In this document: positions 1 to 64,000 of the stretch, piece by piece
Position numbering within the stretch: position 1 is the first letter of the stretch
Layout: each line of letters starts with the position of its first letter
From: Escherichia coli
GTDB taxonomy: Bacteria; Pseudomonadota; Gammaproteobacteria; Enterobacterales; Enterobacteriaceae
DNA length: 64,000 nucleotides
Reading direction: 5' to 3' (one strand)
NCBI RefSeq assembly: GCF_003018115.1
Contig: NZ_CP027457.1
Program-made: the position numbers and the translations under genes
The notes under the pieces: model-generated
Told to the model about the DNA's origin: nothing
The model's input: the letters and a program-made list of their open reading frames with translations, nothing else
Database searches by the model: none

Positions 1-91
1 GAATGGCGTGAATATTGGCGTCATCTTTTAAAAAGTTAGCCAGCGTTTCCGCCGCTTCGTTCAGTTCGTTACGAATAAGATCCTGGTACAT
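1..91 (-). CDS. gmhA: Phosphoheptose isomerase GmhA, N-terminal 30 codons only (gene continues beyond window start)
   Basis: Reverse-complement of 1..91 reads [30 protein letters not shown]..., the GmhA N-terminus as I recall it; AGGA Shine-Dalgarno upstream of ATG; divergent from fadE as in K-12. Confidence 0.8.
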
Positions 92-292
92 GAGGATATC
101 CTTCAGCATAAATGTAATAGACAAAATGCAGTGTACCGGATACCGCCAAAAGCGAGAAGTACGGGCAGGTGCTATGACCAGGACTTTTTGACCTGAAGTG
201 CGGATAAAAACAGCAACAATGTGAGCTTTGCTGTAATTATATTGTAAACACATTGCTAAATGTTTTTACATCCACTACAACCATATCATCAC

Positions 293-309
293 AAGTGGTC
301 AGACCTCCT
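293..309 (+). promoter_or_regulatory. Candidate FadR operator upstream of fadE
   Basis: AAGTGGTCAGACCTCCT resembles the FadR half-site pattern CTGGTC-N-GACC seen at fad regulon operators; lies 22 bp upstream of the fadE start. Confidence 0.6.
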
Positions 310-330
310 ACAAGTAAGGGGCTTTTCGTT

Positions 331-2775
331 ATGATGATTTTGAGTATTCTCGCTACGGTTGTCCTGCTCGGCGCGTTGTTCTATCACCGCGTGAGCTTAT
401 TTATCAGCAGTCTGATTTTGCTCGCCTGGACAGCCGCCCTCGGCGTTGCTGGTCTGTGGTCGGCGTGGGTACTGGTGCCTCTGGCCATTATCCTCGTGCC
501 ATTTAACTTTGCGCCTATGCGTAAGTCGATGATTTCCGCGCCGGTATTTCGCGGTTTCCGTAAGGTGATGCCGCCGATGTCGCGCACTGAGAAAGAAGCG
601 ATTGATGCGGGCACCACCTGGTGGGAGGGCGACTTGTTCCAGGGCAAGCCGGACTGGAAAAAGCTGCATAACTATCCGCAGCCGCGCCTGACGGCTGAAG
701 AGCAAGCGTTTCTCGACGGCCCGGTAGAAGAAGCCTGCCGGATGGCGAATGATTTCCAGATCACCCATGAACTGGCGGATCTGCCGCCAGAGTTGTGGGC
801 GTACCTTAAAGAGCATCGCTTCTTCGCGATGATCATCAAAAAAGAGTACGGCGGGCTGGAGTTCTCGGCTTATGCCCAGTCTCGTGTGCTGCAAAAACTC
901 TCCGGCGTGAGCGGGATCCTGGCGATTACCGTCGGCGTGCCGAACTCATTAGGCCCGGGCGAGCTGCTGCAACATTACGGCACTGACGAGCAGAAAGATC
1001 ACTATCTGCCGCGTCTGGCGCGTGGTCAGGAAATCCCTTGTTTTGCGCTAACCAGCCCGGAAGCGGGTTCCGATGCGGGCGCGATTCCGGACACCGGGAT
1101 TGTCTGCATGGGTGAATGGCAGGGCCAGCAGGTGCTGGGCATGCGACTGACCTGGAACAAACGCTACATTACGCTGGCACCGATTGCGACCGTGCTGGGT
1201 CTGGCGTTTAAACTCTCCGACCCGGAAAAATTACTCGGCGGTGCAGAAGATTTAGGCATTACCTGTGCGCTGATCCCGACCACCACGCCGGGCGTGGAAA
1301 TTGGTCGTCGCCACTTCCCGCTGAACGTACCGTTCCAGAACGGACCGACGCGCGGTAAAGATGTCTTCGTGCCGATCGATTACATCATCGGCGGGCCGAA
1401 AATGGCCGGGCAAGGCTGGCGGATGCTGGTGGAGTGCCTCTCGGTAGGCCGCGGCATCACACTGCCTTCCAACTCAACCGGCGGCGTGAAATCGGTAGCG
1501 CTGGCAACCGGCGCGTATGCTCACATTCGCCGTCAGTTCAAAATCTCTATCGGTAAGATGGAAGGGATTGAAGAGCCGCTGGCGCGTATTGCCGGGAACG
1601 CTTATGTAATGGATGCTGCGGCATCGCTGATTACCTACGGCATTATGCTCGGCGAAAAACCTGCCGTGCTGTCGGCTATCGTTAAGTATCACTGTACCCA
1701 CCGCGGGCAGCAGTCGATTATTGATGCGATGGATATTACTGGTGGCAAAGGCATTATGCTCGGGCAAAGCAACTTCCTGGCGCGTGCTTACCAGGGCGCA
1801 CCGATTGCCATCACCGTTGAAGGGGCTAACATTCTGACCCGCAGCATGATGATCTTCGGACAAGGAGCGATTCGTTGCCATCCGTACGTGCTGGAAGAGA
1901 TGGAAGCGGCGAAGAACAATGACGTCAACGCGTTCGATAAACTGTTGTTCAAACATATCGGTCACGTCGGTAGCAACAAAGTTCGCAGCTTCTGGCTGGG
2001 CCTGACGCGCGGTTTAACCAGCAGCACGCCAACCGGCGATGCCACTAAACGCTACTATCAGCACCTGAACCGCCTGAGCGCCAACCTCGCCCTGCTTTCT
2101 GATGTCTCGATGGCAGTGCTGGGCGGCAGCCTGAAACGTCGTGAGCGTATCTCGGCACGTCTGGGGGATATTTTAAGCCAGCTTTACCTCGCCTCTGCCG
2201 TTCTGAAGCGTTATGACGACGAAGGCCGTAATGAAGCCGATCTGCCGCTGGTGCACTGGGGCGTACAGGATGCGCTGTATCAGGCAGAACAGGCGATGGA
2301 CGATTTACTGCAAAACTTCCCGAACCGCGTGGTTGCCGGGCTGCTGAATGTGGTGATCTTCCCGACCGGACGTCATTATCTGGCACCGTCTGACAAGCTG
2401 GATCATAAAGTGGCGAAGATTTTACAAGTGCCGAACGCCACCCGTTCCCGCATTGGTCGCGGTCAGTACCTGACGCCGAGCGAGCATAACCCGGTTGGTT
2501 TACTGGAAGAGGCGCTGGTGGATGTGATTGCCGCCGACCCGATTCATCAGCGGATCTGTAAAGAGCTGGGTAAAAACCTGCCATTTACCCGTCTGGATGA
2601 ACTGGCGCACAACGCGCTGGCGAAGGGGCTGATTGATAAAGATGAAGCCGCTATTCTGGTGAAAGCTGAAGAAAGCCGTCTGCGCAGTATTAACGTTGAT
2701 GACTTTGATCCGGAAGAGATGGCGACGAAGCCGGTAAAGTTGCCGGAGAAAGTGCGGAAAGTTGAAGCCGCGTAA
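331..2775 (+). CDS. fadE: Acyl-CoA dehydrogenase FadE (814 aa)
   Basis: ORF 253..2775; true start taken at the [24 protein letters not shown] methionine (pos 331), giving the 814-aa length I recall for FadE. Confidence 0.95.
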
Positions 2776-2783
2776 TTGAATAA

Positions 2784-2808
2784 CGGAGCCGAAAGGCTCC
2801 GTTTCTTT
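2784..2808 (+). terminator. Intrinsic terminator after fadE
   Basis: CGGAGCC-GAAA-GGCTCCG hairpin followed by TTTCTTT. Confidence 0.7.
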
Positions 2809-2817
2809 ATCCGCTAA

Positions 2818-3291
2818 TTATTTAAAATTAAAGCCATCCGGATGGTTTTCCAGGCTGCCGGTCAACGCCGCGAACAGCACCGTTTTACCATCAATCGAAA
2901 GCGCATCGTTCACATTCAACCAGGTGAGTTTCTCTTGCGACGTTTTCTCATCAATAGTCGAGAACAGCCCCGTCATCTGATTAGATTTCTCGGACCACAT
3001 CACAGCGATACGTTGCGAGCCACAGTCATGCGGTTTGCACGCGCTCATCACCTGATACGTCTCATCTCCCAACGTTACGGTTTGTGCAGGGGTATAAGTA
3101 CCGCCTTTCATCACCCAGGCAGGCAGCTTATGCCCTTGCACCATCTGATTAAATGCAGCTTTGGTGGTTTCGCCCTTTGCAAGGCTGCTAATGGTTAAAT
3201 CATCCTGCGCCATTGCACTGGTGGCGATGACCAGTGCGGCGACTGTCGTTATTGCCTTAAACATCATTCCTCCCGAGCTTATCCTGCCCAT
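2818..3291 (-). CDS. ivy: Periplasmic inhibitor of vertebrate C-type lysozyme, Ivy
   Basis: 157-aa ORF with signal peptide and CKPHDC motif; matches Ivy in sequence and position next to fadE. Confidence 0.93.
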   Translation of the reverse strand: MGRISSGGMMFKAITTVAALVIATSAMAQDDLTISSLAKGETTKAAFNQMVQGHKLPAWVMKGGTYTPAQTVTLGDETYQVMSACKPHDCGSQRIAVMWSEKSNQMTGLFSTIDEKTSQEKLTWLNVNDALSIDGKTVLFAALTGSLENHPDGFNFK

Positions 3292-3444
3292 GTTATTAAC
3301 CTTCTAAAGCCTGGCGATAACACGATAATTTGCAAATCAGATATTTCCAATATCAGCATTTGTTATCAATTTATTCTGCGCTAAGGCAACTGCCTGATAA
3401 GGTGTTAAAGTTATAAAACCCTTCGCATAAAGGAGTTGTACACC

Positions 3445-4212
3445 GTGCCTGGTTTGAAGATTACGCTTTTGCAGCAACCACTGGTGTGGATGGATGGCCC
3501 TGCCAACCTGCGTCATTTTGATCGTCAACTGGAAGGTATTACCGGGCGCGATGTGATCGTTCTACCGGAGATGTTTACCAGCGGCTTTGCCATGGAAGCG
3601 GCAGCTTCGTCGCTAGCACAAGATGACGTAGTGAACTGGATGACAGCTAAGGCGCAGCAGTGCAATGCGCTGATTGCAGGCAGTGTTGCATTACAAACGG
3701 AGTCTGGTTCGGTTAACCGCTTTTTGCTGGTTGAGCCGGGCGGCACGGTACATTTTTATGATAAGCGTCATCTGTTCCGCATGGCAGATGAGCATCTACA
3801 TTATAAAGCGGGCAATGCGCGAGTGATTGTGGAATGGCGCGGCTGGCGTATTTTGCCGCTGGTGTGCTACGACTTACGTTTTCCTGTGTGGTCGCGCAAT
3901 CTCAACGATTATGACCTCGCCCTGTACGTCGCCAACTGGCCTGCTCCGCGCTCTCTGCACTGGCAGGCATTGCTGACGGCCCGCGCGATTGAGAATCAGG
4001 CGTATGTGGCGGGATGCAATCGCGTCGGCAGCGATGGCAACGGCTGCCATTATCGCGGTGACAGCCGGGTGATTAATCCACAGGGCGAGATTATCGCTAC
4101 TGCCGACGCGCATCAGGCAACGCGCATTGATGCGGAGCTGTCGATGGCGGTGTTAAGGGAATATCGCGATAAGTTTCCGGCATGGCGGGATGCGGATGAG
4201 TTTAGGTTGTAG
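3445..4212 (+). CDS. yafV: Carbon-nitrogen hydrolase family protein YafV (omega-amidase)
   Basis: ORF 3436..4212; likely GTG start at 3445 ([15 protein letters not shown]...) 9 nt after AAGGAG; nitrilase-fold residues. Confidence 0.9.
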
Positions 4213-4257
4213 TGAGTGGGTGTTGTGTTTAGGGCTGGGGAGAGTCGGGGAAGACTA

Positions 4258-4640
4258 CGAAAGCCCGCTCTCCTGCGACCACTTTTATCATAGGAGTGTG
4301 GAAGTGCTTTTCCATCAATCGCGATGACGTCTTTGTCATTTGATGAATGGCAGTCACGCATCCAGTTAATAAAGCACTCGTGAAATTTTGCAGGACTGAT
4401 ACAGGATACAACTCTGGCAATGGTATCGTGAACAGGAATACCATTTTCAAAATCACCATATTGCTTCAAAAAATCGAGATGTGTTTCCCCAAAATCCTCT
4501 ATATCTTCCCAACCTTCTGCACCAGAAATAACGGCACAAATAGTCAACAGTAGAATATCCGATAATTTATGTTCCACGTTCCAGGCTTGTCTGTAATCGG
4601 GGATAACAGAAATATGTTCCATCAATTTTTTAAGTTCCAT
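4258..4640 (-). pseudogene. Internally deleted ISAs1-family (H-repeat) transposase copy
   Basis: First ~115 codons are near-identical to the intact copy at 4686..5822 ([20 protein letters not shown]...), then the frame diverges; nucleotide comparison shows the 5' part joined directly to the last ~30 bp of the element. Confidence 0.8.
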
Positions 4641-4676
4641 TTTGTTCTCCTTAATTATGTAAGGAGTATTTGATCC

Positions 4677-5860
4677 AGGGCAAGATTACGAAAGCCCGCT
4701 CCCCGCAAGGACTGACGCCAGATAGTTTCTGTCCATGGCTGCTTTTCGCATCTTACGTCTTAACCCTGCCTTGAATACCTTATCATTCGTCAAAATATTA
4801 ATAGCAATGTGCCGTATCCCTGAAAATAATTCCGCTGCATTTCCTCTTCTTATTCTGCAGTCGTCTTCATTCATTACCACGTCCAGGCGCCAGTGCAGCT
4901 TATTTTCCACGTGCCAGTGATTTCGGTTCGCTGTGGCGAACTTCTCTGCAGTTAAATCAGCAGAGCTGATATAATATCTGACCGTCATTTCGGGTTCTTT
5001 CTTTTGTTCTGCTATTATTGACCGAAAGGAGACTGCCACGCATAATTTCTTCAGCCCTTTCCATTCAAACGTGAAATCAATAAGTTCATCAGGGACATCG
5101 CAAACAATATGAAGACGGATTTCTTCTCTGCCGTGACTCTTTTCACTGATTGCGTAACTGTCATGCTCTGGATTATTTAATTCTTTCAGCGGAAATTTTT
5201 CCTCAAAGGCTTTATTTAGCCGCCCCTGGTTTCCTTTTACCGCGAATAAATAATCACCTCCCTGTTTTTGTATCTTCTCTGCAATATCTTTCTGGCAACC
5301 CATCGCATCAGTTGTGATGATTTTTCCTTTAATATCCAGCATGTTAAGAAGTTCTGGGATAGCTGTAATCTCATTAGATTTCTCATCCGTCCTGATCTGT
5401 CCGATGACCAGACTGTGCATTGTTGAGAACGCACTAATGACATGAATCGCTCCCCTGCGGCGACTCTTGTCATAAGAGTGCCGGAGCGTTTTTCCATCAA
5501 TTGCAATGACGTCTTTATCATCTGAAGAATGGCAGTCACGCATCCAGTTAATAAAGCACTCGTGAAATTTTGCAGGACTGATACAGGATACAACTCTGGC
5601 AATGGTATCGTGAACAGGAATACCATTTTCAAAATCACCATATTGCTTCAAAAAATCGAGATGTGTTTCCCCAAAATCCTCTATATCTTCCCAACCCTCT
5701 GCACCAGAAATGACGGCACAAATAGTCAACAGTAGAATATCTGACAATTTATGTTCTACTTTCCAGGCTTGTCTGTAATCGGGGATAATAGAAATATGTT
5801 CCATCAGTTTTTTAAGTTCCATTTTGTTCTCCTTATTTATGCAAGGAGTATTTGATCATA
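4677..5860 (-). mobile_element. Intact H-repeat (H-rpt) element, ISAs1 family
   Basis: Ends inferred from the repeated terminal sequences shared with the truncated copy (gggcaagattacgaaagcccgc... at the 3' end; ccttatttatgcaaggagtatttgatc at the 5' end); abuts the truncated copy in tandem. Confidence 0.75.
4686..5822 (-). CDS. ISAs1-family transposase (H-repeat-associated protein, YhhI-like), 378 aa
   Basis: 378-aa ORF typical of Rhs-associated H-rpt proteins (conserved DAMGCQ and [14 protein letters not shown] segments). Confidence 0.88.
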
Positions 5861-6290
5861 TATAAGCTATGAAAAATAGTTTTAGGTAATAAGGAATATC
5901 TCAATTATTGAACATTTAGCGCGAATTATTTAGTACAAAAAGTGTACTTCTGATGACCTTTCCCTGCTCCAAAGTCTTCTAAAATCAACAATGTAGACTC
6001 TTAATTATATTTATCAACACAATAATCTATCCTATTACTATCTTGACAAGAGAGAACCGTTTTTTATTTAAATATATGATACACATCATTAAATATATAA
6101 CCATACTTTTTCATAAGGCAATCTAACTTAGCTCTTAAATCACCAAAACCCATCACACCATAACATCTAATAGCCATTGCCACACGTCACCATGGATTTA
6201 TTTCCACCTGCAATTACTTCGTCCTAACTTTAATTTAATCTCAAGAAGCATTAAGATCTCAATAGCGAGCTTAATACTTCTTGAATAATA

Positions 6291-6668
6291 TCACTCCTGA
6301 CCAAAATTTTTCCACACTAATGCATGAGACTTTGATTTGTCACCCAGAAATTTACTTACATCTTGCCAAAGTAAAGAATTGCTATCGGTCGCAGTGACTA
6401 TTGCCTCTATAAGCCCTGTAGCTACAACTGTGGCCAATTCATCATCAAGCGAGACCATACCATCTTCGACATGTTTAAATATTTTTTCTCTTTCAATATC
6501 CCCCATTTCATAAAAATTTTTTACAATCGTTTTTCCAACCTGAGAGAACAACATAACCACCGGTGGCGTTTCTGGATGCCAGTATTCATTAGCTAATGAG
6601 ACTGTCTCAGACAAAACAGTGGAAAATGATGCCATTTTTTCTATATAACTAGCAATATATTGGTTCAT
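6291..6668 (-). CDS. Candidate cognate immunity protein for the Rhs C-terminal toxin (cytoplasmic, 125 aa)
   Basis: Small ORF immediately downstream of rhs; its ATG overlaps the rhs stop (TAATG); no signal peptide; AT-rich like the toxin-encoding tail of rhs. Confidence 0.75.
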   Translation of the reverse strand: MNQYIASYIEKMASFSTVLSETVSLANEYWHPETPPVVMLFSQVGKTIVKNFYEMGDIEREKIFKHVEDGMVSLDDELATVVATGLIEAIVTATDSNSLLWQDVSKFLGDKSKSHALVWKNFGQE

Positions 6669-9600
6669 TACTTGCCTCCCAAAGCATTCTGTAAATCCTG
6701 AAGAACGTTTTCTGCTGCTGCTCGATCCCCTGGAGATGCTGTTGGATTCTTATCCAACCAATCCTGTAAAGCCCTTGTATAATCCTGTGCTTTCAATACA
6801 TGTCCTCTACCACCAACTTTTTCACCTGTGGCCAATTCATAACGAACAGCATCTGCTGTGCTTCCACTTCCTACTTTTGCATTTGGCCGATAAAGATCGT
6901 CTATAATATTTTTCAAATTTGAATCTGTAACGTCGGGTTTTCCCATTTTCTGTCGCAATTCATCTTTATACCGTTCATGCTGCATACGATCCCTTGCGCT
7001 ATTCTCATCTTCTGGTCCCCATCCTCCCGGGCTTCCCGTACTGCCGCCGGCCAGGCAGTTCTTCTCTTCATCCGTCAAATCCTTCCCAACATTCGGCTGA
7101 CTCCCTGACGAATTATCATTCTCATGTGGGCTATCTAAAGGACAACTACTGGTCCAGTAACACATTTCAGCCTGAGAATTTATTAACTGCCCATCGCTCA
7201 GAGCCTTCCCGGCACGCCCATCATTAGCGAGAAGGTCATATCCCATTGGCCCAGCGACCACAGCCATTGCTCCAAGAGCAGGGGCAGCAGACGCCATAGC
7301 CGCCGTGACTGCATCAAAAGTCGCCGCCCCACCCGAAAGTAACGCCCCCCCAAATTCTGTTCCTGTTACTGTTGTGGCAGAACCAAGAACCAGTGTCTCA
7401 CCAGACAACCCAAGAGGATCCCCCCGCTGCACCGGGTTCAGCGGATACGCATACAGGTTCCATCCCCCCTTCAGCCCAATGGGATCCTGGGTGATATAGC
7501 GTCCCTGCAACGGATCGTAGTACCGGTTCCGGTTATAGTACAGCCCCGACTCCTCATCATACTGCTGCCCCGGCAGACGGAGTGACTGTTGAAGGTGCTG
7601 CGCGCTGGTTTCGCCCAGCAGGTTTCCCCACTCGTCATACTCCCCCTGCCACGCCGTTTCCCCTTCCGGGCTGATGAGCGCCAGCGGCAGTCCCCGGTGG
7701 TCGCAGTGGTAAAGATGAAGTTTCCTCTCCGGGATGTATTCCGCCTCCAGCTGTGCGGCCATCTGCTCCGCCGTCAGCCCGCACTGCGCAAGCCATGCCT
7801 CACTCTCCGCACTCACCGCTCCCGCGCGCAGTTCCCGCTCCAGCCTCCCCAGCATCACCGACAGCTCCGCCGGTAGCGTCACACCCGTGTCCTCCTGCAA
7901 CACCTCCGCCAGGCTCCGGTGCCGCGCCTTCGCCTGTTCGCCATTCTCTGTTTCGATTCTCAGGAGCGGCGTGAAGCTCCCCGGCTGGTATACCGTCTGG
8001 ATACGCGTGGTGCCGGTCTGTATCGTCGTCAGCCTGTCACCGTCCCACCCGTACCATGTCACCTCCGGTTTACGCGACAGCGACATCCACCCCGTCAGGT
8101 CACGCTCCCGCCGCCATACCCGTTTTCCCGTCCGGCGGCCCAGCGGGTCATAGAGGTACCGGCTCTCCACCTGTGGTTCGCCGTGCTGTATCCGCGTGTA
8201 GAACACCAGGCGGTGCTGGCTGTCGTAGTGATAGTGGTGGGTGCGCTCGTCGTGCATCCGGATAACCCCTTCCGGGATACGGTCCGTCTTCTCCGCCAGC
8301 CTGCCGTATTCATCGTGGCGGTAGACATAGTGCGCATCCTCCGCGATGCGGTTATCCGGCCACGCCGTGAGCGTGCTGTCCGGGTGCAGTTCCGGGTCCG
8401 GCAGCCGGTTTCCTGCCGGGTCCGTCGCATACGGGATATCAATGTCCAGGTTCGCTGCCGTGGTGTGGACGCCCGTCAGCCTTCCCGTGCCGCTGTAACG
8501 GTACTCCCGGCTCTCCTGCGGGCCGCTGATGCGGATTAGCTGTCCGTTGTCGTTCCACGTATACTCACGGTCAAGCTGCGGAAGGTTCAGGTGCCTGCTC
8601 CGGAGCTGGCCGCTGGTATTCCAGGCGGTGGCAAGTTCATATGCCTCCCCGCCGAAGCTGCGGGCCGTCTCACGGTGCAGCCGGTCCCGCGTGTACTCGA
8701 CCAGCGGCGTTCCGCCCAGCTTCATCCCCGCAAGATAACCGCTGCCATACGTCAGCCACTCCACCGGCGGCAGACCGTCCGGCTCCTGACGGGTCGCCAG
8801 CCCCTGTTCGCTGTACGCATGCCCCGTCTCATGCTCCCACAGCATCTCCCCCGTCTCCGGGTTCTCCACCGTCTGCCGTTCGCCCGTCAGGCGGCCTTTA
8901 TCGTCATAGCCGTAGTGGACCGACACGCGGTGGCCTTCACTGGTATGGCTGAGGGTGGTTAACCACCCGTGCTCATCATACTGCCACTGCTCTGCCGGGT
9001 CGCCGTTCACCGTCCGGTGCGTGATGCGGTCCGACGCATCGTAGTGCCAGAGGGTGATAAGCCCCTCGTCTTCACTCTGCGTGAGTTTTCCGGTCAGGTC
9101 ATAGTGGTAACGTTGCGTCCGGCCGTCAAAACCGCGCTGTTCAGTCAGCCTGTCCACCGGGTCATACCGGAACGTGGACTGGCTGCCGTTCTCGTTGGTC
9201 AGCACGGTGATGCGCCCGGCAGCGTCATACCCCATGCTGCGCGTAAGACCGCCTTCCGTCACACTCACCGGACGCCCGTGTTTATCATATTCGATGGTGC
9301 TGCGTTTACCGTCCGGTGATATCGTTGCTGTCAGGTCGCCTGCGGCGCTGTACTCATAACGGATTTCACGCCCCTGCGCATCCTTCTGACTGACCAGTTG
9401 CCCACGCGGGTTATAACTGCTGTAAGTGCTGATGCCTTCCTCCCGGTGAACGGCGATTTGTTGACCGTACCAGTCATACTCATACCGCGTCGTGTACCCC
9501 GAGCAGTCCGTGAAGGCCCGAAGCTGACCGTACCGGTTTCGCGTTATTCTCCGCGTCACCCCGGTTCCGTCTTCCACCGCGCCGGGCAGGCTACTGCGGG

Positions 9601-11173
9601 GGGAGTCATAAAACCAGCGCGTAATGTTACCGTTGCGCGAGGTCTCTTCTGCCAGTCGGCCCTGACGGTCATATTTCCGGTTGCTGCGTAAACCATCCGG
9701 ATATGTCACTGAAGTCAGTTGCAACTGGCTGTTGTAACCATACCGTACCGTCCTGCCGTCCGGCAGTATCACTGAAGTCAGCTTTCCAGACGCCATATGC
9801 AGCCGGTACTCCGTCCGCCGCCCCGCCGCATCCGTCTGCGCCTTCAGCCTCCCCGCCTCATCATACTCGCTGCGGGTGATGCTCCCGTCCGCATGTTCCT
9901 TCTTCACCACACGCTTCAGGCCACCTTCGCCCTCCGTGTACAGCACCTCCCGCCGGTTCAGGCTGTCCGTGATGGTCACACGGTCCTGCCCGTACTCAAA
10001 GCGGTAGTCCAGCCCCTCCGGGTTGACCTGTTCTGTCACCCGACCGGTATCATCATACCGGTAGCGGCTCTCCGGCCTCCCTGCATAATGGTGCGCCACC
10101 ATCCGCCCGGCGTGCTGCACATCATAAGTAAACCCGCGCACCTGCGTCCCGCTGCGGTCATACACCGCCCGCAGTTCTCCGCTGGCCGTGTACGTGTAGC
10201 GCGCCAGCGGCGCAGTCGGCTGTTCATCCGGGTATGCCGGGTCGTGTGTCAGCCACACCGCCTCCAGCCGGATACCGTTATCGGCACCGTACTCTGTACC
10301 GGCGGGCAGCGTGTCGGGGAAAGCTGAAGAAAAGGAAGAAGAGGAAACAGAACGGGGACTGGCCGGGGAAGATAAGGAAGACTCGCGCTGTTTACGGAAG
10401 GCTTCCGCCCGCTGCGCCTGTGTGGTCAGCGCCAGGTGAAAACGGCGGCCCGCGCCGTCCGTCACCCCCGTCACCGCGCCCGCCACGTCACCCTCCGCCG
10501 CCCTGTGAAAGGCCAGCGTCCGACCAAAGCCATCCACCACGCCCGTCAGCACCCGGTATGCGGGCGGCTCCGGCGGCAGCACCTCGTCCGCCTCCGGCAC
10601 CCGCTCCGGCCAGCTGAGCACCAGCCACTGCCCGGTTGTGCTGACAGCCATCATATAGGTGTGTGGACTCAGACGGACCGCTTCCGGCAGCGCCCGCCAG
10701 AGCCGGGCCAGCGGGTGGCCTTTGTGTTGTTTCAGCACCCCACCCCTTGCCAGCCAGAGTGACTCGCTGCGGCTGTAGCTTATCTCGCCGGGAAACAGCG
10801 GCTCAAAGTGAATGCTCCTGCCGCCGTTGTCGTTGAGTATCAGTTCCCGCTCATGAATCTGTAAGCGGATATCAAAGGGGGCTTTCCAGCCGGGGCCAAA
10901 CACCCCCACCGGCGCGGGCGTCCTGGTCCGGTAACTGCTGTAGGCACGGGAAAGAATGAACGGCAGCGGGCCGGGCAGCGCAAGGTCCGTCTCGCCCGGC
11001 AGCACCTTCGCACCCAGTAGCGGGTTCACCGGGTTAGCATAGGTAATCCCTCCCGGACACACCGAGCAGGCCACTCCCGTCGGCGCACCTATCAGCACCC
11101 CCGCTGAACCCTGCACAATATCCAGTCCCTTGCGGGTCATATCACCCTGCCGCGCCGCCGGTTTTCCGCCCAT
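6668..11173 (-). CDS. rhs: PAAR-domain Rhs effector with variable C-terminal toxin domain (1501 aa)
   Basis: N-terminus [13 protein letters not shown]...[10 protein letters not shown] (PAAR-like); long YD/RHS repeat core; core-end motif [13 protein letters not shown] ~276 aa before the C-terminus; divergent, lower-GC C-terminal ~110 aa. Confidence 0.93.
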
Positions 11174-11248
11174 GAATCAATTCCTTCTGCTTTTAATATG
11201 GTTTATCTGGTCACTGCACCAGTTCCGTTTTGATTTTTTGCGCCTGAC

Positions 11249-13390
11249 TCAAAATTGCCGCATATCCGGCATTCCGGGGGGTAAATCTTTCGGCACAGGC
11301 GCATCCGGTACAGGTTGTGTGGCACCACAGTTCCAGTTAATCACCGGCGCATCACCGTTCACATCCGACTCCCCTTCCAGATGAATGTGCGTACCATTAA
11401 GAAATATGCTTCCGTCCTTCGTCAGCACCAGCCTTGCCTTACCACAGCAGAGTTCAAGATGCTCACCGGCAGAATAAACTGCTGTTTGTCCGGTGTTTTC
11501 CTTCATCGTCTTGCCCACCGAGAAGGTGACGTTATTCCCTACATTGACGCTGTAGCCCATTCCCACCATCAGTGATTTATGCAGCCCTACCTGTGAGGAC
11601 TGCAACAACGCCACCGAGGTATTCATAATGCCGCCTACCGTCGTCTGATACGCCACACCCACCGTCAGCGCACGAATGATCCCCACCTTTTCAACCTGGT
11701 TTGATCCCACTTTGATAATCTGGTTACTGCCCACCGTTTCCACCTGGTTGACACCAACCGTCTGTATCTGATTAACGCCAATGTTCTGGATCTGGTTATT
11801 GGTAACGGTGATCGCCTGGTTGTTACCTATTTTTTCGGCATGGTTGTTTATCACATCAGTGGTGCGGTTATTCAGCACCTCGGTGTTCATGTTCTTCTGC
11901 GCGTGGATGTAGACCTGTTCTTTCCCTGTCGCATCGTCAAACTTCAGTTCATTAAACCCGCTGCCCTTATAGGTTTTCGAACGAATGGTCATCTGCGTCT
12001 TTGTTCCCGGCAGGCTGCCGGGTGTGCGGTTTTCCTGGTGGTAGGTGCGCCCCATAATGATCGGCTGGTCCGGATCGCCGTTGAGGAAGTCCACAATCAC
12101 CTCCTGACCCACACGCGGTATCGCCAGGTTACCAAACCCGGTGCCTGCCCACGCCTGTGCCACACGGATCCAGCATGAACTGTCCTGGTTTGACGGGTTA
12201 TAGCGGTCCCAGTTAAATTTCACCCGCACGCGACCATGTTCGTCGCAGAAGATTTCCTCGCCTGCCGGTCCCGTCACGACGGCGCTCTGCGGGCCATCCA
12301 CCAGCGGTTTCAGCAACGGCTGTGGTCGCCATGTTCTGTCTGCCGGTATTACCGCAAAATGGTTATCCAGCGTGGTGCCTGAACCCCTGCGTCCCGGTAC
12401 CGCCTGCGGCTGTTCGCCGTGAAGATCGCTCGCCACCACCTGCCATTCCCGGTTCAGGTTCGCCTGCGGATGCCCCGTCAGCACAATTCGCCGTCCCGGC
12501 CATATCTCCGGCGAACGGCTTGTTCCGCGCGCCACTTCTGCGTTGTTTCGCCAGCCATCCATCTGCCAGCGGGCAAAGTTCTGCCCGTGGGCACCCTTGA
12601 AACGTCCGGGGTAGTCATACACTTCATACTGTGTGCGCTGGTAATCCTGGTACTGGCCTTCCTGATCAAAACGCCCTGCCCAGCCGGGTCGTTTAAAGGT
12701 GTAGTCTTTGGTCACCACGGAAGAAGGGCGGATTTGTGCGCTGTAGCGAAACTGGCTGATGCAGAGGGTGCTTACCTCGGTACGGGTGTTCGGATTCCAG
12801 GGGATCTCAAAGGACTCCGGCAGATAACGCACGGTATCGCACAGGACCAGGCTCTGGTCGGTACTTTTTTGCGCGTGCTCCTCATAAAAGAAGATGCCTT
12901 CCTCCGCCGCCATCCGGCACAGGAAATCGTAATCAGTCTCACCGTACTGGACACAAAACTCACGGGAAGGATGCGGTTCACTGAACAGCGGACTCCACTC
13001 GGTCACCCCGTTTTCCTGCAATATCGTGCCGAGGATGCTTTTGATGTCCTCGTTCTGGAAGATACGGAAGTTCTGGCGCAGCCCTGTGCGCCACAGCGGC
13101 GGGCATACCTTCATGCTGTACAGCTTCTGGTTTTTGTCGTTCTCCCCCAGTTCAAACCAGGTCACCACACCTTTCACCCGGCGCTGTACGTCATCGCCCT
13201 GCCATATCGTCAGGTAGGCCATTTTGTCGAGGATCTGCTGGAATTCAAGGGAGAGAAACTGCTGGCTGACCAGAGAGAGAGCGAGGGAAAAAAGCGAAGA
13301 GAGTGACTGGTTCAGATGAAAGGAGACCACCGCAAAAGCATCCGGTGGCAGGCCGTCCACTTCCAGCGTGAAACGTAATCCGGTTGACAT
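11249..13390 (-). CDS. vgrG: T6SS spike protein VgrG (713 aa)
   Basis: Typical VgrG N-terminus (MSTGLRFTLEVDGLPPDAFAVVSF), gp27/gp5-like core and repetitive beta-helix region (NNQ/VGxNQ repeats). Confidence 0.93.
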   Translation of the reverse strand: MSTGLRFTLEVDGLPPDAFAVVSFHLNQSLSSLFSLALSLVSQQFLSLEFQQILDKMAYLTIWQGDDVQRRVKGVVTWFELGENDKNQKLYSMKVCPPLWRTGLRQNFRIFQNEDIKSILGTILQENGVTEWSPLFSEPHPSREFCVQYGETDYDFLCRMAAEEGIFFYEEHAQKSTDQSLVLCDTVRYLPESFEIPWNPNTRTEVSTLCISQFRYSAQIRPSSVVTKDYTFKRPGWAGRFDQEGQYQDYQRTQYEVYDYPGRFKGAHGQNFARWQMDGWRNNAEVARGTSRSPEIWPGRRIVLTGHPQANLNREWQVVASDLHGEQPQAVPGRRGSGTTLDNHFAVIPADRTWRPQPLLKPLVDGPQSAVVTGPAGEEIFCDEHGRVRVKFNWDRYNPSNQDSSCWIRVAQAWAGTGFGNLAIPRVGQEVIVDFLNGDPDQPIIMGRTYHQENRTPGSLPGTKTQMTIRSKTYKGSGFNELKFDDATGKEQVYIHAQKNMNTEVLNNRTTDVINNHAEKIGNNQAITVTNNQIQNIGVNQIQTVGVNQVETVGSNQIIKVGSNQVEKVGIIRALTVGVAYQTTVGGIMNTSVALLQSSQVGLHKSLMVGMGYSVNVGNNVTFSVGKTMKENTGQTAVYSAGEHLELCCGKARLVLTKDGSIFLNGTHIHLEGESDVNGDAPVINWNCGATQPVPDAPVPKDLPPGMPDMRQF

Positions 13391-13552
13391 AGCAACCTCC
13401 GGGGTTAAGGAAAAACAGACAGTTCGCTGTTAAAGCGGCTGTGACAGTACAGTGTTACGCTTGCGTTCAGGCACGCTACCGCCGAAGTTTCCGGCAGCCG
13501 CCATCTCCCGTGAACGTAACCCCTTACTGACAACCTTTCTTTCTACGGCGTA

Positions 13553-13590
13553 ATACAAAAACAGCATCCGGCCTGATAGCCGGATGCTGT
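13553..13590 (-). terminator. Intrinsic terminator or attenuator between hcp and vgrG
   Basis: Perfect 12-bp stem ACAGCATCCGGC/GCCGGATGCTGT with 6-nt loop, followed on the minus strand by TTTTGT; 10 nt after the hcp stop. Confidence 0.7.
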
Positions 13591-13599
13591 TGGCTTAAC

Positions 13600-14118
13600 T
13601 TATGCTTCCAGCGGTGCGCGCCAGTCGTCGGCACCGGAGGTGCCAGATTTGACGTGTTCCCATTCAATTTTGCGGTAGGCCAGTGAAACTTCGAGCAACT
13701 GGGTGAACTCGCGTTTCGCCGGGTCCTGGCAATGCGGCATATGCAGTTTCATATCGACAATCGTCGAATCAGTCAGGCGGGTAGTGAAATAATGCTCCTG
13801 TTTGCCTTCCACAGAGGTACGCCACCAGTGAAGTTCAGTGGTTGGCAGCATTTCGCCGGAGGCCAGTGCGTTGTACATCAGCGGAACCGCTTTGTTCAGC
13901 GCCACGGTAAAAATGAAAGGCTTGTGAGCACGCTGACCCGCAGGCTGACCGGACTGAGGATCGGTCGGGACAGTAACGTTATGCAGGAATTCCTGCACCA
14001 GCATCTCGTCTTCGTGCCCCTGCACATAGATGTTGCCGACAGAATCAGCGGTAAATGCACCTGCAGTAATATTTCCCTGGGTCTGACCAGTGATGGAGAT
14101 ATAACACGGTGTTGGCAT
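13600..14118 (-). CDS. hcp: T6SS inner-tube protein Hcp (172 aa)
   Basis: 172-aa ORF with an Hcp-like N-terminus (MPTPCYISITGQTQGNITAGAF...); size and position upstream of vgrG. Confidence 0.93.
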   Translation of the reverse strand: MPTPCYISITGQTQGNITAGAFTADSVGNIYVQGHEDEMLVQEFLHNVTVPTDPQSGQPAGQRAHKPFIFTVALNKAVPLMYNALASGEMLPTTELHWWRTSVEGKQEHYFTTRLTDSTIVDMKLHMPHCQDPAKREFTQLLEVSLAYRKIEWEHVKSGTSGADDWRAPLEA

Positions 14119-14815
14119 TTGTAAACTCCTTGTTAACGTGGTTAATTACTACTTACAATGACCTGCCGTTAATCCCAGACAGGCAGATGCAGCTCACTTC
14201 ACGGAACCGCATCATTTTTCAGTATTTTTTACATACAAACCGAGCTAGAATTTACGGTTGTCGTAAAAACTATTTTTAAAATCATTAAATCTCTTATTCA
14301 GCAATAACTTAATAATATATATCTGGATAACCATACCCAACTGTTCAAAGTCCGTATTGCCTCCATAAAATGGCCAAAGCTGAATCATGAATAAATATTG
14401 TATTTATCCTTTCTGAATTATCATTTTGATAATTTTTGAGATATTCCTTAAAAATACCCACTTAATCAATCACAAAACAAATATATAAACAAGCAATCAT
14501 TAGATTAGCTTATGTTTAATAAAATTATTATACAATTCAATAAGATGAATAAAAAACCCTATATTTAAATTATTGCCATAATACACCTGACGCGAATTAC
14601 ACAGGTTCACACAATCTATTTAACGCTTGCAGAATACCCCTCTTTACGATCGATAAAAAGTCCTTTTCTTATTTATTTTGAAGCGTAAAATGCGGGGTGA
14701 TGAAGGAGTGGTGATTTTATTTTCACCGCCATTAGGGCGGCATTGCCGATATTTTTTTGCGGTACAAATATGCCGTGTTCATGGCCTGTACGAGATAACA
14801 TGACGGATCACTTTT
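14119..14815. promoter_or_regulatory. AT-rich divergent control region between hcp and tssB
   Basis: ~700 bp without ORFs, visibly AT-rich, between divergent operons; contains a Fur-box-like inverted GATAAT pair (~14414..14436) and GATC sites at 14648 and 14806. Confidence 0.5.
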
Positions 14816-15316
14816 ATGAGCAAAAAATTTGAAGGCAGCGTCGCGCCTCGCGAGCGTATTAATATATCGTATGTCCCAAAAACAGATGGCCAGACGGCTG
14901 AAGTGGAACTTCCGCTTAACATGCTCGTTGTCGGCGATACCGGAAATACGCAGGAAACATCCCCACTGGATGAACGTCAGGCAGTTTCCGTTAACAAGCA
15001 CAATTTCGGTGCAGTGATGGCTGAAGCAGCCATTGGCCTCAATTTTACCGTCCCTGCCACACTGAAGGGAAGCACAACGGACGATGAGCTGAATGTGGCG
15101 CTGAATATCAAGTCACTGGATGATTTTTCACCAGATAGCGTGGCCCGGCAGGTTCCGGAAGTGAATAAATTGCTGGAACTGCGTGAAGCACTGACTGCAC
15201 TGAAGGGGCCGATGGGTAACCTTCCGGCATTCCGTACCCAGCTCCAGGCATTGCTGGAAAATGAAGAGTCCCGCGAGCAGTTGCTCAAAGAAATCGGCCA
15301 GGTGAGCAATAAATAA
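14816..15316 (+). CDS. tssB: T6SS contractile sheath small subunit TssB (VipA)
   Basis: 166-aa ORF, first gene of the structural operon; TssB-like size and sequence. Confidence 0.9.
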   Translation: MSKKFEGSVAPRERINISYVPKTDGQTAEVELPLNMLVVGDTGNTQETSPLDERQAVSVNKHNFGAVMAEAAIGLNFTVPATLKGSTTDDELNVALNIKSLDDFSPDSVARQVPEVNKLLELREALTALKGPMGNLPAFRTQLQALLENEESREQLLKEIGQVSNK

Positions 15317-15350
15317 CCACCACTATTTCATTAAACAGGGTTATCCAGGC

Positions 15351-15575
15351 ATGACGGCACACAAAAATATCTCCGGGACATACCACCTCTCTGTTGCAGA
15401 CATTCTGCAGGTGGTTTACCAGGTATGTTTCAGCCCGTCCGTTGAAATCAACCAGGATGGTGTGGCTGCGCTGATTACAACACTGGATCGCCGTATCAGT
15501 GATCTATTGGATGAGATTATCCATTTTTGTGAGTTTCAGCAGAGCGCGTCGCACTGGCAGCGCGTACTTCACTGA
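15351..15575 (+). CDS. Small ORF (74 aa) resembling the N-terminal region of TssC
   Basis: LDRRISDLLDEIIHFCEFQQSASHWQRVL aligns with TssC IDERISRQMDVIIHAPAFQQVESFWRSL; sits between tssB and tssC. Confidence 0.4.
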   Translation: MTAHKNISGTYHLSVADILQVVYQVCFSPSVEINQDGVAALITTLDRRISDLLDEIIHFCEFQQSASHWQRVLH

Positions 15576-15625
15576 CGGCGAAAAGCCGGTTTCAGAAACA
15601 CAGCTAAAACAGAAGGATTTTCAGT

Positions 15626-17101
15626 ATGTCTTTACAGGAAGAGGAACTCGTTTCCAGTCATGCCGGGCAGCCTGAGCAGGCATCGTCGCTGCTTGATCAA
15701 ATCATGGCACAGACCCGTATTCAGCCCGGTTCGGAAGGTTATGACGTTGCCCGCCAGGGTGTGACAGCCTTTATTGCCAGCATCCTGCAATCCACTGCAT
15801 CTGCCGAACCGGTCAATAAACTGGCCGTGGACAGCATGATTGCAGATATTGATGAACGCATCAGCCGCCAGATGGATGTCATCATCCATGCGCCTGCCTT
15901 TCAGCAGGTCGAGTCGTTCTGGCGCTCACTGAAAACCATGGTGGATCGCGTTGATTTCCGTGAAAACATCAAGGTCAACGTGCTTCATGTCACCAAGCAG
16001 GAACTTCTGGAAGACTTTGAGTTTGCGCCAGAAATTATTCAGTCCGGATTTTATAAGCACGTTTATTCGTCCGGTTTCGGACAGTTTGGCGGTGAACCCA
16101 TCGCTGCCGTGCTGGGCGCTTATGAGTTCAAAAATACCGCGCCTGACATGAAACTGCTGCAATACGTCAGTGCCGTGGGCGCAATGGCGCACGCACCGTT
16201 CCTGTCCTCCGTTTCCCCGGAGTTTATGGGGCTGAACTCGTGGACCGAACTGCCTAATATCAAAGATCTTTATGCCATCTTTGAAGGTCCGGCCTACACC
16301 AAATGGCGCGCCCTGCGTGACTCGGAAGATTCGCGCTATTTAGGGCTTACGGCACCCCGCTTCCTGCTTCGCCAGCCCTATTCACCAACAGATAACCCTG
16401 TTAAGAACTTTAACTATTACGAAGATGTCAGCCAGAACCACGAAGATTATCTGTGGGGTAATACGGCCTGGATGCTGGCATGCAATATCGCAGACAGTTT
16501 TGCCAAATACCGCTGGTGTCCAAACATTATCGGTCCGCAAAGCGGCGGCGCAGTGAAAGATCTGCCGGTGCATCTGTTCGAAACGATGGGGCAGATTCAG
16601 GCCAAAATCCCAACCGAGGTGCTGGTCACCGATCGCCGCGAATTTGAACTGGCTGAAGAGGGTTTTATCACCCTTACCATGCGTAAAGACTCTGATAATG
16701 CAGCCTTTTTCTCTGCAAACTCGGTACAAAAACCGAAGCACTTTCCGGGAAAAGATGCAGAAACCAACTATAAGCTGGGTACGCAGCTTCCTTATCTCTT
16801 CATCATCAATCGGTTAGCGCACTACATCAAGGTGTTGCAGCGTGAACAACTGGGGTCATGGAAAGAAAGGAGCGACTTAGAAAGAGAGCTTAATACCTGG
16901 ATCCGTCAGTATGTTGCCGACCAGGAAAACCCGCCTGCAGACGTGCGCAGCCGCAAACCTCTGCGCGCTGCCAAAGTTGAGGTTATGGATGTAGAAGGCG
17001 AACCCGGCTGGTACCAGGTTGCGCTAAGCGTGAGACCTCATTTTAAATTTATGGGGGCAAATTTTGAGCTTTCCCTGGTTGGCCGGTTAGACAGGGAGTA
17101 A
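15626..17101 (+). CDS. tssC: T6SS contractile sheath large subunit TssC (VipB)
   Basis: 491-aa ORF, canonical TssC length and sequence. Confidence 0.93.
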   Translation: MSLQEEELVSSHAGQPEQASSLLDQIMAQTRIQPGSEGYDVARQGVTAFIASILQSTASAEPVNKLAVDSMIADIDERISRQMDVIIHAPAFQQVESFWRSLKTMVDRVDFRENIKVNVLHVTKQELLEDFEFAPEIIQSGFYKHVYSSGFGQFGGEPIAAVLGAYEFKNTAPDMKLLQYVSAVGAMAHAPFLSSVSPEFMGLNSWTELPNIKDLYAIFEGPAYTKWRALRDSEDSRYLGLTAPRFLLRQPYSPTDNPVKNFNYYEDVSQNHEDYLWGNTAWMLACNIADSFAKYRWCPNIIGPQSGGAVKDLPVHLFETMGQIQAKIPTEVLVTDRREFELAEEGFITLTMRKDSDNAAFFSANSVQKPKHFPGKDAETNYKLGTQLPYLFIINRLAHYIKVLQREQLGSWKERSDLERELNTWIRQYVADQENPPADVRSRKPLRAAKVEVMDVEGEPGWYQVALSVRPHFKFMGANFELSLVGRLDRE

Positions 17102-17107
17102 CACACC

Positions 17108-17521
17108 ATGATACCGGATCGGGAAAGAACCACAGGTTCTCTTTTTGAGCGTATGGAAGCCTCTTCGGCCAGAAACCGGCAGGGAGGCAGTATTCATTCG
17201 CTCAGGCAATCCATTCGCCAGAACCTACGAAACATTCTTAATACCCGGTCCGGTAGTTGCCGGGGTGCGCCTGAGCTGGGCATTGATGAACCGGAAGGGG
17301 CTGAAAACTTCCGCGAATCCATGAGTCGGGCCATCGAGCAATGTATAGAACGCTATGAACCCCGGATCTCACACGCTGAAGTGCAGGCAGTGGTTTCATC
17401 CGCCTCCAGCCCGCTGGATATGACGTTTCATATTACAGCCTGGGTGACATTTAACGAAACGCATGAGGTGCTTGAATTTGATATGGCACCGAATGGCAGC
17501 CAGCATTACCGGGTGGACTGA
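17108..17521 (+). CDS. tssE: T6SS baseplate protein TssE (gp25-like)
   Basis: 137-aa ORF following tssC; gp25/GPW-like size and position. Confidence 0.85.
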   Translation: MIPDRERTTGSLFERMEASSARNRQGGSIHSLRQSIRQNLRNILNTRSGSCRGAPELGIDEPEGAENFRESMSRAIEQCIERYEPRISHAEVQAVVSSASSPLDMTFHITAWVTFNETHEVLEFDMAPNGSQHYRVD

Positions 17522-17524
17522 CAA

Positions 17525-19375
17525 ATGGAATTTGAAGAACGCTATTTTCGGGAAGAACTCGATTACCTGCGCCAGCTTAGCAAGCTGCTGGCAACGGAAA
17601 AACCCCATCTGGCCCGCTTCCTGGCCGAAAAAGATGCGGATCCGGATATTGAACGCCTGCTGGAAGGGGTGGCTTTTCTTACCGGCAATCTCCGCCAGAA
17701 AATTGAGGATGAATTCCCAGAACTGACGCACGGGCTTATTAAGATGCTATGGCCTAATTACCTGCGTCCGGTTCCGGCAATGACCCTTATTGAATATACG
17801 CCGGATATGGATAAGTCTTCTGTACCGGTGTTAATCCCCCGTAATGAGCAGTTTACAACCAACGCCGGGGAAATCAGAGTTGATGAAGTGCTGCCCTCTG
17901 ATGCTAAAAAGGAGGAGCCGCCTCCCTGTACCTTCACCCTCTGCCGGGATATCTGGCTGCTGCCCGTTCGCCTGGAGCAGATTGAAAACCGCAGTACGAC
18001 CCGTAATGGTGTTATCAACATCACCTTTTCGGTCGCACCGGGAACGGATTTCCGCACGCTGGATCTGAACAAACTTCGCTTCTGGCTCGGCAATGACGAC
18101 AACTATACCCGTGACCAGCTTTATTTATGGTTCTGCGAATACTTGCAGGGTGCCGACCTGACTGTGGGTGAACAGCATATTCGCCTGCCTGAGTTTATGC
18201 TAAAAGCTGTCGGTTTTGAGCCGCAGGATGCCATGCTGCCCTGGCCGAAAAACGTCCACAGCGGCTACCGGATCCTTCAGGAGTATTTCTGTTACCCCGA
18301 TGCGTTTCTCTTTTTTAATCTTTGTGGTTGTCCGGCTTTGCCTGACGGATTGCAGGCGGAATTCTTTACCCTGCAACTGCGTTTTTCGCGCCCTTTGCCC
18401 GTGGACATCCGGCTGCGCCGCGATTCCCTGCGCCTGTATTGCGCACCTGCCATTAATTTATTTATCCACCATGCAGAAGCCATCACGCTGGACAACCGGC
18501 GGGCAGACTATCCGCTGGTTCCCAGCCGCCATTACCCACAACATTACGATGTATTTTCCGTTAACAGTGTGGTGAGCCAGGTCCAGGATATGTTCAGGAA
18601 AAAAGATCTGGGGCGTCCTGTTTCGACGCAGGCCGCGCGCCAGTGGCCAGCCTTTGAAAGTTTCAGCCATCAGATGGAATACAGCCGGAAGCGGGAAGTG
18701 GTGTACTGGCATCACCGGACCAAAACATCCCTGTTCCATCGCGGCTTTGATCATACCCTTGCCTTTATACATGCTGATGGCAGTTATCCGTCAGACGAAT
18801 CTCTGCTCAGTAATGAAGTGGTTTCGGTATCGCTGACCTGTACCAACCGTGAGCTTCCGTCACAAATTCGTTCCGGCGATATCACCGGCACAACCGGTAA
18901 AAATGCGGCTGTTGCTTCATTTCGCAACATTACCCGCCCGACGCAACCACTCTGGCCGGTCATTGATGGCAGCCTGCACTGGTCCCTACTCTCCGCCATG
19001 AACCTGAATTATCTGTCATTACTGGATACGGACGCGCTGAAGCAGGTCATCGCCAACTTTGATCGCCACGCAATCCATCATCCGCAGACGGCACGGCTGT
19101 CACAACAAAAGCTGGATGCCATTGAGCGTCTGGAGACCCGCCCCGTTGATCGCCTGTTTACGGGTATTCCCGTCCGGGGGCTGGCCTCCACGCTGTATCT
19201 GCACCCGGAGCCGTTTGTCTGTGAAGGGGAAATGTATCTGCTCGGTACGGTGCTTTCGCATTTTCTGTCGCTGTACGCCAGCGTTAACTCATTCCACATG
19301 CTGACCGTTGTGAACACAGAAAGCCAGGAGACATGGAAATGGACGGAAAGAATCGGGCAGCATCCTCTTATCTGA
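17525..19375 (+). CDS. tssF: T6SS baseplate protein TssF (VasA)
   Basis: 616-aa ORF; conserved position and TssF-like N-terminus. Confidence 0.9.
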   Translation: MEFEERYFREELDYLRQLSKLLATEKPHLARFLAEKDADPDIERLLEGVAFLTGNLRQKIEDEFPELTHGLIKMLWPNYLRPVPAMTLIEYTPDMDKSSVPVLIPRNEQFTTNAGEIRVDEVLPSDAKKEEPPPCTFTLCRDIWLLPVRLEQIENRSTTRNGVINITFSVAPGTDFRTLDLNKLRFWLGNDDNYTRDQLYLWFCEYLQGADLTVGEQHIRLPEFMLKAVGFEPQDAMLPWPKNVHSGYRILQEYFCYPDAFLFFNLCGCPALPDGLQAEFFTLQLRFSRPLPVDIRLRRDSLRLYCAPAINLFIHHAEAITLDNRRADYPLVPSRHYPQHYDVFSVNSVVSQVQDMFRKKDLGRPVSTQAARQWPAFESFSHQMEYSRKREVVYWHHRTKTSLFHRGFDHTLAFIHADGSYPSDESLLSNEVVSVSLTCTNRELPSQIRSGDITGTTGKNAAVASFRNITRPTQPLWPVIDGSLHWSLLSAMNLNYLSLLDTDALKQVIANFDRHAIHHPQTARLSQQKLDAIERLETRPVDRLFTGIPVRGLASTLYLHPEPFVCEGEMYLLGTVLSHFLSLYASVNSFHMLTVVNTESQETWKWTERIGQHPLI

Positions 19376-20421
19376 GTCCGGGAAATCCCCCGGCAGATAA
19401 AGAGCAGAATGATCCGCTGGCACAGGTTTTCCATAATGCCTGCTCTTACAATTTTTTTGCGATGGCGGAGCTGTTGCACCGCCTGGCAAAGGGTGAAAAG
19501 GGGACGCCAGAATTATCCCTGCGCGACGATCCGGCACAGGAAACCCTGCGTTTCAGCGCCGATGCCAGCCTTGCCTTCCCGTGCAGTGATATCAGTGCGC
19601 TGAAACGGGATACGTCAGGGGCATTCAGGATGACCACCACCTTTATGGGGTTACAGGGGAGCCAGTCGCCTCTCCCCGGTTATTACCTCGATCACCTGGC
19701 CTGGAAAGCGGTACATGAACAAAGTCCGGTAGGTGATTTTCTGGATATGTTCAGCCACCGCCTGACCCAGTTTGTCTGGCATATCTGGCGTAAGTACCGC
19801 TATCACATCAGTTTTCGTAACGGCGGTGTGGATGCGTTCTCGCAGCGCATGTACTCCCTTGTCGGGCTGGGCCACCGCCAGCTTCGCGATAAGCTGGCGA
19901 TTAATCACAGCAAAATGCTGGCGTATTCCGGGATCCTGGCAAATCCGGGACGATCCCCGGAAATTATCTGTGGCCTGGTGTCCCACTGCTTTGATTTGTC
20001 AGAAGTGACGCTGCAAAACTGGCAACGTCGCAAGGTGGATATTGAACCGGATCAGCAAAATAGTCTGGGGAGCTATTCTCTTAAAAATGGCGAAAAACTG
20101 GCGGGAAGATCGGTACTGGGCAACTTTGTTCTGGGTACACAAGTGCCCGATCTCAGCGGAAAATTCCAGCTCAGTATTACCAGCCTGACCCGAAAACAGT
20201 TCCTCTCTTTTCTGCCGTCCGGCGAAAACTTCCTGCCACTGACGATGTTCGTGTCCTTCATCCTGCGCGATCAGCTTGCCTGGGACTTACATCTGGGGCT
20301 GGCGCCGGAGCAGGTGGGCGCAATGCGCCTGGGCGATAACAAAAGTGCGCTGCTGGGCTGGACCAGCTTCCTCGGCACACCGGAAGAACGCCCCTCAGTC
20401 ACCATCAGGGTACGGTCGTAA
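19333..20421 (+). CDS. tssG: T6SS baseplate protein TssG (VasB); start ambiguous (19333 or 19339), overlaps the tssF 3' end
   Basis: 362-aa ORF overlapping tssF by ~40 nt; TssG-like N-terminal region. Confidence 0.85.
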   Translation: MEMDGKNRAASSYLSPGNPPADKEQNDPLAQVFHNACSYNFFAMAELLHRLAKGEKGTPELSLRDDPAQETLRFSADASLAFPCSDISALKRDTSGAFRMTTTFMGLQGSQSPLPGYYLDHLAWKAVHEQSPVGDFLDMFSHRLTQFVWHIWRKYRYHISFRNGGVDAFSQRMYSLVGLGHRQLRDKLAINHSKMLAYSGILANPGRSPEIICGLVSHCFDLSEVTLQNWQRRKVDIEPDQQNSLGSYSLKNGEKLAGRSVLGNFVLGTQVPDLSGKFQLSITSLTRKQFLSFLPSGENFLPLTMFVSFILRDQLAWDLHLGLAPEQVGAMRLGDNKSALLGWTSFLGTPEERPSVTIRVRS

Positions 20422-20424
20422 ATT

Positions 20425-21726
20425 ATGATAATCACGGAGCAGAATATGCCGGAAGAGAAACTACAGACGCTTTCATTGCAGGTCATTAACGGCAGTGAGC
20501 TGGAAAGCGGGCGGGCGGCGCGCTGTCTGTTCACACAGCAGGGAAATGTCGGCCATGGCCCCGAATGCCACTGGTCGGTACAGGATCGTCAGCAGAGCAT
20601 TCCGGCCCAGGCTTTTACCGTTATCCTGCACGATGGCACATTTTGTCTACGCCCGCAGACGGCACAACTGTGGCTGAATCAGGCAAAAGTCACAGCAACA
20701 TCAGACCTGATACAGTTGCGCCAGGGCGATGAGATCCAGATCGGACGGCTGATGGTGAGGGTTCATCTGAACCGGGGAGATATTCCCCATTACGATGAGG
20801 AAATGGCCACTCCCGAAACCATCGTTACCAATCGCGATATGCTCACGGATACCCTGCTATCAACGGAGGGTGCGCCACACTATCCGGGAATGACTCACCG
20901 GCACCAGCTTGCAGACACCGTGGTAAACGGTTTTTCTGCCGATCCACTCCAGGCACTTCAGTCCGAAAGCCTGATTACCACGGGCGATCCGCTTTCAGGC
21001 ATTGCGGCTGTCCGGCCATCGGCACCGCTGTCCGATCCGGCAAGTAATGGGGGGATCAATACTCCGTTTATGGATCTGCCGCCCATTTATGCCAGCCCCG
21101 GCGATCGTAATGACGACGTCTCTGCGGCAGAAATGGCGCAACGCCACCTTGCGGTCACCCCCTTACTGCGCGGTCTTGGCGGCTCGCTTACCATGAGCAA
21201 TTCCGACGATGCGGATGATTTTCTGGAGGAGGCCGGACGAACGTTACAGGCCGCAATAAAAGGTCTGCTCGATTTGCAGCAGCAGCGTAACAGCCTCTCA
21301 GACAAACATTTGCGCCCGCTGGAAGATAACCCGCTGCGCCTGAACATGGATTACGCCACCGCGCTCGACGTGATGTTTGCCGAAGGTAAAAGCCCGGTAC
21401 ATCTGGCGGCTCCCGCCGCCGTCAGTGAAAGCCTGCGCAATGTCCGCCACCACGAAGAAGCTAACCGGGCAGCAATTGTGGAGTCGCTTCGTGTCCTGCT
21501 GGATGCTTTCTCACCACAAAATCTGCTGCGCCGCTTTGTGCAGTACCGCCGCAGCCATGAACTGCGCCAGCCGCTGGATGATGCCGGAGCATGGCAAATG
21601 TACAGCCATTATTACGAAGAACTGGCCTCCGATCGCCAGCAGGGGTTTGAGATGCTGTTTAACGAGGTCTACGCCCAGGTCTATGACCGGGTGCTTCGTG
21701 AAAAACAGCGGGAGCCGGAAGCATGA
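20425..21726 (+). CDS. tagH: FHA-domain protein TagH (Fha, VasC)
   Basis: 433-aa ORF with N-terminal FHA-like region (HWSVQDRQQSIPAQAFTVILHDGTFCLRP). Confidence 0.85.
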   Translation: MIITEQNMPEEKLQTLSLQVINGSELESGRAARCLFTQQGNVGHGPECHWSVQDRQQSIPAQAFTVILHDGTFCLRPQTAQLWLNQAKVTATSDLIQLRQGDEIQIGRLMVRVHLNRGDIPHYDEEMATPETIVTNRDMLTDTLLSTEGAPHYPGMTHRHQLADTVVNGFSADPLQALQSESLITTGDPLSGIAAVRPSAPLSDPASNGGINTPFMDLPPIYASPGDRNDDVSAAEMAQRHLAVTPLLRGLGGSLTMSNSDDADDFLEEAGRTLQAAIKGLLDLQQQRNSLSDKHLRPLEDNPLRLNMDYATALDVMFAEGKSPVHLAAPAAVSESLRNVRHHEEANRAAIVESLRVLLDAFSPQNLLRRFVQYRRSHELRQPLDDAGAWQMYSHYYEELASDRQQGFEMLFNEVYAQVYDRVLREKQREPEA

Positions 21727-22247
21727 ACAGGAAGGCGTTTCTGGCCTGCGTGCTGATGTGCGTCATATTAACCGGCTGCGAAACGGCGAAAAAAATCAGC
21801 GAGGTGATCAAAAACCCGGATATCCAGGTCGGGAGCCTGAAGGAGCAACCTTCGGAAATAACCGTCACCCTGCTGACTGAACCGGACACCAATACCAATG
21901 CGGAGGGTGAATCAGCCGCCGTGGATGTGCAACTGGTGTACCTGACTGACGACTCAAAATTGCAGGCAGCCGACTATGACCAGATAGCCAGTACGCCGCT
22001 ACCGGATGTGCTGGGTAAAAACTATATCGACCACCAGGATTTCAACCTGTTGCCGGACACCATCAAAACCCTGCCGCCGATAAAGCTGGATGAGAAAACG
22101 CAGTTTATTGGTGTCGTGGCCTATTTCTCCGATGACCAGGCCACTGAATGGAAACAAATCGAGACGGTGGAAGGAACCGGCCACCATTACCGCCTGCTGG
22201 TGCATGTACGTCAAAGCAGCATCGAAATGAAAAAAGAGGATGAATAA
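21723..22247 (+). CDS. tssJ: T6SS outer-membrane lipoprotein TssJ (VasD)
   Basis: 174-aa ORF with lipobox LTGC; start overlaps the tagH stop. Confidence 0.88.
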   Translation: MNRKAFLACVLMCVILTGCETAKKISEVIKNPDIQVGSLKEQPSEITVTLLTEPDTNTNAEGESAAVDVQLVYLTDDSKLQAADYDQIASTPLPDVLGKNYIDHQDFNLLPDTIKTLPPIKLDEKTQFIGVVAYFSDDQATEWKQIETVEGTGHHYRLLVHVRQSSIEMKKEDE

Positions 22248-22249
22248 TT

Positions 22250-23581
22250 ATGGCAACCACCCGCAATAAGGTGATGTGGCAGGAAGGGATGCTGATGCGC
22301 CCACACCATTTCCAGCAACAGCAGCGTTACAACGACTACCTGGATAACCAGCGTTTCCGGGCCATGAATGATTTATCCTGGGGATTTACCGAACTCACCC
22401 TCAACAATGAACTGCTGGCGCAGGGTAAGATCATGATTGACAGCGCGTCAGGCACACTGCCTGACGGCACCGTCTTTTCTATCCCCGACCAGGACGCACT
22501 GCCCGATCCGCTGCACCCGCAAAATTTTCCGGACGAAAGAAGCCGCAATATTTACCTCGCTCTGCCGGTCGCCAGTGATGTGAGAAATGAAATCAGCGAC
22601 GGGCGGCGAATCGGGCGTTACCGGCTGAATTATGCCGATGTCCGGGATCTGCATTCAGAAGAAGGCGACGCGCGAACACTGACGCTGGGACAACTGACGC
22701 CGCGCATTATGAGCGGTGCAGAAGATATGAGTGCCTATATTACGCTCCCGCTTTGCCGTATCAGCGATCGCCATGCCGACGGCTCCCTGACGCTGGATGA
22801 CGATTTTATCCCCTCCTGCCAGAATATTCAGGTCAGTAAGAAACTGCGTGTTTATCTCAAAGAGGTACAGGGGGCCATTGGCGGACGGGCAAGCGATCTG
22901 GCAAACCGTATTGGCTCTCCGGCGCAGAGCGGCATCGCGGATGTGGCGGAATTTATGATGTTGCAGTTGCTTAACCGTAACCAGACCCGGTTTACCCATC
23001 GCGCCCGCCGATCCCAGCTCCACCCGGAAGATTTCTACCTTGATCTTGCCGGGTTGCTGGGTGAACTGATGACCTTTACAGAGCCGTCACGCCTGCCCTG
23101 CCCGCTTGATGTGTATGATCATCATGACCTGACCAAAACATTTAAAACACTGTTACCGGAAGTCAAACGGGCGCTGCATACCGTACTGTCGCCAAGAGCG
23201 GTCAATCTGCCGCTGCATCTGCGTGACGGCATCTGGCAGGCCGATGTTCATGACTCGGAACTGCTACAGTCTGCCACCTTTGTACTGGCCGTGGCAGCAA
23301 ATATGCCTGTCGATCAGATCCAGCGTCAGTTTATCCAGCAGTCGAAAATTTCCTCGCCGGAAAAAATCCGCAATATGGTCAGTGTGCAGATCCCGGGTAT
23401 TCCTCTGCGCGCACTGATGGTGGCCCCCCGCCAGCTTCCCTACCATTCCGGGTTCAGCTATTTCGAACTCGACAAGAGCGGCCAGACCTGGACAGAAATG
23501 GCTGCCGCCGGGGCCGTTGCACTGCATGTATCCGGCAGTTTCCCGGATCTGAACATGCAACTGTGGGCGATAAGAGGGTAA
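22250..23581 (+). CDS. tssK: T6SS baseplate protein TssK (VasE)
   Basis: 443-aa ORF; conserved N-terminus (VMWQEGMLMRPHHFQQQ). Confidence 0.9.
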   Translation: MATTRNKVMWQEGMLMRPHHFQQQQRYNDYLDNQRFRAMNDLSWGFTELTLNNELLAQGKIMIDSASGTLPDGTVFSIPDQDALPDPLHPQNFPDERSRNIYLALPVASDVRNEISDGRRIGRYRLNYADVRDLHSEEGDARTLTLGQLTPRIMSGAEDMSAYITLPLCRISDRHADGSLTLDDDFIPSCQNIQVSKKLRVYLKEVQGAIGGRASDLANRIGSPAQSGIADVAEFMMLQLLNRNQTRFTHRARRSQLHPEDFYLDLAGLLGELMTFTEPSRLPCPLDVYDHHDLTKTFKTLLPEVKRALHTVLSPRAVNLPLHLRDGIWQADVHDSELLQSATFVLAVAANMPVDQIQRQFIQQSKISSPEKIRNMVSVQIPGIPLRALMVAPRQLPYHSGFSYFELDKSGQTWTEMAAAGAVALHVSGSFPDLNMQLWAIRG

Positions 23582-23585
23582 GACG

Positions 23586-24347
23586 ATGGATGAGGGGTCA
23601 CTGTCTCTGCCACCATTTACCGGATACGACGAAAAAAGCCTGCGCGACTACCATCTCGCGCTTCGTGGCAACAGCCTGAATCCGATGATCGACGCGGCGA
23701 CGCCGCTACTCGGTATGGTAATGCGCCTTTCCACCATGAACAGCCAGACGATGCCGGAGCATCTTTTTGCTCAGGTGGTGACAGATGTTCAGGCCGTGGA
23801 GCAACTGCTTCAGGAACAGGGCTACGAACCGGGCGTGATTATCTCGTTTCGCTACATCCTCTGCACGTTTATTGATGAAGCGGCGCTCGGTAACGGCTGG
23901 TCGAACAAGAACGAGTGGATCAAGCAGTCATTGCTGGTCCATTTCCACAACGAAGCCTGGGGTGGCGAGAAAGTTTTCATCCTGCTGGAGCGCCTGATCC
24001 GTGAACCCAAACGTTACCAGGATCTGCTGGAATTTCTCTGGCTCTGTTTTTCTCTGGGATTTCGCGGGCGCTACAAAGTGGCAGTACAGGATCAGGGGGA
24101 ATTTGAGCAGATCTACCGCCGTCTGTACCACGTTCTGCATAAACTGCGCGGCGATGCCCCTTTCCCGCTGTTACACCAGGACAAAAAAACCCAGGGCGGG
24201 CGTTATCAGCTCATCAGTCGCCTGACTGTTAAACATATTTTTTGTGGTGGCGTTGTCGTGCTGGCGTTGTTTTACCTGTTCTATCTGTTGCGGCTGGACA
24301 GCCAGACGCAGGACATCCTGCACCAGCTAAACAAATTACTTCGATAA
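23586..24347 (+). CDS. tssL: T6SS membrane-complex protein TssL (DotU-like, VasF), no OmpA extension
   Basis: 253-aa ORF with a single C-terminal transmembrane helix (IFCGGVVVLALFYLFYLL). Confidence 0.88.
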   Translation: MDEGSLSLPPFTGYDEKSLRDYHLALRGNSLNPMIDAATPLLGMVMRLSTMNSQTMPEHLFAQVVTDVQAVEQLLQEQGYEPGVIISFRYILCTFIDEAALGNGWSNKNEWIKQSLLVHFHNEAWGGEKVFILLERLIREPKRYQDLLEFLWLCFSLGFRGRYKVAVQDQGEFEQIYRRLYHVLHKLRGDAPFPLLHQDKKTQGGRYQLISRLTVKHIFCGGVVVLALFYLFYLLRLDSQTQDILHQLNKLLR

Positions 24348-24355
24348 GGACGTTT

Positions 24356-27127
24356 ATGATCCAGATTGATCTTCCCACGCTGGTAAAACGGCTGAACCTG
24401 TTCTCCCGCCAGGCGCTGGAGATGGCCGCCTCTGAATGTATGAGTCAGCAGGCTGCGGAAATTACCGTCAGCCATGTGCTTATTCAGATGCTCGCCATGC
24501 CACGCAGTGACCTGCGGGTTATTACCCGCCAGGGCGATATTGGCATGGAAGAGTTGCGCCAGGCGTTGACGGTAGAGAACTACACAACCGCCCGTTCTGC
24601 GGACAGCTACCCGGCGTTTTCCCCGATGCTGGTTGAGTGGCTTAAAGAGGGCTGGCTGCTGGCGTCGGCTGAGATGCAGCACAGCGAACTGCGCGGCGGC
24701 GTGTTGCTGCTGGCCTTGCTGCATTCGCCGCTGCGTTATATACCGCCTGCTGCCGCCCGGCTGTTGACCGGCATTAACCGTGACCGTCTGCAACAGGACT
24801 TTGTGCAGTGGACACAGGAGTCGGCGGAATCAGTCGTGCCGGATGCAGACGGTAAAGGCGCAGGCACACTGACGGACGGCTCTGACACCCTGCTTGCCCG
24901 CTACGCCAAAAACATGACCGCAGACGCCCGTAACGGCAGGCTAGACCCGGTACTGTGCCGCGACCACGAAATCGACCTGATGATCGACATTCTCTGCCGC
25001 CGCCGTAAAAACAACCCGGTGGTGGTGGGCGAAGCAGGCGTGGGTAAAAGCGCGCTGATTGAAGGGCTGGCGCTGCGCATCGTGGCAGGCCAGGTGCCGG
25101 ACAAACTGAAAAACACCGATATCATGACCCTTGACCTGGGCGCATTGCAGGCCGGGGCATCGGTGAAGGGTGAGTTTGAAAAACGCTTCAAGGGGCTGAT
25201 GGCGGAGGTCATTTCCTCTCCGGTGCCGGTCATTCTGTTTATCGACGAAGCGCATACCCTGATTGGCGCGGGCAACCAGCAGGGCGGGCTGGATATCTCC
25301 AACCTGCTGAAACCGGCGCTGGCGCGTGGCGAACTGAAAACCATCGCCGCCACCACCTGGAGCGAGTACAAAAAATACTTCGAGAAAGACGCCGCCCTGT
25401 CGCGCCGCTTCCAGTTAGTGAAGGTCAGCGAACCCAACGCTGCCGAAGCCACCATTATTCTGCGTGGTCTGTCGGCGGTCTATGAACGGTCTCACGGCGT
25501 GCTGATTGACGATGATGCCTTGCAGGCCGCAGCAACGCTGAGCGAACGTTATCTCTCCGGGCGTCAGTTACCGGACAAAGCGATTGATGTGCTGGATACC
25601 GCCTGCGCCCGTGTGGCCATCAACCTGTCGTCGCCGCCGAAGCAAATCTCGGCGCTGACCACTCTGAGCCACCAGCAGGAGGCGGAAATTCGCCAGCTTG
25701 AGCGCGAGCTTCGCATCGGACTGCGTACCGACACATCACGGATGACCGAGGTGCTGGTGCAGTATGATGAAACGCTGACGGCGCTGGATGAACTGGAAGC
25801 GGCCTGGCACCAGCAGCAGACGCTGGTCCGGGAGATTATCGCGCTGCGCCAGCAGTTACTGGGCGTGGCAGAGGACGATGCGGCGCCGTTGCCGGACGCA
25901 GATACCGTGGAGGATACGCAGCCAGAGTCAGAGTCAGAGTCAGAACAGGATAATACCGGTGCCGTACCGGCTGATGAGGCCGACAGAGAACAGCCGGAAG
26001 AGACCGCTGAAACAGTTTCCCCGGTACAGCGGCTGGCCCAGCTCACTGCCGAACTGGACGCCCTGCATAACGACCGGTTGCTGGTCTCCCCGCACGTCGA
26101 TAAAAAACAGATTGCGGCGGTGATTGCCGAATGGACCGGCGTGCCGCTCAACCGCCTGTCGCAGAATGAAATGTCGGTCATCACCGACCTGCCGAAATGG
26201 CTGGGCGACACCATCAAAGGCCAGGACCTGGCGATTGCCAGCCTGCATAAGTATCTACTGACCGCACGCGCCGACCTGCGTCGTCCGGGACGCCCGCTCG
26301 GTGCGTTCCTGCTGGCTGGCCCCAGCGGTGTGGGTAAAACCGAAACCGTCCTGCAACTGGCAGAGCTGCTCTACGGCGGTCGCCAGTACCTGACCACCAT
26401 CAATATGTCCGAATTCCAGGAGAAACACACCGTCTCGCGGCTGATTGGTTCGCCTCCGGGCTACGTTGGCTACGGTGAAGGCGGCGTACTGACCGAAGCG
26501 ATTCGCCAGAAACCCTACTCGGTAGTACTGCTCGATGAAGTGGAAAAAGCGCACCCGGATGTGCTCAACCTGTTCTACCAGGCGTTCGATAAGGGCGAAA
26601 TGGCAGACGGTGAAGGCCGCCTGATTGACTGCAAAAATATCGTCTTCTTCCTGACGTCCAACCTCGGCTACCAGGTAATAGTCGAGCATGCCGATGACCC
26701 GGAAACCATGCAGGAAGTACTGTATCCGGTGCTGGCCGACTTCTTCAAACCTGCCCTGCTGGCGCGTATGGAAGTGGTGCCGTATCTGCCGCTGTCGAAA
26801 GAGACGCTCGCCACCATTATCGCCGGGAAACTGGCCCGTCTGGATAACGTGCTGCGCAGTCGCTTTGGTGCAGAAGTGGCCATTGAACCGGAAGTGACGG
26901 ACGAAATCATGAGCCGCGTCACCCGCGCGGAAAACGGCGCGAGGATGCTGGAATCGGTCATCGATGGCGACATGCTACCGCCGCTCTCGCTGCAGCTGTT
27001 GCAGAAAATGGCGGCTAACACGGCGATTGCCCGGATTCGGTTGTCGGCAGTGGACGGCGCATTTACGGCAGACGTGGAAGATGCTCAGAACGACGAGTCC
27101 GTCACAAAGGATGAAACGGTTTTATGA
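24356..27127 (+). CDS. clpV: T6SS AAA+ ATPase ClpV (TssH, VasG)
   Basis: ORF 24242..27127; start taken at MIQIDLPTLVKRLN (24356); two Walker A motifs (GEAGVGKSA, GPSGVGKTE). Confidence 0.93.
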   Translation: MIQIDLPTLVKRLNLFSRQALEMAASECMSQQAAEITVSHVLIQMLAMPRSDLRVITRQGDIGMEELRQALTVENYTTARSADSYPAFSPMLVEWLKEGWLLASAEMQHSELRGGVLLLALLHSPLRYIPPAAARLLTGINRDRLQQDFVQWTQESAESVVPDADGKGAGTLTDGSDTLLARYAKNMTADARNGRLDPVLCRDHEIDLMIDILCRRRKNNPVVVGEAGVGKSALIEGLALRIVAGQVPDKLKNTDIMTLDLGALQAGASVKGEFEKRFKGLMAEVISSPVPVILFIDEAHTLIGAGNQQGGLDISNLLKPALARGELKTIAATTWSEYKKYFEKDAALSRRFQLVKVSEPNAAEATIILRGLSAVYERSHGVLIDDDALQAAATLSERYLSGRQLPDKAIDVLDTACARVAINLSSPPKQISALTTLSHQQEAEIRQLERELRIGLRTDTSRMTEVLVQYDETLTALDELEAAWHQQQTLVREIIALRQQLLGVAEDDAAPLPDADTVEDTQPESESESEQDNTGAVPADEADREQPEETAETVSPVQRLAQLTAELDALHNDRLLVSPHVDKKQIAAVIAEWTGVPLNRLSQNEMSVITDLPKWLGDTIKGQDLAIASLHKYLLTARADLRRPGRPLGAFLLAGPSGVGKTETVLQLAELLYGGRQYLTTINMSEFQEKHTVSRLIGSPPGYVGYGEGGVLTEAIRQKPYSVVLLDEVEKAHPDVLNLFYQAFDKGEMADGEGRLIDCKNIVFFLTSNLGYQVIVEHADDPETMQEVLYPVLADFFKPALLARMEVVPYLPLSKETLATIIAGKLARLDNVLRSRFGAEVAIEPEVTDEIMSRVTRAENGARMLESVIDGDMLPPLSLQLLQKMAANTAIARIRLSAVDGAFTADVEDAQNDESVTKDETVL

Positions 27128-27867
27128 GCAGGTTGCGCGTTTTCCGGCAGACAGGATGGTTTATCGCGGGCCTGATGACGGGCTTACCCGCCACTGCCGC
27201 GCCCGCAGAAGCATCGTCAATGGCCAGTGTGGCGGTCGCCGTCGCCACCACGACCCCGCCGGATGCGACAGCCACGTTACAGGCCATGCAGTCCTGTCGG
27301 CGGGAGTCCGCGGCGCTGGAGCGGCTTGACTGCTATGACCGCCTGCTGGCACCGCTGTCCCCGTCAGGGTTTGACGGGGCGCTGGTCAAAGCCGGTTTTG
27401 TGGGCGAGGCCTGGACCCGCGCCACAGAGCAGGAAAAACGCCGCGAGGGCAACACCACAGAACTGCTGGTGACGCAGGTGCCGGGGGAGCGCCCGACGGT
27501 GGTGATAACCACCCCGGCTATCGGCCATGTTCCGCCGCGCCCGGTGCTGATGTTCAGTTGCGTGGACAATATCACCCGGATGCAGGTGGCGCTGATGCAC
27601 CCTCTGGATGTCCATGATATCGCCGTCACTCTGAATGCCGACAGCCGGGCATTGCGCAGCCACTGGTTTGTGCGCGAGAACGGCACCCTGCTGGAGTCCA
27701 GCCGGGGGCTGTCCGGGATTGATGAAATTAAGCAACTGTTCGGCGCAAAAACGCTGACAGTGGATACCGGCGCAGATAACGCCGCAGGAAAGCTGACCTT
27801 TAACATTGACGGGCTGGCAAGGGCGATTGCCCCCCTGCGCGATGCCTGCCACTGGGCGGGAGAATAA
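27124..27867 (+). CDS. T6SS-associated secreted protein, VasI-like
   Basis: 247-aa ORF with N-terminal signal peptide; ATGA overlap with the clpV stop; position equivalent to vasI in the V. cholerae gene order. Confidence 0.6.
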   Translation: MSRLRVFRQTGWFIAGLMTGLPATAAPAEASSMASVAVAVATTTPPDATATLQAMQSCRRESAALERLDCYDRLLAPLSPSGFDGALVKAGFVGEAWTRATEQEKRREGNTTELLVTQVPGERPTVVITTPAIGHVPPRPVLMFSCVDNITRMQVALMHPLDVHDIAVTLNADSRALRSHWFVRENGTLLESSRGLSGIDEIKQLFGAKTLTVDTGADNAAGKLTFNIDGLARAIAPLRDACHWAGE

Positions 27868-27871
27868 AAAT

Positions 27872-29284
27872 ATGGCAATGGACTTACGCGATCCGAATGT
27901 CTGGATATCGCACCTGCTGGAAAACCTGCCAGAAGAAAAACTGGCATCGGCGCTGAAAGATGACAACCCGAACTGGGAGTATATCGACGGCGAAATCGTC
28001 AAACTGGGATCTCTGGCCCACAGTCAACTGGATATCCCGGAACTCCAGCGCCGGGGGCTGGTCATTCTGGCTTCGGAGAGTAAGGACTTTCGTCTGCTGG
28101 CGCATCTGCTGAGAACCCTGCAACACGCCGGTGATCCTCATCTCGCATTGCGCCTGCTGGCGCTGTATGTGGAGCATTACTGGTCGGTGGCTGCGCCGCA
28201 GAATATGGCACATAAAAAACGCTTTGCCAGCCAGGTCATTAAACGCTTTGAAACAGGTATTGAAGGCTTTTCACAGAACGCCGCCACAGCGCAGCGCGAC
28301 GCGCTGTCAGGGGAACTGGCGAAACTGGCGCAGTGCTGGCAGTCACATAACGCCCCGGAACTGGCACTGGCTACCGATGATCTTTTTGCCCTGTACCAGC
28401 GTGCGTTTAATCGTGCGGCACCGGCTCCTGCCCCCACTCCGGCGGCCTCCGATAGTTCACCACAGACCACCGCCACGTCTGAAAGCGGCGTGACGCAACC
28501 CAGTGCTCCGACTCCCCAAATCGCCATCGACAGTCACGACGACAAAGCCTGGCGCGACACGCTGTTAAAAGTGGCGGCTATTTTATGTGAACGCCAGCCG
28601 GACTCGCCGCAGGGCTATCGCCTGCGCCGCCATGCCCTGTGGCAATCCATCACCAGTACACCCCAGGCGGAAAGCGATGGACGTACCCCATTGGCTGCGG
28701 TCTCTGCCGATATGGTGGCGGATTACCAGTCCCGGCTTGCCAGCGCGGATATGGCGCTGTGGCAGCAGGTTGAGAAAAGCGTATTGCTGGCTCCTTACTG
28801 GCTGGACGGTCACTGTCTTTCTGCACAGACGGCACTGCGTCTGGGTTACAAACAGGTGGCAGACACCATCCGCGATGAGGTCATCCGCTTCCTTGAGCGT
28901 CTGCCCCAGCTTACCGGGCTGCTGTTTAATGACCGCACACCGTTTCTCAGTGAGCAGACGAAACAATGGCTGGCTGCTTCGCCCGACGGCAAAGTTGCAC
29001 CGGTTGCGCAAATCGGTGAGGAATCGCAGGCAGCCAGAGCCTGTTTTGCTGGGCAGGGTCTGGAGGCGGCGCTGCGATATCTGGACATGCTACCCGAAGG
29101 CGATCCCCGCGATCAGTTTCACCGCCAGTACCTTGCCGCACAGTTGACGGAGGAGGCGGGGCTGATACAGCTTGCGCAGCAACAGTACCGGATGTTGTTG
29201 ATGATAGGGAGTCAGATGATGGTGTCTGACTGGGAGCCATCATTACTTACGCAGCTTGAACAAAAATTCACGGCAGAACAATAA
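27872..29284 (+). CDS. tssA: T6SS protein TssA (ImpA N-terminal domain, VasJ)
   Basis: ORF 27806..29284; start taken at MAMDLRDPNVW (27872); ImpA_N-like N-terminal region. Confidence 0.85.
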   Translation: MAMDLRDPNVWISHLLENLPEEKLASALKDDNPNWEYIDGEIVKLGSLAHSQLDIPELQRRGLVILASESKDFRLLAHLLRTLQHAGDPHLALRLLALYVEHYWSVAAPQNMAHKKRFASQVIKRFETGIEGFSQNAATAQRDALSGELAKLAQCWQSHNAPELALATDDLFALYQRAFNRAAPAPAPTPAASDSSPQTTATSESGVTQPSAPTPQIAIDSHDDKAWRDTLLKVAAILCERQPDSPQGYRLRRHALWQSITSTPQAESDGRTPLAAVSADMVADYQSRLASADMALWQQVEKSVLLAPYWLDGHCLSAQTALRLGYKQVADTIRDEVIRFLERLPQLTGLLFNDRTPFLSEQTKQWLAASPDGKVAPVAQIGEESQAARACFAGQGLEAALRYLDMLPEGDPRDQFHRQYLAAQLTEEAGLIQLAQQQYRMLLMIGSQMMVSDWEPSLLTQLEQKFTAEQ

Positions 29285-29302
29285 AAGAGAACAGGAGTTT
29301 TT

Positions 29303-32300
29303 GTGTTCAGATTACCAACACCCCGACTACTCAGCGGACTCAAATCAGCCCTACGCCCGGCGATGCCCCGGTTTAAAGTCTCCGCTTTCTGGCTGCTGAT
29401 ACTGGCGTGGATTTTTCTGCTGGTATGGATCTGGTGGAAAGGCTCGACGTGGACGCTGTATGAAGAACAGTGGCTCAAACCACTGGCGAACCGCTGGCTG
29501 GCAACGGCGGCATGGGGGATTATCGCCCTGGTGTGGCTTACCGTCCGGGTGATGAAGCGCCTGCAACAACTTGAAAAAATGCAAAAGCAGCAGCGCGAGG
29601 AGGCCATTGATCCGCTCAGTGTGGAGCTGAACGCCCAGCAGCGTTACCTTGACCGCTGGCTGCTGCGCCTGCAACGCCATCTCGACAACCGCCGTTTCCT
29701 GTGGCAGTTGCCGTGGTATATGGTCATCGGCCCGGCGGGCAGTGGCAAAACGACACTGCTGGGCGAGGGGTTTCCGTCAGACATTATTTATGCCCCGGAA
29801 GGCGCGCGCGGCACAGAACAACGCCTGTACCTTACGCCCCATGTCGGTAAACAGGCGGTGATCTTTGATATCGACGGCACACTCTGCGCTCCCGCTGATG
29901 CGGATATCCTGCATCGCCGTCTGTGGGAACATGCCCTCGGCTGGCTGAAAGAAAAGCGCGCGCGCCAGCCGCTGAACGGGATTATTCTGACACTCGATTT
30001 ACCCGATCTGCTTACCGCAGACAAACGCCGCCGCGAGCATCTGTTACAGACGCTGCGCAGCCGCTTGCAGGATATACGCCAGCATCTTCACTGCCAGTTA
30101 CCGGTTTACGTGGTACTCACCCGGCTTGATTTATTGCAGGGTTTTGCCGCCCTGTTCCAGTCACTGAACAGACAGGATCGCGATGCGATTCTGGGCGTCA
30201 CGTTCACCCGCCGCGCCCATGAAAATGATGACTGGCGAACAGAGTTGAATGCTTTCTGGCAGACATGGGTGGATCGAATGAACCTAGCGTTGCCGGATCT
30301 GATGGTCGCTCAGACTCACACCCGCGCGTCTTTATTTAGTTTTTCCCGCCAGATGCAGGGAAGCCGTGAACCGCTGGTGTCACTGCTTGAGGGTCTACTT
30401 GATGGCGAAAATATGAACGTGATGCTGCGTGGTGTCTATCTCACCTCTTCGCTTCAGCGTGGACAGATGGATGATATATTCACCCAGTCTGCCGCCCGCC
30501 AGTACCGGCTGGGCAATAACCCACTGGCGTCCTGGCCTCTGGTGGACACCGCGCCTTATTTCACCCGCAGCTTGTTCCCGCAGGCATTACTCGCAGAGCC
30601 TAATCTGGCAACGGAGAGCCGCGCCTGGCTGATGCGTTCCCGTCGCCGCCTGACGGTTTTCTCTACCACAGGAGGCGTGGCGGCACTGCTGCTCATCACC
30701 GGCTGGCATCACTATTACAACGGTAACTATCAGTCCGGCATCACCGTGCTTAAGCAGGCCAAAGCCTTTATGGATGTGCCGCCTCCACAGGGGGAAGATG
30801 ACTACGGCAACCTGCAACTGCCGCTGCTGAACCCGGTACGCGATGCCACACTGGCCTATGGCGACTGGGGCGACCGCAGCCGTCTGGCCGATATGGGACT
30901 GTACCAGGGACGACGTATCGGGCCTTATGTGGAACAGACCTATCTGCAACTGCTGGAGCAACGTTACCTGCCCTCGCTGTTTAACGGGCTGGTTAAAGCG
31001 ATGAATGCCGCGCCGCCGGAGAGTGAAGAAAAACTCGCGGTGCTGCGCGTGATGCGAATGCTGGAGGACAAAAGCGGACGTAACAATGAGGTGGTGAAGC
31101 AGTATATGGCAAAACGCTGGAGCGAAAAGTTCCACGGCCAGCGCGATATCCAGGCACAACTGATGTCCCATCTTGACTACGCGCTGGCTCATACTGACTG
31201 GCACGCAGAGCGTCAGGCGGGCGACGGTGACGCCATCAGCCGCTGGACGCCATATGACAAGCCCGTGGTATCAGCACAGAAAGAACTGAGCAAACTGCCT
31301 GTCTACCAGCGGGTTTACCAGAGCCTGAAAACGCGGGCGCTGGGCGTTCTTCCTGCCGACCTCAATCTGCGTGACCAGGTAGGGCCAACCTTTGACCAGG
31401 TGTTTACATCTGCCGATGACAACAAACTGGTTGTTCCACAGTTTCTTACCCGTTACGGCCTGCAAAGCTATTTTGTAAAACAGCGCGATGAACTGGTTGA
31501 ACTGACGGCGATGGATTCCTGGGTACTTAACCTTACCCGCAGCGTGAAATACAGTGACGCCGACCGCGCGGAAATCCAGCGCCAGCTCACCGAGCAGTAT
31601 ATCAGCGACTACACCGCCACCTGGCGGGCCGGGATGGACAATCTGAATATCCGCAATTTTGAGTCCATCGGACAACTGACCGGGGCGCTGGAGCAGGTTA
31701 TCAGCGGCGACCAGCCTTTGCAGCGGGCGCTGACCGTGCTGCGTGACAACACACAGCCAGGCGTCTTTTCTGAAAAACTCTCTGCCAAAGAACGGGATGA
31801 GGCCCTGGCAGAGCCGGACTACCAGTTACTCACCCGTCTCGGGCATGAGTTCGCCCCGGAAAACAGTACCCTGGCAGTACAGAAAGACAAAGAAAGCACG
31901 ATGCAGGCAGTATATCAGCAACTCACCGAGTTGCACCGCTACCTGCTGGCAATCCAGAACGCGCCTGTACCAGGGAAATCGGCGCTGAAAGCCGTGCAGT
32001 TACGGCTTGATCAGAACAGCAGCGATCCGATATTCGCCACCCGCCAGATGGCAAAAACGCTGCCTGCTCCGCTCAACCGCTGGGTTGGCAGGCTGGCTGA
32101 CCAGGCCTGGCATGTGGTGATGGTGGAGGCCGTTCACTATATGGAAGTGGACTGGCGCGACAGCGTGGTGAAACCGTTTAACGAGCAACTGGCAAATAAC
32201 TATCCGTTTAATCCGCGTTCTGCACAGGATGCCTCACTGGATGCCTTCGAACGCTTCTTTAAACCGGATGGCATACTGGATACCTTCTACCAGCAGAACC

Positions 32301-32827
32301 TGAAGCTGTTTATCGATAATGACCTGAGTCTGGAGGATGGCGATAACAGCGTCATTATTCGCGAAGATATTATTGCGCAACTGGAAACTGCGCAGAAAAT
32401 CCGTGACATCTTCTTCAGCAAACAGAACGGTCTGGGAACATCCTTTGCCGTGGAAACGGTATCGCTTTCAGGCAATAAACGCCGCAGTGTACTGAACCTT
32501 GACGGTCAGTTAGTCGATTACAGCCAGGGCCGTAACTATACCGCCCATCTGGTCTGGCCTAACAACATGCGCGAAGGCAACGAAAGTAAGCTGACGCTCA
32601 TCGGCACCAGCGGCAACGCGCCGCGCAGTATCAGCTTCAGCGGGCCGTGGGCGCAGTTCCGCCTGTTCGGGGCCGGACAACTGACCGGAGTACAGGATGG
32701 CAACTTTACCGTGCGCTTTAGCGTGGACGGTGGCGCGATGACCTACCGTGTGCATACCGACACGGAAGATAACCCGTTCAGCGGTGGGTTGTTCAGCCAG
32801 TTTGGTCTGTCAGACACACTGTACTGA
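29303..32827 (+). CDS. tssM: T6SS membrane-complex protein TssM (IcmF, VasK); start at GTG 29303 or ATG 29363
   Basis: ~1170 aa; N-terminal transmembrane helices; Walker A GPAGSGKTTL. Confidence 0.92.
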   Translation: MFRLPTPRLLSGLKSALRPAMPRFKVSAFWLLILAWIFLLVWIWWKGSTWTLYEEQWLKPLANRWLATAAWGIIALVWLTVRVMKRLQQLEKMQKQQREEAIDPLSVELNAQQRYLDRWLLRLQRHLDNRRFLWQLPWYMVIGPAGSGKTTLLGEGFPSDIIYAPEGARGTEQRLYLTPHVGKQAVIFDIDGTLCAPADADILHRRLWEHALGWLKEKRARQPLNGIILTLDLPDLLTADKRRREHLLQTLRSRLQDIRQHLHCQLPVYVVLTRLDLLQGFAALFQSLNRQDRDAILGVTFTRRAHENDDWRTELNAFWQTWVDRMNLALPDLMVAQTHTRASLFSFSRQMQGSREPLVSLLEGLLDGENMNVMLRGVYLTSSLQRGQMDDIFTQSAARQYRLGNNPLASWPLVDTAPYFTRSLFPQALLAEPNLATESRAWLMRSRRRLTVFSTTGGVAALLLITGWHHYYNGNYQSGITVLKQAKAFMDVPPPQGEDDYGNLQLPLLNPVRDATLAYGDWGDRSRLADMGLYQGRRIGPYVEQTYLQLLEQRYLPSLFNGLVKAMNAAPPESEEKLAVLRVMRMLEDKSGRNNEVVKQYMAKRWSEKFHGQRDIQAQLMSHLDYALAHTDWHAERQAGDGDAISRWTPYDKPVVSAQKELSKLPVYQRVYQSLKTRALGVLPADLNLRDQVGPTFDQVFTSADDNKLVVPQFLTRYGLQSYFVKQRDELVELTAMDSWVLNLTRSVKYSDADRAEIQRQLTEQYISDYTATWRAGMDNLNIRNFESIGQLTGALEQVISGDQPLQRALTVLRDNTQPGVFSEKLSAKERDEALAEPDYQLLTRLGHEFAPENSTLAVQKDKESTMQAVYQQLTELHRYLLAIQNAPVPGKSALKAVQLRLDQNSSDPIFATRQMAKTLPAPLNRWVGRLADQAWHVVMVEAVHYMEVDWRDSVVKPFNEQLANNYPFNPRSAQDASLDAFERFFKPDGILDTFYQQNLKLFIDNDLSLEDGDNSVIIREDIIAQLETAQKIRDIFFSKQNGLGTSFAVETVSLSGNKRRSVLNLDGQLVDYSQGRNYTAHLVWPNNMREGNESKLTLIGTSGNAPRSISFSGPWAQFRLFGAGQLTGVQDGNFTVRFSVDGGAMTYRVHTDTEDNPFSGGLFSQFGLSDTLY

Positions 32828-32837
32828 GGAGGCAGGG

Positions 32838-34187
32838 ATGAATAGTAACGTACTGACACAAACTATCGTTACCGGCAGTGACCCGCGCGGGCTGCCGGAA
32901 TTCAGCGCCATCCGCGAGGAAATAAACAAAGCCAGCCACCCGTCACAGCCTGAGCTGAACTGGAAACTGGTGGAGTCGCTGGCGCTGGCGATTTTTAAAG
33001 CCAACGGTGTGGATTTACACACCGCCACCTACTATACGCTTGCCCGGACACGGACACAGGGACTGGCGGGATTCTGCGAAGGTGCGGAACTGCTGGCGGC
33101 AATGGTAAGCCACGACTGGGATAAGTTCTGGCCGCAGGGCGGCCCGGCGCGTACTGAAATGCTGGACTGGTTTAACTCCCGAACCGGCAATATTCTGCGT
33201 CAGCAAATCTCCTTTGCGGAATCTGATCTGCCGCTGATCTACCGCACAGAGCGGGCATTGCAGCTTATCTGCGACAAGCTTCAGCAGGTAGAGCTGAAGC
33301 GCGTTCCGCGCGTGGAGAATCTGCTCTATTTTATGCAGAACACGCGTAAACGGCTTGAACCCCAGCTGAAGAGTAACACTGAGAACGCCGCACAGACCAC
33401 GGTCAGAACGCTGATTTATGCCCCGGAAACACAGCCATCTTCCACACCAGAAGCGGTAGTGCCTCCCCTGCCCGGCCTGCCTGAGATGAAAGTGGAAGTG
33501 CGCAGTCTGACAGAGAATCCCCCACAGGCCAGTGTGATAAAGCAAGGCAGTACGGTAAGAGGGTTTATCGCAGGGATCGCCTGTTCAGTGGCTGTCGCCT
33601 CAGCATTGTGGTGGTGGCAGGTCTATCCGGTGCAGCAGCAACTGTTACAGGTTAACGACACCGCTCAGGGCGCAGCAACGGTGTGGATGGCCTCACCTGA
33701 ACTCGAAAACTATGAGCGCAGGCTGCAACAACTTCTTGATACCTCCCCGGTACAGCCGCTGGAAACCGGGATGCAGATGATGCGTGTTGCCGACAGTCGC
33801 TGGCCGGAAAGCCTGCAACAGCAACAGGCCTCGACACAATGGAATGAGGCACTCAAAACCCGCGCACAGAATAGCCCGCAGTTGCGTGGCTGGTTGCAGA
33901 CCCGCCAGGACTTACATGCTTTTGCAGATCTAGTGATGCAGCGCGAGAAAGAGGGACTCACCCTTTCCTATATCAAAAATGTCATCTGGCAGGCGGAGCG
34001 GGGACTGGGGCAGGAAACACCCGTTGAGTCTCTGTTGACGCAGTACCAGGATGCCCGTGCGCAGAAGCAGAATACAGATGCGCTGGAAAAACAAATTAAT
34101 GAGCGACTCGAAGGCGTGTTAAGCCGCTGGCTGCTGCTGAATAATAATACGATACCGACGATAAAAAAAGGCATTGAATTTCAATAA
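32838..34187 (+). CDS. ImpA-N domain T6SS accessory protein (VasL-like)
   Basis: ORF 32748..34187; start taken at MNSNVLTQTI (32838, GGAGG upstream); N-terminal region resembles TssA/ImpA_N; internal hydrophobic helix (IAGIACSVAVASALWWW). Confidence 0.65.
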   Translation: MNSNVLTQTIVTGSDPRGLPEFSAIREEINKASHPSQPELNWKLVESLALAIFKANGVDLHTATYYTLARTRTQGLAGFCEGAELLAAMVSHDWDKFWPQGGPARTEMLDWFNSRTGNILRQQISFAESDLPLIYRTERALQLICDKLQQVELKRVPRVENLLYFMQNTRKRLEPQLKSNTENAAQTTVRTLIYAPETQPSSTPEAVVPPLPGLPEMKVEVRSLTENPPQASVIKQGSTVRGFIAGIACSVAVASALWWWQVYPVQQQLLQVNDTAQGAATVWMASPELENYERRLQQLLDTSPVQPLETGMQMMRVADSRWPESLQQQQASTQWNEALKTRAQNSPQLRGWLQTRQDLHAFADLVMQREKEGLTLSYIKNVIWQAERGLGQETPVESLLTQYQDARAQKQNTDALEKQINERLEGVLSRWLLLNNNTIPTIKKGIEFQ

Positions 34188-34213
34188 CATTCATGAATAC
34201 AAAGGAGTTTTAA

Positions 34214-34693
34214 ATGGCGAATTTAATTTATTTAACACTAAATGGTGATAATCAAGGGCTCATTTCAAGTGGTTGTTCATCACAACCATCCATTGGAAAT
34301 AAAGCTCAAACAGCACACATTGATCAAATTATGATTTATGAATTCATGCATGGATTAAATCGAGATCAAAACGTCAACCATCATCATTTGACAATAAAAA
34401 AACCTATAGATAAAGCATCACCCTTATTAGGCAAAGCAATTTGCGACAATGAATTATTGACATGTGATTTTTCCTTTTATCGTACAAATAAATTTGGAAT
34501 TAATGAACTGTACTATAAAATCAAATTAACTGGAGCAAAGATAAGCGACATTCATGTCTCTATATCACATATTGTTGTTGATAACAGCGTTCAACCCGAA
34601 GAGTCAGTTTCTTTCAGTTATGAGTCAATTATATGGGAGCATTGTTCCGCTGGCACTAGTGCATACAGTTTATGGGAAGATCGTCTTTTTTAA
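34214..34693 (+). CDS. Divergent Hcp paralog (159 aa) in the AT-rich terminal module
   Basis: Aligns with the cluster Hcp in several blocks (YLTLNGDNQGLISSG vs YISITGQTQGNITAG; SVSFSYESIIWEHCSAGTSAYSLWED vs EVSLAYRKIEWEHVKSGTSGADDW). Confidence 0.8.
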   Translation: MANLIYLTLNGDNQGLISSGCSSQPSIGNKAQTAHIDQIMIYEFMHGLNRDQNVNHHHLTIKKPIDKASPLLGKAICDNELLTCDFSFYRTNKFGINELYYKIKLTGAKISDIHVSISHIVVDNSVQPEESVSFSYESIIWEHCSAGTSAYSLWEDRLF

Positions 34694-34713
34694 AAACATA
34701 TGGGATTATTATA

Positions 34714-35610
34714 ATGGCTAACAATATTTTACACTCTTCAACATCAGACAGTGAAAGCAAAAATACAAGCACTGACAGTACGTTATTTAATGAAAAATTC
34801 CCATTTCAACTAAGACAAGATTTCGCATCAAGAATAACAGAAGATGAAAGTGATTTTTTTAAATGGAAAAAAATAAGAGAGTTGGCATTTGTGAGCAATC
34901 ATAAAGAATGGAATAAATATGACTTATTAATTTTAAAATCTGTTAATGAAATCAACATTCATTTGTCCAGCACTCCATACTTTCAGCCGTTGGATTGGTA
35001 TATAATAAAAGCCATGCTCTGGACTGAAAACGATGCGAAAAATACTTCTCAGTGGAATGGTTATCCATTACAAATTGGTCGTTTTCGGAAAGATAAAGCG
35101 ATGCCAGCTTTAATCTCTGGAGAAAAATCTACAGCCCTTGTTACCCCACCACAATGGAGAAACAAAGCATTCAATGGGTTAAAAGATCCAGAAAGAAATT
35201 ACTGGGCAAAAGAACAAATAACTGGCTCTCCAGAAGAGAATATCAAAGCAGCAATTACTTACTTAATGATGAAACTTTCTAATACAAAGGAAGAATCAAC
35301 TATCGATCAATATGACTCAACTCTATATAGCGCCATTGTCCAAAAAGGCGATTTGGCTGACAACATCAGAAAAGAGAGAAAAACGACCATACCTAACTTA
35401 ACGAAAAACAATCCTGGAAAAAATCTCGATAAAATACACCCGGGAGATATTTTATATTATCAAAAAGCATCCATGAAAGTAATAATTACTGGATGGAAAC
35501 CTATCACAATAAAAAATGTAGCGATGAATTATAATGGTGGTGGCGATCCCAAGTATGCAATAAAACTTCAGTTCGTTTATACATTACTCACAAAAAACAG
35601 AGTATTATGA
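34714..35610 (+). CDS. Candidate Hcp-associated T6SS effector (298 aa, no Cys, no signal peptide), function unknown
   Basis: Follows the hcp paralog by 21 nt; start taken at MANNILHSS; its stop overlaps the start of the downstream signal-peptide protein (ATGA). Confidence 0.55.
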   Translation: MANNILHSSTSDSESKNTSTDSTLFNEKFPFQLRQDFASRITEDESDFFKWKKIRELAFVSNHKEWNKYDLLILKSVNEINIHLSSTPYFQPLDWYIIKAMLWTENDAKNTSQWNGYPLQIGRFRKDKAMPALISGEKSTALVTPPQWRNKAFNGLKDPERNYWAKEQITGSPEENIKAAITYLMMKLSNTKEESTIDQYDSTLYSAIVQKGDLADNIRKERKTTIPNLTKNNPGKNLDKIHPGDILYYQKASMKVIITGWKPITIKNVAMNYNGGGDPKYAIKLQFVYTLLTKNRVL

Positions 35611-36062
35611 GAATGCGAAAAATAACAATTATTCTATTGCTGACATTCTCATGTACAAAAGGTCTGGCATTTGACATTTCCATGTCTAAAGAATGTAGTG
35701 GTGTTGATGAACTTGAATTTATTGATTGTGTTAAAAACTCATTTATTATGAGCACTATTACACTTAAAAAAGCAGAAGCAAATATAAAAGAGAAAATTCA
35801 AAAATGGAATAGTGATGAGGACGAAGCAATAAGAAAAGAAGCAGTTATTTCTTTAAAAAGACTAGAGTCTTCTAATAGGGAATTTATACGTTACAGATTT
35901 GCTCAATGCTCTTTTACTCTAACCTGGGGGGCCAGAGTAGGGCGACTGGCATTCTCTCGGCTATATCCATGCTATACTGAGTTAAACAAAATAAGAGCCA
36001 TGCAACTAAACAATGCTTACATTTCTGACTTTCAAAATCCAGATGAGATATCCAGCAAATGA
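35607..36062 (+). CDS. Candidate periplasmic immunity protein 1 (151 aa)
   Basis: N-terminal signal peptide (MRMRKITIILLLTFSCTKGLA); 4 Cys in mature part; ATGA coupling to the upstream effector; pattern loosely reminiscent of DUF1311/LprI-like lysozyme-inhibitor proteins. Confidence 0.5.
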   Translation: MRMRKITIILLLTFSCTKGLAFDISMSKECSGVDELEFIDCVKNSFIMSTITLKKAEANIKEKIQKWNSDEDEAIRKEAVISLKRLESSNREFIRYRFAQCSFTLTWGARVGRLAFSRLYPCYTELNKIRAMQLNNAYISDFQNPDEISSK

Positions 36063-36415
36063 TTATTATAAATTTAAGATTAACATTACTATTTATACTG
36101 GCCACATTTACATATTCAGTACAATCAGACGAATTCGATGATCAAACCACTTACACGCAATACCGTTATTTTTCCACTGCTATACCGGAAGATATACGTA
36201 GATTTATGTTCTACGTAGATTATTGCTTTGTAGATTTAGCATTCGATATCGAAACTGACTCAATGACAGCTAAGAATGATATTATTAATGAATGTACTCC
36301 ATTAAAAGAAAGAAACAAGACATTAAAAGAAAAATATAAAAAAAATGAAGAGATAATAGCAATTCTTTCCATTGCAGATGATACTATTTTAATTTATGAA
36401 GAATTAAAAAAATAA
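36059..36415 (+). CDS. Candidate periplasmic immunity protein 2 or paralog (118 aa)
   Basis: Signal peptide (MIIINLRLTLLFILATFTYSVQS); ATGA overlap with the upstream gene; very AT-rich. Confidence 0.45.
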   Translation: MIIINLRLTLLFILATFTYSVQSDEFDDQTTYTQYRYFSTAIPEDIRRFMFYVDYCFVDLAFDIETDSMTAKNDIINECTPLKERNKTLKEKYKKNEEIIAILSIADDTILIYEELKK

Positions 36416-36540
36416 CTCACATGCAATACACTGGTAATATATATTATAACTTTATAAAAACAATCATATTTACATTATAAAAATACTCAACTCCTGTTTG
36501 CTGCCACCCTAAACTACAGGCGGCAGCATAACAATAACGA

Positions 36541-37341
36541 TTACTGGAATCGACTCACCAAGTCTTTCACCATCGATACATATGTTTTTTGTTTCAAATT
36601 AAACAGTTGCGCTTCCGTAACATGGTCATTTGATAGTTCTTTATTGCTCGTTTTTGTTATTCCAGCCGGCGGAAAAATTACTCTCGATTCATAATTCACC
36701 GGCGACCAGGTAGCCCACTCACCTGTTGCCACATCCACCAGCGTGAAACGTACCAGGTAGCGCAGGGAGATAGCGTCAGTGAGTTTTTCATTTTTATAGT
36801 CGGACCATACTGTTGATTTCAGCGCAGAGTCATATTTTCCTGTCTGCAACATATCCTGGTAAACAATAATCGCTTTCTGATGTCCTTTTGCAGCCACAAA
36901 ACGCAGTGCCTGCATCCAGTTCATATTCTCAGCACGGGCAACATCCTCGTTCTCATTTTTATCTTTGTTTTTGTTACAAGTCAGAGGCTTTTGCCTGTCC
37001 GGGATACCAGAGAATGTGGAAACAGTATAATATTTTCGCATCTCCTCCTGCATAATGGTTTCCGGTGCGCGGTTGCCGGATTGAACAAGTATTACAGGAG
37101 AATTAAGGGGAACGCGGAACTCATCTCCATCAAGCGCTGCTTGAATATCCTCTTCGGATACGGCCAGAGTGGTTTCATTACCGAATAAATCTTTGTCTGT
37201 CAGTTGCTGGGGAGTGTTTTTATTCATATTACTTTGTGTGACTTGAGCTTTTTTCTTCTTTTCATCAATAGAAGATTCAGAGGCACATCCTGCAAGCAGC
37301 GAGAATAACACACATATGCAACAAAGCTTTTTTGAATTCAT
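36541..37341 (-). CDS. yafT: Lipoprotein YafT
   Basis: 266-aa ORF with lipobox LLAGC; adjacent to aspV as in K-12. Confidence 0.85.
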
Positions 37342-37603
37342 AATTGGACACTCCCTCGCCTGTCATAATGATTAGAATATTTAGCATTGATAACGGACTC
37401 TAATTATATACCCCACTTAAATAATAACAAACAAAATCAATTTGAAATATACATTCATTTAATCAATATAAATTTATTCTCTGGAAATATATTTAAGCTG
37501 AATGGTTCGATATCATTATTGAATTTTAATGAATGAGACAACAAGCGAGAATCACGCACTTACGCCAGAGTAAAATCATTGAACAGAGAAATGGTGGAAT
37601 TCA

Positions 37604-37640
37604 AATACAAAAAAACCGCAAAATTAAAAATCTTGCGGTT
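37604..37640 (-). terminator. Intrinsic terminator downstream of aspV
   Basis: ACCGCA/TGCGGT stem with T-run on the minus strand just 3' of the tRNA. Confidence 0.6.
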
Positions 37641-37668
37641 CTCTGAACTCATTTTCATGAGTGAATAG

Positions 37669-37745
37669 TGGCGGAACGGACGGGACTCGAACCCGCGACC
37701 CCCTGCGTGACAGGCAGGTATTCTAACCGACTGAACTACCGCTCC
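37669..37745 (-). tRNA. aspV: tRNA-Asp (GTC)
   Basis: Reverse complement reads GGAGCGGTAGTTCAGTCGGTTAGAATACCTGCCTGTCACGCAGGGGGTCGCGGGTTCGAGTCCCGTCCGTTCCGCCA. Confidence 0.97.
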
Positions 37746-37877
37746 GCGTTGTGTTCCGTTGGGAACGAGGCGAATATTACGGATTGCCTCACCCTTCGTC
37801 AACGGTTTTTCTCATCTTTTGAATCATTTGCTGCAAAAATCGCCCAAGTCGCTATTTTTAGCGCCTTTTACATGTAT

Positions 37878-38609
37878 TTATGCCCGCCAGAGGCAGCTTC
37901 CGCCCTTTTTCTGCACCAGATCGAGACGGGCTTCATGTGCTGCAAGCTCTTCATCTGTTGCAAAAACAACGCGTAACTTACTTGCCTGACGTACAAGGCG
38001 CTGGATTGTTGCTTCACCTTGTTGCTGTTGTGTCTCTCCTTCCATCGCAAAAGCCATCGACGTTTGACCACCGGTCATCGCCAGATAAACTTCCGCAAGG
38101 ATCTGGGCATCGAGTAATGCCCCGTGCAGCGTTCGTTTACTGTTATCTATTTCGTAGCGAGCACATAACGCATCGAGGCTGTTGCGCTTACCGGGAAACA
38201 TTTTCCTCGCCACCGCAAGGCTATCGGTGACCTTACAGAAGGTATTGGTCTTCGGAATATCGCGCTTAAGCAACGAAAACTCGTAGTCCATAAAGCCGAT
38301 ATCGAACGCTGCGTTATGGATCACCAACTCCGCGCCGCGGATATAGTCCATGAACTCATCGGCTACTTCGGCAAACGTGGGCTTATCGAGCAAAAATTCA
38401 TCGGCAATACCATGTACGCCAAAGGCTTCCGGATCCACCAGCCGATCGGGTTTGAGATAAACATGGAAGTTATTGCCCGTCAGGCGACGGTTCACCACTT
38501 CAACGGCACCAATCTCAATGATCTTGTGGCCTTCATAGTGCGCACCAATCTGGTTCATACCGGTGGTTTCGGTATCGAGAACGATCTGGCGTGTAATTGC
38601 AGTGCTCAT
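37878..38609 (-). CDS. dnaQ: DNA polymerase III epsilon subunit (3'-5' proofreading exonuclease)
   Basis: ORF 37878..38618; start taken at [18 protein letters not shown] (243 aa); exonuclease motifs. Confidence 0.95.
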
Positions 38610-38673
38610 AGCGGTCATTTATGTCAGACTTGTCGTTTTACAGTTCGATTCAATTACAGGAAGTCTACCAGAG

Positions 38674-39141
38674 ATGCTTAAACAGGTAGAAATTTTCACC
38701 GATGGTTCGTGTCTGGGTAATCCTGGACCTGGGGGTTACGGCGCTATTTTACGCTATCGCGGACGCGAGAAAACCTTTAGCGCAGGCTACACCCGCACCA
38801 CCAACAACCGTATGGAGTTGATGGCCGCTATTGTCGCGCTGGAGGCGTTAAAAGAACATTGCGAAGTCATTTTGAGTACCGACAGCCAGTATGTCCGCCA
38901 GGGTATCACCCAGTGGATCCATAACTGGAAAAAACGTGGCTGGAAAACAGCAGACAAAAAACCAGTAAAAAATGTCGATCTCTGGCAACGTCTTGATGCT
39001 GCATTGGGGCAGCATCAAATCAAATGGGAATGGGTTAAAGGCCATGCCGGACACCCGGAAAACGAACGCTGTGATGAACTGGCTCGTGCCGCGGCGATGA
39101 ATCCCACACTGGAAGATACGGGCTACCAAGTCGAAGTTTAA
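38674..39141 (+). CDS. rnhA: Ribonuclease HI
   Basis: ORF 38563..39141; start at [23 protein letters not shown] (155 aa); divergent from dnaQ. Confidence 0.95.
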
Positions 39142-39860
39142 GCCTGTGGTTTACGACATTGCCGGGTGGCTCCAACCGCCTGGCGAATTCGTGGCTTGTT
39201 TTTACTCGGTTTCATCGGGTTTAGCGTTAAAGGAATAGTCCGTTTCCGGGCAACAATAAGTTGTAAGCAACCAAGCGCAGGAATATGCGCATTCAATAGT
39301 TTTCCTCCGTGTTTGTTCCACGGGAGAACATGGAAACGGCTGGCGTGCAGCACTTCAAAATTCAACAAAGAGAGCCAGTCCAGTTGCCGCATCAGAGTAA
39401 ACATCCGGCTGTTATAGGGCGAGGTTTTTCGCAATACCGGCACAAGTTTGCGTAATCCCATTAAACTAATGGGATTGAAGCCACTAATCACCAGCCAGCC
39501 ATCATCAATCAATACCCGATCGGCTTCACGCAATAAACGATGCGGATCGGTGCACCACGGCAATGTATGTGCCAATAGACAAACATCAACGGATTTATCG
39601 GCAAAAGGAAGATGAAGTGGGTCCGCCTGCACCTGGACAGGCATTCCTTGCGCAGAAACATTCACTTGATGAGAAACCGCGCACGCTTCGCAATTGATTT
39701 CTGCGCTTAAATTGCCAATCTTAAGCAGATGAAAACCATACATTTTAGTGAACCACGGGTTGAGCTGGCGCTCCAGCGCCTTGCGATAAAGCTCTCCCCA
39801 GGGCAAATCGCCCCAGCAATCAGGAGCCACGACAGTTTGAGGGACTCTTGCCGGTTTCAT
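39138..39860 (-). CDS. yafS: SAM-dependent methyltransferase YafS
   Basis: ORF 39138..39878; start taken at [10 protein letters not shown] (240 aa). Confidence 0.85.
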
Positions 39861-39890
39861 CACAACCTTCCGTTTCACACTGAGAGGTAA

Positions 39891-40649
<759 letters not shown>

Positions 40650-40720
40650 TAAAACTTTCTTGTCATCGGCTTCGTTCGCCGTTATGATCGGTCGTCTTTT
40701 AAGCAACTATTGACACACAC

Positions 40721-42079
40721 ATGAAGGCAAAAGCGATATTACTCGCCTCTGTCCTGCTCGTGGGTTGCCAGAGTACCGGCAACGTTCAACAGCACGCACA
40801 GAGCCTTTCTGCAGCTGGTCAAGGGGAAGCAGCAAAGTTTACAAGTCAGGCACGATGGATGGACGATGGGACGTCTATCGCGCCAGATGGTGACTTGTGG
40901 GCTTTCATTGGCGACGAGCTAAAGATGGGAATTCCGGAAAATGACCGGATTCGCGAACAGAAACAGAAATATTTACGCAATAAGAGCTATCTCCACGATG
41001 TAACTTTACGGGCAGAGCCGTATATGTACTGGATAGCCGGGCAAGTTAAAAAACGTAACATGCCTATGGAACTGGTACTACTACCCATAGTGGAGAGCGC
41101 TTTTGATCCTCACGCAACGTCTGGCGCCAATGCCGCAGGCATCTGGCAGATCATTCCGAGCACGGGGCGCAATTATGGTTTGAAACAGACCCGCAATTAT
41201 GACGCGCGTCGCGATGTTGTTGCTTCAACAACTGCCGCGCTGAACATGATGCAGCGTCTGAACAAAATGTTTGACGGCGACTGGCTTCTGACCGTAGCGG
41301 CTTATAACAGCGGCGAAGGTCGGGTCATGAAGGCAATTAAAACGAACAAAGCGCGTGGGAAATCCACGGACTTCTGGTCGTTACCGTTGCCGCAGGAAAC
41401 GAAGCAGTACGTGCCTAAAATGCTGGCATTGAGTGATATTCTCAAAAACAGCAAGCGTTATGGCGTACGTCTGCCAACGACCGATGAAAGCCGTGCTCTG
41501 GCGCGTGTGCACCTGAGCAGCCCGGTTGAAATGGCGAAGGTTGCAGATATGGCGGGGATTTCCGTCAGCAAGCTGAAGACATTCAACGCTGGCGTGAAAG
41601 GCTCCACGCTGGGCGCAAGTGGTCCGCAATACGTGATGGTGCCAAAGAAGCATGCAGATCAACTGCGTGAATCTCTGGCTTCAGGCGAAATTGCTGCTGT
41701 ACAGTCGACGCTGGTTGCCGACAATACGCCGCTTAACAGCCGTGTTTACACCGTACGCTCTGGCGACACGCTTTCAAGTATCGCTTCACGTCTCGGCGTA
41801 AGCACCAAAGATTTGCAGCAGTGGAACAAACTGCGCGGATCTAAGCTGAAGCCAGGCCAAAGTTTGACGATTGGTGCAGGCAGTAGCGCACAGCGACTGG
41901 CAAACAACAGCGATAGCATTACGTATCGTGTGCGCAAAGGCGATTCGCTTTCAAGCATTGCTAAACGCCACGGCGTGAACATCAAAGATGTGATGCGCTG
42001 GAACAGCGACACTGCGAATCTGCAACCAGGCGATAAGCTGACGTTGTTTGTGAAAAACAACAACATGCCAGATTCCTGA
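40721..42079 (+). CDS. mltD: Membrane-bound lytic murein transglycosylase D
   Basis: 452-aa lipoprotein (LLVGCQ) with SLT domain and C-terminal LysM repeats (YTVRSGDTLSSIASRLGV, YRVRKGDSLSSIAKRHGV). Confidence 0.93.
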   Translation: MKAKAILLASVLLVGCQSTGNVQQHAQSLSAAGQGEAAKFTSQARWMDDGTSIAPDGDLWAFIGDELKMGIPENDRIREQKQKYLRNKSYLHDVTLRAEPYMYWIAGQVKKRNMPMELVLLPIVESAFDPHATSGANAAGIWQIIPSTGRNYGLKQTRNYDARRDVVASTTAALNMMQRLNKMFDGDWLLTVAAYNSGEGRVMKAIKTNKARGKSTDFWSLPLPQETKQYVPKMLALSDILKNSKRYGVRLPTTDESRALARVHLSSPVEMAKVADMAGISVSKLKTFNAGVKGSTLGASGPQYVMVPKKHADQLRESLASGEIAAVQSTLVADNTPLNSRVYTVRSGDTLSSIASRLGVSTKDLQQWNKLRGSKLKPGQSLTIGAGSSAQRLANNSDSITYRVRKGDSLSSIAKRHGVNIKDVMRWNSDTANLQPGDKLTLFVKNNNMPDS

Positions 42080-42126
42080 CAAACCAGATAATAAAAAGGC
42101 ACCGATTCCCCCGGTGCCTTTTTTAT

Positions 42127-42897
42127 TTATGCCGCTTTATGTGCATCTACCATGATGATATCACTGGTGAAAGAGCCATCATTCTGCAAGGCAAAATACG
42201 TTCTCACCTCTGTCGATGCGCTCTGTTGGTAAATGCGAATAGCGTCTACTAACGCTTCTGGCGTACGCATTCTCGCGACCCATGAAGAAAATTCCAGCGG
42301 TAACTTATCTGTAATTAAATTATCAACTATCAGATTGGCTTCATTGATTAACGTCAACCACTCACCGCTGGCGTAGTTTCGTACGTGAGAGGTATCGCGT
42401 AATGCTTCTACCGTCTGTAACCAGATGTCGCGCACTGGGTGACCCGGAGACATTACGTCCATCACAATCAGCCTACCGCCAGGTTTCAATATCCGGTTCA
42501 CTTCTCGCAGTGCTGCACCAACATCATGCCAGTGATGGGCAGAATAACGGCTGATAACAATATCAAATGCGTTATCGGCAAATGGCAGACTTTCGGCATA
42601 TCCCTGGCGGGTGGTGATATTTTTCAGTTGCCGGGCTTCGGCAGCTTGTGCCACGACATCCAGCATATGGGCAGATAAGTCATACGCCACCACCGTGCTC
42701 ACGTTTTGCGCAGCGACAAAGCTGGCATGCCCTGCTCCGCAGCCCATATCAAGTACACTTGCATCAGGATAATCAGCCAGACACACTGCCAGGCGCTGTA
42801 AATCTCGTCCGGATGCATGTACGGTACTGGTCAGATATTCGCTGGCTTGAGAGCTAAACTGCTTTTCTACGTGGTCATGGTGGGATTGTGTTGTCAT
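42127..42897 (-). CDS. yafE: SAM-dependent methyltransferase YafE
   Basis: 256-aa ORF with methyltransferase motif LDMGCGAGH; position as in K-12. Confidence 0.85.
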   Translation of the reverse strand: MTTQSHHDHVEKQFSSQASEYLTSTVHASGRDLQRLAVCLADYPDASVLDMGCGAGHASFVAAQNVSTVVAYDLSAHMLDVVAQAAEARQLKNITTRQGYAESLPFADNAFDIVISRYSAHHWHDVGAALREVNRILKPGGRLIVMDVMSPGHPVRDIWLQTVEALRDTSHVRNYASGEWLTLINEANLIVDNLITDKLPLEFSSWVARMRTPEALVDAIRIYQQSASTEVRTYFALQNDGSFTSDIIMVDAHKAA

Positions 42898-42974
42898 TAC
42901 GCTGTCCTTTTGTTGTTTGAGTATAAAAGGGCAGCGCCATACGTTGGTCTGCCCTGTGGCAGACCTGACATACC

Positions 42975-43826
<852 letters not shown>

Positions 43827-44015
43827 CTACTGTTATAGGGATTTTAGCTCACTCTTTCAACGAGCAATTGTATATTGTTATGTAAGCAAGTGCTTACACC
43901 GGTCAGAATTTTGCTCATTATTGAGAACATTAAATCGGATGACATATCCCGCATCCTGATGGTTTAATGACAAATAAATTCAAAATATCTCTTCTATTTT
44001 GCAACAGGAGCAAAA

Positions 44016-44930
44016 ATGAAAGCCACATCGGAAGAACTCGCCATTTTTGTTTCGGTCGTAGAAAGCGGCAGCTTTAGCCGGGCAGCGGAACAATTAGGGC
44101 AAGCAAACTCTGCGGTAAGCCGGGCGGTGAAAAAGCTGGAGATGAAACTTGGCGTTAGCCTGCTTAATCGGACCACGCGACAACTTAGCCTGACGGAAGA
44201 AGGCGAGCGTTATTTTCGTCGCGTACAGTCAATTTTGCAGGAGATGGCAGCGGCAGAATCAGAAATTATGGAGACGCGTAATACACCGCGTGGACTGTTA
44301 CGGATCGATGCCGCAACTCCAGTGGTGCTGCACTTTCTGATGCCGTTAATTAAGCCTTTCCGTGAACGCTATCCGGAAGTCACTTTGTCGCTAGTCTCCT
44401 CTGAAACGATTATTAATTTGATCGAAAGAAAAGTGGATGTCGCGATACGCGCTGGTACGTTAACGGATTCCAGCTTACGTGCTAGGCCGTTATTTAACAG
44501 TTATCGAAAAATTATCGCCTCCCCCAATTATATTTCCCGCTACGGGAAGCCAGAAACGATCGACGATTTAAAGCAACATGTTTGCCTGGGATTCACTGAA
44601 CCCGCTTCCCTCAATACCTGGCCGATAGCCTGTAGCGATGGACAATTACATGAGGTGAAGTACGGTTTGTCATCCAATAGTGGGGAAACACTGAAACAGC
44701 TTTGCCTGAGTGGCAACGGGATTGCGTGTTTGTCCGACTATATGATCGACAGAGAAATCGCTCGCGGAGAATTGGTGGAGTTAATGGCAGATAAAGTGTT
44801 GCCAGTGGAAATGCCATTCAGTGCAGTCTATTACAGCGACCGTGCGGTAAGTACGCGCATCCGGGCTTTTATCGATTTCCTTAGTGAGCATGTAAAAACA
44901 GCTCCCGGAGGAGCTGTCAGAGAGGCTTAA
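44016..44930 (+). CDS. yafC: LysR-family transcriptional regulator YafC
   Basis: 304-aa ORF with N-terminal HTH ([23 protein letters not shown]). Confidence 0.88.
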
Positions 44931-45730
44931 TCCCATTCAGGAGCCAGACCTTCCGGGCTAACCAGGCGGTCGTTGCAATCCAGTGCGGCGATCGCTTTTT
45001 TATCTTCGGCATCAAGCTGTAAATTTTGTGCCTTAAGATTACTCTCCAGGTTTTCACGTTTAGTAGAAGAAGGAATTACTGAGTAACCTTCCCCCATAGC
45101 CCACGCCAGAATCACTTGTGCCGGAGTCGCATTGTGTTTAGCTGCGATACGAGCAATAACCTCATCTTTCAGAGCCTTACCATACGCCAGCGTCATATAG
45201 GAAGTAATATGGATGCCGTGCTGTTTAGCCCAGGCAACCACTTTACGGTTTTGCAGATAAGGAGAGAGTTCAATCTGGTTAGTAGCGATGTTTTCAGCGC
45301 CAACAGCAGCAATCGCCTTTTCCATCAATGGGATCGTGAAGTTGGAAATACCGATCTCACGCGTCAACCCTTCTTTTTTGGCTTCCAGCAGCGCCTGCAT
45401 AAACTCTTCAACAGAGACTTCATCGTTTGGTGACGGCCAGTGGATTAGAGTCAGATCAACATAATCGGTACGCAATTTTTGCAGGCTCTCTTTTAGACTC
45501 GGGATCAATTTGTCTTTGCTGAGATTTTCAATCCAGATTTTAGTGGTGATGTAGAGTTCATGACGTGGCACGCCACTTTCTGCAATCGCCAGACCTACTG
45601 CGGCTTCGTTATCATAGATTTGTGCAGTATCAATTGCGCGATAACCAAGTTCAAGCGCCGTTTTCACAGATGAAATAACAACGTCGTCTTTCAGACGGAA
45701 AGTACCTAAACCAAATGCAGGGATAGCCAT
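44927..45730 (-). CDS. dkgB: 2,5-diketo-D-gluconate reductase B (aldo-keto reductase)
   Basis: 267-aa aldo-keto reductase ORF; synteny next to the rrnH 3' end. Confidence 0.9.
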
Positions 45731-45852
45731 AATATGCCTCTTTTAATGCTATTTTCGTTAACTGAGGTGATTATGGGCTTTAGAATGTTGCGGAAAAAGG
45801 GCGTAAAACGCAGAGGATTTTTGCGATTTTAGAAATAATAGAAATGTAGACG

Positions 45853-45880
45853 AAAAAAAACCTCGAGCGATAACTCGAGG
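45853..45880 (-). terminator. rrnH operon terminator downstream of aspU
   Basis: CCTCGAG...CTCGAGG hairpin followed by an 8-T run on the minus strand. Confidence 0.7.
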
Positions 45881-45892
45881 CTTCTTAATAAG

Positions 45893-45969
45893 TGGCGGAA
45901 CGGACGGGACTCGAACCCGCGACCCCCTGCGTGACAGGCAGGTATTCTAACCGACTGAACTACCGCTCC
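45893..45969 (-). tRNA. aspU: tRNA-Asp (GTC), distal gene of rrnH
   Basis: Identical tRNA-Asp sequence in reverse complement immediately 3' of the 5S rRNA. Confidence 0.97.
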
Positions 45970-46021
45970 ACCGAATTCTTTTACAACCACCGGTTTTATG
46001 ACCGGCTTACTGCTTTATTTG

Positions 46022-46141
46022 ATGCCTGGCAGTTCCCTACTCTCGCATGGGGAGACCCCACACTACCATCGGCGCTACGGCGTTTCACTTCTGAGTTCGG
46101 CATGGGGTCAGGTGGGACCACCGCGCTACGGCCGCCAGGCA
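46022..46141 (-). rRNA. rrfH: 5S ribosomal RNA
   Basis: Reverse complement matches E. coli 5S rRNA (TGCCTGGCGGCCGTAGCGCGGTGGTCCCACCTGACCCCATGCCGAACTCAG...). Confidence 0.97.
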
Positions 46142-46233
46142 AATTCTGTTATATCAGACCGCTTCTGCGTTCTGATTTAATCTGTATCAGGCTGAAAATC
46201 TTCTCTCATCCGCCAAAACACCTTCGGCGTTGT

Positions 46234-49137
<2,904 letters not shown>

Positions 49138-49309
49138 TCACAACCCGAAGATGTTTCACTTCAGAGTTGCGAAAATTTGAGAGACTCGAACACACTTAAA
49201 AGTGTGTCGTTTCAATTTTCAGCTTGATCCAGATTTTTAAAGAGCAAAACTTCGCAGTGAACCTTTGCAGGTACACTCTGAAGTATTTTTTATTTAATCA
49301 CTACAGAGA

Positions 49310-49385
49310 TGGTGGAGCTATGCGGGATCGAACCGCAGACCTCCTGCGTGCAAAGCAGGCGCTCTCCCAGCTGAGCTATAGCCCC
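49310..49385 (-). tRNA. alaV: tRNA-Ala (TGC), 16S-23S spacer
   Basis: Reverse complement reads GGGGCTATAGCTCAGCTGGGAGAGCGCCTGCTTTGCACGCAGGAGGTCTGCGGTTCGATCCCGCATAGCTCCACCA. Confidence 0.97.
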
Positions 49386-49427
49386 ATAACATGTAGTTAA
49401 AACCTCTTCAAATTTGCCGTGCAAATT

Positions 49428-49504
<77 letters not shown>

Positions 49505-49572
49505 GTAGAGGTTTTACTGCTCATTTTCATCAGACAATCTGTGTGAGCACTGCAAAGTACGCTTCTTTAAGG

Positions 49573-51114
<1,542 letters not shown>

Positions 51115-51239
51115 AAAAGTTTGATGCTCAAAGAATTAAACTTCGTAATGAATTACGTGTTCACTCTTGAGACTTGGTATTCATTTTTCGTCTTGCGACG
51201 TTAAGAATCCGTATCTTCGAGTGCCCACACAGATTGTCT

Positions 51240-51445
51240 GATAAATTGTTAAAGAGCAGTTGCGACGCAGCTTTCAGCTCACTGTCGCGAGGTGGCGTAT
51301 ATTACGCTTTCCTCTTTCAGAGTCAACCCTGAATTTCAGGATTTTTTCTCTTCAACCGAACCGACTGTTTGTGTGAAGTGATTCACATCCGCCGTGTCGA
51401 TGGAGGCGCATTATAGGGAGTCGGCTCAGGAAGACAAGCGGAAAA
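51240..51445 (-). promoter_or_regulatory. rrnH leader and tandem promoters P1/P2 with boxA antiterminator
   Basis: Minus strand shows P1-like CTCCCTATAATGCGCC (-10 at 51410..51415), P2-like TTGACT (-35) and TAATAT (-10) around 51290..51330, and leader boxA TGCTCTTTAACAA (51247..51259). Confidence 0.75.
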
Positions 51446-51480
51446 ATGCATTTTTATTTCAACCGCTCATCTTTTAATCA

Positions 51481-52053
51481 TTACGCCGGTTTTTGCTGCT
51501 TTTTTATCGCTTGCGGCAGGTCTGCCAGGCTATTTAACACCCAATCTGCCGCGTTTTCTGCTTCAGGTGTAATAGGTTTACCCGTACGCACCAGCACTTT
51601 TGTTCCCACGTTCGCCGCAACCGCTGCCTGCATATCTTCTAATTTATCGCCCACCATATAAGAAGCGGCCATATCAATATGCAAATAATCGCGTGCTGAC
51701 AAAAGCATCCCCGGATGTGGTTTGCGGCAATCGCAGACCTGGCGAAACTCTTCAACACTACCCTGCGGATGATGCGGGCAATAATAGATACCATCCAGAT
51801 CGACATCTCGGTCCGCCAGCGACCAGTCCATCCACTCGGTCAGCGTTTCAAACTGTGCTTCGGTAAATTTACCGCGAGCAATGCCAGACTGGTTGGTTAC
51901 TACCACCAGCGCAAAGCCCATTTTTTTTAGCTCGCGCATGGCGTCAATAACACCGTCGATAAATTCAAAGTTGTCGATCTCATGGACATAGCCGTGATCG
52001 ACATTAATGGTGCCATCACGGTCAAGAAAAATTGCGGGTACGCTCTTCGCCAC
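51481..52053 (-). CDS. gmhB: D,D-heptose 1,7-bisphosphate phosphatase
   Basis: 190-aa HAD-family ORF ([16 protein letters not shown]); upstream of rrnH as in K-12. Confidence 0.93.
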
Positions 52054-52142
52054 CTTTTATAGCTCCTTAATAAGGCATGTGACGCTAGTATCGCATGTTT
52101 CGACCTGCAAGAAAGTGCTCTTCGCATAAACCTGATTGATTT

Positions 52143-52158
52143 AGACGTCTGGATGCCT
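52143..52158 (+). promoter_or_regulatory. Candidate MetJ operator (met boxes) upstream of metN
   Basis: AGACGTCT followed by degenerate GGATGCCT, ~90 bp upstream of the metN start. Confidence 0.55.
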
Positions 52159-52240
52159 TAACATCCATTTCATTGACGGCGTTGCCCGTTTCAGGCATTC
52201 GAGATGCCACGACTAACTTAATGACGATAATAAATAATCA

Positions 52241-53272
52241 ATGATAAAACTTTCGAATATCACCAAAGTGTTCCACCAGGGCACCCGCACCATCCAGGCG
52301 TTGAACAACGTCAGCCTGCATGTGCCAGCTGGGCAAATTTATGGCGTTATCGGTGCCTCAGGCGCGGGTAAGAGTACGCTTATACGTTGTGTAAACCTGC
52401 TGGAGCGCCCAACCGAGGGTAGTGTGCTGGTCGATGGCCAGGAACTGACCACGCTGTCAGAATCCGAGTTGACCAAAGCTCGTCGCCAGATTGGTATGAT
52501 TTTCCAGCATTTTAACCTGCTCTCTTCGCGTACTGTTTTTGGCAACGTGGCTCTGCCGCTGGAGCTGGACAATACACCGAAAGACGAGATCAAACGTCGC
52601 GTGACGGAATTGCTGTCATTGGTTGGTCTTGGCGATAAGCATGATAGCTACCCGTCGAATCTTTCCGGTGGGCAGAAACAACGTGTGGCGATTGCCCGTG
52701 CATTAGCCAGCAATCCCAAAGTATTGCTGTGTGATGAAGCCACCAGCGCGCTAGACCCGGCAACGACACGTTCTATTCTCGAACTGCTGAAAGACATTAA
52801 CCGCCGTCTGGGTTTGACGATTCTGTTGATCACCCACGAAATGGACGTTGTGAAGCGCATTTGTGATTGCGTGGCGGTTATCAGTAATGGCGAACTGATC
52901 GAGCAGGACACGGTAAGTGAAGTGTTCTCGCATCCGAAAACGCCTCTGGCGCAGAAGTTTATTCAGTCAACCCTGCATCTGGATATCCCGGAAGATTACC
53001 AGGAACGTCTGCAAGCGGAGCCATTCACTGACTGCGTCCCGATGCTGCGTCTGGAGTTTACCGGTCAATCGGTCGATGCCCCACTGCTTTCTGAAACCGC
53101 GCGTCGTTTCAACGTCAACAACAACATTATTAGCGCGCAGATGGATTACGCCGGTGGCGTGAAGTTCGGCATCATGCTGACTGAAATGCACGGCACACAA
53201 CAAGATACGCAAGCCGCCATTGCCTGGCTGCAGGAACACCATGTAAAAGTAGAGGTACTGGGTTATGTCTGA
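52241..53272 (+). CDS. metN: Methionine ABC transporter ATP-binding protein
   Basis: 343-aa ORF; Walker [13 protein letters not shown] signature LSGGQKQR. Confidence 0.95.
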
Positions 53273-53918
53273 GCCGATGATGTGGCTGCTGGTTCGTGGC
53301 GTATGGGAAACGCTGGCAATGACCTTCGTATCCGGATTTTTTGGGTTTGTGATTGGTCTGCCGGTCGGCGTCCTGCTTTATGTCACGCGTCCGGGGCAAA
53401 TTATTGCTAACGCGAAGCTTTACCGTACCGTTTCTGCGATTGTGAACATTTTCCGTTCCATCCCGTTCATTATCTTGCTGGTATGGATGATTCCGTTTAC
53501 CCGCGTTATTGTCGGTACATCGATTGGTTTGCAGGCAGCGATTGTTCCGCTGACCGTTGGCGCTGCACCGTTTATTGCCCGTATGGTCGAGAACGCTCTG
53601 CTGGAGATCCCAACCGGGTTAATTGAAGCTTCCCGCGCAATGGGTGCCACGCCAATGCAGATCGTCCGTAAAGTGCTGTTACCGGAAGCGTTGCCGGGTC
53701 TGGTGAATGCGGCAACTATCACCCTGATTACCCTGGTCGGTTATTCCGCGATGGGTGGTGCAGTCGGTGCCGGTGGTTTAGGTCAGATTGGCTATCAGTA
53801 TGGCTACATCGGCTATAACGCGACGGTGATGAATACGGTACTGGTATTGCTGGTCATTCTGGTTTATTTAATTCAGTTCGCAGGCGACCGCATCGTCCGG
53901 GCTGTCACTCGCAAGTAA
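53265..53918 (+). CDS. metI: Methionine ABC transporter permease
   Basis: 217-aa polytopic membrane ORF overlapping the metN stop. Confidence 0.93.
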
Positions 53919-53957
53919 CGTTCAACACAACATAAATAATTGAAGAAGGAATAAGGT

Positions 53958-54773
53958 ATGGCGTTCAAATTCAAAACCTTTGCGGCAGTGGGAGCCCTGA
54001 TTGGATCACTGGCACTGGTAGGCTGCGGTCAGGATGAAAAAGATCCAAACCACATTAAAGTCGGCGTGATTGTTGGTGCCGAACAGCAGGTTGCAGAAGT
54101 CGCGCAGAAAGTTGCGAAAGACAAATATGGCCTGGACGTTGAGCTGGTAACCTTCAACGACTATGTTCTGCCAAACGAAGCATTGAGCAAAGGCGATATC
54201 GACGCCAACGCCTTCCAGCATAAACCGTACCTTGATCAGCAACTGAAAGATCGTGGCTACAAACTGGTCGCAGTAGGCAACACTTTTGTTTATCCGATTG
54301 CAGGTTACTCCAAGAAAATCAAATCACTGGCTGAACTGCAGGATGGTGCGCAGGTTGCCGTGCCAAACGACCCAACTAACCTTGGTCGTTCACTGCTGCT
54401 GCTGCAAAAAGTGGGCTTGATCAAACTGAAAGATGGCGTTGGCCTGCTGCCGACCGTTCTTGATGTTGTTGAGAACCCCAAAAATCTGAAAATTGTTGAG
54501 CTGGAAGCACCGCAGCTGCCGCGTTCTCTGGACGACGCGCAAATCGCTCTGGCAGTTATCAATACCACCTATGCCAGCCAGATTGGCCTGACTCCGGCGA
54601 AAGACGGTATCTTTGTCGAAGATAAAGACTCCCCGTACGTAAACCTGATCGTAACGCGTGAAGATAACAAAGACGCCGAGAACGTGAAGAAATTCGTCCA
54701 GGCTTATCAGTCTGACGAAGTTTACGAAGCAGCAAACAAAGTGTTTAACGGCGGCGCTGTTAAAGGCTGGTAA
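53958..54773 (+). CDS. metQ: Methionine-binding lipoprotein
   Basis: 271-aa ORF with lipobox LVGCG; NlpA-family substrate-binding protein. Confidence 0.93.
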   Translation: MAFKFKTFAAVGALIGSLALVGCGQDEKDPNHIKVGVIVGAEQQVAEVAQKVAKDKYGLDVELVTFNDYVLPNEALSKGDIDANAFQHKPYLDQQLKDRGYKLVAVGNTFVYPIAGYSKKIKSLAELQDGAQVAVPNDPTNLGRSLLLLQKVGLIKLKDGVGLLPTVLDVVENPKNLKIVELEAPQLPRSLDDAQIALAVINTTYASQIGLTPAKDGIFVEDKDSPYVNLIVTREDNKDAENVKKFVQAYQSDEVYEAANKVFNGGAVKGW

Positions 54774-54810
54774 TTTTTAGGCTGTTTCCACAATTTGTAA
54801 TATCATTCAG

Positions 54811-54839
54811 GACGGGCGCTTGCCCGTCTTGTCATTTTT
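54811..54839 (+). terminator. Intrinsic terminator after metQ
   Basis: GACGGGC-GCTT-GCCCGTC hairpin followed by a T-rich run. Confidence 0.7.
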
Positions 54840-54890
54840 ACAAGCTCCTGATTCAATATTGACGTTTTGATCATACATTGAGGAAATACT

Positions 54891-55295
54891 ATGCGTGCTT
54901 TACCGATCTGTTTAGTAGCACTCATGCTAAGCGGCTGTTCCATGTTAAGCAGATCCCCTGTCGAACCCGTTCAAAGCACTGCACCCCAGCCGAAAGCGGA
55001 GCCTGCAAAACCGAAAGCGCCGCGCGCCACGCCGGTCCGAATTTATACCAATGCAGAAGAATTAGTCGGCAAACCGTTCCGCGATCTCGGTGAAGTCAGT
55101 GGCGACTCTTGCCAGGCCTCTAATCAGGACTCTCCGCCGAGCATTCCAACCGCACGTAAGCGGATGCAAATCAACGCCTCTAAAATGAAAGCCAATGCTG
55201 TATTACTGCATAGCTGCGAAGTCACCAGCGGTACGCCGGGCTGCTATCGTCAGGCTGTATGTATCGGCTCTGCGCTTAACATTACGGCGAAATGA
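54891..55295 (+). CDS. rcsF: Outer-membrane lipoprotein RcsF (Rcs phosphorelay sensor)
   Basis: 134-aa ORF; lipobox LSGCS; Pro/Lys-rich linker; four conserved Cys. Confidence 0.93.
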   Translation: MRALPICLVALMLSGCSMLSRSPVEPVQSTAPQPKAEPAKPKAPRATPVRIYTNAEELVGKPFRDLGEVSGDSCQASNQDSPPSIPTARKRMQINASKMKANAVLLHSCEVTSGTPGCYRQAVCIGSALNITAK

Positions 55296-55999
55296 GCAGT
55301 TTCCAGTTCGAGCAAATAGGCGTTATTCGCTCGCCCTATAAAGAAAAATTCGCCGTTCCGCGCCAGCCAGGTCTGGTAAAAAGCGCCAACGGCGAACTGC
55401 ATCTCATTGCTCCCTACAACCAGGCCGACGCCGTTCGCGGCCTGGAAGCGTTCAGCCATTTATGGATCCTTTTCGTCTTTCATCAAACGATGGAAGGCGG
55501 CTGGCGTCCGACTGTGCGTCCACCGCGCCTCGGCGGTAACGCCAGAATGGGGGTTTTCGCAACACGCTCTACTTTCCGCCCTAACCCAATTGGTATGTCG
55601 CTGGTAGAGCTGAAAGAGGTTGTTTGCCATAAAGACAGCGTGATTCTAAAGCTCGGCAGTCTGGATCTGGTCGATGGTACGCCGGTAGTGGATATCAAAC
55701 CGTATCTCCCCTTTGCCGAATCGCTTCCCGATGCCAGTGCCAGCTATGCGCAAAGTGCGCCAGCGGCAGAGATGGCGGTGAGTTTTACCGCAGAGGTCGA
55801 AAAGCAGCTTTTGACGCTGGAGAAGCGTTATCCGCAGTTAACGCTGTTTATCCGCGAAGTACTGGCGCAGGACCCGCGCCCGGCCTATCGTAAAGGTGAG
55901 GAAACGGGCAAAACCTATGCCGTCTGGCTACATGATTTTAACGTTCGCTGGCGCGTCACCGACGCAGGTTTTGAAGTCTTTGCGCTGGAACCGCGTTAA
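55292..55999 (+). CDS. trmO: tRNA (adenine37-N6)-methyltransferase TrmO (TsaA/YaeB)
   Basis: 235-aa ORF; ATGA overlap with the rcsF stop; conserved synteny. Confidence 0.9.
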   Translation: MSSFQFEQIGVIRSPYKEKFAVPRQPGLVKSANGELHLIAPYNQADAVRGLEAFSHLWILFVFHQTMEGGWRPTVRPPRLGGNARMGVFATRSTFRPNPIGMSLVELKEVVCHKDSVILKLGSLDLVDGTPVVDIKPYLPFAESLPDASASYAQSAPAAEMAVSFTAEVEKQLLTLEKRYPQLTLFIREVLAQDPRPAYRKGEETGKTYAVWLHDFNVRWRVTDAGFEVFALEPR

Positions 56000-56109
56000 A
56001 TTCACGCCCTTCTCTTTTGACATTTCTTTTGCACTGGTAAACTAAATCACTTTTTTTGTCCCAGGCTCGCCTTGAGCCTGTTCTACCTTCCAACTGGAAC
56101 CGTAACAAC

Positions 56110-57828
56110 ATGCGTACTAGCCAATACCTGCTCTCCACTCTCAAGGAGACACCTGCCGACGCCGAGGTGATCAGCCATCAGCTGATGCTGCGCGCCGGGA
56201 TGATCCGCAAGCTGGCCTCCGGGTTATATACCTGGCTGCCGACCGGCGTGCGCGTTCTGAAAAAAGTCGAAAACATCGTGCGTGAAGAGATGAACAACGC
56301 CGGTGCAATCGAGGTGTCGATGCCGGTGGTTCAGCCAGCCGATTTGTGGCAAGAGAGTGGTCGTTGGGAACAGTACGGTCCGGAACTGCTGCGTTTTGTT
56401 GACCGTGGCGAGCGTCCGTTCGTACTCGGCCCAACTCATGAAGAAGTTATCACTGACCTGATTCGTAACGAGCTTAGCTCTTACAAACAGCTGCCGCTGA
56501 ACTTCTATCAGATCCAGACCAAGTTCCGCGACGAAGTGCGTCCGCGTTTCGGCGTCATGCGTTCCCGCGAATTCCTGATGAAAGATGCTTACTCTTTCCA
56601 TACTTCTCAGGAATCCCTGCAGGAAACCTACGATGCAATGTATGCGGCCTACAGCAAAATCTTCAGCCGCATGGGGCTGGATTTCCGCGCCGTGCAAGCC
56701 GACACCGGTTCTATCGGCGGCAGCGCCTCTCACGAATTCCAGGTGCTGGCGCAGAGCGGTGAAGACGATGTGGTCTTCTCCGACACCTCTGACTATGCAG
56801 CGAACATTGAACTGGCAGAAGCTATCGCGCCGAAAGAACCGCGCGCTGCTGCTACCCAGGAAATGACGCTGGTTGATACGCCGAACGCGAAAACCATCGC
56901 GGAACTGGTTGAACAGTTCAATCTGCCGATTGAGAAAACGGTTAAGACTCTGCTGGTTAAAGCGGTTGAAGGCAGTAGCTTCCCGCTGGTTGCGCTGCTG
57001 GTGCGCGGTGATCACGAGCTGAACGAAGTTAAAGCAGAAAAACTGCCGCAGGTTGCCAGCCCGCTGACTTTTGCGACTGAAGAAGAAATTCGTGCCGTGG
57101 TTAAAGCCGGTCCGGGTTCACTGGGTCCGGTAAACATGCCGATTCCGGTGGTGATTGACCGTACCGTTGCGGCGATGAGTGATTTCGCTGCTGGTGCTAA
57201 CATCGATGGTAAACACTACTTCGGTATCAACTGGGATCGCGATGTCGCTACCCCGGAAATTGCTGATATCCGCAACGTGGTGGCGGGCGATCCAAGCCCG
57301 GATGGTCAGGGTACGCTGCTGATCAAACGTGGTATCGAAGTTGGTCACATCTTCCAGCTGGGTACCAAGTACTCCGAAGCACTGAAAGCCTCCGTACAGG
57401 GTGAAGATGGCCGTAACCAAATCCTGACTATGGGTTGCTACGGTATCGGGGTAACGCGTGTAGTAGCTGCGGCGATTGAGCAGAACTACGACGAACGCGG
57501 CATCGTATGGCCTGACGCTATCGCGCCGTTCCAGGTGGCGATTCTGCCGATGAACATGCACAAATCCTTCCGCGTACAAGAGCTTGCTGAGAAACTGTAC
57601 AGCGAACTGCGCGCACAAGGTATCGAAGTGCTGCTGGATGACCGCAAAGAGCGTCCGGGCGTGATGTTTGCCGATATGGAACTGATCGGTATTCCGCACA
57701 CTATTGTGCTGGGCGACCGTAACCTCGACAACGACGATATCGAATATAAATATCGTCGCAACGGCGAGAAACAGTTAATTAAGACTGGTGACATCGTCGA
57801 ATATCTGGTGAAACAGATTAAAGGCTGA
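56110..57828 (+). CDS. proS: Prolyl-tRNA synthetase
   Basis: ORF 56056..57828; start taken at [20 protein letters not shown] (572 aa). Confidence 0.95.
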
Positions 57829-57835
57829 TGCCAGA

Positions 57836-57865
57836 AAGGGTCCTGAATTTCAGGGCCCTTTTTTA
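57836..57865 (+). terminator. Intrinsic terminator after proS
   Basis: AGGGTCCTGAA...TTCAGGGCCCT hairpin followed by TTTTTT. Confidence 0.75.
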
Positions 57866-57871
57866 CATGGA

Positions 57872-58705
57872 TTGTATAAAATGGATAAACCAAAGGCGTA
57901 CTGCCGCCTGCTTCTCCCCTGCTTTCTTTTACTTTCGGCCTGTACCGTTGATATCAGCCAGCCAGACTCCTCTGCCACAGCAGTAGATGCCGAGGCGAAA
58001 ACATGGGCTGTCAAATTCCAGCATCAAAGCTCTTTCACCGAACAATCAATAAAAGAAATAACGGTACCTGATCTCAAACCCGGCGATTTGCTGTTCTCCT
58101 CAAGCCTGGGGGTAACCTCATTTGGGATCCGCGTTTTCAGCACTTCCTCTGTGAGTCACGTTGCAATCTATCTGGGTGATAATAACGTTGCAGAAGCGAC
58201 AGGCGCTGGCGTCCAGATTGTTTCCCTTAAAAAAGCGATGAAGCATAGCGATAAGCTTTTCGTCTTACGAGTCCCGGATCTTACCCCGCAACAAGCCACA
58301 GAAATCACCGCGTTCGCCAACAAAATTAAAGATAGCGGGTATAACTATCGCGGCATTGTCGAGTTCATTCCATTTATGGTGACCCGCCAGATGTGCTCAC
58401 TGAATCCTTTTTCCGCAGATTTTCGCCAACAGTGCGTCAGCGGCCTGGCGAAAGCGCAGTTAAGCAGTGTGGGCGAAGGAGACAAAAAGTCGTGGTTTTG
58501 TTCGGAATTTGTCACTGATGCATTTGCCAAAGCCGGGCATCCGCTTACGCTGGCGCAATCGGGCTGGATTAGCCCTGCCGATCTGATGCATATGCGTATT
58601 GGTGATGTCTCTGCGTTTAAGCCAGAAACGCAGTTACAGTATGTTGGGCACCTGAAGCCAGGGATTTATATCAAGGCGGGTCGCTTTGTTGGTTTGACCC
58701 GGTGA
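57872..58705 (+). CDS. yaeF: YaeF/YiiX-family putative lipoprotein (permuted papain-like fold)
   Basis: 277-aa ORF with signal peptide and lipobox LLSACT; synteny between proS and nlpE. Confidence 0.85.
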   Translation: MYKMDKPKAYCRLLLPCFLLLSACTVDISQPDSSATAVDAEAKTWAVKFQHQSSFTEQSIKEITVPDLKPGDLLFSSSLGVTSFGIRVFSTSSVSHVAIYLGDNNVAEATGAGVQIVSLKKAMKHSDKLFVLRVPDLTPQQATEITAFANKIKDSGYNYRGIVEFIPFMVTRQMCSLNPFSADFRQQCVSGLAKAQLSSVGEGDKKSWFCSEFVTDAFAKAGHPLTLAQSGWISPADLMHMRIGDVSAFKPETQLQYVGHLKPGIYIKAGRFVGLTR

Positions 58706-58706
58706 T

Positions 58707-58850
<144 letters not shown>

Positions 58851-58904
58851 TGTTGAAATATATCCTTCTGGCCTGTTTTGCGTTTGTTTCTGTCTCAAGA
58901 CGGG

Positions 58905-59615
58905 TTACTGCCCCAAACTACTGCAATCCTGGTTTGGGTAAAATTTACCTGCCGTATCGGGCGCTAATACTTTGGTTGGCGCACCGGTATCCGGATTAGC
59001 CTCAAGCGTAAAGTGACCTTCTACTGACAGTAACACCGGTTTTTCACTGTGACCACGCGCAGCCAGGTAGCCACGCTCCAGCTCTGCGTTATTCGCTACC
59101 ATGAAACGTTTTCCGGTCACGCAATCAGTGAAGGTCGCCGCATCAGCCATATAAAAATACATGCCCCGCAGGGTCATCGGCGTCATGGGTAAACTGGATT
59201 GTGCCGGTTCCAGCGTATAGTTGAACTGCGATTCAATCGGATTGCCTTCACGATCGAGCATCTCCAGCGCATCGCCTTTCGCCCGATAATATGACTTTTC
59301 ACCTTTGCTGTCGGTTAATACCAGCTTGTCAGCGGTTCGCGCCCATGTACCGTAGGAAGCGAAGGAGGAAGGTTCTTCACGAGCACCGAGATAACGCTCA
59401 TTCATCACCCATGTTCCGTCTTTTTCGAGGAACAGAGAGGTTTCGATTCCTTCGCAATCGGCACACGGCAGCACGCCGCGCCAACTTTGCGGCATCGGTT
59501 TCAGTTCGGCTGCCTGCGCCGGAGAAAGCGTATCGACTTCGGCCCGATTATTACAACCCATCAGAGTAAAGAGGCTGATTACAGCCATCGCTGTCACTAT
59601 CGCTTTTTTCACCAT
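58905..59615 (-). CDS. nlpE: Outer-membrane lipoprotein NlpE (CutF), Cpx-pathway sensor
   Basis: 236-aa ORF; lipobox LMGCN; CxxC motif PCADCEG. Confidence 0.93.
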   Translation of the reverse strand: MVKKAIVTAMAVISLFTLMGCNNRAEVDTLSPAQAAELKPMPQSWRGVLPCADCEGIETSLFLEKDGTWVMNERYLGAREEPSSFASYGTWARTADKLVLTDSKGEKSYYRAKGDALEMLDREGNPIESQFNYTLEPAQSSLPMTPMTLRGMYFYMADAATFTDCVTGKRFMVANNAELERGYLAARGHSEKPVLLSVEGHFTLEANPDTGAPTKVLAPDTAGKFYPNQDCSSLGQ

Positions 59616-59628
59616 CCATTCCTTCTTT

Positions 59629-60051
59629 TTATTCCCGACCGCTGCGCACTTTGCCGCGCATCGCCTTCACGCTTGATTTTTGTGCTTTCGATGCCAGCCT
59701 GCGCTCTTTCGATGCACGGGTGGGCCGCGTGGGTCGTCGGGCTTTTTGTTCTGTTGTTAATTCTTTAATCACAGCCACCAGCCGGGCCAGAGCGGCTTCG
59801 CGGTTCAGTTCCTGACTGCGGTATTCCTGTGCCTTAATGACAATCACGCCATCACTGCTGATCAAATGATGGCTGGCGGCGAGCAGACGCTCTTTGTAAT
59901 ACTCTGGCAGGCTGGACGCCCGAATGTCAAAACGCAGATGAATAGCCGTTGAGGTCTTATTAACATGCTGCCCGCCCGCGCCCTGCGCACGAATGGCGGT
60001 GATCTCAAGCTCACCATCGGGAATAGCAACATGTCGGGAAATCACAATCAT
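59629..60051 (-). CDS. arfB: Peptidyl-tRNA hydrolase ArfB (YaeJ), ribosome rescue factor
   Basis: 140-aa ORF with GGQ motif ([10 protein letters not shown]) and basic C-terminal tail. Confidence 0.93.
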
Positions 60052-60593
60052 GAAGGTTGTTGCCAGGCGGTTAAGTTCACTTCCAGATTATTCTTATCAT
60101 CCGATAACCAGATCACGCCATCCTGAATCGTTGCCTGCAGCGTCATGGTACGATCGGCAAAGGCGCTTACTTTCGCCAGTTGTTCATCGTCCAGATACCA
60201 GACGGAAAGATTGGCAAACTGCACACATTTGCTCTGATTTTGCTGCCACCAGATTTGCGCCGCCCGACTATTATAGGTAAACAGCGCCACTTCTGCGGCC
60301 TGGGTGCAGGCTTTCTTAATCCGCCGCTCATCCGGCAGCCCCAGCTCAATCCACAAATCAATGCCCAGGTGATCGTTACGCAGCCACGCTTCCGGCTCAT
60401 CATCGGCACACAAACCACGGGTAAATTGCAGACGTTCATCAGCATATTTCAGCCACGCCAGCAAGCGCAGCATCATACGCTCCTGGGTTTCTGAAGGGTG
60501 GCGCGCCAGCGTCAGAGAGGCATCGAGAAACTGGTTGCGGTCGAGATCGGCCACATTAACCGTCGCTTTATAAATTGTCGCTTTAAGCGCCAT
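60048..60593 (-). CDS. yaeQ: YaeQ family protein
   Basis: 181-aa ORF; ATGA overlap with arfB; conserved synteny. Confidence 0.88.
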
Positions 60594-60758
60594 AAGAAAA
60601 CTCCTTTCGAATCAGGAGGCCATTGTAACGGAATACGTGCAGTTGCGGCGCTGATATTGCAGAAATGAGTGTGGTATAGTCACCTTGCGAAACAGAGTTT
60701 ATCTTCGTAGGCTTAGACTTGCATCCACGGTTAAGTCAGAGTGCTGACAGGAGGGCAT

Positions 60759-60959
60759 GTGGAAAAATATTGTGAGTTAATACGCAAGCGGTACGCGGAA
60801 ATCGCCAGCGGAGACTTAGGATACGTTCCGGACGCGCTGGGCTGCGTTTTGAAAGTGCTGAATGAAATGGCTGCCGACGACGCCCTTTCTGAGGCTGTCA
60901 GGGAAAAAGCAGCATACGCTGCGGCAAACTTACTGGTGAGCGATTATGTCAATGAATGA
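60759..60959 (+). CDS. yaeP: Small protein YaeP (66 aa), probable GTG start
   Basis: ORF 60741..60959; K-12-like product begins at [17 protein letters not shown] with GTG at 60759 preceded by GGAGGG. Confidence 0.8.
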
Positions 60960-61206
60960 TACGTATCAACCAATCAATTGTGATGATTACGATAATCTTG
61001 AGCTCGCCTGCCAGCATCATTTAATGCTGACACTTGAGCTGAAAGATGGCGAAAAATTGCAGGCAAAAGCCAGCGATTTAGTCTCCCGCAAAAATGTGGA
61101 GTATCTGGTCGTCGAGGCCGCTGGCGAAACCCGTGAGCTACGTCTGGATAAAATTACCAGCTTTAGCCACCCGGAAATCGGTACGGTGGTGGTGAGCGAG
61201 TCCTGA
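60952..61206 (+). CDS. rof: Rho-specific inhibitor of transcription termination Rof (YaeO)
   Basis: ORF 60946..61206; start at [23 protein letters not shown] (84 aa); overlaps the yaeP stop. Confidence 0.9.
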
Positions 61207-61258
61207 TTGACTTTCGCCGGATGCGACGCTTAATGCGTCATATCCGGCCTTCACTTAA

Positions 61259-62554
61259 CTAAGCGTTTTGCTGCCAGACAAAACTTATGCCATTCTCACC
61301 TTCAGCCACACCTTCTTGCGTCACAAATACCCCTGCCGCCGCAATCAGCGTTTCGCCATAAAACAGCAGTGGCGTGGTGTCACGTAGCCACGGCGGCACG
61401 CCCAGCTCTTGCCAGATTTTCTTTAGCTTACGTCCGCCGTTACGCCCGACAATATGCAGCAATCCTGGCGCTTTGAAACGCACGCTGACCGCTTCGTCTG
61501 CACGCGGAGGGCGAATATCGCCTCCCGCATTAAGCTGTACACTTCCCAGCCCCGCCGGTAATTCCAGCGGTTGAAGCCACGTCTGCCACGGCACAATGTT
61601 TTCGCTTTGCCCGGTGACGGATTTAATCCACCACAGTTGCGACTGATAGCGTCGGATTTCAAACGCGCCCAAACGTAAACAGGGGGAGGCATCTTCCCGC
61701 GCCAGCGCCACTTCCTGCCAGATCCTCACCAACGCGTCGCGGGAAGGCATCGGTGCATTCTGCCCTGCCAGCCAGCGGCGGATAATCGCCGCGCGACGGG
61801 CATCACTCATCGCCAGCATTGGCGCAATCTGCAGCGTCCCCTGCGGCGATTGACAGTGTGCTAAATCATCCGCCAGCAGTTCATCCAACAGGCTCTCTTG
61901 TTCAGCACAAAGTGCGGCGCTGCGGGCCGTTGTTTCGGCAAAATGCGGCCAACGCTGCTGCAATAACGGCACTACGCGCAGGCGCAGAAAGTTACGATCG
62001 TATGAGTCGTCCTGATTACTTTCGTCTTCAATCCAGCGTAAACCATGCGCCAATGCCCACTGCGCAAGTTCCCCCCGCGTGCGGGCAAGCAACGGGCGGA
62101 TAAGCCGTGTTCCGGCAAACTCCGAAACTTCCGCCATAGCCGAAAGCCCGGCAGGGCCGCTACCGCGTTTTAGCGCCAGCAGAAAAGTTTCACATTGATC
62201 GTCGAGATGTTGCGCGGTGACCAGCACTTCACCGGGCAACAAGGTGCGGGCAAATGCCTGATAACGCGCCTGCCGCGCCTGGGCCTCAATCCCCAGCCCC
62301 TCTTGCGCAAGTTGTACGCGTTCGACCACCAGCGGCACCTGCCACTGTTGGCAGACGTTTTCGCAATGCGTAACCCAGGCATCGGCATTGGCACTTAAAC
62401 CGTGATGCACATGAATAGCGCGCAGAGCGACACCCGGATTTTCCGTCCGCCACTGCACCAACTGATGCAGCAGAACGGTGGAGTCAAGCCCGCCGCTAAA
62501 GGCCACCAGAATCTGGCGTGAGGTGAGAAGTTGTCTATTGAGCGTGAGTGTCAT
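61259..62554 (-). CDS. tilS: tRNA(Ile)-lysidine synthetase
   Basis: 431-aa ORF with PP-loop motif SGGLDS. Confidence 0.93.
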
Positions 62555-62618
62555 GATGGTGCGATTTTACAGTAGCAATGCCCGGCACGTTACCGGGCAA
62601 ATGCCGCGATGACAAGCC

Positions 62619-63008
62619 TTACCACTCATACAGTTCCAACGGCAGCCCGTCCGGATCGTTAAAGAACGTGAAGCGTTTTTGCGTGTATGGATCGACACGG
62701 ATGGCTTCACACTTCACGTTATGGCTTTCAAGGTGCGCCACTGCCGCATCGATATCATCAACGCTAAAAGCCAGATGACGCAGGCCGCAAGCTTCCGGTC
62801 GGCTGGGGCGCTCCGGCGGGAACGGAAATGAGAAAAGCTCAATCACATATTGCCCATTAAGCGCCAAATCCCCTTTCCACGAGTCGCGCGCTTCGCGATA
62901 GACTTCGCTTTGCAGCGTGAAACCAAGAATATCGCAGTAGAAAGCTTTGCTCACCGCATAATCCGTCGCAATAATCGCAATATGGTGAACCTGTTTTAAA
63001 CCCAGCAT
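62619..63008 (-). CDS. yaeR: VOC (glyoxalase-like) family protein YaeR
   Basis: ORF 62619..63035; start taken at MLGLKQVHHIAIIATDY (129 aa). Confidence 0.85.
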   Translation of the reverse strand: MLGLKQVHHIAIIATDYAVSKAFYCDILGFTLQSEVYREARDSWKGDLALNGQYVIELFSFPFPPERPSRPEACGLRHLAFSVDDIDAAVAHLESHNVKCEAIRVDPYTQKRFTFFNDPDGLPLELYEW

Positions 63009-63064
63009 AACGTCTCCTTTATTTGTTAACAGCACGTTACTCGCCCGGAAGCCGCTCTGGCAAG

Positions 63065-64000
63065 TTATCCCGCCATTTTTAGGACTCGTACGCGGTAAAC
63101 GCCGTCTTCGTCCTGTTTCGCGCCGTGAATATCCGTTTCAAAACCGGGGTAATGTTGCCCTACGGAACAAAGCATCAGTAGAAAATCGAGTACTGTGCGG
63201 CTCTCTTTGGTCAGCATTTCTCCAGGCATCAACAGCGGTACGCCAGGAGGATAAGGCAGGATCATATTTGCCGATACTCTACCGACCAGTTGTTCCAGCG
63301 CAATGGTTTCTACTTCACCTTTAATCTGTCTCTGCCATGCCTGATGTGGCGTCATGATCATTTCCGGCAAAGTATCGAATGCCCGCAACATCAAACCGGG
63401 AAGATCGTGTTTACGAATTAGCTTATGGATCCCTTGCGCCAGATCCTGAATACGCATATTGCGGTAGAAATCGGGATCTTCTGCGTACAGATCCGGAAGC
63501 ATATTTTTGATTCGCAGATTGAGATCGTAAGAGCGTTTAAATTCCGTCAACCCACGCAATAATCCCATTGCTTTGGTTTTATCGATGCCAATACTAAAGA
63601 GAAACAGCAGGTTATATGGGCCGGTTTTCTCTACCACGATCCCACGCTCATCGAGGAACTTCGCCACCAGCGCCGCCGGGATCCCCTCCTCGCTCATATT
63701 GCCCTGCTCGTCCATCCCCGGCGTCAGAATAGTGACTTTAACCGGATCGAGGAACATATGATCGGCATCCGCATCGTTAAAGCCGTGCCATTGTTCGCCA
63801 GGCGCAACGGGCCAGCATTCGGCTTCATCCACCTGCGGCGGTTGCCAGATATCGAAAAACCAACCGTCAGACTCTTCCCGCAGCCGCTGGACCTCTTTGC
63901 GAAAATGCAGAGCTCGTTCTACTGAACGGTTAATCAGCCGTTTACCCGGATTACCACGCAGCATCGCTGCTGCCGTCTCAACCGAAGCAACAATGGGATA
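63065..64000 (-). CDS. ldcC: Lysine decarboxylase LdcC, C-terminal portion only (5' end beyond window)
   Basis: Open frame runs to the window edge; translation matches the C-terminal part of a fold-type I PLP lysine decarboxylase; synteny next to yaeR. Confidence 0.88.
   Translation of the reverse strand, partial: YPIVASVETAAAMLRGNPGKRLINRSVERALHFRKEVQRLREESDGWFFDIWQPPQVDEAECWPVAPGEQWHGFNDADADHMFLDPVKVTILTPGMDEQGNMSEEGIPAALVAKFLDERGIVVEKTGPYNLLFLFSIGIDKTKAMGLLRGLTEFKRSYDLNLRIKNMLPDLYAEDPDFYRNMRIQDLAQGIHKLIRKHDLPGLMLRAFDTLPEMIMTPHQAWQRQIKGEVETIALEQLVGRVSANMILPYPPGVPLLMPGEMLTKESRTVLDFLLMLCSVGQHYPGFETDIHGAKQDEDGVYRVRVLKMAG

Follow-up and report, generated by a model that had tools for sequence, protein, structure and literature searches.

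H-repeats (H-rpts) have belonged to the textbook description of Rhs elements since the 1990s. The ISAs1 family of insertion sequences (IS), which includes ISAs1 of Aeromonas salmonicida and IS1358 of Vibrio cholerae, comprises elements of 1.2 to 1.5 kb that carry one DDE ORF, have CAGGG ends, and generate target duplications of 8 to 10 bp; head-to-tail IS dimers, e.g., (IS30)2 and (IS21)2, are likewise known. In K-12, the RhsB-linked H-rpt that encodes YhhI carries the RefSeq label ISEc1 family, and a second H-rpt is represented by the pseudogene yafF, which we take to be the "H-rpt at min 5" of Hill and co-workers in the 1990s. Transposition of H-rpts in E. coli has not been observed experimentally (PMC3032704), and IS elements are barely mentioned by Jackson et al. 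(2009).

The window analyzed here, 64,000 nucleotides of Escherichia coli DNA (NZ_CP027457.1), contains a T6SS island that extends from yafV, the final core-genome gene before the island (PGAP stop at 4212), to the tRNA-Asp gene aspV (37669-37745). The PGAP annotation was carried over from the chromosome of ETEC F9792, which was 99.99% identical over window positions 1-7535; the best complete-genome match to the Rhs core was about 96% identical. In addition to the genes listed in Table 1, the T6SS genes in the window encode TssB, C, F, G, K, ClpV, TssM, TssA/VasL, and a second Hcp. A first-pass annotation of this DNA had described the classical Rhs layout inside a T6SS island, and this was borne out by the succession of Hcp, VgrG, Rhs, an overlapping small immunity ORF, an AT-rich spacer, and H-rpt. 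The Rhs protein matched the Pfam domains RHS_repeat (eight stretches), RHS, and DUF6531, and the motif PxxxxDPxGL, which is the conserved end of the Rhs core, could be read in its translation, with the variable tip after it; the C-terminal 251 aa matched no Pfam family. The 125-aa putative immunity ORF gave only a sub-threshold match to DUF7674 in Pfam and none in NCBIfam. The GC content was 0.58-0.67 at positions 7200-8000 (core) versus 0.28-0.40 at positions 5800-6800 (tip and downstream DNA). No ORF of at least 40 aa and no Rfam match was found in the spacer, and an Rfam scan of positions 3300-6800 returned zero matches.

Two H-rpt copies occupy the distal end of the Rhs element, the intact copy lying 324 bp past the immunity gene and the remnant after it. 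The position downstream of the Rhs core, tip, and immunity gene is that of the RhsB-linked ISEc1/H-rpt of K-12, from which nothing essential differs, except that the window copy adjoins a second, deleted copy and not unique DNA. Compared with classical and T6SS-linked Rhs loci, the gene order, the GC-rich core set against an AT-rich tip and spacer, and the distal H-rpt are all alike, but the window has no orphan modules of C-terminal toxin (CT) and immunity gene, whereas in strain 2013C-4974 one such module is enclosed by two H-rpts. The window holds a single CT/immunity pair, and the "array" proposed earlier was therefore an overstatement.

Table 1. Features at the yafV-side edge of the island, in window coordinates
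Feature	Position	Strand	Basis or remark
yafV (2-oxoglutaramate amidase)	3445..4212	+	PGAP annotation mapped from F9792 chromosome; ORF list
175-aa frameshifted remnant ORF	4113..4640	-	ORF list, profile searches; treated as pseudogene
Dead H-rpt/ISEc1 remnant, 430 bp	4246..4675	-	Right-terminal 28 bp joined to element positions 520..111
Degenerate right terminus of remnant, CGGGG-AAGACTACGAAAGCCCGCTCTCC (canonical CAGGGCAAGATTACG...)	4246..4273	-	
J1, deletion junction, 8-bp microhomology CGCTC(T/C)CC	4266..4273		
J2, intact right terminus (CAGGG...) abutting remnant position 111	4675..4676		
Intact ISEc1/H-rpt, 1,291 bp	4676..5966	-	Full-length 96.9% alignment to K-12 yhhI H-rpt; termini
Right terminal inverted repeat CAGGGCAAGATTACGAAAG	4676..4694		
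Transposase, ISAs1-family DDE, 378 aa, intact	4686..5822	-	ORF list, profile searches
Left terminal inverted repeat, reverse complement CAGGGAAAGGTCATCAGAAG	5947..5966		
AT-rich spacer between H-rpt and immunity gene	5967..6290		GC about 0.28-0.35
Putative Rhs immunity protein, 125 aa	6291..6668	-	Start overlaps Rhs stop
Rhs core protein, 1,501 aa, variable C-terminal tip	6668..11173	-	
VgrG	11249-13390		Upstream of Rhs
Hcp	13600-14118		Upstream of Rhs

The intact element is compact, with 1,291 bp and one 378-aa ORF, and both its assignment to the ISAs1-family H-rpts and the intactness of its transposase were confirmed. The transposase scored 414.5 bits against the NCBIfam ISAs1 equivalog NF033564 (cutoff, 70), covering profile positions 1-314 of 314; it contained the Pfam domains DDE_Tnp_1_assoc and DDE_Tnp_1 and shared 373 of 378 residues with K-12 YhhI (99% amino acid identity). 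A ribosome-binding site, AAGGAG, was located 7 nt upstream of the ATG, and PGAP names this copy "ISAs1-like element ISEc1 family transposase." The nucleotide alignment with the K-12 yhhI H-rpt spanned element positions 1-1291, and homology to that element and to four other copies ended exactly at CAGGG.../...CCCTG. The flanks of five copies diverged at these exact ends, four independent flanks beginning right after ...CCCTG. The element end had previously been placed at 5860, 106 bp short of the true end at 5966. Both terminal inverted repeats were of the CAGGG type and matched each other at 12 of the first 18 positions.

The single DDE ORF, the size, and the CAGGG ends are thus those of the ISAs1 family, but neither window copy has a target duplication. 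No target-site duplication of 4-12 bp was found at the distal copy or at the composite of both copies, and none was found at K-12 yhhI, at copy E2 of locus L002, or at locus L003. However, perfect 10-bp duplications flank six related complete copies, namely, those of SE11, 0-4, 2014C-3307, JNE151685 (two copies), and A15. Because of these six, the missing duplication in the window most probably reflects a later rearrangement and provides no argument for another family.

As the first-pass annotation had claimed, two directly repeated H-rpts follow yafV, one intact and one internally deleted. Over 410 aligned bp the copies were 93.7% identical (E = 1.7e-180), a similarity far greater than chance would give, and the proximal copy is a related H-rpt and not an unrelated sequence. 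Its extent had been given less accurately: the retention of the last ~30 bp (28 bp) stood, but 125 codons rather than ~115 were retained and 751 bp rather than ~800 bp was lost internally, and it had gone unnoticed that the left end lacks its outermost 110 bp. The 751-bp loss was bounded by two 8-bp CGCTCCCC repeats, and both parental repeats were still present in the intact copy (4697-4704 and 5448-5455). The deletion left nothing of the DDE catalytic domain and caused a frameshift, and PGAP labels the remnant "ISAs1 family transposase, incomplete." The degenerate terminus of the remnant (CGGGG-AAG) lies at the ancestral yafV junction, which single-copy strains and K-12 have as well. Indeed, K-12 yafF shares with the window both this chromosomal junction and the degenerate terminal 27-28 bp; the two differ in that an undeleted copy survives in K-12 as its 3' 278 bp, the remainder having disappeared along with the T6SS island, while the window holds the 751-bp-deleted copy, the intact element, and the whole island. 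With the island running from yafV to aspV and the yafF remnant at the same junction in K-12, the proposal that the pair marks the yafV-side junction of the island was upheld.

The first-pass annotation had implicitly treated the proximal copy as a deletion derivative of the distal copy's duplicate, i.e., in situ tandem duplication of one H-rpt followed by internal deletion in the proximal duplicate. Such an origin would agree with the head-to-tail placement of two copies that share one orientation and with their complete identity over a block of 149 bp (4366-4514). However, the identity of the retained segments formed a mosaic of 78 to 100% (78% at 4266-4315, next to the deletion; 90% at 4316-4365; 100% at 4366-4514; and ~94% beyond), so that "near-identity" had been too strong a term, and the 149-bp block is a low-variability region of H-rpts, with 6 variable sites among 9 copies. 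Moreover, 17 sites in positions 4271-4344 were common to the deleted copies of three strains, including a solo copy with a full left end, and different in six intact copies. Coding differences between the proximal and distal copies were mostly synonymous (14 synonymous and 7 nonsynonymous; binomial P = 2.6e-4 versus a roughly assumed synonymous fraction of 0.28), an excess that would fit divergence while both copies were functional genes.

The distribution of the two junctions also argued against in situ duplication. A comparison across strains had been suggested earlier and was run here on 5,426 complete E. coli genomes. J1 was found unbroken and colinear in 1,087 of them (~20%), and J2, the tandem junction, was present in 115 (~2%; counted with a 60-bp query at E ≤ 1e-12), the deleted allele being ten times commoner than the tandem. 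The deleted allele often remains as a scar even in genomes that have lost the island. LH50-c carries a solo deleted copy with both termini, and a 600-bp query from it matched ~71 records at ≥95% identity, a rough figure since 87% of the query matches any intact copy. In UTAK-1, a 185-bp segment between yafV and the H-rpt matched no other sequence retrieved. On these alignments, the proximal copy proved to be a dead remnant from a different, older H-rpt lineage at the yafV junction, and in situ duplication is hardly credible.

The 10 bp before J2 (4666-4675) read GTATTTGATC, the putative insertion target of the intact element. The corresponding reciprocal junction, consisting of the left terminus of the intact element (E), GTATTTGATC, and positions 110..1 of the older element (E'), was predicted beforehand and was found in four genomes. 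It sits at the nfrA/nfrB-linked Rhs locus and not at yafV, and the E copy there is only 95% identical to that of the window; this would fit equally a single event split by later exchange and two hits at a hot spot. No genome among those surveyed had an un-collapsed nested structure at yafV. Alternatively, J2 could have arisen through an illegitimate or homologous join, for instance, with an imported H-rpt-spacer-immunity-CT segment or through IS-end-mediated adjacent deletion from a more distant resident copy. Block exchange does occur, TUM13936 having an almost identical block of ~4.5 kb (about 4000-8500) with diverged flanks; J2 is without target-site duplication; and the two H-rpts of locus L002 surround an orphan module that adjacent deletion could remove. 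On the other hand, J2 coincides to the base with the inverted-repeat terminus, the reciprocal junction with the same decamer exists, and a terminus-precise join implies transposase action even for the adjacent-deletion variant. We therefore regard such a join as unlikely.

Because related copies carry perfect 10-bp duplications, the pair is best read as the probable product of nested transposition with subsequent loss of one flank. An older-lineage H-rpt at the yafV junction lost 751 bp between 8-bp direct repeats, and in a sub-lineage (~2% of genomes) an intact ISEc1 would have transposed in the same orientation into remnant positions 111-120, insertion at GTATTTGATC creating the junction 4675/4676. 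At its outer end the remnant would then have been shortened by 110-120 bp, which were now duplicated beside the left end of the newcomer and would have been lost either by homologous collapse of a short direct repeat or by replacement of the adjoining block through recombination; since this outer part was lost, no target-site duplication would be left. A possible footprint of collapse was seen in ATCC 8739, where the outer ~25 bp of the distal copy is of the variant type found in the E' tail. The data would fit the 751-bp deletion having come either before or after the insertion. Nested insertion has a textbook counterpart in SE11, where an ISEc1 copy with its 10-bp duplication is nested inside another H-rpt. 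The window also resembles known IS dimers and nested IS in that two copies of one IS abut in the same orientation. Unlike in the dimers, however, the junction is not IR-IR, because the proximal copy has no left end, and this precludes its behaving like a reactive dimer junction. The whole account, in which ISEc1 nested into an older deleted remnant, a flank was later lost, and no cellular function is served, is considered likely.

The pair had also been proposed as a recombination substrate, and we considered the possibility that it is a working cassette that drives turnover of the Rhs C-terminal toxin and immunity genes. The left terminus of the H-rpt is the exact point of the switch from conserved DNA to strain-specific immunity/CT DNA, an orphan immunity module lies between the two H-rpts of locus L002, and two different Rhs loci each carry a half-junction of a single target site. 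In the window, however, both copies are distal to the sole CT/immunity module. Since they lie on the same side of it, a crossover would remove IS DNA only, with no toxin/immunity exchange, and the claim of CT/immunity turnover through the pair fails for this arrangement. The predicted crossover product, searched for as a chimeric query, had no one-piece match in the 5,426 genomes, while the tandem junction was stably inherited in 115; and the one clear block exchange seen ran from within yafV to within the Rhs core, with neither endpoint in an H-rpt. A working cassette is thus very improbable. A broader and still tentative possibility is that ISEc1/H-rpt, commonly regarded as an inert repeat of Rhs elements, has moved within E. 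coli and preferentially inserts into, or directly beside, the left end of resident H-rpts, GTATTTGATC (111-120) perhaps being a hot spot, and that nesting, with collapse of one or the other of the repeats so created, builds and erodes the head-to-tail H-rpt arrays found distally in Rhs loci. Seven terminus-precise junctions of one H-rpt near another were found at several loci, with queries built for same-orientation pairs. If this possibility were true, nesting and collapse would spread homology between Rhs loci and could help to move toxin/immunity modules.

The frameshifted ORF of the remnant was considered as a possible source of function. Its codons 1-125 correspond to the transposase N terminus, with a complete DDE_Tnp_1_assoc domain and no catalytic domain, and after codon 125 it continues antisense into the 3' end of yafV. 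A 175-aa truncated product with DDE_Tnp_1_assoc only might have been kept because it regulates or inhibits ISEc1 transposition: the ORF was open and had a ribosome-binding site in five of five strains with a complete remnant, the N-terminal domain of its product is intact, and the ORF lies 45 bp beyond the stop codon of the intact transposase gene, with which it is codirectional. Yet in six of the sampled J1-positive genomes IS1, IS66, or other DNA interrupted the remnant, at positions that varied, and the differences among remnants of different strains were states present in intact copies, which suggests gene conversion. The remnant also lacks its own upstream 110 bp, and promoter-like sites were at chance level (11 found versus 8.4 ± 2.7 expected); in the promoter/terminator scan overall, counts were near the shuffled expectation. 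Although the ORF was open where the remnant was complete, the conservation test gave no sign of selection. A retained regulatory role is therefore extremely improbable. In itself the pair serves no cellular function; it is passive mobile-element debris, a source of local homology and a marker of the island edge.

Together, these results indicate that the region is ordinary, already known and annotated mobile-element debris at an island border, both copies being already labeled by RefSeq PGAP, and not a new system. Its importance beyond annotation hygiene is small. With the boundaries corrected, positions 5859-5966 (108 bp), formerly counted as AT-rich spacer, fall within the IS. The deleted copy next to yafV represents an old allele that ~20% of complete genomes carry and that stably marks the aspV-yafV edge even after island loss. 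Lastly, as far as can be judged from genome comparison, a supposedly immobile repeat appears to have transposed within E. coli, as indicated by the 10-bp duplications, the nested copy, and the confirmed prediction of the reciprocal junction.

The gene order between ivy and aspV places the two H-repeats (H-rpts) of the window at the yafV edge of the aspV-yafV T6SS/Rhs island, which is well known.

Gene order from ivy to aspV in the window
Feature	Position	Strand	Detail
ivy	2818-3291	-	
yafV	3445-4212	+	
Two H-rpt copies	between yafV and the AT-rich spacer		
AT-rich spacer	between the H-rpts and the immunity-like ORF		324 bp
Immunity-like ORF	6291-6668	-	125 aa
Rhs protein	6668-11173	-	1,501 aa
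VgrG and Hcp	beyond the Rhs gene		
Full T6SS cluster			TssB/C/F/G/K, ClpV, TssM, TssA/VasL, second Hcp
tRNA-Asp aspV	37669-37745		

The first-pass annotation had described two directly repeated H-rpts after yafV, the distal one with an intact 378-aa ISAs1-family transposase, and both statements held. Direct repeats of 410 bp (4266-4675 versus 5448-5857; 93.7% identity; E = 1.7e-180) and 27 bp (4247-4273 versus 4678-4704) were found. The intact distal ORF has the domains DDE_Tnp_1_assoc and DDE_Tnp_1; its score with the ISAs1 equivalog model of NCBIfam was 414.5 bits (cutoff, 70), and 373 of its 378 residues were identical to those of K-12 YhhI. The element end, however, had been placed at 5860, which is too early. 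Since the distal copy aligned from position 1 to 1291 both with the H-rpt linked to RhsB in K-12 (96.9%) and with another H-rpt, from strain 2013C-4974, and since flanks diverged exactly after ...CCCTG in five independent copies, the intact element is 4676-5966 (1,291 bp); the 108 bp counted as spacer (5859-5966) are IS sequence. Its terminal inverted repeats are imperfect (CAGGGCAAGATTACGAAAG and CAGGGAAAGGTCATCAGAAG). No target-site duplication was found around the distal copy or around the distal-proximal composite.

The proximal copy had been called internally deleted, and the deletion is real, but its size is 751 bp and a second truncation had been overlooked. The 751 bp were lost between two 8-bp direct repeats, CGCTCCCC, both of which survive in the intact copy (4697-4704 and 5448-5455). 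This deletion removed the entire catalytic domain and shifted the frame, leaving an ORF of 175 aa that extends, in antisense, into the end of yafV. At its left end the proximal copy also lacks the outer 110 bp: element position 111 is its last, and this base directly abuts the exact terminus of the intact copy (4675|4676). Its identity to the distal copy was mosaic, at 78% over 4266-4315, 90% over 4316-4365, 100% over 4366-4514, and approximately 94% further on. When nine copies were compared, the identical 149-bp block varied little in all H-rpts, and 17 sites within 4271-4344 distinguished the deleted copies (window, ATCC 8739, and LH50-c, which share the same states) from each of the six intact copies in the comparison. 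The coding changes that separate the two window copies were mostly synonymous (14 versus 7 nonsynonymous; binomial P = 2.6e-4 against a roughly assumed synonymous fraction of 0.28), as would be expected of divergence in functional genes. Because of the 17 lineage sites and this synonymous excess, the remnant descends from a distinct, older H-rpt lineage. The view implied earlier, that it is a decayed duplicate of its neighbor, was rejected on the mosaic identity, the 17 sites, and the synonymous excess.

The two copies are joined exactly at the outermost base of the inverted repeat of the intact one, which suggests that transposase made the join. A comparable structure was found in strain SE11 (comparison locus L017, 2593-4954), where a complete 1,291-bp ISEc1 is nested at positions 70 to 79, in the left end of a second H-rpt, and is flanked by a perfect 10-bp duplication, AATGAGGAAT. 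The host H-rpt is itself internally deleted by 228 bp (positions 540 to 311), and its left end becomes uninterrupted once the insert is taken out. The SE11-type arrangement, recognized by a 130-bp span in the tandem-junction search, is present in many genomes. Duplications of 10 bp are typical of the ISAs1 family, and perfect ones also flanked complete copies in strains 0-4, 2014C-3307, JNE151685 (two copies), and A15, each of them 0 to 255 bp from another H-rpt. Because of these duplications, ISEc1 appears to have transposed in E. coli. Strain 0-4 (L018, 1264-5017) carries three ISEc1 copies head to tail; one copy ends at position 192 against the terminus of the next, the duplication TTATAAACCC flanks one copy, and the 12-bp terminal repeat GATCTTTCCCTG is duplicated just beyond the left end of the middle copy.

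If the intact element had inserted at positions 111 to 120 of the remnant, the far side should read as the left terminus of a complete ISEc1 (...CCCTG), then GTATTTGATC, then remnant positions 110 to 1. In a strict search, the predicted reciprocal 70-mer was present in four genomes at 97% identity, in all four at an Rhs locus linked to nfrA/nfrB and not at yafV. The locus consists of flank, complete ISEc1 (1291 to 1), GTATTTGATC followed by a partial H-rpt (110 to 1), and flank; next to this pair, these genomes also have a papain-fold toxin tip and a fragment of a SymE toxin. The nfrB-locus junction would thus complement the window join, the two being opposite sides of a nested insertion at one decamer. 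Insertion of ISEc1 at positions 111 to 120 of a resident remnant would yield a nested structure with two direct repeats, one of approximately 120 bp and, on the opposite side, one of up to 1,181 bp; the window-type structure would remain if one of them collapsed, and the nfrB type if the other did. In ATCC 8739 (L005, 6720-6745), the distal H-rpt ends in ~25 bp of variant sequence, AAAAGCGGCGTTAGGTGATCTTTCCCTG, that is unlike window positions 5941-5966 and recurs at the end of the H-rpt tail of the nfrB locus. This variant end appears to be a trace of such a collapse, and its occurrence at both loci suggests that hybrid left ends were formed by recombination. The two halves may represent either one ancestral event later split between loci or a decamer that was hit twice, and the 751-bp deletion may be either earlier or later than the insertion. 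Later rearrangement would account for the missing target-site duplication at the window copies.

Among 5,426 complete E. coli genomes, the 751-bp deletion junction was found beside yafV as one colinear piece in 1,087, and the tandem junction was found in 115, always at a single chromosomal place. In LH50-c, the deleted copy stands alone with both of its termini, and a different immunity gene and Rhs come immediately after it; ATCC 8739 and 214-4 have the tandem of the window, but their distal transposase contains a stop codon and their immunity gene is of the sel1 type; and in 2013C-4974 and 510016 the yafV junction holds one intact copy. Other sampled architectures have the remnant interrupted by IS66, by IS1 with the island mostly or wholly lost, or by other DNA. 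K-12 has yafF at this junction, which corresponds to the 3' 278 bp of a copy without the deletion. Since this junction recurs across architectures, the yafV-side H-rpt end is a durable scar of the island border, and the proposal that the H-rpts mark the left junction of the island is supported. In 13P484A, PCN061, ETEC6, and CP131_Sichuan, the T6SS/Rhs island is largely or wholly absent and IS1 abuts a shortened piece of the deleted H-rpt (aspV directly follows IS1 in ETEC6); these look like IS1-mediated island deletions that spare the scar. UTAK-1 has a 185-bp segment (L003, 4141-4325) between the yafV flank and an H-rpt with a canonical terminus. The segment matched none of the other fetched loci, and the degenerate 27-bp end found elsewhere is missing, so UTAK-1 carries a different left-junction allele.

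Five strains have the 175-aa remnant ORF complete, and in each of them it is open and preceded by its ribosome-binding site. The remnant was interrupted at differing points in six of the sampled genomes with the deletion, between-strain differences in the ORF were states seen in intact copies, and promoter-like sites occurred only at chance level, all of which argue against maintenance; the ORF is treated as a pseudogene. The region matched no Rfam family.

The tandem pair had also been proposed as a likely substrate for recombination and for turnover of the Rhs C-terminal toxin tip (CT) and its immunity gene. Both H-rpts lie distal to the single CT/immunity module, so all that a crossover of the two can do is remove or amplify IS DNA, and the predicted 1,182-bp deletion product had a one-piece match in 0 of 5,426 genomes. 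The clearest exchange was a ~4.5-kb block (about 4000-8500) with 1 difference from TUM13936 (L009), comprising the yafV 3' end, both H-rpts, the immunity gene, the toxin tip, and part of the Rhs core. Its endpoints fall within yafV and the Rhs core, outside the H-rpts, which argues against the proposed role. The flanks differ by 1 to 3% on the yafV side and by far more in the Rhs core; such a near-identical block inside diverged flanks is a sign that it was recently transferred by recombination. The H-rpt left terminus is the exact border between conserved DNA and strain-specific immunity/CT DNA, and in 2013C-4974 an orphan module sits between two H-rpts; to describe H-rpts as module boundaries is therefore fair, but participation of this tandem pair in turnover is not supported.

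Window positions 1-7535 were 99.99% identical to ETEC strain F9792, which clusters with O169:H41 strains. In F9792 (L001, 9434-10738), a large deletion joins the Rhs gene, at the equivalent of 7535, to the C-terminal part of TssM/IcmF and takes out VgrG, Hcp, and most T6SS genes. The Rhs core of the window had a best match of ~96% among complete genomes in the collection. Since the tip after the DPLGL motif (~251 C-terminal aa, 6668-7420) matched no Pfam family even at E ≤ 1 and the 125-aa ORF had only a sub-threshold DUF7674 match, the two are an uncharacterized putative toxin/immunity pair. A second tRNA-Asp with tRNA-Ala and tRNA-Ile (45893-49504, minus strand) indicates an rRNA operon downstream of the island, in agreement with the rrnH-aspU neighborhood of K-12.

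Both copies are ISEc1, the H-repeat of classical Rhs elements, which was reportedly described by Hill and colleagues in the 1990s. The pair is real, ordinary, and already known, and RefSeq annotation covers both copies. The tested defining features of a classical T6SS-linked Rhs element were found in the window, the immunity gene being a putative one, as were those of the ISAs1 family except for a target-site duplication at these copies. H-rpts have been described as Rhs associated and are in ISfinder, with transposition not observed (PMC3032704). The gain is modest. The element boundaries were corrected, the deleted allele was found to be old and widespread, and the sequences indicate that this "repeat" was mobile and nests into its own kind.

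What the first reader, a model, noticed from the sequence alone, without database searches (positions are those of the whole stretch)
5856..6290. Gene-free, very AT-rich spacer between the Rhs immunity gene and the H-rpt element
About 430 bp with no ORF of 60 codons or more on either strand and a composition unlike both the Rhs core and the IS element. In Rhs elements this position often holds decayed orphan CT or immunity fragments, or promoters for downstream orphan modules; it may also hold the 3' processing signals of the effector operon.
Basis: inference. Interest (0 to 1): 0.3.

Follow-up and report, generated by a model that had tools for sequence, protein, structure and literature searches.

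The report
IS end plus dead immunity-gene stub
The "empty" AT-rich spacer after the Rhs toxin-immunity pair is ordinary: it consists of the untranslated end of the neighbouring insertion sequence, a decayed and truncated stub of a second (orphan) immunity gene, and a short tail of the immunity gene carrying a hairpin.

Summary
Window 5856-6290 has 29.9% G+C and no ORF longer than 39 codons. Lack of a 60-codon ORF is expected by chance at this composition (69% of shuffles also lack one).

The segment is not one spacer but three known things, all read on the minus strand:
1. **5856-5966** is inside the H-rpt element. ISEc1 spans 4676-5966 (1291 bp). Its left inverted repeat begins CAGGGAAAG, followed by a 144-bp leader before the transposase ATG at 5822.
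2. **5968-6183** is the first 72 codons of a 117-119-aa CdiI-type immunity gene (Pfam PF28203). It has two in-frame stops and is cut off exactly at the IS end.
3. **6184-6290** is the 3' flank of rhsI, with a conserved 16-bp hairpin (6241-6284, -21 kcal/mol) but no U-tract.

A metagenome-derived contig (L013) keeps the ancestral state: the same Rhs-CT and rhsI followed by the intact 117-aa gene. Intact relatives sit directly after CdiA toxins, and a model of one matches CdiI of Burkholderia pseudomallei 1026b.

No toxin fragment, Rfam RNA or excess of promoter-like sites was found. Low interest; known kind.

The parts
4676..5966 (-). Complete ISEc1 (H-rpt, ISAs1 family), 1291 bp. The transposase CDS is 4686-5822. 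The termini read CAGGGCAAG... (4676, + strand) and CAGGGAAAG... (5966, - strand).
   Evidence: Alignments of left ends (A4) and right ends (A7) of copies with unrelated flanks. Pfam DDE_Tnp_1_assoc and DDE_Tnp_1 hits. PGAP names it 'ISAs1-like element ISEc1 family transposase'.
5823..5966 (-). Left untranslated end of ISEc1 (144 bp, 29% G+C): inverted repeat plus transposase leader. It includes a hairpin at 5829-5848 that pairs with the AAGGAG Shine-Dalgarno sequence. 5856-5966 of this lies inside the reported finding.
   Evidence: About 88% identical to the same part of H-rpt copies in more than 5,000 E. coli genomes, K-12 included. Alignment; hairpin flagged.
5968..6183 (-). Pseudogene stub: codons 1-72 of a 117-119-aa CdiI-type orphan immunity gene (PF28203, CDI_Immunity_Comp). 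In-frame stops lie at 6064-6066 and 6001-6003. It is truncated at the IS terminus.
   Evidence: tblastn of 25 family members, all aligning residues 1-72 in one frame. Translation. Intact ancestral arrangement in L013. About 83.6% DNA identity to the 5' part of WP_000020701.1 genes.
5968..6069 (-). Older, decayed 3' part of the stub. It has 23 differences in 99 nt from the intact allele, spread 8:7:8 over codon positions, with 13 GC>AT changes against 6 AT>GC.
6070..6183 (-). Recent 5' part of the stub. It has 2 differences in 111 nt from the intact L013 allele, and its first 36 residues are identical to P0005. It forms the 39-codon ORF 6064-6183.
6184..6290 (-). Intergenic DNA between the rhsI stop codon and the stub. 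6216-6290 is shared with the diverged allele that lacks the stub (L003/L018). 6184-6215 is present only where the stub or the intact gene is present.
   Evidence: Alignments.
6241..6284 (-). RNA hairpin 8 nt after the rhsI stop codon. The stem has 15-16 pairs, including G.U pairs that form only in the sense (minus-strand) transcript. No U-tract follows.
   Evidence: Sense strand -21.2 kcal/mol, z = -3.96, 0 of 200 shuffles as stable; antisense -16.3. The L003 allele folds at -21.3, with three one-sided changes that keep pairing. The terminator scan found no minus-strand terminator.
6291..6668 (-). rhsI, a 125-aa immunity-position gene. Its start overlaps the rhs stop codon by 1 nt.
   Evidence: It always sits directly after the matching Rhs-CT in L003, L006, L013, L018 and L019. 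Its only Pfam signal is a sub-threshold DUF7674 hit.
6668..11173 (-). rhs, 1501 aa, the last effector gene of an hcp-vgrG-rhs-rhsI unit of a type VI secretion cluster.
   Evidence: Pfam RHS_repeat, DUF6531 and RHS. Upstream VgrG and Hcp, with divergent TssB, TssC and TssF.
4247..4675 (-). Older, internally deleted ISEc1 copy next to yafV. The complete copy abuts it 35 bp upstream of its ATG.

Best explanation
The segment is a composite scar at the 3' end of a type VI secretion hcp-vgrG-rhs-rhsI unit in E. coli. It is not a functional unit of its own.

Anatomy, reading the minus strand:
- rhsI ends at 6291.
- Its 3' flank follows, carrying a stable hairpin at 6241-6284.
- Next comes the start of a second, orphan immunity gene of the CdiI family PF28203, whose intact relatives protect against CdiA-CT toxins related to that of B. 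pseudomallei 1026b.
- That gene is cut after codon 72 by the left terminus of ISEc1 (H-rpt) at 5966.
- It also carries two in-frame stops, so it cannot make a working immunity protein.
- The remaining 111 bp of the reported interval are the IS's own inverted repeat and transposase leader.

Shown:
- the boundaries of the parts;
- the homology of the stub to the family;
- an ancestral intact arrangement (L013);
- the truncation and the stops.

Inferred:
1. The stub is a mosaic. An old, neutrally decayed 3' part stayed attached to the IS. The 5' part was overwritten when the present Rhs-CT/rhsI cassette arrived by homologous recombination, with a crossover near 6070.
2. The whole cassette (3' Rhs core, CT, rhsI, stub) moves between Rhs loci, using the Rhs core and the H-rpt/stub as homology arms.
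3. The hairpin marks or protects the 3' end of the rhs-rhsI transcript.
For: IS boundaries: (copies with unrelated flanks become homologous exactly at CAGGG...).

Stub homology. Residues 1-72 align in a single frame; the best hit has E = 3e-33; stops lie at codons 40 and 61.

Ancestral state. L013 carries the Rhs end, the same 125-aa rhsI, a 113-bp gap and an intact 117-aa gene. It has only 3-4 mismatches in about 630 bp up to window position ~6070.

Family identity:
- PF28203 'CDI_Immunity_Comp' is recorded on all hits of 79 aa or longer.
- A homologue lies 10 bp after a 3573-aa CdiA carrying PT-VENN and CdiA_C domains, and after orphan CdiA_C fragments.
- That toxin matches PDB 4G6V chain A at E = 2e-37.
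- The AlphaFold model of intact P0005 (pLDDT 88.6) matches only 4G6V chains B and F, the CdiI of that complex, with TM 0.72/0.81 and E = 2e-5.

Neutral decay and mosaic: (2 differences in 111 nt against 23 in 99 nt; codon positions 8:7:8; GC>AT 13 against AT>GC 6).

Cassette mobility:
- The same module, at least 99.3% identical from ~7600 to 5968, sits at the rhsE locus in L006 and L019, where the IS is only ~97% identical.
- Derived variants also exist: L006 with a 112-bp internal deletion, L015 with only 38 bp of the stub left before an IS1, and L003/L018 with no stub.

Hairpin.

Background: orphan modules in CDI and Rhs loci, their disruption by IS elements, and the sharing of CT and immunity types between CDI and Rhs are described in PMC3150448.
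Against: - No transcript data, so the role of the hairpin is inference. It has an AU-rich stem and no U-tract, so it is not a canonical intrinsic terminator.
- The flanks of the complete ISEc1 are not a target-site duplication, and the missing 3' part of the gene is nowhere in the window. The truncation was therefore not a simple insertion, and the order of events is not resolved.
- The intact ancestral arrangement is known from one short Logan contig only. None of 5,426 complete E. coli genomes has it.
- The mosaic could equally mean that the L013 allele is the recombinant. Family alleles are mosaics in general.
Confidence: 0.9

Rival explanations
1. The spacer is a dedicated regulatory region. 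Its AT-rich DNA carries promoters that drive the ISEc1 transposase or other downstream genes, some of them created by the decay of the stub.
For: On the minus strand the scan finds TTGTCA-16-GATTAT (6049-6022), TTGATA-16-TACATT (6017-5990) and TTGCCT-18-TATATT (6121-6092). The first of these arose from substitutions relative to the intact allele.
Against: The number of promoter-like sites equals the chance expectation (7 against 5.4 +/- 2.3). AT-biased decay makes such matches for free. The short variant L003/L018 lacks the whole stub yet keeps an intact transposase gene. The IS leader has a hairpin over its Shine-Dalgarno sequence; in other ISs (from general knowledge) such hairpins damp read-through expression.
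Confidence: 0.1
2. The 39-codon ORF at 6064-6183 is a functional small protein, an N-terminal piece of the CdiI-like protein that has been retained.
For: Its first 36 residues after the ATG are identical to intact P0005, and the start region is identical to L013. About 130 complete genomes carry it at 99% identity or more.
Against: The identity is explained by recent shared ancestry of the whole cassette: the flanking non-coding DNA is just as identical. It would lack about 80 of 117 residues, including 23 of the 30 invariant columns of the family (those from residue 52 on). L006 and L019 delete 112 bp inside it, and L003/L018 lack it. The model shows one compact alpha/beta domain that needs the C-terminal strands.
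Confidence: 0.03
3. The interval encodes a small non-coding RNA or another structured RNA element.
For: A stable hairpin at 6241-6284 with strand-specific G.U pairs.
Against: No Rfam family scores anywhere near threshold; the best is 19 bits with E = 0.6, to a plant miRNA model. The hairpin is a single stem directly after a stop codon. Only two alleles exist, so there is no real covariation test. It occurs once per genome and is not a repeated element.
Confidence: 0.03

Closest known systems
Orphan immunity genes and orphan CT/immunity modules downstream of rhs and cdiA genes (Poole et al. 2011, PMC3150448)
   Same: It sits immediately after the main rhs-CT/rhsI pair. It belongs to a family shared with CDI systems and is disrupted by an IS element, as that paper describes for orphan modules.
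   Different: Only an immunity gene is present, with no CT fragment and no Rhs-core homology upstream of it. It is also truncated and carries stop codons, so it is a dead remnant rather than a silent cassette.
CdiI of Burkholderia pseudomallei 1026b (PDB 4G6V chains B/F) and Pfam PF28203 CDI_Immunity_Comp
   Same: The stub is homologous to the N-terminal 72 residues of PF28203 proteins. An intact member models onto 4G6V_B (TM 0.72/0.81). Relatives follow toxins homologous to 4G6V_A.
   Different: Sequence identity to the solved CdiI is only 17-18%, and a sequence search of the PDB finds nothing. The window copy lacks the C-terminal 45-47 residues.
H-rpt / ISEc1 (ISAs1 family insertion sequence associated with E. 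coli Rhs elements)
   Same: 111 bp of the finding are its left end. The copy is 1291 bp long, has CAGGG-type terminal repeats and encodes a 378-aa DDE transposase.
   Different: No target-site duplication flanks this copy. It abuts an older, deleted copy on one side and the immunity stub on the other.
Rho-independent terminators and 3' stabilising stem-loops of bacterial operons
   Same: A stable stem-loop lies directly after the last stop codon of the operon and is conserved between alleles.
   Different: The stem is AU-rich and no U-tract follows, so it fails the definition of an intrinsic terminator. Its function is untested.

Membership tests
PF28203 / CdiI (Bp1026b-type) immunity protein family | Significant sequence similarity to family members | tested here: met
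   tblastn of 25 members: residues 1-72 align to 6183-5968 in one frame. The best hit is P0005, 81% identity, E = 3e-33 against the whole window.
PF28203 / CdiI (Bp1026b-type) immunity protein family | Complete, uninterrupted domain of about 117-120 aa | tested here: not met
   Only 72 codons are present, with stops at codons 40 and 61. Codons 73 onward are absent from the whole window. It is a pseudogene fragment, not a member protein.
PF28203 / CdiI (Bp1026b-type) immunity protein family | Fold of a solved CdiI, and position directly after a cognate CdiA-CT toxin | tested here: met
   Met for intact relatives only. The P0005 model matches 4G6V_B/F. L007, L008 and L009 homologues lie 10 bp after CdiA_C toxins. 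In the window itself no toxin remnant precedes the stub.
Orphan rhs-CT/rhsI module | An rhs 3' fragment (core homology plus CT) followed by its immunity gene | tested here: not met
   The 107 bp between rhsI and the stub have stops in all six frames and no similarity to the toxins tested. The homology with other loci starts at the stub's start codon.
ISEc1 / ISAs1 family insertion sequence | DDE transposase, terminal inverted repeats and a defined length | tested here: met
   DDE_Tnp_1_assoc and DDE_Tnp_1 domains. The ends were defined by multi-copy alignment at 4676 and 5966, giving 1291 bp, and both ends begin CAGGG.
ISEc1 / ISAs1 family insertion sequence | Direct target-site duplication flanking the copy | tested here: not met
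   The flanks are ...CTTTGGAG and GATCAAAT..., which are unrelated. This is consistent with later recombination between copies.
Intrinsic (Rho-independent) terminator | G+C-rich stem followed by a U-tract | tested here: not met
   A hairpin is present (-21.2 kcal/mol), but the stem is AU-rich and the tail reads AGAUUAAAUUAAAG. The scan reports no minus-strand terminator.
Any Rfam RNA family | Score at or above the gathering threshold | tested here: not met
   The best hit is 19.3 bits against a gathering score of 249.

The most novel reading that the evidence does not exclude
The truncated immunity stub, together with the adjacent H-rpt, may not be mere debris. It could act as the downstream 'landing pad' for exchanging whole Rhs-CT/rhsI cassettes between strains and between Rhs loci. 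The sharp switch at about 6070, from about 2% to 23% divergence from the intact L013 allele, would be the footprint of such an exchange. The presence of the same cassette at the rhsE locus would be a second instance.
Probability: 0.15. Interest if true: 0.3.

Novelty: already known. Interest (0 to 1): 0.08.

Why it matters
It matters mainly for annotation. RefSeq leaves this interval blank in about 130 identical genomes. It can now be labelled as the ISEc1 left end (the IS boundary is at 5966, not at the transposase start codon), a CdiI-family pseudogene, and a post-rhsI hairpin.

The stub records history. This T6SS Rhs locus once carried an extra immunity gene against a toxin type related to the B. 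pseudomallei 1026b CdiA-CT, and later lost it to IS-associated rearrangement. That fits the accepted picture of Rhs and CDI loci as collectors and shufflers of immunity genes. Nothing here changes that picture.

Tried and rejected
- The local Pfam and NCBIfam scans of the intact 119-aa homologue and its neighbours found nothing. The local Pfam copy appears not to contain PF28203; the family name came from precomputed hits.
- A sequence search of the PDB with the 119-aa protein gave no hit. Only the fold comparison linked it to CdiI.
- A scan of genome contigs with RhsI found no relative in species-representative genomes. RhsI homologues are almost confined to E. coli. The two diverged ones (L016, L017) have different or decayed downstream DNA, so a covariation test of the hairpin was impossible.
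- An Rfam scan at E <= 10 returned only noise.
- tblastn of CdiA-CT toxins, the L004 orphan CT and the 164-aa neighbour against 5800-6320 returned only noise. The idea of a CT fragment was therefore rejected.
- The idea that the short variant (L003) arose by deletion between GCAGG microhomologies was considered. The junction is off by 4 nt and the alleles differ, so it is left open.
- A paper search for H-rpt and ISEc1 found nothing specific about the IS ends.

Full report
**Setting**

The window is E. coli chromosome. Bases 1-7535 are 99.99% identical to strain F9792. The gene order is fadE-ivy-yafV, then IS copies, then on the minus strand rhsI (6291-6668), a 1501-aa rhs (6668-11173), vgrG and hcp. 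Type VI secretion core genes lie on the other strand. The finding therefore sits at the 3' end of an hcp-vgrG-rhs-rhsI effector unit.

**Observation**

- 5856-6290 is 435 bp with 29.9% G+C. The Rhs core has 63.6%, the transposase gene 42% and rhsI 37%.
- The longest ORF is 39 codons.
- The lack of a 60-codon ORF is what this composition gives by chance: 69% of shuffles also lack one.
- RefSeq annotates nothing here.

**Part 1: the IS end (5856-5966)**

A search of 5823-6290 against 5,426 complete E. coli genomes showed that the first ~144 bases recur about five times per genome next to ISAs1/ISEc1 transposase genes, K-12 included.

I aligned the regions upstream of the transposase ATG from seven copies whose flanks are unrelated. 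All become homologous exactly at CAGGGAAAG, which is window position 5966. The same procedure at the other end gives CAGGGCAAG at 4676.

The element is therefore 4676-5966, or 1291 bp. So 111 bp of the "spacer" are the IS's inverted repeat and transposase leader. Just outside the finding, at 5829-5848, a hairpin pairs with the AAGGAG ribosome-binding site.

**Part 2: a dead immunity gene (5968-6183, minus strand)**

- The middle of the spacer is 83.6% identical to the 5' part of a 119-aa gene (WP_000020701.1) found in other E. coli. One genome annotates it as "CDI system immunity component".
- In tblastn, 19 of the 25 database homologues align from residue 1 to residue 72 on 6183-5968, in a single frame. 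N-terminally shorter or partial entries align over the corresponding part of the same frame.
- The translation reads VAMAIRCYGVMGFGDLRAKLDCLMKKYGYIFNDVYHIFK*KTVLSCQDSNRIDYCVDKYN*ESTLLILEDFG. It stops exactly at the IS terminus.
- The missing codons 73-119 are nowhere in the window.

**What the gene was**

All homologues of 79 aa or longer carry PF28203, "CDI_Immunity_Comp".

- In L007, a 120-aa homologue starts 10 bp after a 3573-aa CdiA with TPS, PT-VENN and CdiA_C domains.
- In L008 and L009, it follows orphan CdiA_C fragments.
- That toxin domain matches PDB 4G6V chain A, the B. pseudomallei 1026b CdiA-CT, at E = 2e-37.
- The immunity family has no sequence match in the PDB.
- An AlphaFold model of the intact member P0005 (pLDDT 88.6) matches only 4G6V chains B and F, the CdiI of that same complex, with TM 0.72/0.81 and E = 2e-5.
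- In Escherichia the intact genes lie in orphan arrays without that toxin.

**Ancestral state and history**

P0005 comes from a 1361-bp Logan contig (L013). It carries the end of an rhs, the same 125-aa rhsI, a 113-bp gap and the intact 117-aa gene.

L013 and the window differ at 3-4 positions in about 630 bp up to window position ~6070. Over the last 99 nt before the IS they differ at 23 positions. Those differences fall 8:7:8 on the three codon positions and are biased GC>AT by 13 to 6. This is neutral decay, and the sharp boundary indicates recombination rather than differential selection.

No complete E. coli genome keeps the intact arrangement. Variants of the scar exist:

- the same cassette with a 112-bp internal deletion at the rhsE locus (L006, L019);
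- 38 bp of the stub left before an IS1 (L015);
- a ~95% allele in which ISEc1 follows rhsI after 75 bp with no stub (L003, L018).

Between the window and L006, identity is at least 99.3% from ~7600 (3' Rhs core) to the stub, but only ~97% inside the IS. The core-CT-rhsI-stub block has therefore moved between Rhs loci.

The flanks of the complete ISEc1 are not a target duplication. Its other side abuts an older, internally deleted ISEc1. The truncation thus involved more than one simple insertion.

**Part 3: the rhsI 3' flank (6184-6290)**

- All six frames are closed, and there is no similarity to CdiA-CTs or neighbouring orphan proteins.
- A hairpin at 6241-6284 begins 8 nt after the stop codon. 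On the sense strand it folds at -21.2 kcal/mol (z = -3.96, 0 of 200 shuffles as stable). On the antisense strand it folds at -16.3.
- The diverged L003 allele folds equally well (-21.3). Its three one-sided changes (C-G to U.G, and U.G to U-A twice) keep pairing in the sense RNA.
- No U-tract follows, and the terminator scan reports nothing on this strand.
- With only two alleles, no covariation test is possible.
- A role as a transcript 3' end or stabiliser is my inference.

**Other checks**

Rfam gave nothing. Promoter-like sites are at the chance level.

**Comparison with what is known**

The following are described in PMC3150448:

- orphan CT/immunity modules and orphan immunity genes after rhs and cdiA;
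- their interruption by IS elements;
- the sharing of toxin and immunity types between CDI and Rhs.

The association of H-rpt/ISEc1 with E. coli Rhs elements is long established (my own knowledge). This locus is an instance of that, with an immunity-only remnant and no CT fragment.

**Verdict**

This is a real but ordinary composite. Low interest.

Noticed in passing
window 4247-4675 and 4676-5966: There are two ISEc1 copies. A complete 1291-bp copy abuts an older, internally deleted copy exactly 35 bp upstream of the latter's ATG. The outer flanks are not a target duplication. In L004 and L005 an ISEc1 likewise sits inside codon ~17 of another ISEc1. This suggests insertion into, or recombination among, its own copies.
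   Followed up: partly
window 5829-5848 (minus-strand RNA): The hairpin CUCCUUGCAUAAAUAAGGAG pairs with the transposase Shine-Dalgarno sequence 6 nt before the ATG. It could damp translation from read-through transcripts. The scan flagged it on the + strand as terminator-like.
   Followed up: no
window 6204-6215 versus the IS terminus at 5956-5967: GCAGGTGGAAAT, just upstream of the stub, resembles the ISEc1 terminus GCAGGGAAAGGT. In the variant without the stub (L003/L018) the IS end is joined 4 nt before this motif. This may be a microhomology deletion or a preferred target site; it is unresolved.
   Followed up: partly
window 7120-7407 (rhs C-terminal region): The window and the L003/L018-type alleles are ~95% identical on both sides, but this ~290-bp patch does not align at all. 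It is a mosaic replacement inside the toxin-proximal region, while rhsI stays ~96% identical.
   Followed up: no
L006 and L019 (rhsE locus near pptA-yddH-nhoA): The same Rhs-CT/rhsI/stub cassette occurs at a second chromosomal Rhs locus. It is at least 99.3% identical from window position ~7600 to 5968, and carries a 112-bp deletion inside the stub.
   Followed up: partly
L001 9834-9836 (corresponding to window ~7535): In strain F9792 and similar strains the otherwise identical locus has the rhs gene truncated and fused to a fragment of an IcmF/TssM gene. Part of the T6SS cluster has therefore been deleted there.
   Followed up: no
proteins P0001, P0005, P0013 (alignment A6): PF28203 alleles are themselves mosaics. 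The C-terminal 47 residues of P0005 are identical to E. fergusonii P0013, its middle part is like P0001, and its N-terminus is distinct.
   Followed up: partly
L004 6812-7681 and 6321-6815: In other E. coli the intact 119-aa gene follows an orphan 289-aa C-terminal toxin-like ORF and a 164-aa ORF whose start overlaps that ORF's end by 4 nt. Neither has any Pfam or NCBIfam hit. This is probably an uncharacterised orphan toxin/immunity pair.
   Followed up: no

What the first reader, a model, noticed from the sequence alone, without database searches (positions are those of the whole stretch)
13553..13590. Strong hairpin with U-tract between hcp and vgrG suggests attenuation within the effector operon
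A perfect 12-bp GC-rich stem followed by TTTTGT lies 10 nt after the hcp stop and ~160 nt before vgrG, on the coding strand. It would let hcp be transcribed in excess over vgrG-rhs by partial termination, matching the stoichiometric need for more tube than spike subunits.
Basis: seen in the sequence. Interest (0 to 1): 0.3.

Follow-up and report, generated by a model that had tools for sequence, protein, structure and literature searches.

The report
Known terminator hairpin after T6SS hcp
The strong RNA hairpin with a U-tail just after the tube-protein gene hcp in this E. coli type VI secretion cluster is a real, conserved transcription terminator and mRNA stabiliser, but this exact sequence was characterised experimentally in a 2026 paper, so the finding is confirmed rather than new.

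Summary
The hairpin exists as described, on the minus strand at 13560-13591. It has 13 Watson-Crick pairs plus one G-U pair and a 4-nt loop, followed by UUUGUAUU, and it starts 8 nt after the hcp stop. It folds far better than chance (z -5.6). In 21 related enterobacterial loci the stem is kept through compensatory changes (8 pairs, 0 of 500 shuffles reach this). Of 80 hcp loci, 57 carry a hairpin plus U-tail right after hcp, against about 1.6 in shuffles.

The hcp-vgrG spacer differs by 1 base in 233 from EHEC EDL933 "h3R". Vazquez-Lopez et al. (2026) showed there that deleting this hairpin increases read-through, cuts hcp3 mRNA to 6% and doubles a downstream reporter. So the terminator is already known.

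One addition: about 70 nt downstream lies a perfect ops site, GGCGGTAGCGTG (13472-13483). It sits inside the most conserved part of the spacer (identity 0.86, against 0.50 at hcp four-fold sites). ops recruits the antiterminator RfaH, which is known to act on other E. coli T6SS loci, but the h3R paper does not mention it. "hcp, then hairpin, then ops" recurs in three unrelated spacer families.

The parts
13600..14118 (-). hcp (T6SS tube protein, 172 aa); stop codon TAA at 13600-13602
   Evidence: ORF list. Pfam PF05638, E 5e-31. RefSeq calls it an Hcp family effector, WP_001142958.1.
13560..13591 (-). Terminator hairpin. 5' arm 13578-13591, loop ATCA 13574-13577, 3' arm 13560-13573. Equals region I of EHEC 'h3R'.
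   Evidence: dG -25.2 alone, -27.8 with flanks, z -5.6. Covariation. Identical in EDL933. Experiments in PMC13141884.
13552..13561 (-). U-rich tail UUUUUGUAUU; the first two U also close the stem
   Evidence: The tract TTTTTGT has pairwise identity 0.84 across 20 loci, against 0.50 at hcp four-fold sites.
13533..13551 (-). Variable spacer between terminator and conserved leader
   Evidence: Pairwise identity 0.46, at the neutral level. No sigma-70-like site found on this strand.
13515..13532 (-). Conserved block 1, TGTCAGTAAGGGGTTACG; function unknown
   Evidence: Identity 0.78. Forms an imperfect inverted repeat with 13442-13460, but covariation is not significant.
13466..13510 (-). Conserved 45-nt core of the spacer, CGGGAGATGGCGGCTGCCGGAAACTTCGGCGGTAGCGTGCCTGAA. 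Lies in 'region II' of h3R.
   Evidence: Identity 0.86, against 0.50 neutral. Non-coding, because frame-breaking indels occur in other genera. Single copy in 2762 of 5426 E. coli genomes.
13472..13483 (-). ops element GGCGGTAGCGTG, a perfect 12/12 match to the consensus, on the non-template strand of vgrG
   Evidence: the only perfect copy in 64 kb. Consensus and function. GCGGTAG is found 19 times in sense and once in antisense in 55 hcp-vgrG spacers, against 0.8 expected.
13442..13460 (-). Conserved block 3, GCGTAACACTGTACTGTCA; the one base that differs from EDL933 lies here
   Evidence: Identity 0.70. Absent from several lineages that keep the core. A2 alignment.
13391..13441 (-). vgrG 5' UTR proximal part ('region III'): weak hairpin, TTTTTCC tract, SD GGAGG at 13396-13400
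   Evidence: Identity 0.40. The fold is not better than shuffles, z -0.2.
11249..13390 (-). vgrG (spike protein, 713 aa)
   Evidence: Phage_GPD E 1e-73, Gp5_C, Phage_base_V.
6668..11173 (-). rhs effector (1501 aa). A 125-aa ORF follows at 6291-6668 (probable immunity gene). With vgrG this makes a unit of about 7 kb downstream of ops.
   Evidence: The toxin and immunity end is AT-rich, GC 0.37-0.39.

Best explanation
The hairpin is the Rho-independent terminator of hcp. RNA polymerase coming from the hcp promoter transcribes the 14-pair stem and the U run. Most complexes release there, giving an abundant monocistronic hcp mRNA. The 3' hairpin then also shields that mRNA from 3' exonucleases. 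These steps are shown by published deletion experiments on the identical sequence, and are supported here by covariation and by the conserved U tract.

The following steps are inferred. Polymerases that escape the terminator, and/or any that start in the roughly 70 nt behind it, meet a perfect ops site. There they pause and load RfaH. RfaH makes them resistant to Rho and H-NS across the roughly 7-kb vgrG-rhs-immunity unit.

The net effect is much more tube (Hcp) message than spike/effector message, with expression of the effector arm gated a second time.
For: Anatomy:
- Canonical stem-loop plus U tract, 8 nt after the stop codon on the coding strand.
- No competing fold is predicted.

Conservation of structure rather than sequence:
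- 94% of cells are paired.
- 8 pairs show double changes, against 3.7 +/- 1.1 in shuffles; 0 of 500 shuffles reach the observed value.
- Slid controls give at most 55% paired.
- The U tract is conserved at 0.84, against 0.50 for neutral sites.

Generality:
- 57 of 80 hcp loci have a hairpin (dG <= -12) plus U tail within 80 nt of the stop, against 1.6 in shuffles.
- The same homologous hairpin ends hcp where no vgrG follows (L026, L027).

Experiments (PMC13141884, on an intergenic region differing by 1 base in 233):
- The terminator was predicted at +8 with 32 nt and 14 pairs.
- No hcp3-vgrG3 junction RT-PCR product was obtained in wild type.
- Deleting the 31-bp region I raised junction RNA, cut hcp3 mRNA to 6%, halved Hcp3/GFP and doubled downstream mCherry.
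- vgrG3 mRNA rose less than hcp3 mRNA after an upstream promoter swap.

The ops half:
- Perfect consensus in the required orientation.
- It lies in the most conserved part of the spacer.
- It is strongly enriched and strand-biased in hcp-vgrG spacers.
- RfaH/ops dependence has been demonstrated for other E. coli T6SS loci.
- EAEC Sci-1 has the same order: hcp, hairpin plus U run, ops.
Against: - Termination efficiency is unmeasured. The doubling of a downstream reporter on deletion suggests either a leaky terminator or further blocks downstream.
- The published RT-PCR argues against a shared hcp-vgrG transcript in wild type, although the cluster is nearly silent there.
- A comparable stem-loop after Yersinia hcp4 stabilised mRNA without terminating.
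- No experiment links RfaH to this particular locus.
- ops lies downstream of the hairpin, so RfaH cannot modulate the hairpin itself.
- Other spacer families, and vgrG genes with no hcp upstream, clearly use their own promoters in front of ops. The same may be true here, even though no promoter-like site was found.
Confidence: 0.75

Rival explanations
1. Full stop plus separate operon. The hairpin terminates essentially all hcp transcription, and vgrG-rhs is transcribed only from its own promoter inside the spacer. There is then no attenuation in the reader's sense.
For: - No hcp3-vgrG3 junction product was obtained in wild-type EHEC, while both genes gave amplicons.
- In other lineages a promoter-like TGATAGTGCA motif sits between the terminator and ops. 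It matches the leader of the RfaH- and sigma-70-bound CFT073 orphan PAAR-vgrG locus.
- The core plus ops also serves vgrG genes that have no hcp upstream.
Against: - No sigma-70-like site lies on this strand between 13391 and 13560.
- The stretch just behind the hairpin is unconserved, identity 0.46.
- The paper's predicted promoter lies downstream of ops, where it could not use ops.
- vgrG3 mRNA rose when the promoter upstream of hcp3 was replaced and induced.
- In EAEC Sci-1, essential genes lie behind the equivalent hairpin, with only the upstream promoter known.
Confidence: 0.4
2. Decay barrier only. The stem-loop does not terminate. It marks or protects the 3' end of an hcp segment cut out of a longer transcript by endonucleases, as proposed for Yersinia pseudotuberculosis hcp4.
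For: - Deleting region I reduced hcp3 mRNA to 6%.
- In the Yersinia precedent, mutating the stem lowered only hcp4 RNA.
- Several short-spacer relatives have the hairpin without a U tract (L017, L020, L021, L023).
Against: - Here the U tract is present and conserved, 0.84.
- Deleting the hairpin increased junction RNA and downstream reporter output, which a pure decay barrier does not predict.
Confidence: 0.15
3. A palindromic DNA site (operator or other protein-binding site) or a repeated or mobile palindrome (REP-like), with no role as RNA.
For: It is a near-perfect inverted repeat in an H-NS-silenced island.
Against: - Single copy in the window.
- Arm sequences vary between genera, but in a compensatory way, and the loop is free to vary at 0.47. 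This is the signature of a structure, not of a sequence-specific site.
- G-U pairs are tolerated on this strand.
- Unrelated hairpins occupy the same position in distant genera.
Confidence: 0.03

Closest known systems
Region I of 'h3R', the hcp3-vgrG3 intergenic regulatory sequence of EHEC O157:H7 EDL933 (Vazquez-Lopez et al., Microbiol Spectr 2026, PMC13141884)
   Same: It is the same element. The hairpin is 100% identical, and the 233-nt stretch spanning the 209-nt spacer differs at one base. It is described there as a terminator at +8, 32 nt long, with 14 pairs, that also stabilises hcp3 mRNA.
   Different: The window is not EDL933: it carries a different rhs and has one SNP in the spacer. 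The paper offers no comparative or covariation evidence. It predicts a promoter and Fis/MalT/NarP/MelR sites in region II, and it never mentions ops or RfaH.
GC-rich stem-loop downstream of hcp4 in Yersinia pseudotuberculosis T6SS4 (PLoS Pathog 2025, PMC12503267)
   Same: A hairpin directly after hcp raises hcp mRNA above that of the downstream T6SS genes. The authors give the same stoichiometry rationale.
   Different: In Yersinia, mutation of the stem did not change downstream transcripts, so it was interpreted as a 3' decay barrier after RNase cleavage and not as a terminator. The sequence is unrelated, and the downstream gene is tssE4, not vgrG.
ops1 in the hcp-clpV spacer of EAEC Sci-1 T6SS (bioRxiv 10.1101/2025.02.08.637259), and RfaH-bound T6SS leaders in UPEC CFT073 (mBio 2022, PMC9765446)
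   Same: A consensus ops lies in the intergenic region right after hcp. In strain 042 I find a hairpin (10 pairs, z -3.9) plus AUUUUUAUUUUUU 7 nt after the hcp stop, and ops about 85 nt later, followed by the same CCTGA. That is the same order of parts as here.
   Different: It is a different T6SS subtype with a different Hcp. The downstream genes are structural (clpV and others). RfaH dependence is shown there and not here. Neither paper mentions the hairpin.
ops / JUMPStart leader of RfaH-dependent operons (for example waaQ/RirA, hlyCABD)
   Same: The 12-nt GGCGGTAGCGTG is identical, lies on the non-template strand, and sits in an untranslated leader before a long horizontally acquired operon.
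   Different: Upstream of ops, the 39-bp JUMPStart of waaQ and the T6SS core share little beyond an ops-like half repeat. Here the leader is preceded by another gene's terminator rather than by a mapped promoter.
Intercistronic hairpins that set differential mRNA levels within operons (puf, pap, malEFG REP). The puf and pap precedents are cited in the reference list of PMC12503267; the rest is established knowledge.
   Same: A stable stem-loop after a highly needed cistron gives it more message than the distal genes.
   Different: Those act mainly as decay barriers. This one also has a conserved U tract and measurable termination.

Membership tests
Rho-independent (intrinsic) terminator | Stable G+C-containing stem-loop in the transcript | tested here: met
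   14 pairs, 8 of them G-C, 4-nt loop, dG -25.2 kcal/mol, z -5.6
Rho-independent (intrinsic) terminator | U-rich tract immediately 3' of the stem | tested here: met
   UUUUUGUAUU, with the first two U inside the stem. The tract is conserved at 0.84, against 0.50 for neutral sites.
Rho-independent (intrinsic) terminator | Located just downstream of a stop codon on the coding strand | tested here: met
   8 nt after the hcp TAA, on the same strand
Rho-independent (intrinsic) terminator | Structure maintained in evolution (compensatory changes) | tested here: met
   8 pairs with double changes; 0 of 500 shuffles reach the observed values
Rho-independent (intrinsic) terminator | RNA 3' ends or transcript release at the U tract in vivo or in vitro | not testable with these tools
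   Only indirect published evidence: deletion raises junction RNA and downstream reporter output. No 3'-end mapping was found, and the Term-seq supplements of PMC7547250 are not held.
Regulated transcription attenuator (leader with alternative antiterminator fold) | A competing structure or leader peptide that can prevent the terminator hairpin | tested here: not met
   The hairpin is kept in both the MFE and the centroid fold when 90 nt upstream are included. It follows a full-length gene, not a leader.
EHEC h3R region I | Same sequence at the same locus (between hcp3 and vgrG3 of the aspV/yafV T6SS island) | tested here: met
   232 of 233 positions identical, hairpin identical. Same gene neighbourhood.
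REP-like or mobile palindromic repeat | Many copies per genome | tested here: not met
   One copy in the 64-kb window at up to 3 mismatches
ops element (RfaH recruitment site) | Match to GGCGGTAGCGTG | tested here: met
   12/12 at 13472-13483. Consensus as quoted.
ops element (RfaH recruitment site) | On the non-template strand of the operon it serves, in an untranslated leader and not in a coding region | tested here: met
   Same strand as vgrG, 81 nt before its ATG, and intergenic. The requirement is stated.
ops element (RfaH recruitment site) | Conserved and over-represented at this position | tested here: met
   GGTAGC is invariant in A3. 19 sense against 1 antisense GCGGTAG in 55 spacers, with 0.8 expected.
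ops element (RfaH recruitment site) | RfaH binding, and RfaH-dependent expression of the downstream genes | not testable with these tools
   Shown only for other T6SS loci. The EAEC preprint says the EDL933 cluster 'carries ops elements' without giving a location.
JUMPStart (39-bp element) | Similarity to the 39-bp consensus upstream of ops | tested here: inconclusive
   Aligned with the K-12 waaQ leader, only ops and scattered positions agree.
Structured cis-regulatory RNA (for the conserved core) | Covariation or unusual stability | tested here: not met
   90.6% paired against 89.9% in shuffles. Spacer fold z -0.6. No Rfam hit.

The most novel reading that the evidence does not exclude
The hcp hairpin may be the first half of a conserved two-step gate: 'terminate, then license'. 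Most polymerases stop at the hairpin. The few that pass, or that start just behind it, must load RfaH at the perfect ops site about 70 nt downstream to complete the roughly 7-kb vgrG-rhs unit.

On this reading, the 'inhibitory region II' of the 2026 h3R study is this ops-containing leader. RfaH would then be the overlooked factor behind the failure to obtain VgrG3 and Rhs in EHEC.

The order hcp, then hairpin, then ops recurs in three unrelated spacer families: the Escherichia/Citrobacter type, the Dickeya/Siccibacter/Aeromonas type, and EAEC Sci-1. Neither the h3R paper nor the RfaH-T6SS papers describe the two parts together.
Probability: 0.5. Interest if true: 0.5.

Novelty: already known. 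Interest (0 to 1): 0.3.

Why it matters
T6SS firing needs hundreds of Hcp copies per spike, and Rhs toxins are costly. How cells set these ratios, and how they keep effector arms silent, is an active question.

For the hairpin itself nothing new is gained beyond independent, comparative confirmation of a published element. It shows that a terminator-like hairpin after hcp is the rule across gamma-proteobacteria.

The practical value lies next door. The conserved ops site gives a concrete, cheap hypothesis for why EHEC (and E. coli HS) VgrG3/Rhs could not be expressed after promoter swapping or hns deletion. Such polymerases may need RfaH. Multicopy reporters may also titrate it; this is a guess and is untested.

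Tried and rejected
- **Conserved core as a structured RNA.** RNAalifold proposed helices, but the pair counts equal the shuffles and the spacer is no more stable than shuffles (z -0.6). Block 3 of the putative long helix is missing in several lineages. Rejected.
- **Core as a small protein.** This concerns the RefSeq 45-aa ORF / EDL933_0238 and an internal 24-codon ATG frame. L008 lacks the ATG. L011 has a 2-nt deletion and an early stop. L014 and L009 shift frame while the nucleotide blocks stay conserved. Rejected.
- **tRNA-like or known RNA family.** ARAGORN found nothing there, and Rfam found no hit at E <= 1.
- **Promoter in the spacer.** The consensus scan finds no sigma-70-like site on the minus strand between vgrG and the hairpin. 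Inspection by eye for sigma-54, sigma-E and sigma-32 spacing did not fit; this is inference, not a tool result.
- **Anti-Shine-Dalgarno pairing of the TTTTTCC tract.** Only 3 pairs are predicted, z -0.2. Not supported.
- **Do strong U tracts go with a downstream ops?** By my count, 13 of 19 ops-positive and 16 of 36 ops-negative hcp-vgrG loci have a tail score >= 3. This is a weak, phylogenetically confounded trend, and I make no claim from it.
- **Direct 3'-end or TSS data for EHEC.** The Term-seq/dRNA-seq paper has no supplements held.
- **Antisense excess of GCGGTAG in the loci.** This turned out to be a conserved hcp codon string (AYRK) and is irrelevant.

Full report
**What is there**

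The window carries an E. coli type VI secretion island next to yafV/aspV. On the minus strand lie three genes:
- hcp (13600-14118)
- vgrG (11249-13390)
- an rhs effector (6668-11173)

All three were confirmed against Pfam. tssB and tssC run divergently on the plus strand.

Eight nucleotides after the hcp TAA, the minus strand reads AACAGCATCCGGCT-ATCA-GGCCGGATGCTGTT, followed by TTTGTATTAC. This makes 13 Watson-Crick pairs plus a terminal U-G pair, with a 4-nt loop. It is followed by a U run whose first two residues close the stem.

**Is it more than chance?**

- The 66-nt stretch folds at -27.8 kcal/mol, against -13.5 +/- 2.6 for 200 dinucleotide shuffles. That is z -5.6, and no shuffle folds as well.
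- It is the best terminator-like site in an 11-kb scan.
- It occurs once in the window.
- It survives in both the MFE and the centroid fold when 90 nt of hcp are added upstream. No competing antiterminator fold is therefore predicted.
- Nothing in Rfam matches.

**Comparative evidence**

A protein-anchored scan of one genome per species returned 80 hcp loci encoding Hcp at 81-100% identity.

In the close enterobacterial relatives a homologous hairpin sits 6-20 nt after the stop. These relatives are Escherichia, Citrobacter, Yokenella, Pseudocitrobacter, Buttiauxella, Atlantibacter, Lelliottia, Superficieibacter, Phytobacter and Trabulsiella. Its arms differ between genera in a compensatory way.

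On the 21-sequence alignment:
- 94% of cells pair.
- 8 of 14 pairs show changes on both sides, against 3.7 +/- 1.1 in shuffles.
- No shuffle out of 500 reaches the observed values.
- Sliding the partners drops pairing to 32-55%.

Pairwise identity across the region:

| Region | Pairwise identity |
|---|---|
| hairpin arms | 0.76-0.81 |
| U tract | 0.84 |
| hairpin loop | 0.47 |
| adjoining spacer | 0.46 |
| hcp four-fold degenerate sites | 0.50 |

So both the stem and the U tract are under selection.

In more distant genera (Dickeya, Pectobacterium, Photobacterium, Aeromonas and others), unrelated hairpins with U tails occupy the same position. Overall 57 of 80 loci have a hairpin (dG <= -12) plus U tail within 80 nt of the hcp stop, against about 1.6 in dinucleotide shuffles. 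These loci are phylogenetically related, so the count is descriptive.

The same homologous hairpin also ends hcp where no vgrG follows (L026, L027). A few relatives with a 70-83-nt hcp-vgrG spacer keep a hairpin but lack a good U tract (L017, L020, L021, L023).

**It is already published**

A full-text search found Vazquez-Lopez et al., Microbiol Spectr, April 2026 (PMC13141884). They named the hcp3-vgrG3 spacer of EHEC EDL933 "h3R". The window's spacer is identical to EDL933 at 232 of 233 aligned positions, and the hairpin is identical.

What they report:
- A predicted terminator "at position +8 ... forming a 32-base loop", with 14 pairs.
- No hcp3-vgrG3 junction RT-PCR product in wild type.
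- After deleting the 31-bp region I: more junction RNA, hcp3 mRNA down to 6%, and Hcp3 halved. With reporters, GFP was halved and downstream mCherry doubled.
- After replacing the upstream bidirectional promoter, both hcp3 and vgrG3 RNA rose on induction, vgrG3 less so.

A related idea, a protective stem-loop after hcp4 giving excess tube-protein mRNA, was published for Yersinia pseudotuberculosis in 2025. There the stem did not terminate.

The finding is therefore real and functional, but known.

**Attenuation or two operons?**

The authors conclude that there are separate operons with a promoter in region II. Their own induction data imply that some polymerases pass the hairpin.

I find no sigma-70-like site on this strand between the hairpin and vgrG, and the sequence just behind the hairpin is unconserved.

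Against that, other lineages appear to have a promoter between the terminator and the downstream leader. The leader also serves vgrG genes that have no hcp upstream.

I regard leaky read-through and an unrecognised promoter as roughly equally likely, and the two are not exclusive. Nothing suggests a regulated attenuator.

**What the surroundings add**

The best-conserved part of the spacer is not the hairpin. It is a 45-nt core (13466-13510) with identity 0.86.

- It is not coding. The annotated 45-aa ORF (EDL933_0238) starts inside the hairpin arm, and its frame is broken by indels in other genera while the nucleotide blocks persist.
- It shows no significant RNA covariation or excess stability.
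- It contains GGCGGTAGCGTG at 13472-13483. This is a perfect copy of the ops consensus, on the non-template strand for vgrG, and the only perfect copy in the window.

ops is the pause and loading site for the antiterminator RfaH. It must lie on the non-template strand in an untranslated leader.

Distribution of ops in related loci:
- GCGGTAG lies 116-134 nt after the hcp stop in 18 of the 20 related loci that carry the core.
- Across 55 hcp-vgrG spacers (10.7 kb) it occurs 19 times in sense and once in antisense, against 0.8 expected.
- The hits include a second, unrelated spacer family (Dickeya, Siccibacter, Celerinatantimonas, Aeromonas, one Enterobacter). Its order is terminator hairpin, then GTGCGGTAGC(T/C)ATGG, then vgrG.
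- A metagenome pattern scan added about 27 further distinct variants. All keep the core, although the search pattern forces part of this.

RfaH control of T6SS is itself known:
- RfaH ChIP signals at ops-bearing T6SS leaders in UPEC CFT073 lacking H-NS/StpA.
- A functional consensus ops between hcp and clpV in EAEC Sci-1. The authors remark that the EDL933 cluster carries ops, but give no location in the text I read.

The h3R paper never mentions RfaH, ops or NusG. The EAEC preprint never mentions a hairpin.

Reading the EAEC 042 sequence, I find 7 nt after the hcp stop a 10-pair hairpin (z -3.9) followed by AUUUUUAUUUUUU. About 85 nt later comes GGGCGGTAGCGTGCCTGA. The order hcp, then terminator-like hairpin, then ops thus recurs in three unrelated spacer families.

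The published delta-I-delta-II deletion (170 bp of 209) removes ops together with everything else. Its "inhibitory region II" may therefore reflect an ops pause without enough RfaH. That is inference.

**Verdict**

Terminator: yes. Also an mRNA stabiliser. Leaky read-through into vgrG: plausible but unproven.
- Novelty: already known.
- The modest added value is the covariation and comparative support, plus the recognition that the terminator is followed by a perfect, deeply conserved ops site. This suggests an RfaH-dependent second gate on the vgrG-rhs arm and can be tested directly.

Noticed in passing
window 13472-13483 (-), within core 13466-13510: A perfect ops (RfaH-loading) site lies inside the most conserved non-coding block of the hcp-vgrG spacer. 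The 2026 h3R paper, which treats this stretch as a predicted promoter with transcription-factor sites, does not mention it.
   Followed up: yes
window 13430-13567 (-): Some RefSeq records annotate a 45-aa 'hypothetical protein' here (WP_001297813.1; EDL933_0238). It starts inside the hairpin's 3' arm, and its frame is broken by indels or a lost ATG in other genera. It is probably not a gene.
   Followed up: yes
window 13515-13532 and 13442-13460 (-): Two conserved blocks (identity 0.78 and 0.70) form an imperfect 18-nt inverted repeat around the core. Covariation is not significant, and the 3' block is absent in Phytobacter-, Salmonella- and Lelliottia-type copies. Function unknown.
   Followed up: partly
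L207:18173-18340 (E. coli 042, Sci-1 hcp-clpV spacer): A 10-pair hairpin plus a long U run lies 7 nt after hcp, and the published ops1 lies about 85 nt downstream. This hairpin is not mentioned in the ops1 preprint. Essential structural genes lie behind it.
   Followed up: partly
L035, L058, L059, L039, L044, L047, L080, L062, L081 (hcp-vgrG spacers); L209:715-775 (CFT073 orphan PAAR-vgrG leader): This is a second, unrelated spacer family with the order terminator hairpin, a TGATAGTGCAC-like motif (a possible extended -10), then GTGCGGTAGC(T/C)ATGG. The same motif-plus-ops arrangement precedes the orphan PAAR-vgrG island of CFT073, which I take to be the RfaH-bound c1882 locus.
   Followed up: partly
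L179 and L131 (metagenome contigs), about 80 nt upstream of vgrG: The core with ops also occurs in the leader of vgrG genes that have no hcp upstream and are divergent from a tssF-like gene. The core is therefore a vgrG/effector-operon leader, not an hcp 3' element. In L016, L019, L028, L185 and L200 it precedes a non-vgrG gene after hcp.
   Followed up: partly
L163:5297-5960 (metagenome contig): Here hcp is inverted relative to vgrG, and its start codon abuts the spacer exactly at the end of the U tract, so the hairpin is missing from this junction. This is either a real inversion or a misassembly.
   Followed up: no
L084:3230-3640 (Salmonella Senftenberg NCTC10384 'plasmid 2'): A decayed copy is present: a truncated hcp 3' end, an intact hairpin and U tract, the core with ops, and then a truncated vgrG start. 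It sits next to T6SS immunity genes and PAAR fragments.
   Followed up: no
L208:12165-12275 (-) (K-12 waaQ leader / RirA) versus window 13515-13532: The first 20 nt of the waaQ transcript (GTCAAAGTAAGTGCGTTATC) resemble block 1 (TGTCAGTAAGGGGTTACG). The distance to ops is similar (46 against 48 nt). A GAAAGAAA string precedes both, and it also precedes the corresponding stretch of the EAEC Sci-1 spacer. Significance was not tested.
   Followed up: no
window 26971-26982 (-), 8101-8112 (-), 42470-42479 (-): There are three ops-like strings in the window. GGCGGTAGCATG lies on the minus strand, in a stretch where the annotated tss genes of related genomes run on the plus strand. GGCGGGAGCGTG lies inside rhs, and GGCGGTAGGCTG lies near 42.47 kb. 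No perfect ops lies on the plus strand, so the tssB structural operon appears to lack one.
   Followed up: no
window 14119-14815: The divergent hcp/tssB promoter region is AT-rich (GC 0.38 over 14001-15000), as is the rhs toxin/immunity end (GC 0.37-0.39 over 5001-7000). This is typical of H-NS-bound foreign DNA. The only sigma-70-like site on the minus strand is at 14424-14397.
   Followed up: no

What the first reader, a model, noticed from the sequence alone, without database searches (positions are those of the whole stretch)
14119..14815. Long AT-rich divergent control region between hcp and tssB, with a Fur-box-like element
The ~700-bp intergenic region between the divergently transcribed effector and structural operons is strongly AT-rich (candidate H-NS silencing target). 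It contains an inverted GATAAT pair (GAATTATCATTTTGATAATTT, ~14414..14436) resembling a Fur box, plus two GATC sites (14648, 14806), the second 10 bp upstream of the tssB ATG. Iron/Fur and Dam-methylation control is known for another E. coli T6SS, but is unverified here.
Basis: partly seen in the sequence, partly recalled or inferred. Interest (0 to 1): 0.45.

Follow-up and report, generated by a model that had tools for sequence, protein, structure and literature searches.

The report
Known H-NS-silenced T6SS-2 promoter region
This AT-rich 697-bp spacer is the already-studied, H-NS-silenced two-way promoter region of the E. coli T6SS-2 weapon cluster, and the proposed iron (Fur) and Dam-methylation control is not supported by sequence statistics, conservation or published Fur binding maps.

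Summary
A 697-bp spacer (14119-14815) lies between divergent hcp and tssB. Its GC is 0.33, falling to 0.255 in the core, against 0.52 for the window. It holds a perfect palindrome AATTATCA-TTT-TGATAATT (14416-14434) and GATC sites at 14648 and 14806.

The locus is E. coli T6SS-2. The same spacer, 95-99% identical, occurs in 2228 of 5426 complete genomes, including O157:H7. Published work on EHEC and Shigella sonnei already treats it as the bidirectional T6SS promoter region, and in EHEC it is repressed by H-NS.

The Fur/Dam part is not supported:
- A Fur matrix built from 15 K-12 Fur promoters scores the palindrome 10.3 bits, the low end of real sites, and about half of shuffles reach that score.
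- The arms face the wrong way for the 7-1-7 Fur geometry.
- The dyad is broken in E. albertii and absent in other genera.
- GATC count is at chance, no GATC lies inside the element, and neither GATC is conserved outside E. coli and E. albertii.
- Published Fur ChIP-exo in O157:H7 Sakai, which carries the identical element, lists no peak within about 70 kb upstream or 24 kb downstream.

One crude measure, (NATWAT)x3, does exceed chance. Verdict: ordinary, already known.

The parts
13600..14118 (-). hcp (172 aa), first gene of the hcp-vgrG-rhs effector arm
   Evidence: ORF. The matching locus is annotated as an Hcp family T6SS effector in RefSeq.
14119..14815 (.). 697-bp AT-rich divergent intergenic region, called 't6sP' in the EHEC literature
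   Evidence: GC 0.329. It is 95-99% identical in 2228 of 5426 complete E. coli genomes. S. sonnei cloning primers match both of its ends.
14126..14131 (-). Shine-Dalgarno AAGGAG of hcp, 7 nt before the ATG
   Evidence: Read directly from the sequence. Invariant in the six-sequence alignment and nearly so across all ten.
14161..14184 (-). Conserved stem-loop in the hcp leader (8 pairs in the consensus, 7 formed in the window; 9-nt loop)
   Evidence: RNAalifold on 6 orthologues gives 8 pairs, 2 of them with compensatory changes (CG/UA split 3:3).
14280..14600 (.). AT-rich core (GC 0.255), the likely H-NS nucleation and spreading platform
   Evidence: TpA steps are 10.3 per 100 bp against 4.4 for the window. 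There are 20 A/T tracts of at least 4 nt against 6.6 expected.
14386..14407 (-). Best-conserved central block, CATGAATAAATATTGTATTTAT. It contains a -10-like TACAAT on the hcp strand (14402..14397) and is the candidate distal hcp promoter (inferred).
   Evidence: A -10-like hexamer is seen at this column in 9 of 10 orthologues (TAyAAT in 6). Consensus scan hit. A promoter prediction falls at or within 5 bp of this column in 5 of 10 sequences.
14416..14434 (.).
   Evidence: Fur matrix score 10.3 bits. (NATWAT)x3 match 14/15. It overlaps the -35-like ATGATA of the candidate hcp promoter and a TTGATA on the other strand.
14648..14659 (.). GATC number 1 (14648-14651), overlapping TCGATAAAAA, which matches the H-NS high-affinity motif TCGATAAATT (motif recalled from Lang et al. 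2007, not re-checked) at 8 of 10 positions
   Evidence: The GATC is lost in E. albertii, Yokenella and C. youngae.
14655..14668 (+). Conserved block AAAAAGTnCTTyTC at about -44 to -30 of the candidate tssB promoter; a possible regulator site (inferred)
14686..14691 (+). Conserved -10-like TAAAAT inside the conserved block GCGTAAAATG (near-invariant; GCGTAGAATG in the E. coli variant); the candidate tssB promoter (inferred)
   Evidence: A promoter prediction falls at or within 3 bp of this column in 4 orthologues. The overlapping uORF is not conserved.
14796..14810 (+). Conserved tssB ribosome-binding block TAACATGACGGATCA, containing GATC number 2 (14806-14809)
   Evidence: The corresponding sequence is GGATTA or GGATGA in four relatives, so the GATC is not conserved.
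14816..15316 (+). tssB (166 aa), first gene of the structural operon
   Evidence: Relatives carry Pfam PF05591. RefSeq names the gene tssB.

Best explanation
The region is the bidirectional regulatory spacer of the E. coli T6SS-2 island, which sits between yafV and the rRNA operon at about 46.4-51.5 kb in the window. It works mainly as a xenogeneic-silencing target. Its roughly 440-bp, 72% AT core (14200-14640) recruits H-NS, which coats or bridges the spacer and shuts both outward-facing promoters (shown in EHEC by others; inferred for this strain). Transcription most likely starts from two weak sigma-70-type promoters. Both have poor -35 elements and their conserved -10 hexamers lie about 285 bp apart (14402..14397 on the hcp strand, 14686..14691 on the tssB strand). 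This would give long leaders of about 270 nt for hcp and about 117 nt for tssB (inferred from conservation; transcription start sites not seen here). The hcp leader carries a conserved stem-loop. The GATAAT palindrome is a lineage-specific AT-rich dyad overlapping the -35 region of the candidate hcp promoter. It is not a Fur operator, and the two GATC sites are incidental.
For: Identity of the locus:
- RefSeq annotation of near-identical loci.
- The spacer is 95-99% identical in 2228 genomes, including O157:H7.
- S. sonnei primers match both ends.

H-NS:
- hns deletion de-represses these genes up to 60-fold in EHEC (PMC5363993).
- PMC13141884 reports H-NS bound between hcp3 and tssB, citing earlier work, and higher hcp3/tssB mRNA and reporter output in the hns mutant.
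- The same H-NS dependence was seen for the diverged APEC T6SS2.
- Long AT-rich spacers are conserved in 10 orthologous loci.

Against Fur/Dam:
- Fur matrix score of 10.3 bits is reached by 44-52% of shuffles.
- The best 7-1-7 match is 10/14, reached by 73% of shuffles.
- Higher-scoring sites occur in other AT-rich parts of the window.
- The left arm is disrupted by a 4-bp insertion in E. albertii.
- Best Fur hits in orthologues fall at non-homologous positions.
- GATC count is at expectation.
- Sakai Fur ChIP-exo detects fhuA (peak P7) but lists nothing between 193,087 and 288,115. The identical palindrome lies at 263,817-263,837.
- No T6SS-2 locus tags appear in the Fur regulon tables.

Promoters and leader.
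Against: - On the crude hexamer model (NATWAT)x3 the palindrome matches 14/15. Only 1.5-3.4% of shuffles reach this, and it is better than any of 15 genuine Fur promoters (10-13/15).
- Validated sci-1 Fur boxes match the consensus only 11/19 and 13/19, so weak matches can still be functional.
- The palindrome overlaps a predicted -35, which is a classic repressor position.
- In the EHEC hns mutant, T6SS proteins appear only in DMEM or modified M9. These are lower-iron media than LB (my inference; the paper does not say so). This leaves room for a second, medium-responsive repressor.
- The absence of a ChIP-exo peak could reflect occlusion by H-NS.
- No experiment has been done on this strain.
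- Promoter positions are inferred. I could not read the one paper with 5' RACE data (Kim et al. 2022, PMID 35984617).
Confidence: 0.8

Rival explanations
1. A Fur/Dam epigenetic switch of the sci-1 type. Fur-Fe binds the GATAAT palindrome and represses transcription, and Dam methylation of nearby GATC sites modulates the switch.
For: - (NATWAT)x3 match of 14/15, rare in shuffles.
- The element is the top Fur-matrix hit in the spacer.
- It overlaps a predicted -35.
- There is precedent in EAEC sci-1, where functional boxes match only 11-13/19.
- In the hns mutant, DMEM or MM9 is needed for protein expression.
Against: - The matrix score is at chance level.
- The half-site orientation is wrong for 7-1-7.
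- There is no GATC inside or next to the element; the sites are 214 and 372 bp away.
- There are 2 GATC in 697 bp against 1.5-2.1 expected, whereas sci-1 has 3 in 53 nt.
- GATC 14806 lies in the ribosome-binding region.
- The dyad and both GATC sites are not conserved.
- There is no Fur ChIP-exo peak in Sakai, which has the identical sequence.
- Sci-1 inducing medium did not consistently activate the EHEC promoters.
- fur deletion and iron limitation had no effect on the related APEC T6SS2.
Confidence: 0.05
2. The palindrome is a functional operator or architectural site for another protein. Candidates are an unidentified dimeric regulator, IHF, or back-to-back -35 hexamers (ATGATA and TTGATA) of two divergent promoters.
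For: - Perfect 8-bp arms.
- The core TCAyTTTGATAA is kept in three Escherichia lineages.
- IHF consensus match with one mismatch at 14419, minus strand.
- Promoter-like hits on both strands use its two arms as -35 elements.
- In the E. coli variant locus the equivalent -35 is GTGACA, paired with a perfect TATAAT.
- The natural activator of T6SS-2 is still unknown.
Against: - Palindromes this good occur in 24% of shuffles.
- Promoter-like hits are not enriched: 5 against 4.0 +/- 1.9.
- IHF-like hits number 5 against 2.4 expected.
- The dyad is broken in E. albertii and absent in the other genera.
Confidence: 0.15

Closest known systems
EHEC O157:H7 / Shigella sonnei T6SS-2 bidirectional promoter region ('t6sP', between z0264 tssB and z0265/hcp3)
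   Same: It is the same locus. The spacer is 97.7% identical (696 vs 697 bp), has the same flanking genes and the identical palindrome and GATC sites. H-NS repression, reporter fusions and promoter swapping have been published.
   Different: The window's allele differs at about 2% of positions. One example is T7 versus T6 at 14751-14757, and CACAAT versus TAAAAT at about 14610. Nothing has been tested in this strain.
EAEC sci-1 (T6SS-1) Fur/Dam switch (Brunet et al. 2011, PMC3145626)
   Same: An E. coli T6SS promoter region with a weak match to the Fur consensus (11-13/19 there, 12/19 here) and GATC sites in the region.
   Different: In sci-1 the fur1 box overlaps the -10 and contains GATC-I, and there are three GATC in 53 nt. 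Here no GATC lies within 214 bp of the element and GATC is not enriched. The cluster is a different T6SS family with an unrelated promoter sequence. Fur is not detected at the locus in Sakai.
APEC/ExPEC B2-type T6SS2 hcp2B/vipA2 divergent region
   Same: The same architecture (vgrG-hcp divergent from tssB-tssC...). It is de-repressed by hns deletion and is independent of fur and iron. CpxR-P binds its hcp2B promoter.
   Different: The intergenic sequence is not alignable with the window's. The published primers do not match, and only 29 genomes give partial hits at 60-80% identity. Its regulator data therefore transfer only by analogy.
H-NS-silenced T6SS loci in other enterobacteria (Salmonella SPI-6 is the example cited)
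   Same: An AT-rich regulatory region in a horizontally acquired island that is silent in the laboratory and de-repressed in hns mutants.
   Different: These are different clusters with different sequences. The comparison is by mechanism only.

Membership tests
H-NS-silenced xenogeneic regulatory region | AT content well above the genome average over several hundred bp | tested here: met
   GC 0.329 (core 0.255) against 0.519 for the window. The minimum 300-bp GC is 0.233.
H-NS-silenced xenogeneic regulatory region | Lies in an accessory, horizontally acquired island | tested here: met
   Found in 2235 of 5426 complete genomes, once each. The island lies between yafV/ISAs1 and the large-ORF-free stretch at about 46.4-51.5 kb that I take to be an rRNA operon.
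H-NS-silenced xenogeneic regulatory region | H-NS occupancy, and de-repression on hns deletion | not testable with these tools
   Reported for the 97.7% identical EHEC region (PMC5363993; PMC13141884). Not tested in this strain.
   Three 8/10 matches (14362, 14426, 14650) against 2.4 expected from shuffles.
Fur box / Fur regulon | Scores like known Fur sites, and above background, on a matrix built from real sites | tested here: inconclusive
   10.3 bits. Known sites score 7.2-22.0 on leave-one-out (median 12.4). 44-52% of shuffles reach 10.3. The (NATWAT)x3 match is 14/15, P about 0.015-0.034.
Fur box / Fur regulon | 7-1-7 inverted repeat TGATAATnATTATCA, with half-sites facing inward | tested here: not met
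   The arms are everted (ATTATCA-ttt-TGATAAT). The best 7-1-7 match is 10/14, reached by 73% of shuffles.
Fur box / Fur regulon | Fur occupancy in vivo | tested here: not met
   Published ChIP-exo for O157:H7 Sakai, in iron-replete and iron-starved conditions, lists no peak between 193,087 and 288,115. The identical element lies at 263,817-263,837. This is literature data for another strain.
Fur box / Fur regulon | fur- or iron-dependent expression | not testable with these tools
   No ECs021x-024x tags appear in the Sakai Fur regulon tables. APEC T6SS2 is unaffected by fur deletion or iron limitation. Sci-1 inducing medium did not consistently activate the EHEC promoters.
Fur box / Fur regulon | Conservation of the site in orthologous promoters | tested here: not met
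   The left arm is disrupted in E. albertii and the element is absent in Yokenella, Citrobacter, Salmonella and others. Best hits in those sequences fall at non-homologous positions.
sci-1-type Fur/Dam switch | A GATC inside the Fur box that overlaps the -10 | tested here: not met
   The nearest GATC is 214 bp from the palindrome. For the sci-1 arrangement.
sci-1-type Fur/Dam switch | Clustered, over-represented GATC sites at the promoter | tested here: not met
   Two sites 158 bp apart, against 1.5-2.1 expected; P(at least 2) = 0.47. Orthologues have 0-3 sites at non-homologous positions.

The most novel reading that the evidence does not exclude
The palindrome at the -35 of the distal hcp promoter is a second lock beneath H-NS. 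It would be an operator for Fur, or for another medium-responsive dimeric repressor, that matters only once H-NS is displaced. This would explain why the EHEC hns mutant makes T6SS-2 proteins in DMEM or modified M9 but not in LB, and it would give iron or nutrient input to a system whose natural inducing signal is still unknown.
Probability: 0.07. Interest if true: 0.4.

Novelty: already known. Interest (0 to 1): 0.12.

Why it matters
T6SS-2 is described in PMC13141884 as the most prevalent E. coli T6SS; this spacer is in 41% of complete genomes. It has been linked to EHEC virulence, yet nobody has found the signal that switches it on. A genuine Fur/Dam switch here would have supplied that signal, but the evidence says it is not there. 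The practical value of this check is negative and tidy: iron and Dam are poor leads for this locus. The conserved blocks at 14386-14407, 14655-14668 and 14683-14692, and the hcp leader hairpin, are better places to look for the missing activator or for post-transcriptional control.

Tried and rejected
- Rfam scan of 13000-16000 at E up to 10: only noise, no known RNA family.
- Leader peptide or attenuator upstream of tssB. The window has a 37-aa uORF (14690-14803) and a hairpin followed by a T-run, and the leader folds with z = -2.2. However, the uORF is frameshifted in O157:H7 and reduced to a start codon followed directly by a stop in the E. coli variant locus, its peptides are unrelated, and it has no Shine-Dalgarno sequence. 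RNAalifold finds no conserved pairs. Rejected.
- Sigma-54, CRP and FNR sites: none at the chosen thresholds. CpxR, PhoP, RcsB, ArcA and Lrp matches are at chance. ArgR-like and IHF-like matches are marginal.
- Small ORFs inside the spacer, for example 14245-14388 (-): not conserved even in E. albertii, judged by reading alignment A1.
- Transferring the APEC Fur-negative and CpxR-positive results directly: rejected, because the APEC B2-type spacer is a different sequence.
- Reading Kim et al. 2022, which has the 5' RACE and H-NS EMSA data for this promoter: not held in the library.
- dRNA-seq supplement of Sy et al. 2020: not held. Fur site tables of Chen et al. 2007: not held. I therefore built a Fur matrix from 15 MG1655 promoters instead.
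- The genome-contig scan with TssB returned only 4 loci. I added four more through a protein search and contig look-ups.

Full report
**1.

hcp occupies 13600-14118 on the minus strand and tssB 14816-15316 on the plus strand. The 697 bp between them have GC 0.329, falling to 0.255 over 14280-14600, against 0.519 for the whole window. The lowest 300-bp GC in the spacer (0.233) ties for the lowest in the 64 kb.

The string GAATTATCATTTTGATAATTT starts at 14415. It contains a perfect palindrome, AATTATCA-TTT-TGATAATT, at 14416-14434. GATC occurs at 14648 and 14806, the latter 10 nt before the tssB ATG.

**2. What the locus is**

The spacer is present once per genome in 2235 of 5426 complete E. 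coli genomes, and 2228 of them carry it nearly full-length at 95-99% identity. These include O157:H7. RefSeq annotation of those loci gives rhs, vgrG and hcp on one side. On the other side it gives tssB, a small hypothetical gene, then tssC, tssE, tssF, tssG, tagH, tssJ, tssK, tssL, tssH, vasI, tssA, tssM and further genes. The island sits next to fadE, ivy and yafV.

This is the cluster the literature calls E. coli T6SS-2. Cloning primers published for Shigella sonnei match both ends of the window's spacer. A diverged E. coli variant, E. albertii, Yokenella, two Citrobacter species, Salmonella, Superficieibacter and Enterobacter all have the same vgrG-hcp / tssB-tssC layout. Their spacers are 552-754 bp with GC 0.29-0.34, against flanks of 0.48-0.54. 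A long AT-rich spacer is therefore a conserved property of this T6SS lineage and not a peculiarity of this window.

**3. The H-NS reading is correct and already published**

- In EHEC EDL933 the cluster is almost silent in vitro, and hns deletion raises transcription up to 60-fold, reversed by complementation (PMC5363993).
- A 2026 paper names this spacer t6sP. It states that H-NS is bound between hcp3 and tssB, citing the 2017 paper and Kim et al. 2022. It replaces the spacer with inducible promoters, and shows higher hcp3/tssB mRNA and reporter activity in an hns mutant (PMC13141884).
- The S. sonnei study made reporter fusions in both directions and found no inducing condition.
- At the sequence level the spacer has the composition H-NS prefers: 10.3 TpA steps per 100 bp against 4.4 for the window, and 20 A/T tracts against 6.6 expected.

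**4. The Fur reading**

I tested the element four ways.

(a) Consensus match. It matches 12 of 19 positions. About 90% of dinucleotide shuffles of the spacer contain a match at least that good, and a neighbouring site at 14390 matches 13 of 19.

(b) Geometry. Fur's 7-1-7 motif has the half-sites facing inward (TGATAATnATTATCA). Here they are everted (ATTATCA-ttt-TGATAAT). The best 7-1-7 match is 10 of 14, reached by 73% of shuffles.

(c) A data-derived matrix. I took 15 classical Fur-repressed promoters from MG1655: fepA-fes, fepD-entS, fepB-entC, fhuA, fiu, tonB, cirA, fecI, fecA, exbB, ryhB, fhuF, fhuE, fur and sodA. From them I derived a symmetric 19-bp matrix, which recovered the textbook consensus.
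- The palindrome is the best hit in the spacer at 10.3 bits.
- Known sites score 7.2-22.0 on leave-one-out, with a median of 12.4.
- 44% of whole-region shuffles and 52% of block-wise shuffles reach 10.3 bits.
- Other AT-rich parts of the window score higher, at 13.3 and 14.8 bits.
- Orthologous spacers have best hits of 8.8-14.5 bits at non-homologous positions.

(d) The old hexamer model. Against (NATWAT)x3 the element matches 14 of 15 positions. That is better than any of the 15 real promoters (10-13), and only 1.5-3.4% of shuffles reach it.

I report (d) as genuine evidence in favour. It is one of four measures, it is uncorrected for multiple testing, and it is the least specific of them.

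**5. Conservation argues against an operator**

In E. albertii (TssB 93% identical, flanks well aligned) the left arm reads AATCTCA and carries a 4-bp insertion. In the E. coli variant locus it is ATTGTCA. In Yokenella, C. youngae and Salmonella nothing comparable aligns. Only the core TCAyTTTGATAA is kept within Escherichia.

**6. Direct published evidence against Fur binding**

The Fur pan-regulon study did ChIP-exo on fur-8myc strains under iron-replete and iron-starved conditions in nine strains, including O157:H7 Sakai (PMC10164565). Its Sakai table lists a peak at fhuA (P7, 171,778). It then lists P10 at 193,075 and P11 at 288,115 (dinB), with nothing in between.

In Sakai, tssB is ECs_0233 and hcp is ECs_0234. 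The spacer is 263,438-264,133 and the identical 21-mer lies at 263,817-263,837. No ECs021x-024x tags appear in the binding or regulon tables.

There are caveats. The table uses NC_002695.1 and I read NC_002695.2. H-NS could mask the site. The Sakai RNA-seq sheet was truncated in the stored copy.

Two weaker lines agree:
- In APEC, fur deletion and iron limitation did not change clpV2 or hcp2B while hns deletion did. That spacer is a different sequence, though.
- Sci-1 inducing medium was among the media that failed to activate the EHEC promoters consistently.

[quoted passage not shown] Fur was not among them.

**7. The Dam reading**

Two GATC in 697 bp compare with 1.5 expected from dinucleotide shuffles, 2.1 from base composition, and 2.4 at the window's average density. 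P(at least 2) is 0.47. The two sites are 158 bp apart, and 214 and 372 bp from the palindrome.

The defining features of the sci-1 switch are a GATC inside the Fur box at the -10, and three GATC within 53 nt. Neither is met here.

GATC 14806 lies in the conserved ribosome-binding block TAACATGACGGATCA. It reads GGATTA or GGATGA in four relatives. GATC 14648 is lost in E. albertii, Yokenella and C. youngae.

**8. What else is in the spacer (inference)**

- The best-conserved central block, 14386-14407, carries a -10-like hexamer on the hcp strand at 14402..14397. It reads TACAAT in the window, O157:H7 and E. albertii, TATAAT in three relatives, and TATGAT, TGTAAT or TTTAAT in three others; Superficieibacter aligns to AAGCAT.
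- A promoter scan places a prediction at or within 5 bp of that column in 5 of 10 sequences, and it is the top minus-strand hit in two of them. Its -35 (ATGATA, 14424..14419) falls in the palindrome's left arm. The other arm is a TTGATA on the plus strand.
- Near tssB, the block GCGTAAAATG is conserved, with a TAAAAT at 14686-14691. It is preceded by the conserved block AAAAAGTnCTTyTC (14655-14668) and by AGAATAC (14631-14637).
- These positions would give leaders of about 270 nt for hcp and about 117 nt for tssB. The poor -35 elements suggest dependence on an activator.
- The hcp leader has a stem-loop at 14161-14184 with two covarying pairs among six sequences.
- The tssB leader has no conserved structure, and its uORF is not conserved.
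- None of these elements is demonstrated.

**9. Verdict**

The finding describes a real and correctly located feature. Its main functional reading, H-NS silencing of a bidirectional T6SS promoter region, is already in the literature for this very sequence. The added Fur/Dam hypothesis fails the geometry, conservation, GATC and in-vivo occupancy tests. It survives only on a permissive hexamer count.

I put about 5% on a sci-1-like switch. I put about 7% on the broader idea that the palindrome is a second-layer, medium-responsive operator. That idea draws some support from the observation that the EHEC hns mutant needs DMEM or modified M9 to make T6SS proteins.

Novelty: already known. Interest: low.

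Noticed in passing
window 15351-15575 (+): A 74-aa ORF lies between tssB and tssC and is annotated as hypothetical in RefSeq. It has a sub-threshold Pfam hit to the first ~33 positions of the TssC/VipB N-terminal domain (E = 0.0026). It is 40% identical to a 70-aa ORF at the same position in a Salmonella locus, and is absent where tssB and tssC abut (C. farmeri, E. bugandensis, Superficieibacter). It looks like a retained duplicate of the tssC 5' end.
   Followed up: partly
window 14161-14184 (-): A conserved stem-loop lies in the hcp 5' leader, about 43 nt upstream of the ATG. Two pairs covary (CG/UA) among six orthologues. It could be an RNA stability or regulatory element, or a DNA palindrome.
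   Followed up: partly
window 13560-13591 (-): A strong 14-bp hairpin with a T-run lies just downstream of hcp. It corresponds to the terminator and stabiliser 'h3R region I' described between hcp3 and vgrG3 in EHEC (PMC13141884).
   Followed up: no
window 14751-14757, and about 14610-14615: There are allelic differences from O157:H7 inside the spacer. The T-run is T7 here and T6 there. A -10-like hexamer reads CACAAT here and TAAAAT in O157:H7, where it gives the best plus-strand promoter score. These are possible sources of strain-to-strain differences in expression.
   Followed up: no
RefSeq record NZ_CP026085.1 (hit H36): A genome labelled 'E. coli DH5alpha' carries this T6SS-2 spacer at 98.4% identity. 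As far as I know, K-12 strains lack the island (from memory, not checked here), so the record is probably mislabelled.
   Followed up: no
window 4436 and 5618: Identical 19-mers, GAATACCATTTTCAAAATC, flank the ISAs1-family transposase ORF at 4686-5822. They are probably the ends of the insertion sequence. They turned up as incidental Fur-matrix hits of 10.9 bits.
   Followed up: no
locus L003 (NZ_CM132268.1), 4001-4682: A second, diverged T6SS-2-like cluster type in E. coli has hcp-vgrG-DUF2169-PAAR. About 29 genomes give partial hits at 60-80% identity. It shares only the hcp-proximal ~170 bp of the spacer, at 71% identity, and has a much better candidate hcp promoter (GTGACA-16-TATAAT).
   Followed up: partly

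What the first reader, a model, noticed from the sequence alone, without database searches (positions are those of the whole stretch)
15351..15575. Small ORF between tssB and tssC encodes a peptide resembling the TssC N-terminal region
The 74-aa ORF occupies the tssB-tssC intergenic space and its C-terminal half aligns with TssC residues ~65-100 (LDRRISDLLDEIIHFCEFQQSASHWQRVL vs IDERISRQMDVIIHAPAFQQVESFWRSL). Nucleotide similarity to the tssC 5' region is only moderate, so this is not a fresh duplication. Protein-level conservation suggests either a selected small sheath-interacting protein or an old partial duplication. This TssC region contributes to sheath subunit contacts, so a free mimic could modulate assembly.
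Basis: seen in the sequence. Interest (0 to 1): 0.5.

Follow-up and report, generated by a model that had tools for sequence, protein, structure and literature searches.

The report
Decaying tssC fragment between tssB and tssC
The small gene-like stretch between two type VI secretion sheath genes of E. coli is a real but decaying leftover copy of the start of the neighbouring sheath gene tssC, and it shows no sign of being kept today as a working protein.

Summary
A 74-codon ORF (15351-15575) fills the 309-bp tssB-tssC gap of an E. coli T6SS-2-type cluster. Its codons 27-72 are homologous to TssC residues 57-102 (hhalign E=1e-13).

It is an old partial duplication of the tssC 5' end, not a demonstrably selected sheath mimic.

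- The spacer exists only in one enterobacterial T6SS subfamily. Two outgroup clusters have 19-23 bp junctions.
- The ORF is intact in Escherichia and in two Salmonella-type groups.
- It is broken by independent nonsense or frameshift lesions in five groups (C. youngae, Yokenella and three metagenomic or SRA-assembly groups).
- It is almost wholly deleted in three more lineages.
- In all of these, tssB, tssC and tssE stay intact.
- Between intact copies dN/dS is 0.75-1.5, against 0.03-0.14 for tssB and tssC.
- Only the last ~45 nt (the tssC leader and Shine-Dalgarno site) is kept everywhere.

One signal points the other way. The deep branch between the Escherichia and Salmonella types shows a third-codon-position excess, which hints at past constraint. 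Translation could not be tested.

Verdict: gene relic, confidence about 0.7, low interest.

The parts
14816..15316 (+). tssB (sheath small subunit, 166 aa). Its stop codon marks the upstream edge of the spacer.
   Evidence: Pfam T6SS_VipA E=1.1e-51. Annotated tssB in identical E. coli loci.
15317..15625 (+). 309-bp tssB-tssC spacer. As a whole it is the remnant of a duplicated tssC 5' segment plus the tssC leader.
   Evidence: Present in 2258 of 5426 complete E. coli genomes. Orthologous spacers of 278-315 bp occur in Salmonella, C. youngae, Yokenella and metagenomes. Three lineages have it reduced to 94-137 bp. Outgroups have 19-23 bp.
15351..15575 (+). 74-codon ORF, annotated as hypothetical protein WP_000123970.1 in RefSeq. 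It is the still-open reading frame of the relic.
   Evidence: dN/dS is 0.9-1.5 within Escherichia. The Shine-Dalgarno site is weak, -3.8 kcal/mol.
15351..15428 (+). ORF codons 1-26, the fastest-evolving part. It possibly derives from the tssC start codon region: relatives begin MSLRED, MGLREE or MQEEDGVS, against TssC MSLQEEELVS.
   Evidence: sequences. DNA tests are not significant, p=0.05-0.12. E. marmotae has a 48-nt in-frame deletion starting in this part and running into the following part.
15429..15566 (+). ORF codons 27-72, the segment securely homologous to TssC residues 57-102.
   Evidence: hhalign 98%, E=1e-13. DNA local alignment z=10-15. AF2 models it as one long helix.
15580..15625 (+). 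Conserved ~45-nt tssC leader with the Shine-Dalgarno site AAGGA (15613-15617). It is the only spacer part retained in every spacer-bearing lineage, including those with large deletions.
   Evidence: Alignment A6. SD duplex -5.5 kcal/mol at 7-nt spacing.
15626..17101 (+). tssC (sheath large subunit, 491 aa, intact). It is the functional downstream copy.
   Evidence: Pfam VipB E=1.8e-126 plus VipB_2 E=3.5e-45. dN/dS 0.03-0.14.
15794..15931 (+). tssC codons 57-102, the paralogous counterpart of the ORF core.
   Evidence: hhalign columns. About 50% nucleotide identity to the ORF core.

Best explanation
The ORF is the still-open remnant of an ancient partial duplication. A unit made of the tssC ribosome-binding region plus roughly the first 100-118 codons of tssC was probably duplicated in tandem in the ancestor of one enterobacterial T6SS subfamily. 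That subfamily includes E. coli T6SS-2 type, some Salmonella, Citrobacter youngae and Yokenella. The downstream copy stayed joined to the rest of tssC and remained the working gene. The upstream copy became a 3'-truncated tssC' between tssB and tssC.

Since then the relic has lost about 28 internal codons and drifted to about 50% nucleotide identity with tssC. It now evolves without protein-level constraint. It has been broken by nonsense or frameshift mutations, or deleted, in most lineages. In Escherichia it simply has not been hit yet.

The spacer part that is retained in every lineage is the last ~45 nt, which is the tssC leader and Shine-Dalgarno site.

Shown: homology, restricted distribution, dN/dS near 1, and independent lesions and deletions. 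Inferred: the tandem-duplication mechanism, that the ORF start is the old tssC start, and lack of function.
For: Origin:
- ORF 27-72 is homologous to TssC 57-102. It is on the same strand, collinear and immediately upstream.
- Outgroup clusters with TssB about 69% identical to the C. youngae TssB used as query have 23-bp and 19-bp tssB-tssC junctions and no spacer.

No current protein-level selection between intact copies:
- Window against E. coli 746: 15 nonsynonymous to 3 synonymous changes, dN/dS 1.48.
- Window against E. albertii: dN/dS 0.91.
- tssB and tssC in the same pairs: 0.03-0.14.
- Salmonella L010 or L014 against metagenomic L023: 0.75-1.2, against 0.06-0.13 for the neighbours. The L023 copy even carries a proline in the most TssC-like motif.

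Independent inactivation, with tssB, tssC and tssE intact:
- C. youngae: TGA at codon 21.
- Yokenella: +1 frameshift and a TAG.
- L015: frameshift and a TAG.
- L016: -1 frameshift.
- L063 and L020: frameshifts and deletions.
- L011, L012 and L017: spacer cut to 126, 137 and 94 bp.

Other points:
- Only the 3' ~45 nt is universally retained.
- Two open lineages among seven is within neutral expectation. Simulated P(open) is 0.35 after 25 substitutions and 0.10 after 55.
- The ORF region evolves at 0.5-1.0 times the four-fold-site rate of its neighbours.
- Family searches find called homologues only in Escherichia.
Against: - On the deep branch between the Escherichia-type and Salmonella-type copies, the TssC-like half shows a third-codon-position excess ([16-19, 13-16, 28]; my hypergeometric estimate from the counts is p about 0.001-0.01). 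This suggests the peptide was constrained for part of its history. Gene conversion from tssC does not explain it.
- The ORF is intact in at least 2240 E. coli genomes, in E. albertii and in two Salmonella-type groups.
- The spacer has almost no indels and evolves more slowly than the hcp-tssB intergenic region.
- The Salmonella copy has a strong Shine-Dalgarno site, -8.2 kcal/mol.
- AF2 gives a fairly confident helical hairpin, pLDDT 77.
- Whether the clusters with broken ORFs are functional was not shown.
- Some lesions come from draft or SRA assemblies, for example the frameshift in an A6 run in L015.
Confidence: 0.7

Rival explanations
1. ORF74 is a lineage-restricted, fast-evolving micro-protein born from the TssC N-terminus. 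It is translated from the tssB operon mRNA. Its long helix, equivalent to TssC 57-102, binds TssB or a neighbouring TssC and tunes or brakes sheath assembly. It has been lost repeatedly where it is not needed.
For: - The ORF is intact in three lineage groups.
- The third-position excess on the deep branch implies past protein-level constraint.
- It has an ATG start and a strong Shine-Dalgarno site in Salmonella.
- AF2 predicts helices at 15-27 and 35-73 with pLDDT 77.
- The N-terminal part of TssC is the TssB-binding part: the first 212 residues in B. cenocepacia and P. aeruginosa, and residues 1-384 in EAEC (PMC3840085).
Against: - dN/dS is 0.75-1.5 between intact copies in both clades.
- Eight related lineage groups have it broken or deleted beside intact, strongly constrained sheath genes.
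- The motifs most like TssC are themselves mutated (LD to PD in L023).
- Only about 46 of the at least 212 residues implicated in TssB binding are present.
- The Shine-Dalgarno site in E. coli is weak.
- No Pfam or NCBIfam family matches other than sub-threshold TssC hits.
- No literature mentions it.
Confidence: 0.15
2. The spacer matters in cis, not through its peptide. It acts as an extended tssC leader. It could set the TssB:TssC ratio, bind CsrA, or need to be translated only so that ribosomes cover about 225 nt and prevent Rho-dependent polarity on tssC. That would keep the frame open while the amino-acid sequence drifts.
For: - The frame is open but dN/dS is about 1, which is the pattern expected if translation itself rather than the peptide is selected.
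- The spacer evolves at about 0.5-0.65 times the four-fold-site rate and has few indels.
- The 3' 45 nt is invariant in all lineages.
- Lineages with a broken ORF tend to have shortened spacers of 94-137 bp.
- CsrA regulation of EHEC tssC and an AGGA motif upstream of tssC are reported in PMC13141884.
Against: - No Rfam match.
- No promoter-like or terminator-like site inside the spacer.
- The RNA fold is not better than shuffles, z=-1.37.
- The consensus structure is weak, with little covariation.
- Outgroup clusters work with a 19-23 bp junction.
- C. youngae, Yokenella, L015 and L016 keep full-length spacers with broken frames.
Confidence: 0.15

Closest known systems
TssC/VipB sheath large subunit, N-terminal region (Pfam PF05943, NCBIfam TIGR03355)
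   Same: ORF codons 27-72 are homologous to TssC residues 57-102. These are the first ordered residues in solved VipB/TssC chains: the match falls at chain positions 5-37 of 3J9G_B and 63-100 of 5URW.
   Different: The ORF covers only about 32 of 301 Pfam profile positions. It scores 17-19 bits against cut-offs of 27 and 271.5. It lacks the rest of the VipB domain and the gpW/gp25-like C-terminal domain. It evolves neutrally.
Gene relics left by partial tandem duplication (5' gene fragments or pseudogene remnants next to the intact paralogue)
   Same: It is a collinear, same-strand, truncated copy directly upstream of the parent gene. It is absent in outgroups, has dN/dS near 1, and shows scattered independent lesions and deletions.
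   Different: It has stayed open for 70-74 codons in three lineage groups. It also carries a deep-branch signal of earlier constraint. RefSeq annotates it as a protein, not a pseudogene.
Small T6SS accessory proteins that bind the sheath, such as TagJ/HsiE1 (PMC4239648, title seen; details from my own knowledge)
   Different: There is no sequence relationship. No accessory-family model matches in Pfam or NCBIfam. The ORF is not conserved across clusters of its own subfamily.

Membership tests
TssC/VipB (PF05943 + PF18945; TIGR03355) | Scores above the curated family threshold. | tested here: not met
   PF05943 gives 17.3 bits against a cut-off of 27. TIGR03355 gives 19.1 bits against 271.5. 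Eight of nine family members hit PF05943 only below threshold.
TssC/VipB (PF05943 + PF18945; TIGR03355) | Full two-domain architecture of about 490 aa. | tested here: not met
   The ORF has 74 aa and matches profile positions 2-33 of 301. There is no VipB_2 domain.
TssC/VipB (PF05943 + PF18945; TIGR03355) | Sequence homology to the TssC N-terminal helix region. | tested here: met
   hhalign probability 98%, E=1e-13, ORF 27-72 against TssC 57-102. BLASTP E=2e-8.
Relic of partial tandem duplication of the adjacent gene | Collinear, same-strand copy of the 5' part of the neighbouring gene, directly upstream of it. | tested here: met
Relic of partial tandem duplication of the adjacent gene | Absent at the orthologous junction of outgroup clusters. 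| tested here: met
   Superficieibacter L013 has a 23-bp junction and Salmonella L018 a 19-bp junction.
Relic of partial tandem duplication of the adjacent gene | No purifying selection on the encoded peptide (dN/dS about 1). | tested here: met
   dN/dS is 0.75-1.5 on recent branches in two clades, against 0.03-0.14 for the neighbours. The deep branch departs from this with a third-position excess.
Relic of partial tandem duplication of the adjacent gene | Independent inactivating lesions or deletions in relatives whose neighbouring genes stay intact. | tested here: met
   Five broken lineage groups and three deleted ones.
Relic of partial tandem duplication of the adjacent gene | The upstream copy starts at the parent gene's own start and RBS, as expected for a tandem unit. 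| tested here: inconclusive
   ORF N-termini MSLREDTS (L020), MGLREETS (L010) and MQEEDGVS (L016) resemble TssC MSLQEEELVS. The DNA tests give p=0.05-0.12.
Functional small protein (sORF) | Reading frame conserved across related clusters. | tested here: not met
   The ORF is intact in three lineage groups and broken or deleted in eight.
Functional small protein (sORF) | Translation initiation signals. | tested here: inconclusive
   ATG start. SD duplex is -3.3 to -3.8 kcal/mol in Escherichia (similar to tssB) and -8.2 in Salmonella.
Functional small protein (sORF) | Evidence of translation or of a stable product. | not testable with these tools
   No expression data were available. The EHEC T6SS is H-NS-silenced in vitro (PMC13141884). 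No paper mentions the ORF.
Structured cis-regulatory RNA | Match to a known RNA family, or a conserved, covarying or unusually stable structure. | tested here: not met
   Rfam gives no match. The fold z-score is -1.37. The RNAalifold covariation term is -1.8 kcal/mol.

The most novel reading that the evidence does not exclude
ORF74 is a young, rapidly evolving micro-protein made from the first structured helix of TssC. It is translated in Escherichia and some Salmonella and acts as a free TssC-N mimic that binds TssB, or caps growing sheaths, to modulate T6SS-2 assembly. Its loss in other lineages would then reflect dispensability rather than non-function.
Probability: 0.1. Interest if true: 0.6.

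Novelty: new member of a known kind. Interest (0 to 1): 0.2.

Why it matters
Mostly as a correction. About 2,250 complete E. coli genomes carry a 'hypothetical protein' here (WP_000123970.1 in the O157:H7 record checked). That entry is best read as a tssC-derived relic, not as an uncharacterised T6SS component. This saves effort for people dissecting the EHEC, APEC and NMEC T6SS-2.

It is also a neat, datable example of how a partial duplication inside an operon decays: open frame, then nonsense or frameshift, then deletion back towards a short junction. Throughout, the downstream gene's leader is preserved.

If the minority reading were true, it would be a rare case of a structural-subunit fragment recruited as a regulator of a contractile machine.

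Tried and rejected
- Rfam scan of 14100-15800: nothing.
- Promoter and terminator scan: no site inside the spacer.
- RNA folding of the spacer: z=-1.37.
- Consensus folding of nine spacers: weak. The only invariant hairpins are ATGGAT...ATCCAT and the tssC start region, and neither shows covariation.
- AF2 model plus Foldseek against the PDB: a helical hairpin with no significant match.
- Gene conversion from tssC as the cause of the deep-branch third-position excess: not supported. Informative sites split 8:7 against 7:9.
- Clustering of retained TssC residues at the same sites: not significant once sites lost on the shared stem are excluded, p=0.08.
- Alternative coding frames or the opposite strand: all carry stops.
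- DNA evidence that the ORF's first 25 codons come from the tssC start: p=0.05-0.12, so left as suggestive.
- Extension of homology past the ORF stop to tssC codons ~103-118: not significant, p=0.09-0.35.
- Literature searches for the protein accession, locus tags and T6SS-2 cluster descriptions: no discussion of the ORF.
- The genome-contig scan with TssB returned only four loci. Further lineages were reached through TssB homologues and their contigs and through a DNA-pattern scan of metagenomes, in which 4 of 47 hits were real.
- A fused TssB-linker-ORF AF2 run was considered and dropped, because the tool returns no inter-residue error map with which to judge an interface.

Full report
**What is there**

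The window carries an E. coli type VI secretion cluster, with these genes:
- vgrG, 11249-13390, minus strand
- hcp, 13600-14118, minus strand
- tssB, 14816-15316
- tssC, 15626-17101
- tssE, 17108-17521
- tssF, 17525-19375

The gap is 100% identical to many E. coli chromosomes, including O157:H7. It occurs in 2258 of 5426 complete E. coli genomes. In the records checked it is annotated as 'hypothetical protein' between tssB and tssC (WP_000123970.1 in O157:H7 TR01; a different accession in strain 746). Published work calls the EHEC cluster T6SS-2 and names tssB z0264 (PMC7216683).

**Is the resemblance to TssC real?**

Yes. The evidence is:
- BLASTP against the adjacent TssC gives E=2e-8, ORF 15-72 against TssC 50-102.
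- Pfam VipB and NCBIfam TssC models hit the same stretch below threshold.
- Solved VipB/TssC chains hit it at their first ordered residues.
- A profile of nine ORF-family sequences aligns with a profile of TssC N-termini at 98% probability, E=1e-13, ORF 27-72 against TssC 57-102.

At the DNA level the core is about 50% identical to tssC in the codon register. It is still far above shuffled controls, with z=10-15 in Escherichia.

The first 25 codons are not significantly similar to tssC. In relatives, however, the ORF begins MSLREDTS, MGLREETS or MQEEDGVS, against TssC MSLQEEELVS (p=0.05-0.12). This suggests that the ORF's ATG is the duplicated tssC start and that about 28 internal codons were later lost.

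**Distribution**

Protein searches find called homologues only in Escherichia. I collected 18 tssB-tssC junctions in three ways:
- a genome scan with TssB;
- TssB homologues and their contigs;
- a DNA-pattern scan of metagenomes.

| Group | Spacer | State of the ORF |
|---|---|---|
| Outgroups, TssB about 69% identical to the C. youngae query (Superficieibacter, another Salmonella system) | 23 and 19 bp | no spacer |
| E. coli (two alleles), E. albertii | 309 bp | intact, 74 codons |
| Salmonella L010 and L014 | 290 bp | intact, 70 codons |
| Metagenomic L023 and L031 | 290 bp | intact, 70 codons |
| E. marmotae | not measured (short contig) | 48-nt in-frame deletion, 58 aa |
| C. youngae | 290 bp | TGA at codon 21 |
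| Yokenella | 291 bp | +1 frameshift plus TAG |
| L015 | 292 bp | frameshift plus TAG |
| L016 | 315 bp | -1 frameshift inside the IIH motif |
| L063 and L020 | 282 and 278 bp | frameshifts and deletions |
| L011, L012, L017 | 126, 137, 94 bp | ORF removed |

All the spacer-bearing clusters belong to one subfamily (TssB about 75% or more identical). In every case tssB and tssC are full length, and tssE is full length wherever the fetched locus reaches it. Only the last ~45 nt before the tssC ATG, including the AAGGA Shine-Dalgarno site, is retained in all spacer-bearing lineages.

**Selection**

Between intact copies the ORF behaves like unconstrained sequence.

| Comparison | ORF dN/dS | tssB and tssC dN/dS |
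|---|---|---|
| Window vs E. coli 746 | 1.48 (15 nonsynonymous : 3 synonymous) | 0.03-0.14 |
| Window vs E. albertii | 0.91 | 0.03-0.06 |
| Salmonella L010 or L014 vs L023 | 0.75-1.2 | 0.06-0.13 |

- One intact copy has a proline in the best-conserved TssC-like motif.
- The ORF region accumulates substitutions at 0.5-1.0 times the four-fold-degenerate rate of its neighbours.
- Simulation shows that an open frame survives 25 random substitutions 35% of the time and 55 substitutions 10% of the time. Intactness within Escherichia is therefore unremarkable. Two open lineages among about seven deep ones is within chance (p about 0.15).

**What does not fit neatly**

- Between the Escherichia-type and Salmonella-type copies, the TssC-like half differs more at third codon positions ([16-19, 13-16, 28]; my hypergeometric estimate from these counts is p about 0.001-0.01). 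This is what past purifying selection on the peptide would leave. Lineage-specific gene conversion from tssC does not explain it.
- The spacer has almost no indels and is more conserved than the AT-rich hcp-tssB intergenic region.
- All ~12 changes that separate the window allele from the 746 and E. albertii alleles are nonsynonymous.

These observations keep two rivals alive. One is a lineage-restricted micro-protein. The other is a cis role in which translation of the spacer or the leader RNA matters rather than the peptide.

Against the RNA idea:
- no Rfam match;
- no promoter or terminator;
- a fold no better than shuffles;
- weak covariation.

For the micro-protein idea:
- AF2 predicts a helical hairpin, pLDDT 77, although it matches nothing in the PDB.
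- The Shine-Dalgarno site is strong in Salmonella but weak in E. coli.
- The TssC N-terminal region is known to be the TssB-binding part (PMC3840085), but the ORF keeps only about 46 residues of it.

**Mechanism I commit to (confidence 0.7)**

A tandem duplication of [tssC RBS plus the first ~100-118 codons] took place in the ancestor of this subfamily. The downstream copy stayed functional. The upstream copy became a truncated tssC', which has been decaying ever since: point changes and small deletions first, then nonsense or frameshift mutations, then large deletions that collapse the spacer towards the ancestral short junction. Selection has preserved only the tssC leader throughout.

The Escherichia ORF is the relic at a stage where its frame is still open. 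The relic may have been tolerated or even useful early on. Nothing indicates that it is maintained as a protein now.

**Comparison with what is known**

It is not a member of the TssC family. The thresholds and the domain architecture were tested and not met. It is a fragment homologous to that family. It fits the known category of partial-duplication gene relics. It has no relationship to known sheath-binding accessory proteins.

No paper in the searchable library discusses it. 'Z0263' is listed next to T6SS genes in one survey (PMC10657854), but I could not confirm that it is this ORF.

**Limits**

- Translation and binding were not testable here.
- The function of the clusters with broken ORFs is inferred from intact, constrained neighbouring genes only.
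- Several lineages come from draft, SRA or metagenome assemblies.
- The substitution counts per branch are small.

Noticed in passing
L001 6310-7785 (E. coli O157:H7 TR01, NZ_CP033605.1); corresponds to window 15626-17101: tssC of this O157:H7 strain carries CAG to TAG at codon 464, so RefSeq annotates a 463-aa TssC that lacks the last 28 residues. The window's tssC is intact. This might bear on reports that the EHEC T6SS cannot be activated (PMC13141884)..
   Followed up: partly
window 14816-15600 compared with L002 (E. coli strain 746): There is a recombination mosaic. tssB dS is 0.205 and the spacer is 6.5% divergent. The hcp-tssB intergenic region (K=0.019) and tssC (dS=0.012) are nearly identical. 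A foreign tract therefore starts near the tssB 5' end and ends just after the ORF.
   Followed up: partly
window 15351-15575 compared with L002 and L003: About 12 changes separate the common E. coli allele from the 746 and E. albertii alleles. All are nonsynonymous in the ORF frame, and three are CGG to CAG (Arg to Gln).
   Followed up: no
protein P0033; corresponds to window ~15351-15428 joined to ~16870-17101: Some E. coli assemblies (7 contigs) encode a 100-aa fusion of ORF74 codons 1-26 to the last ~74 residues of TssC. This is a deletion that removes most of tssC, and so inactivates the T6SS.
   Followed up: no
window 15507-15524 and 15869-15886: The MD(E/V)IIH motif is encoded by a palindrome (TGGAT...ATCCA) in both the relic and tssC. 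In the relic the stem is invariant in eight of nine full-length spacers, and there is no covariation.
   Followed up: partly
window 15617-15645: An invariant small hairpin (UUUUC.GUA......UAC..GGAAG) spans the tssC start codon in all nine full-length spacers. It might affect tssC translation initiation. There is no variation with which to test it.
   Followed up: no
L015 3748-4077 and L016 4876-5205: In these two lineages tssE is called as 109 aa instead of 137-138 aa, with an ~80-bp gap after tssC. This suggests a different start or a 5' lesion.
   Followed up: no
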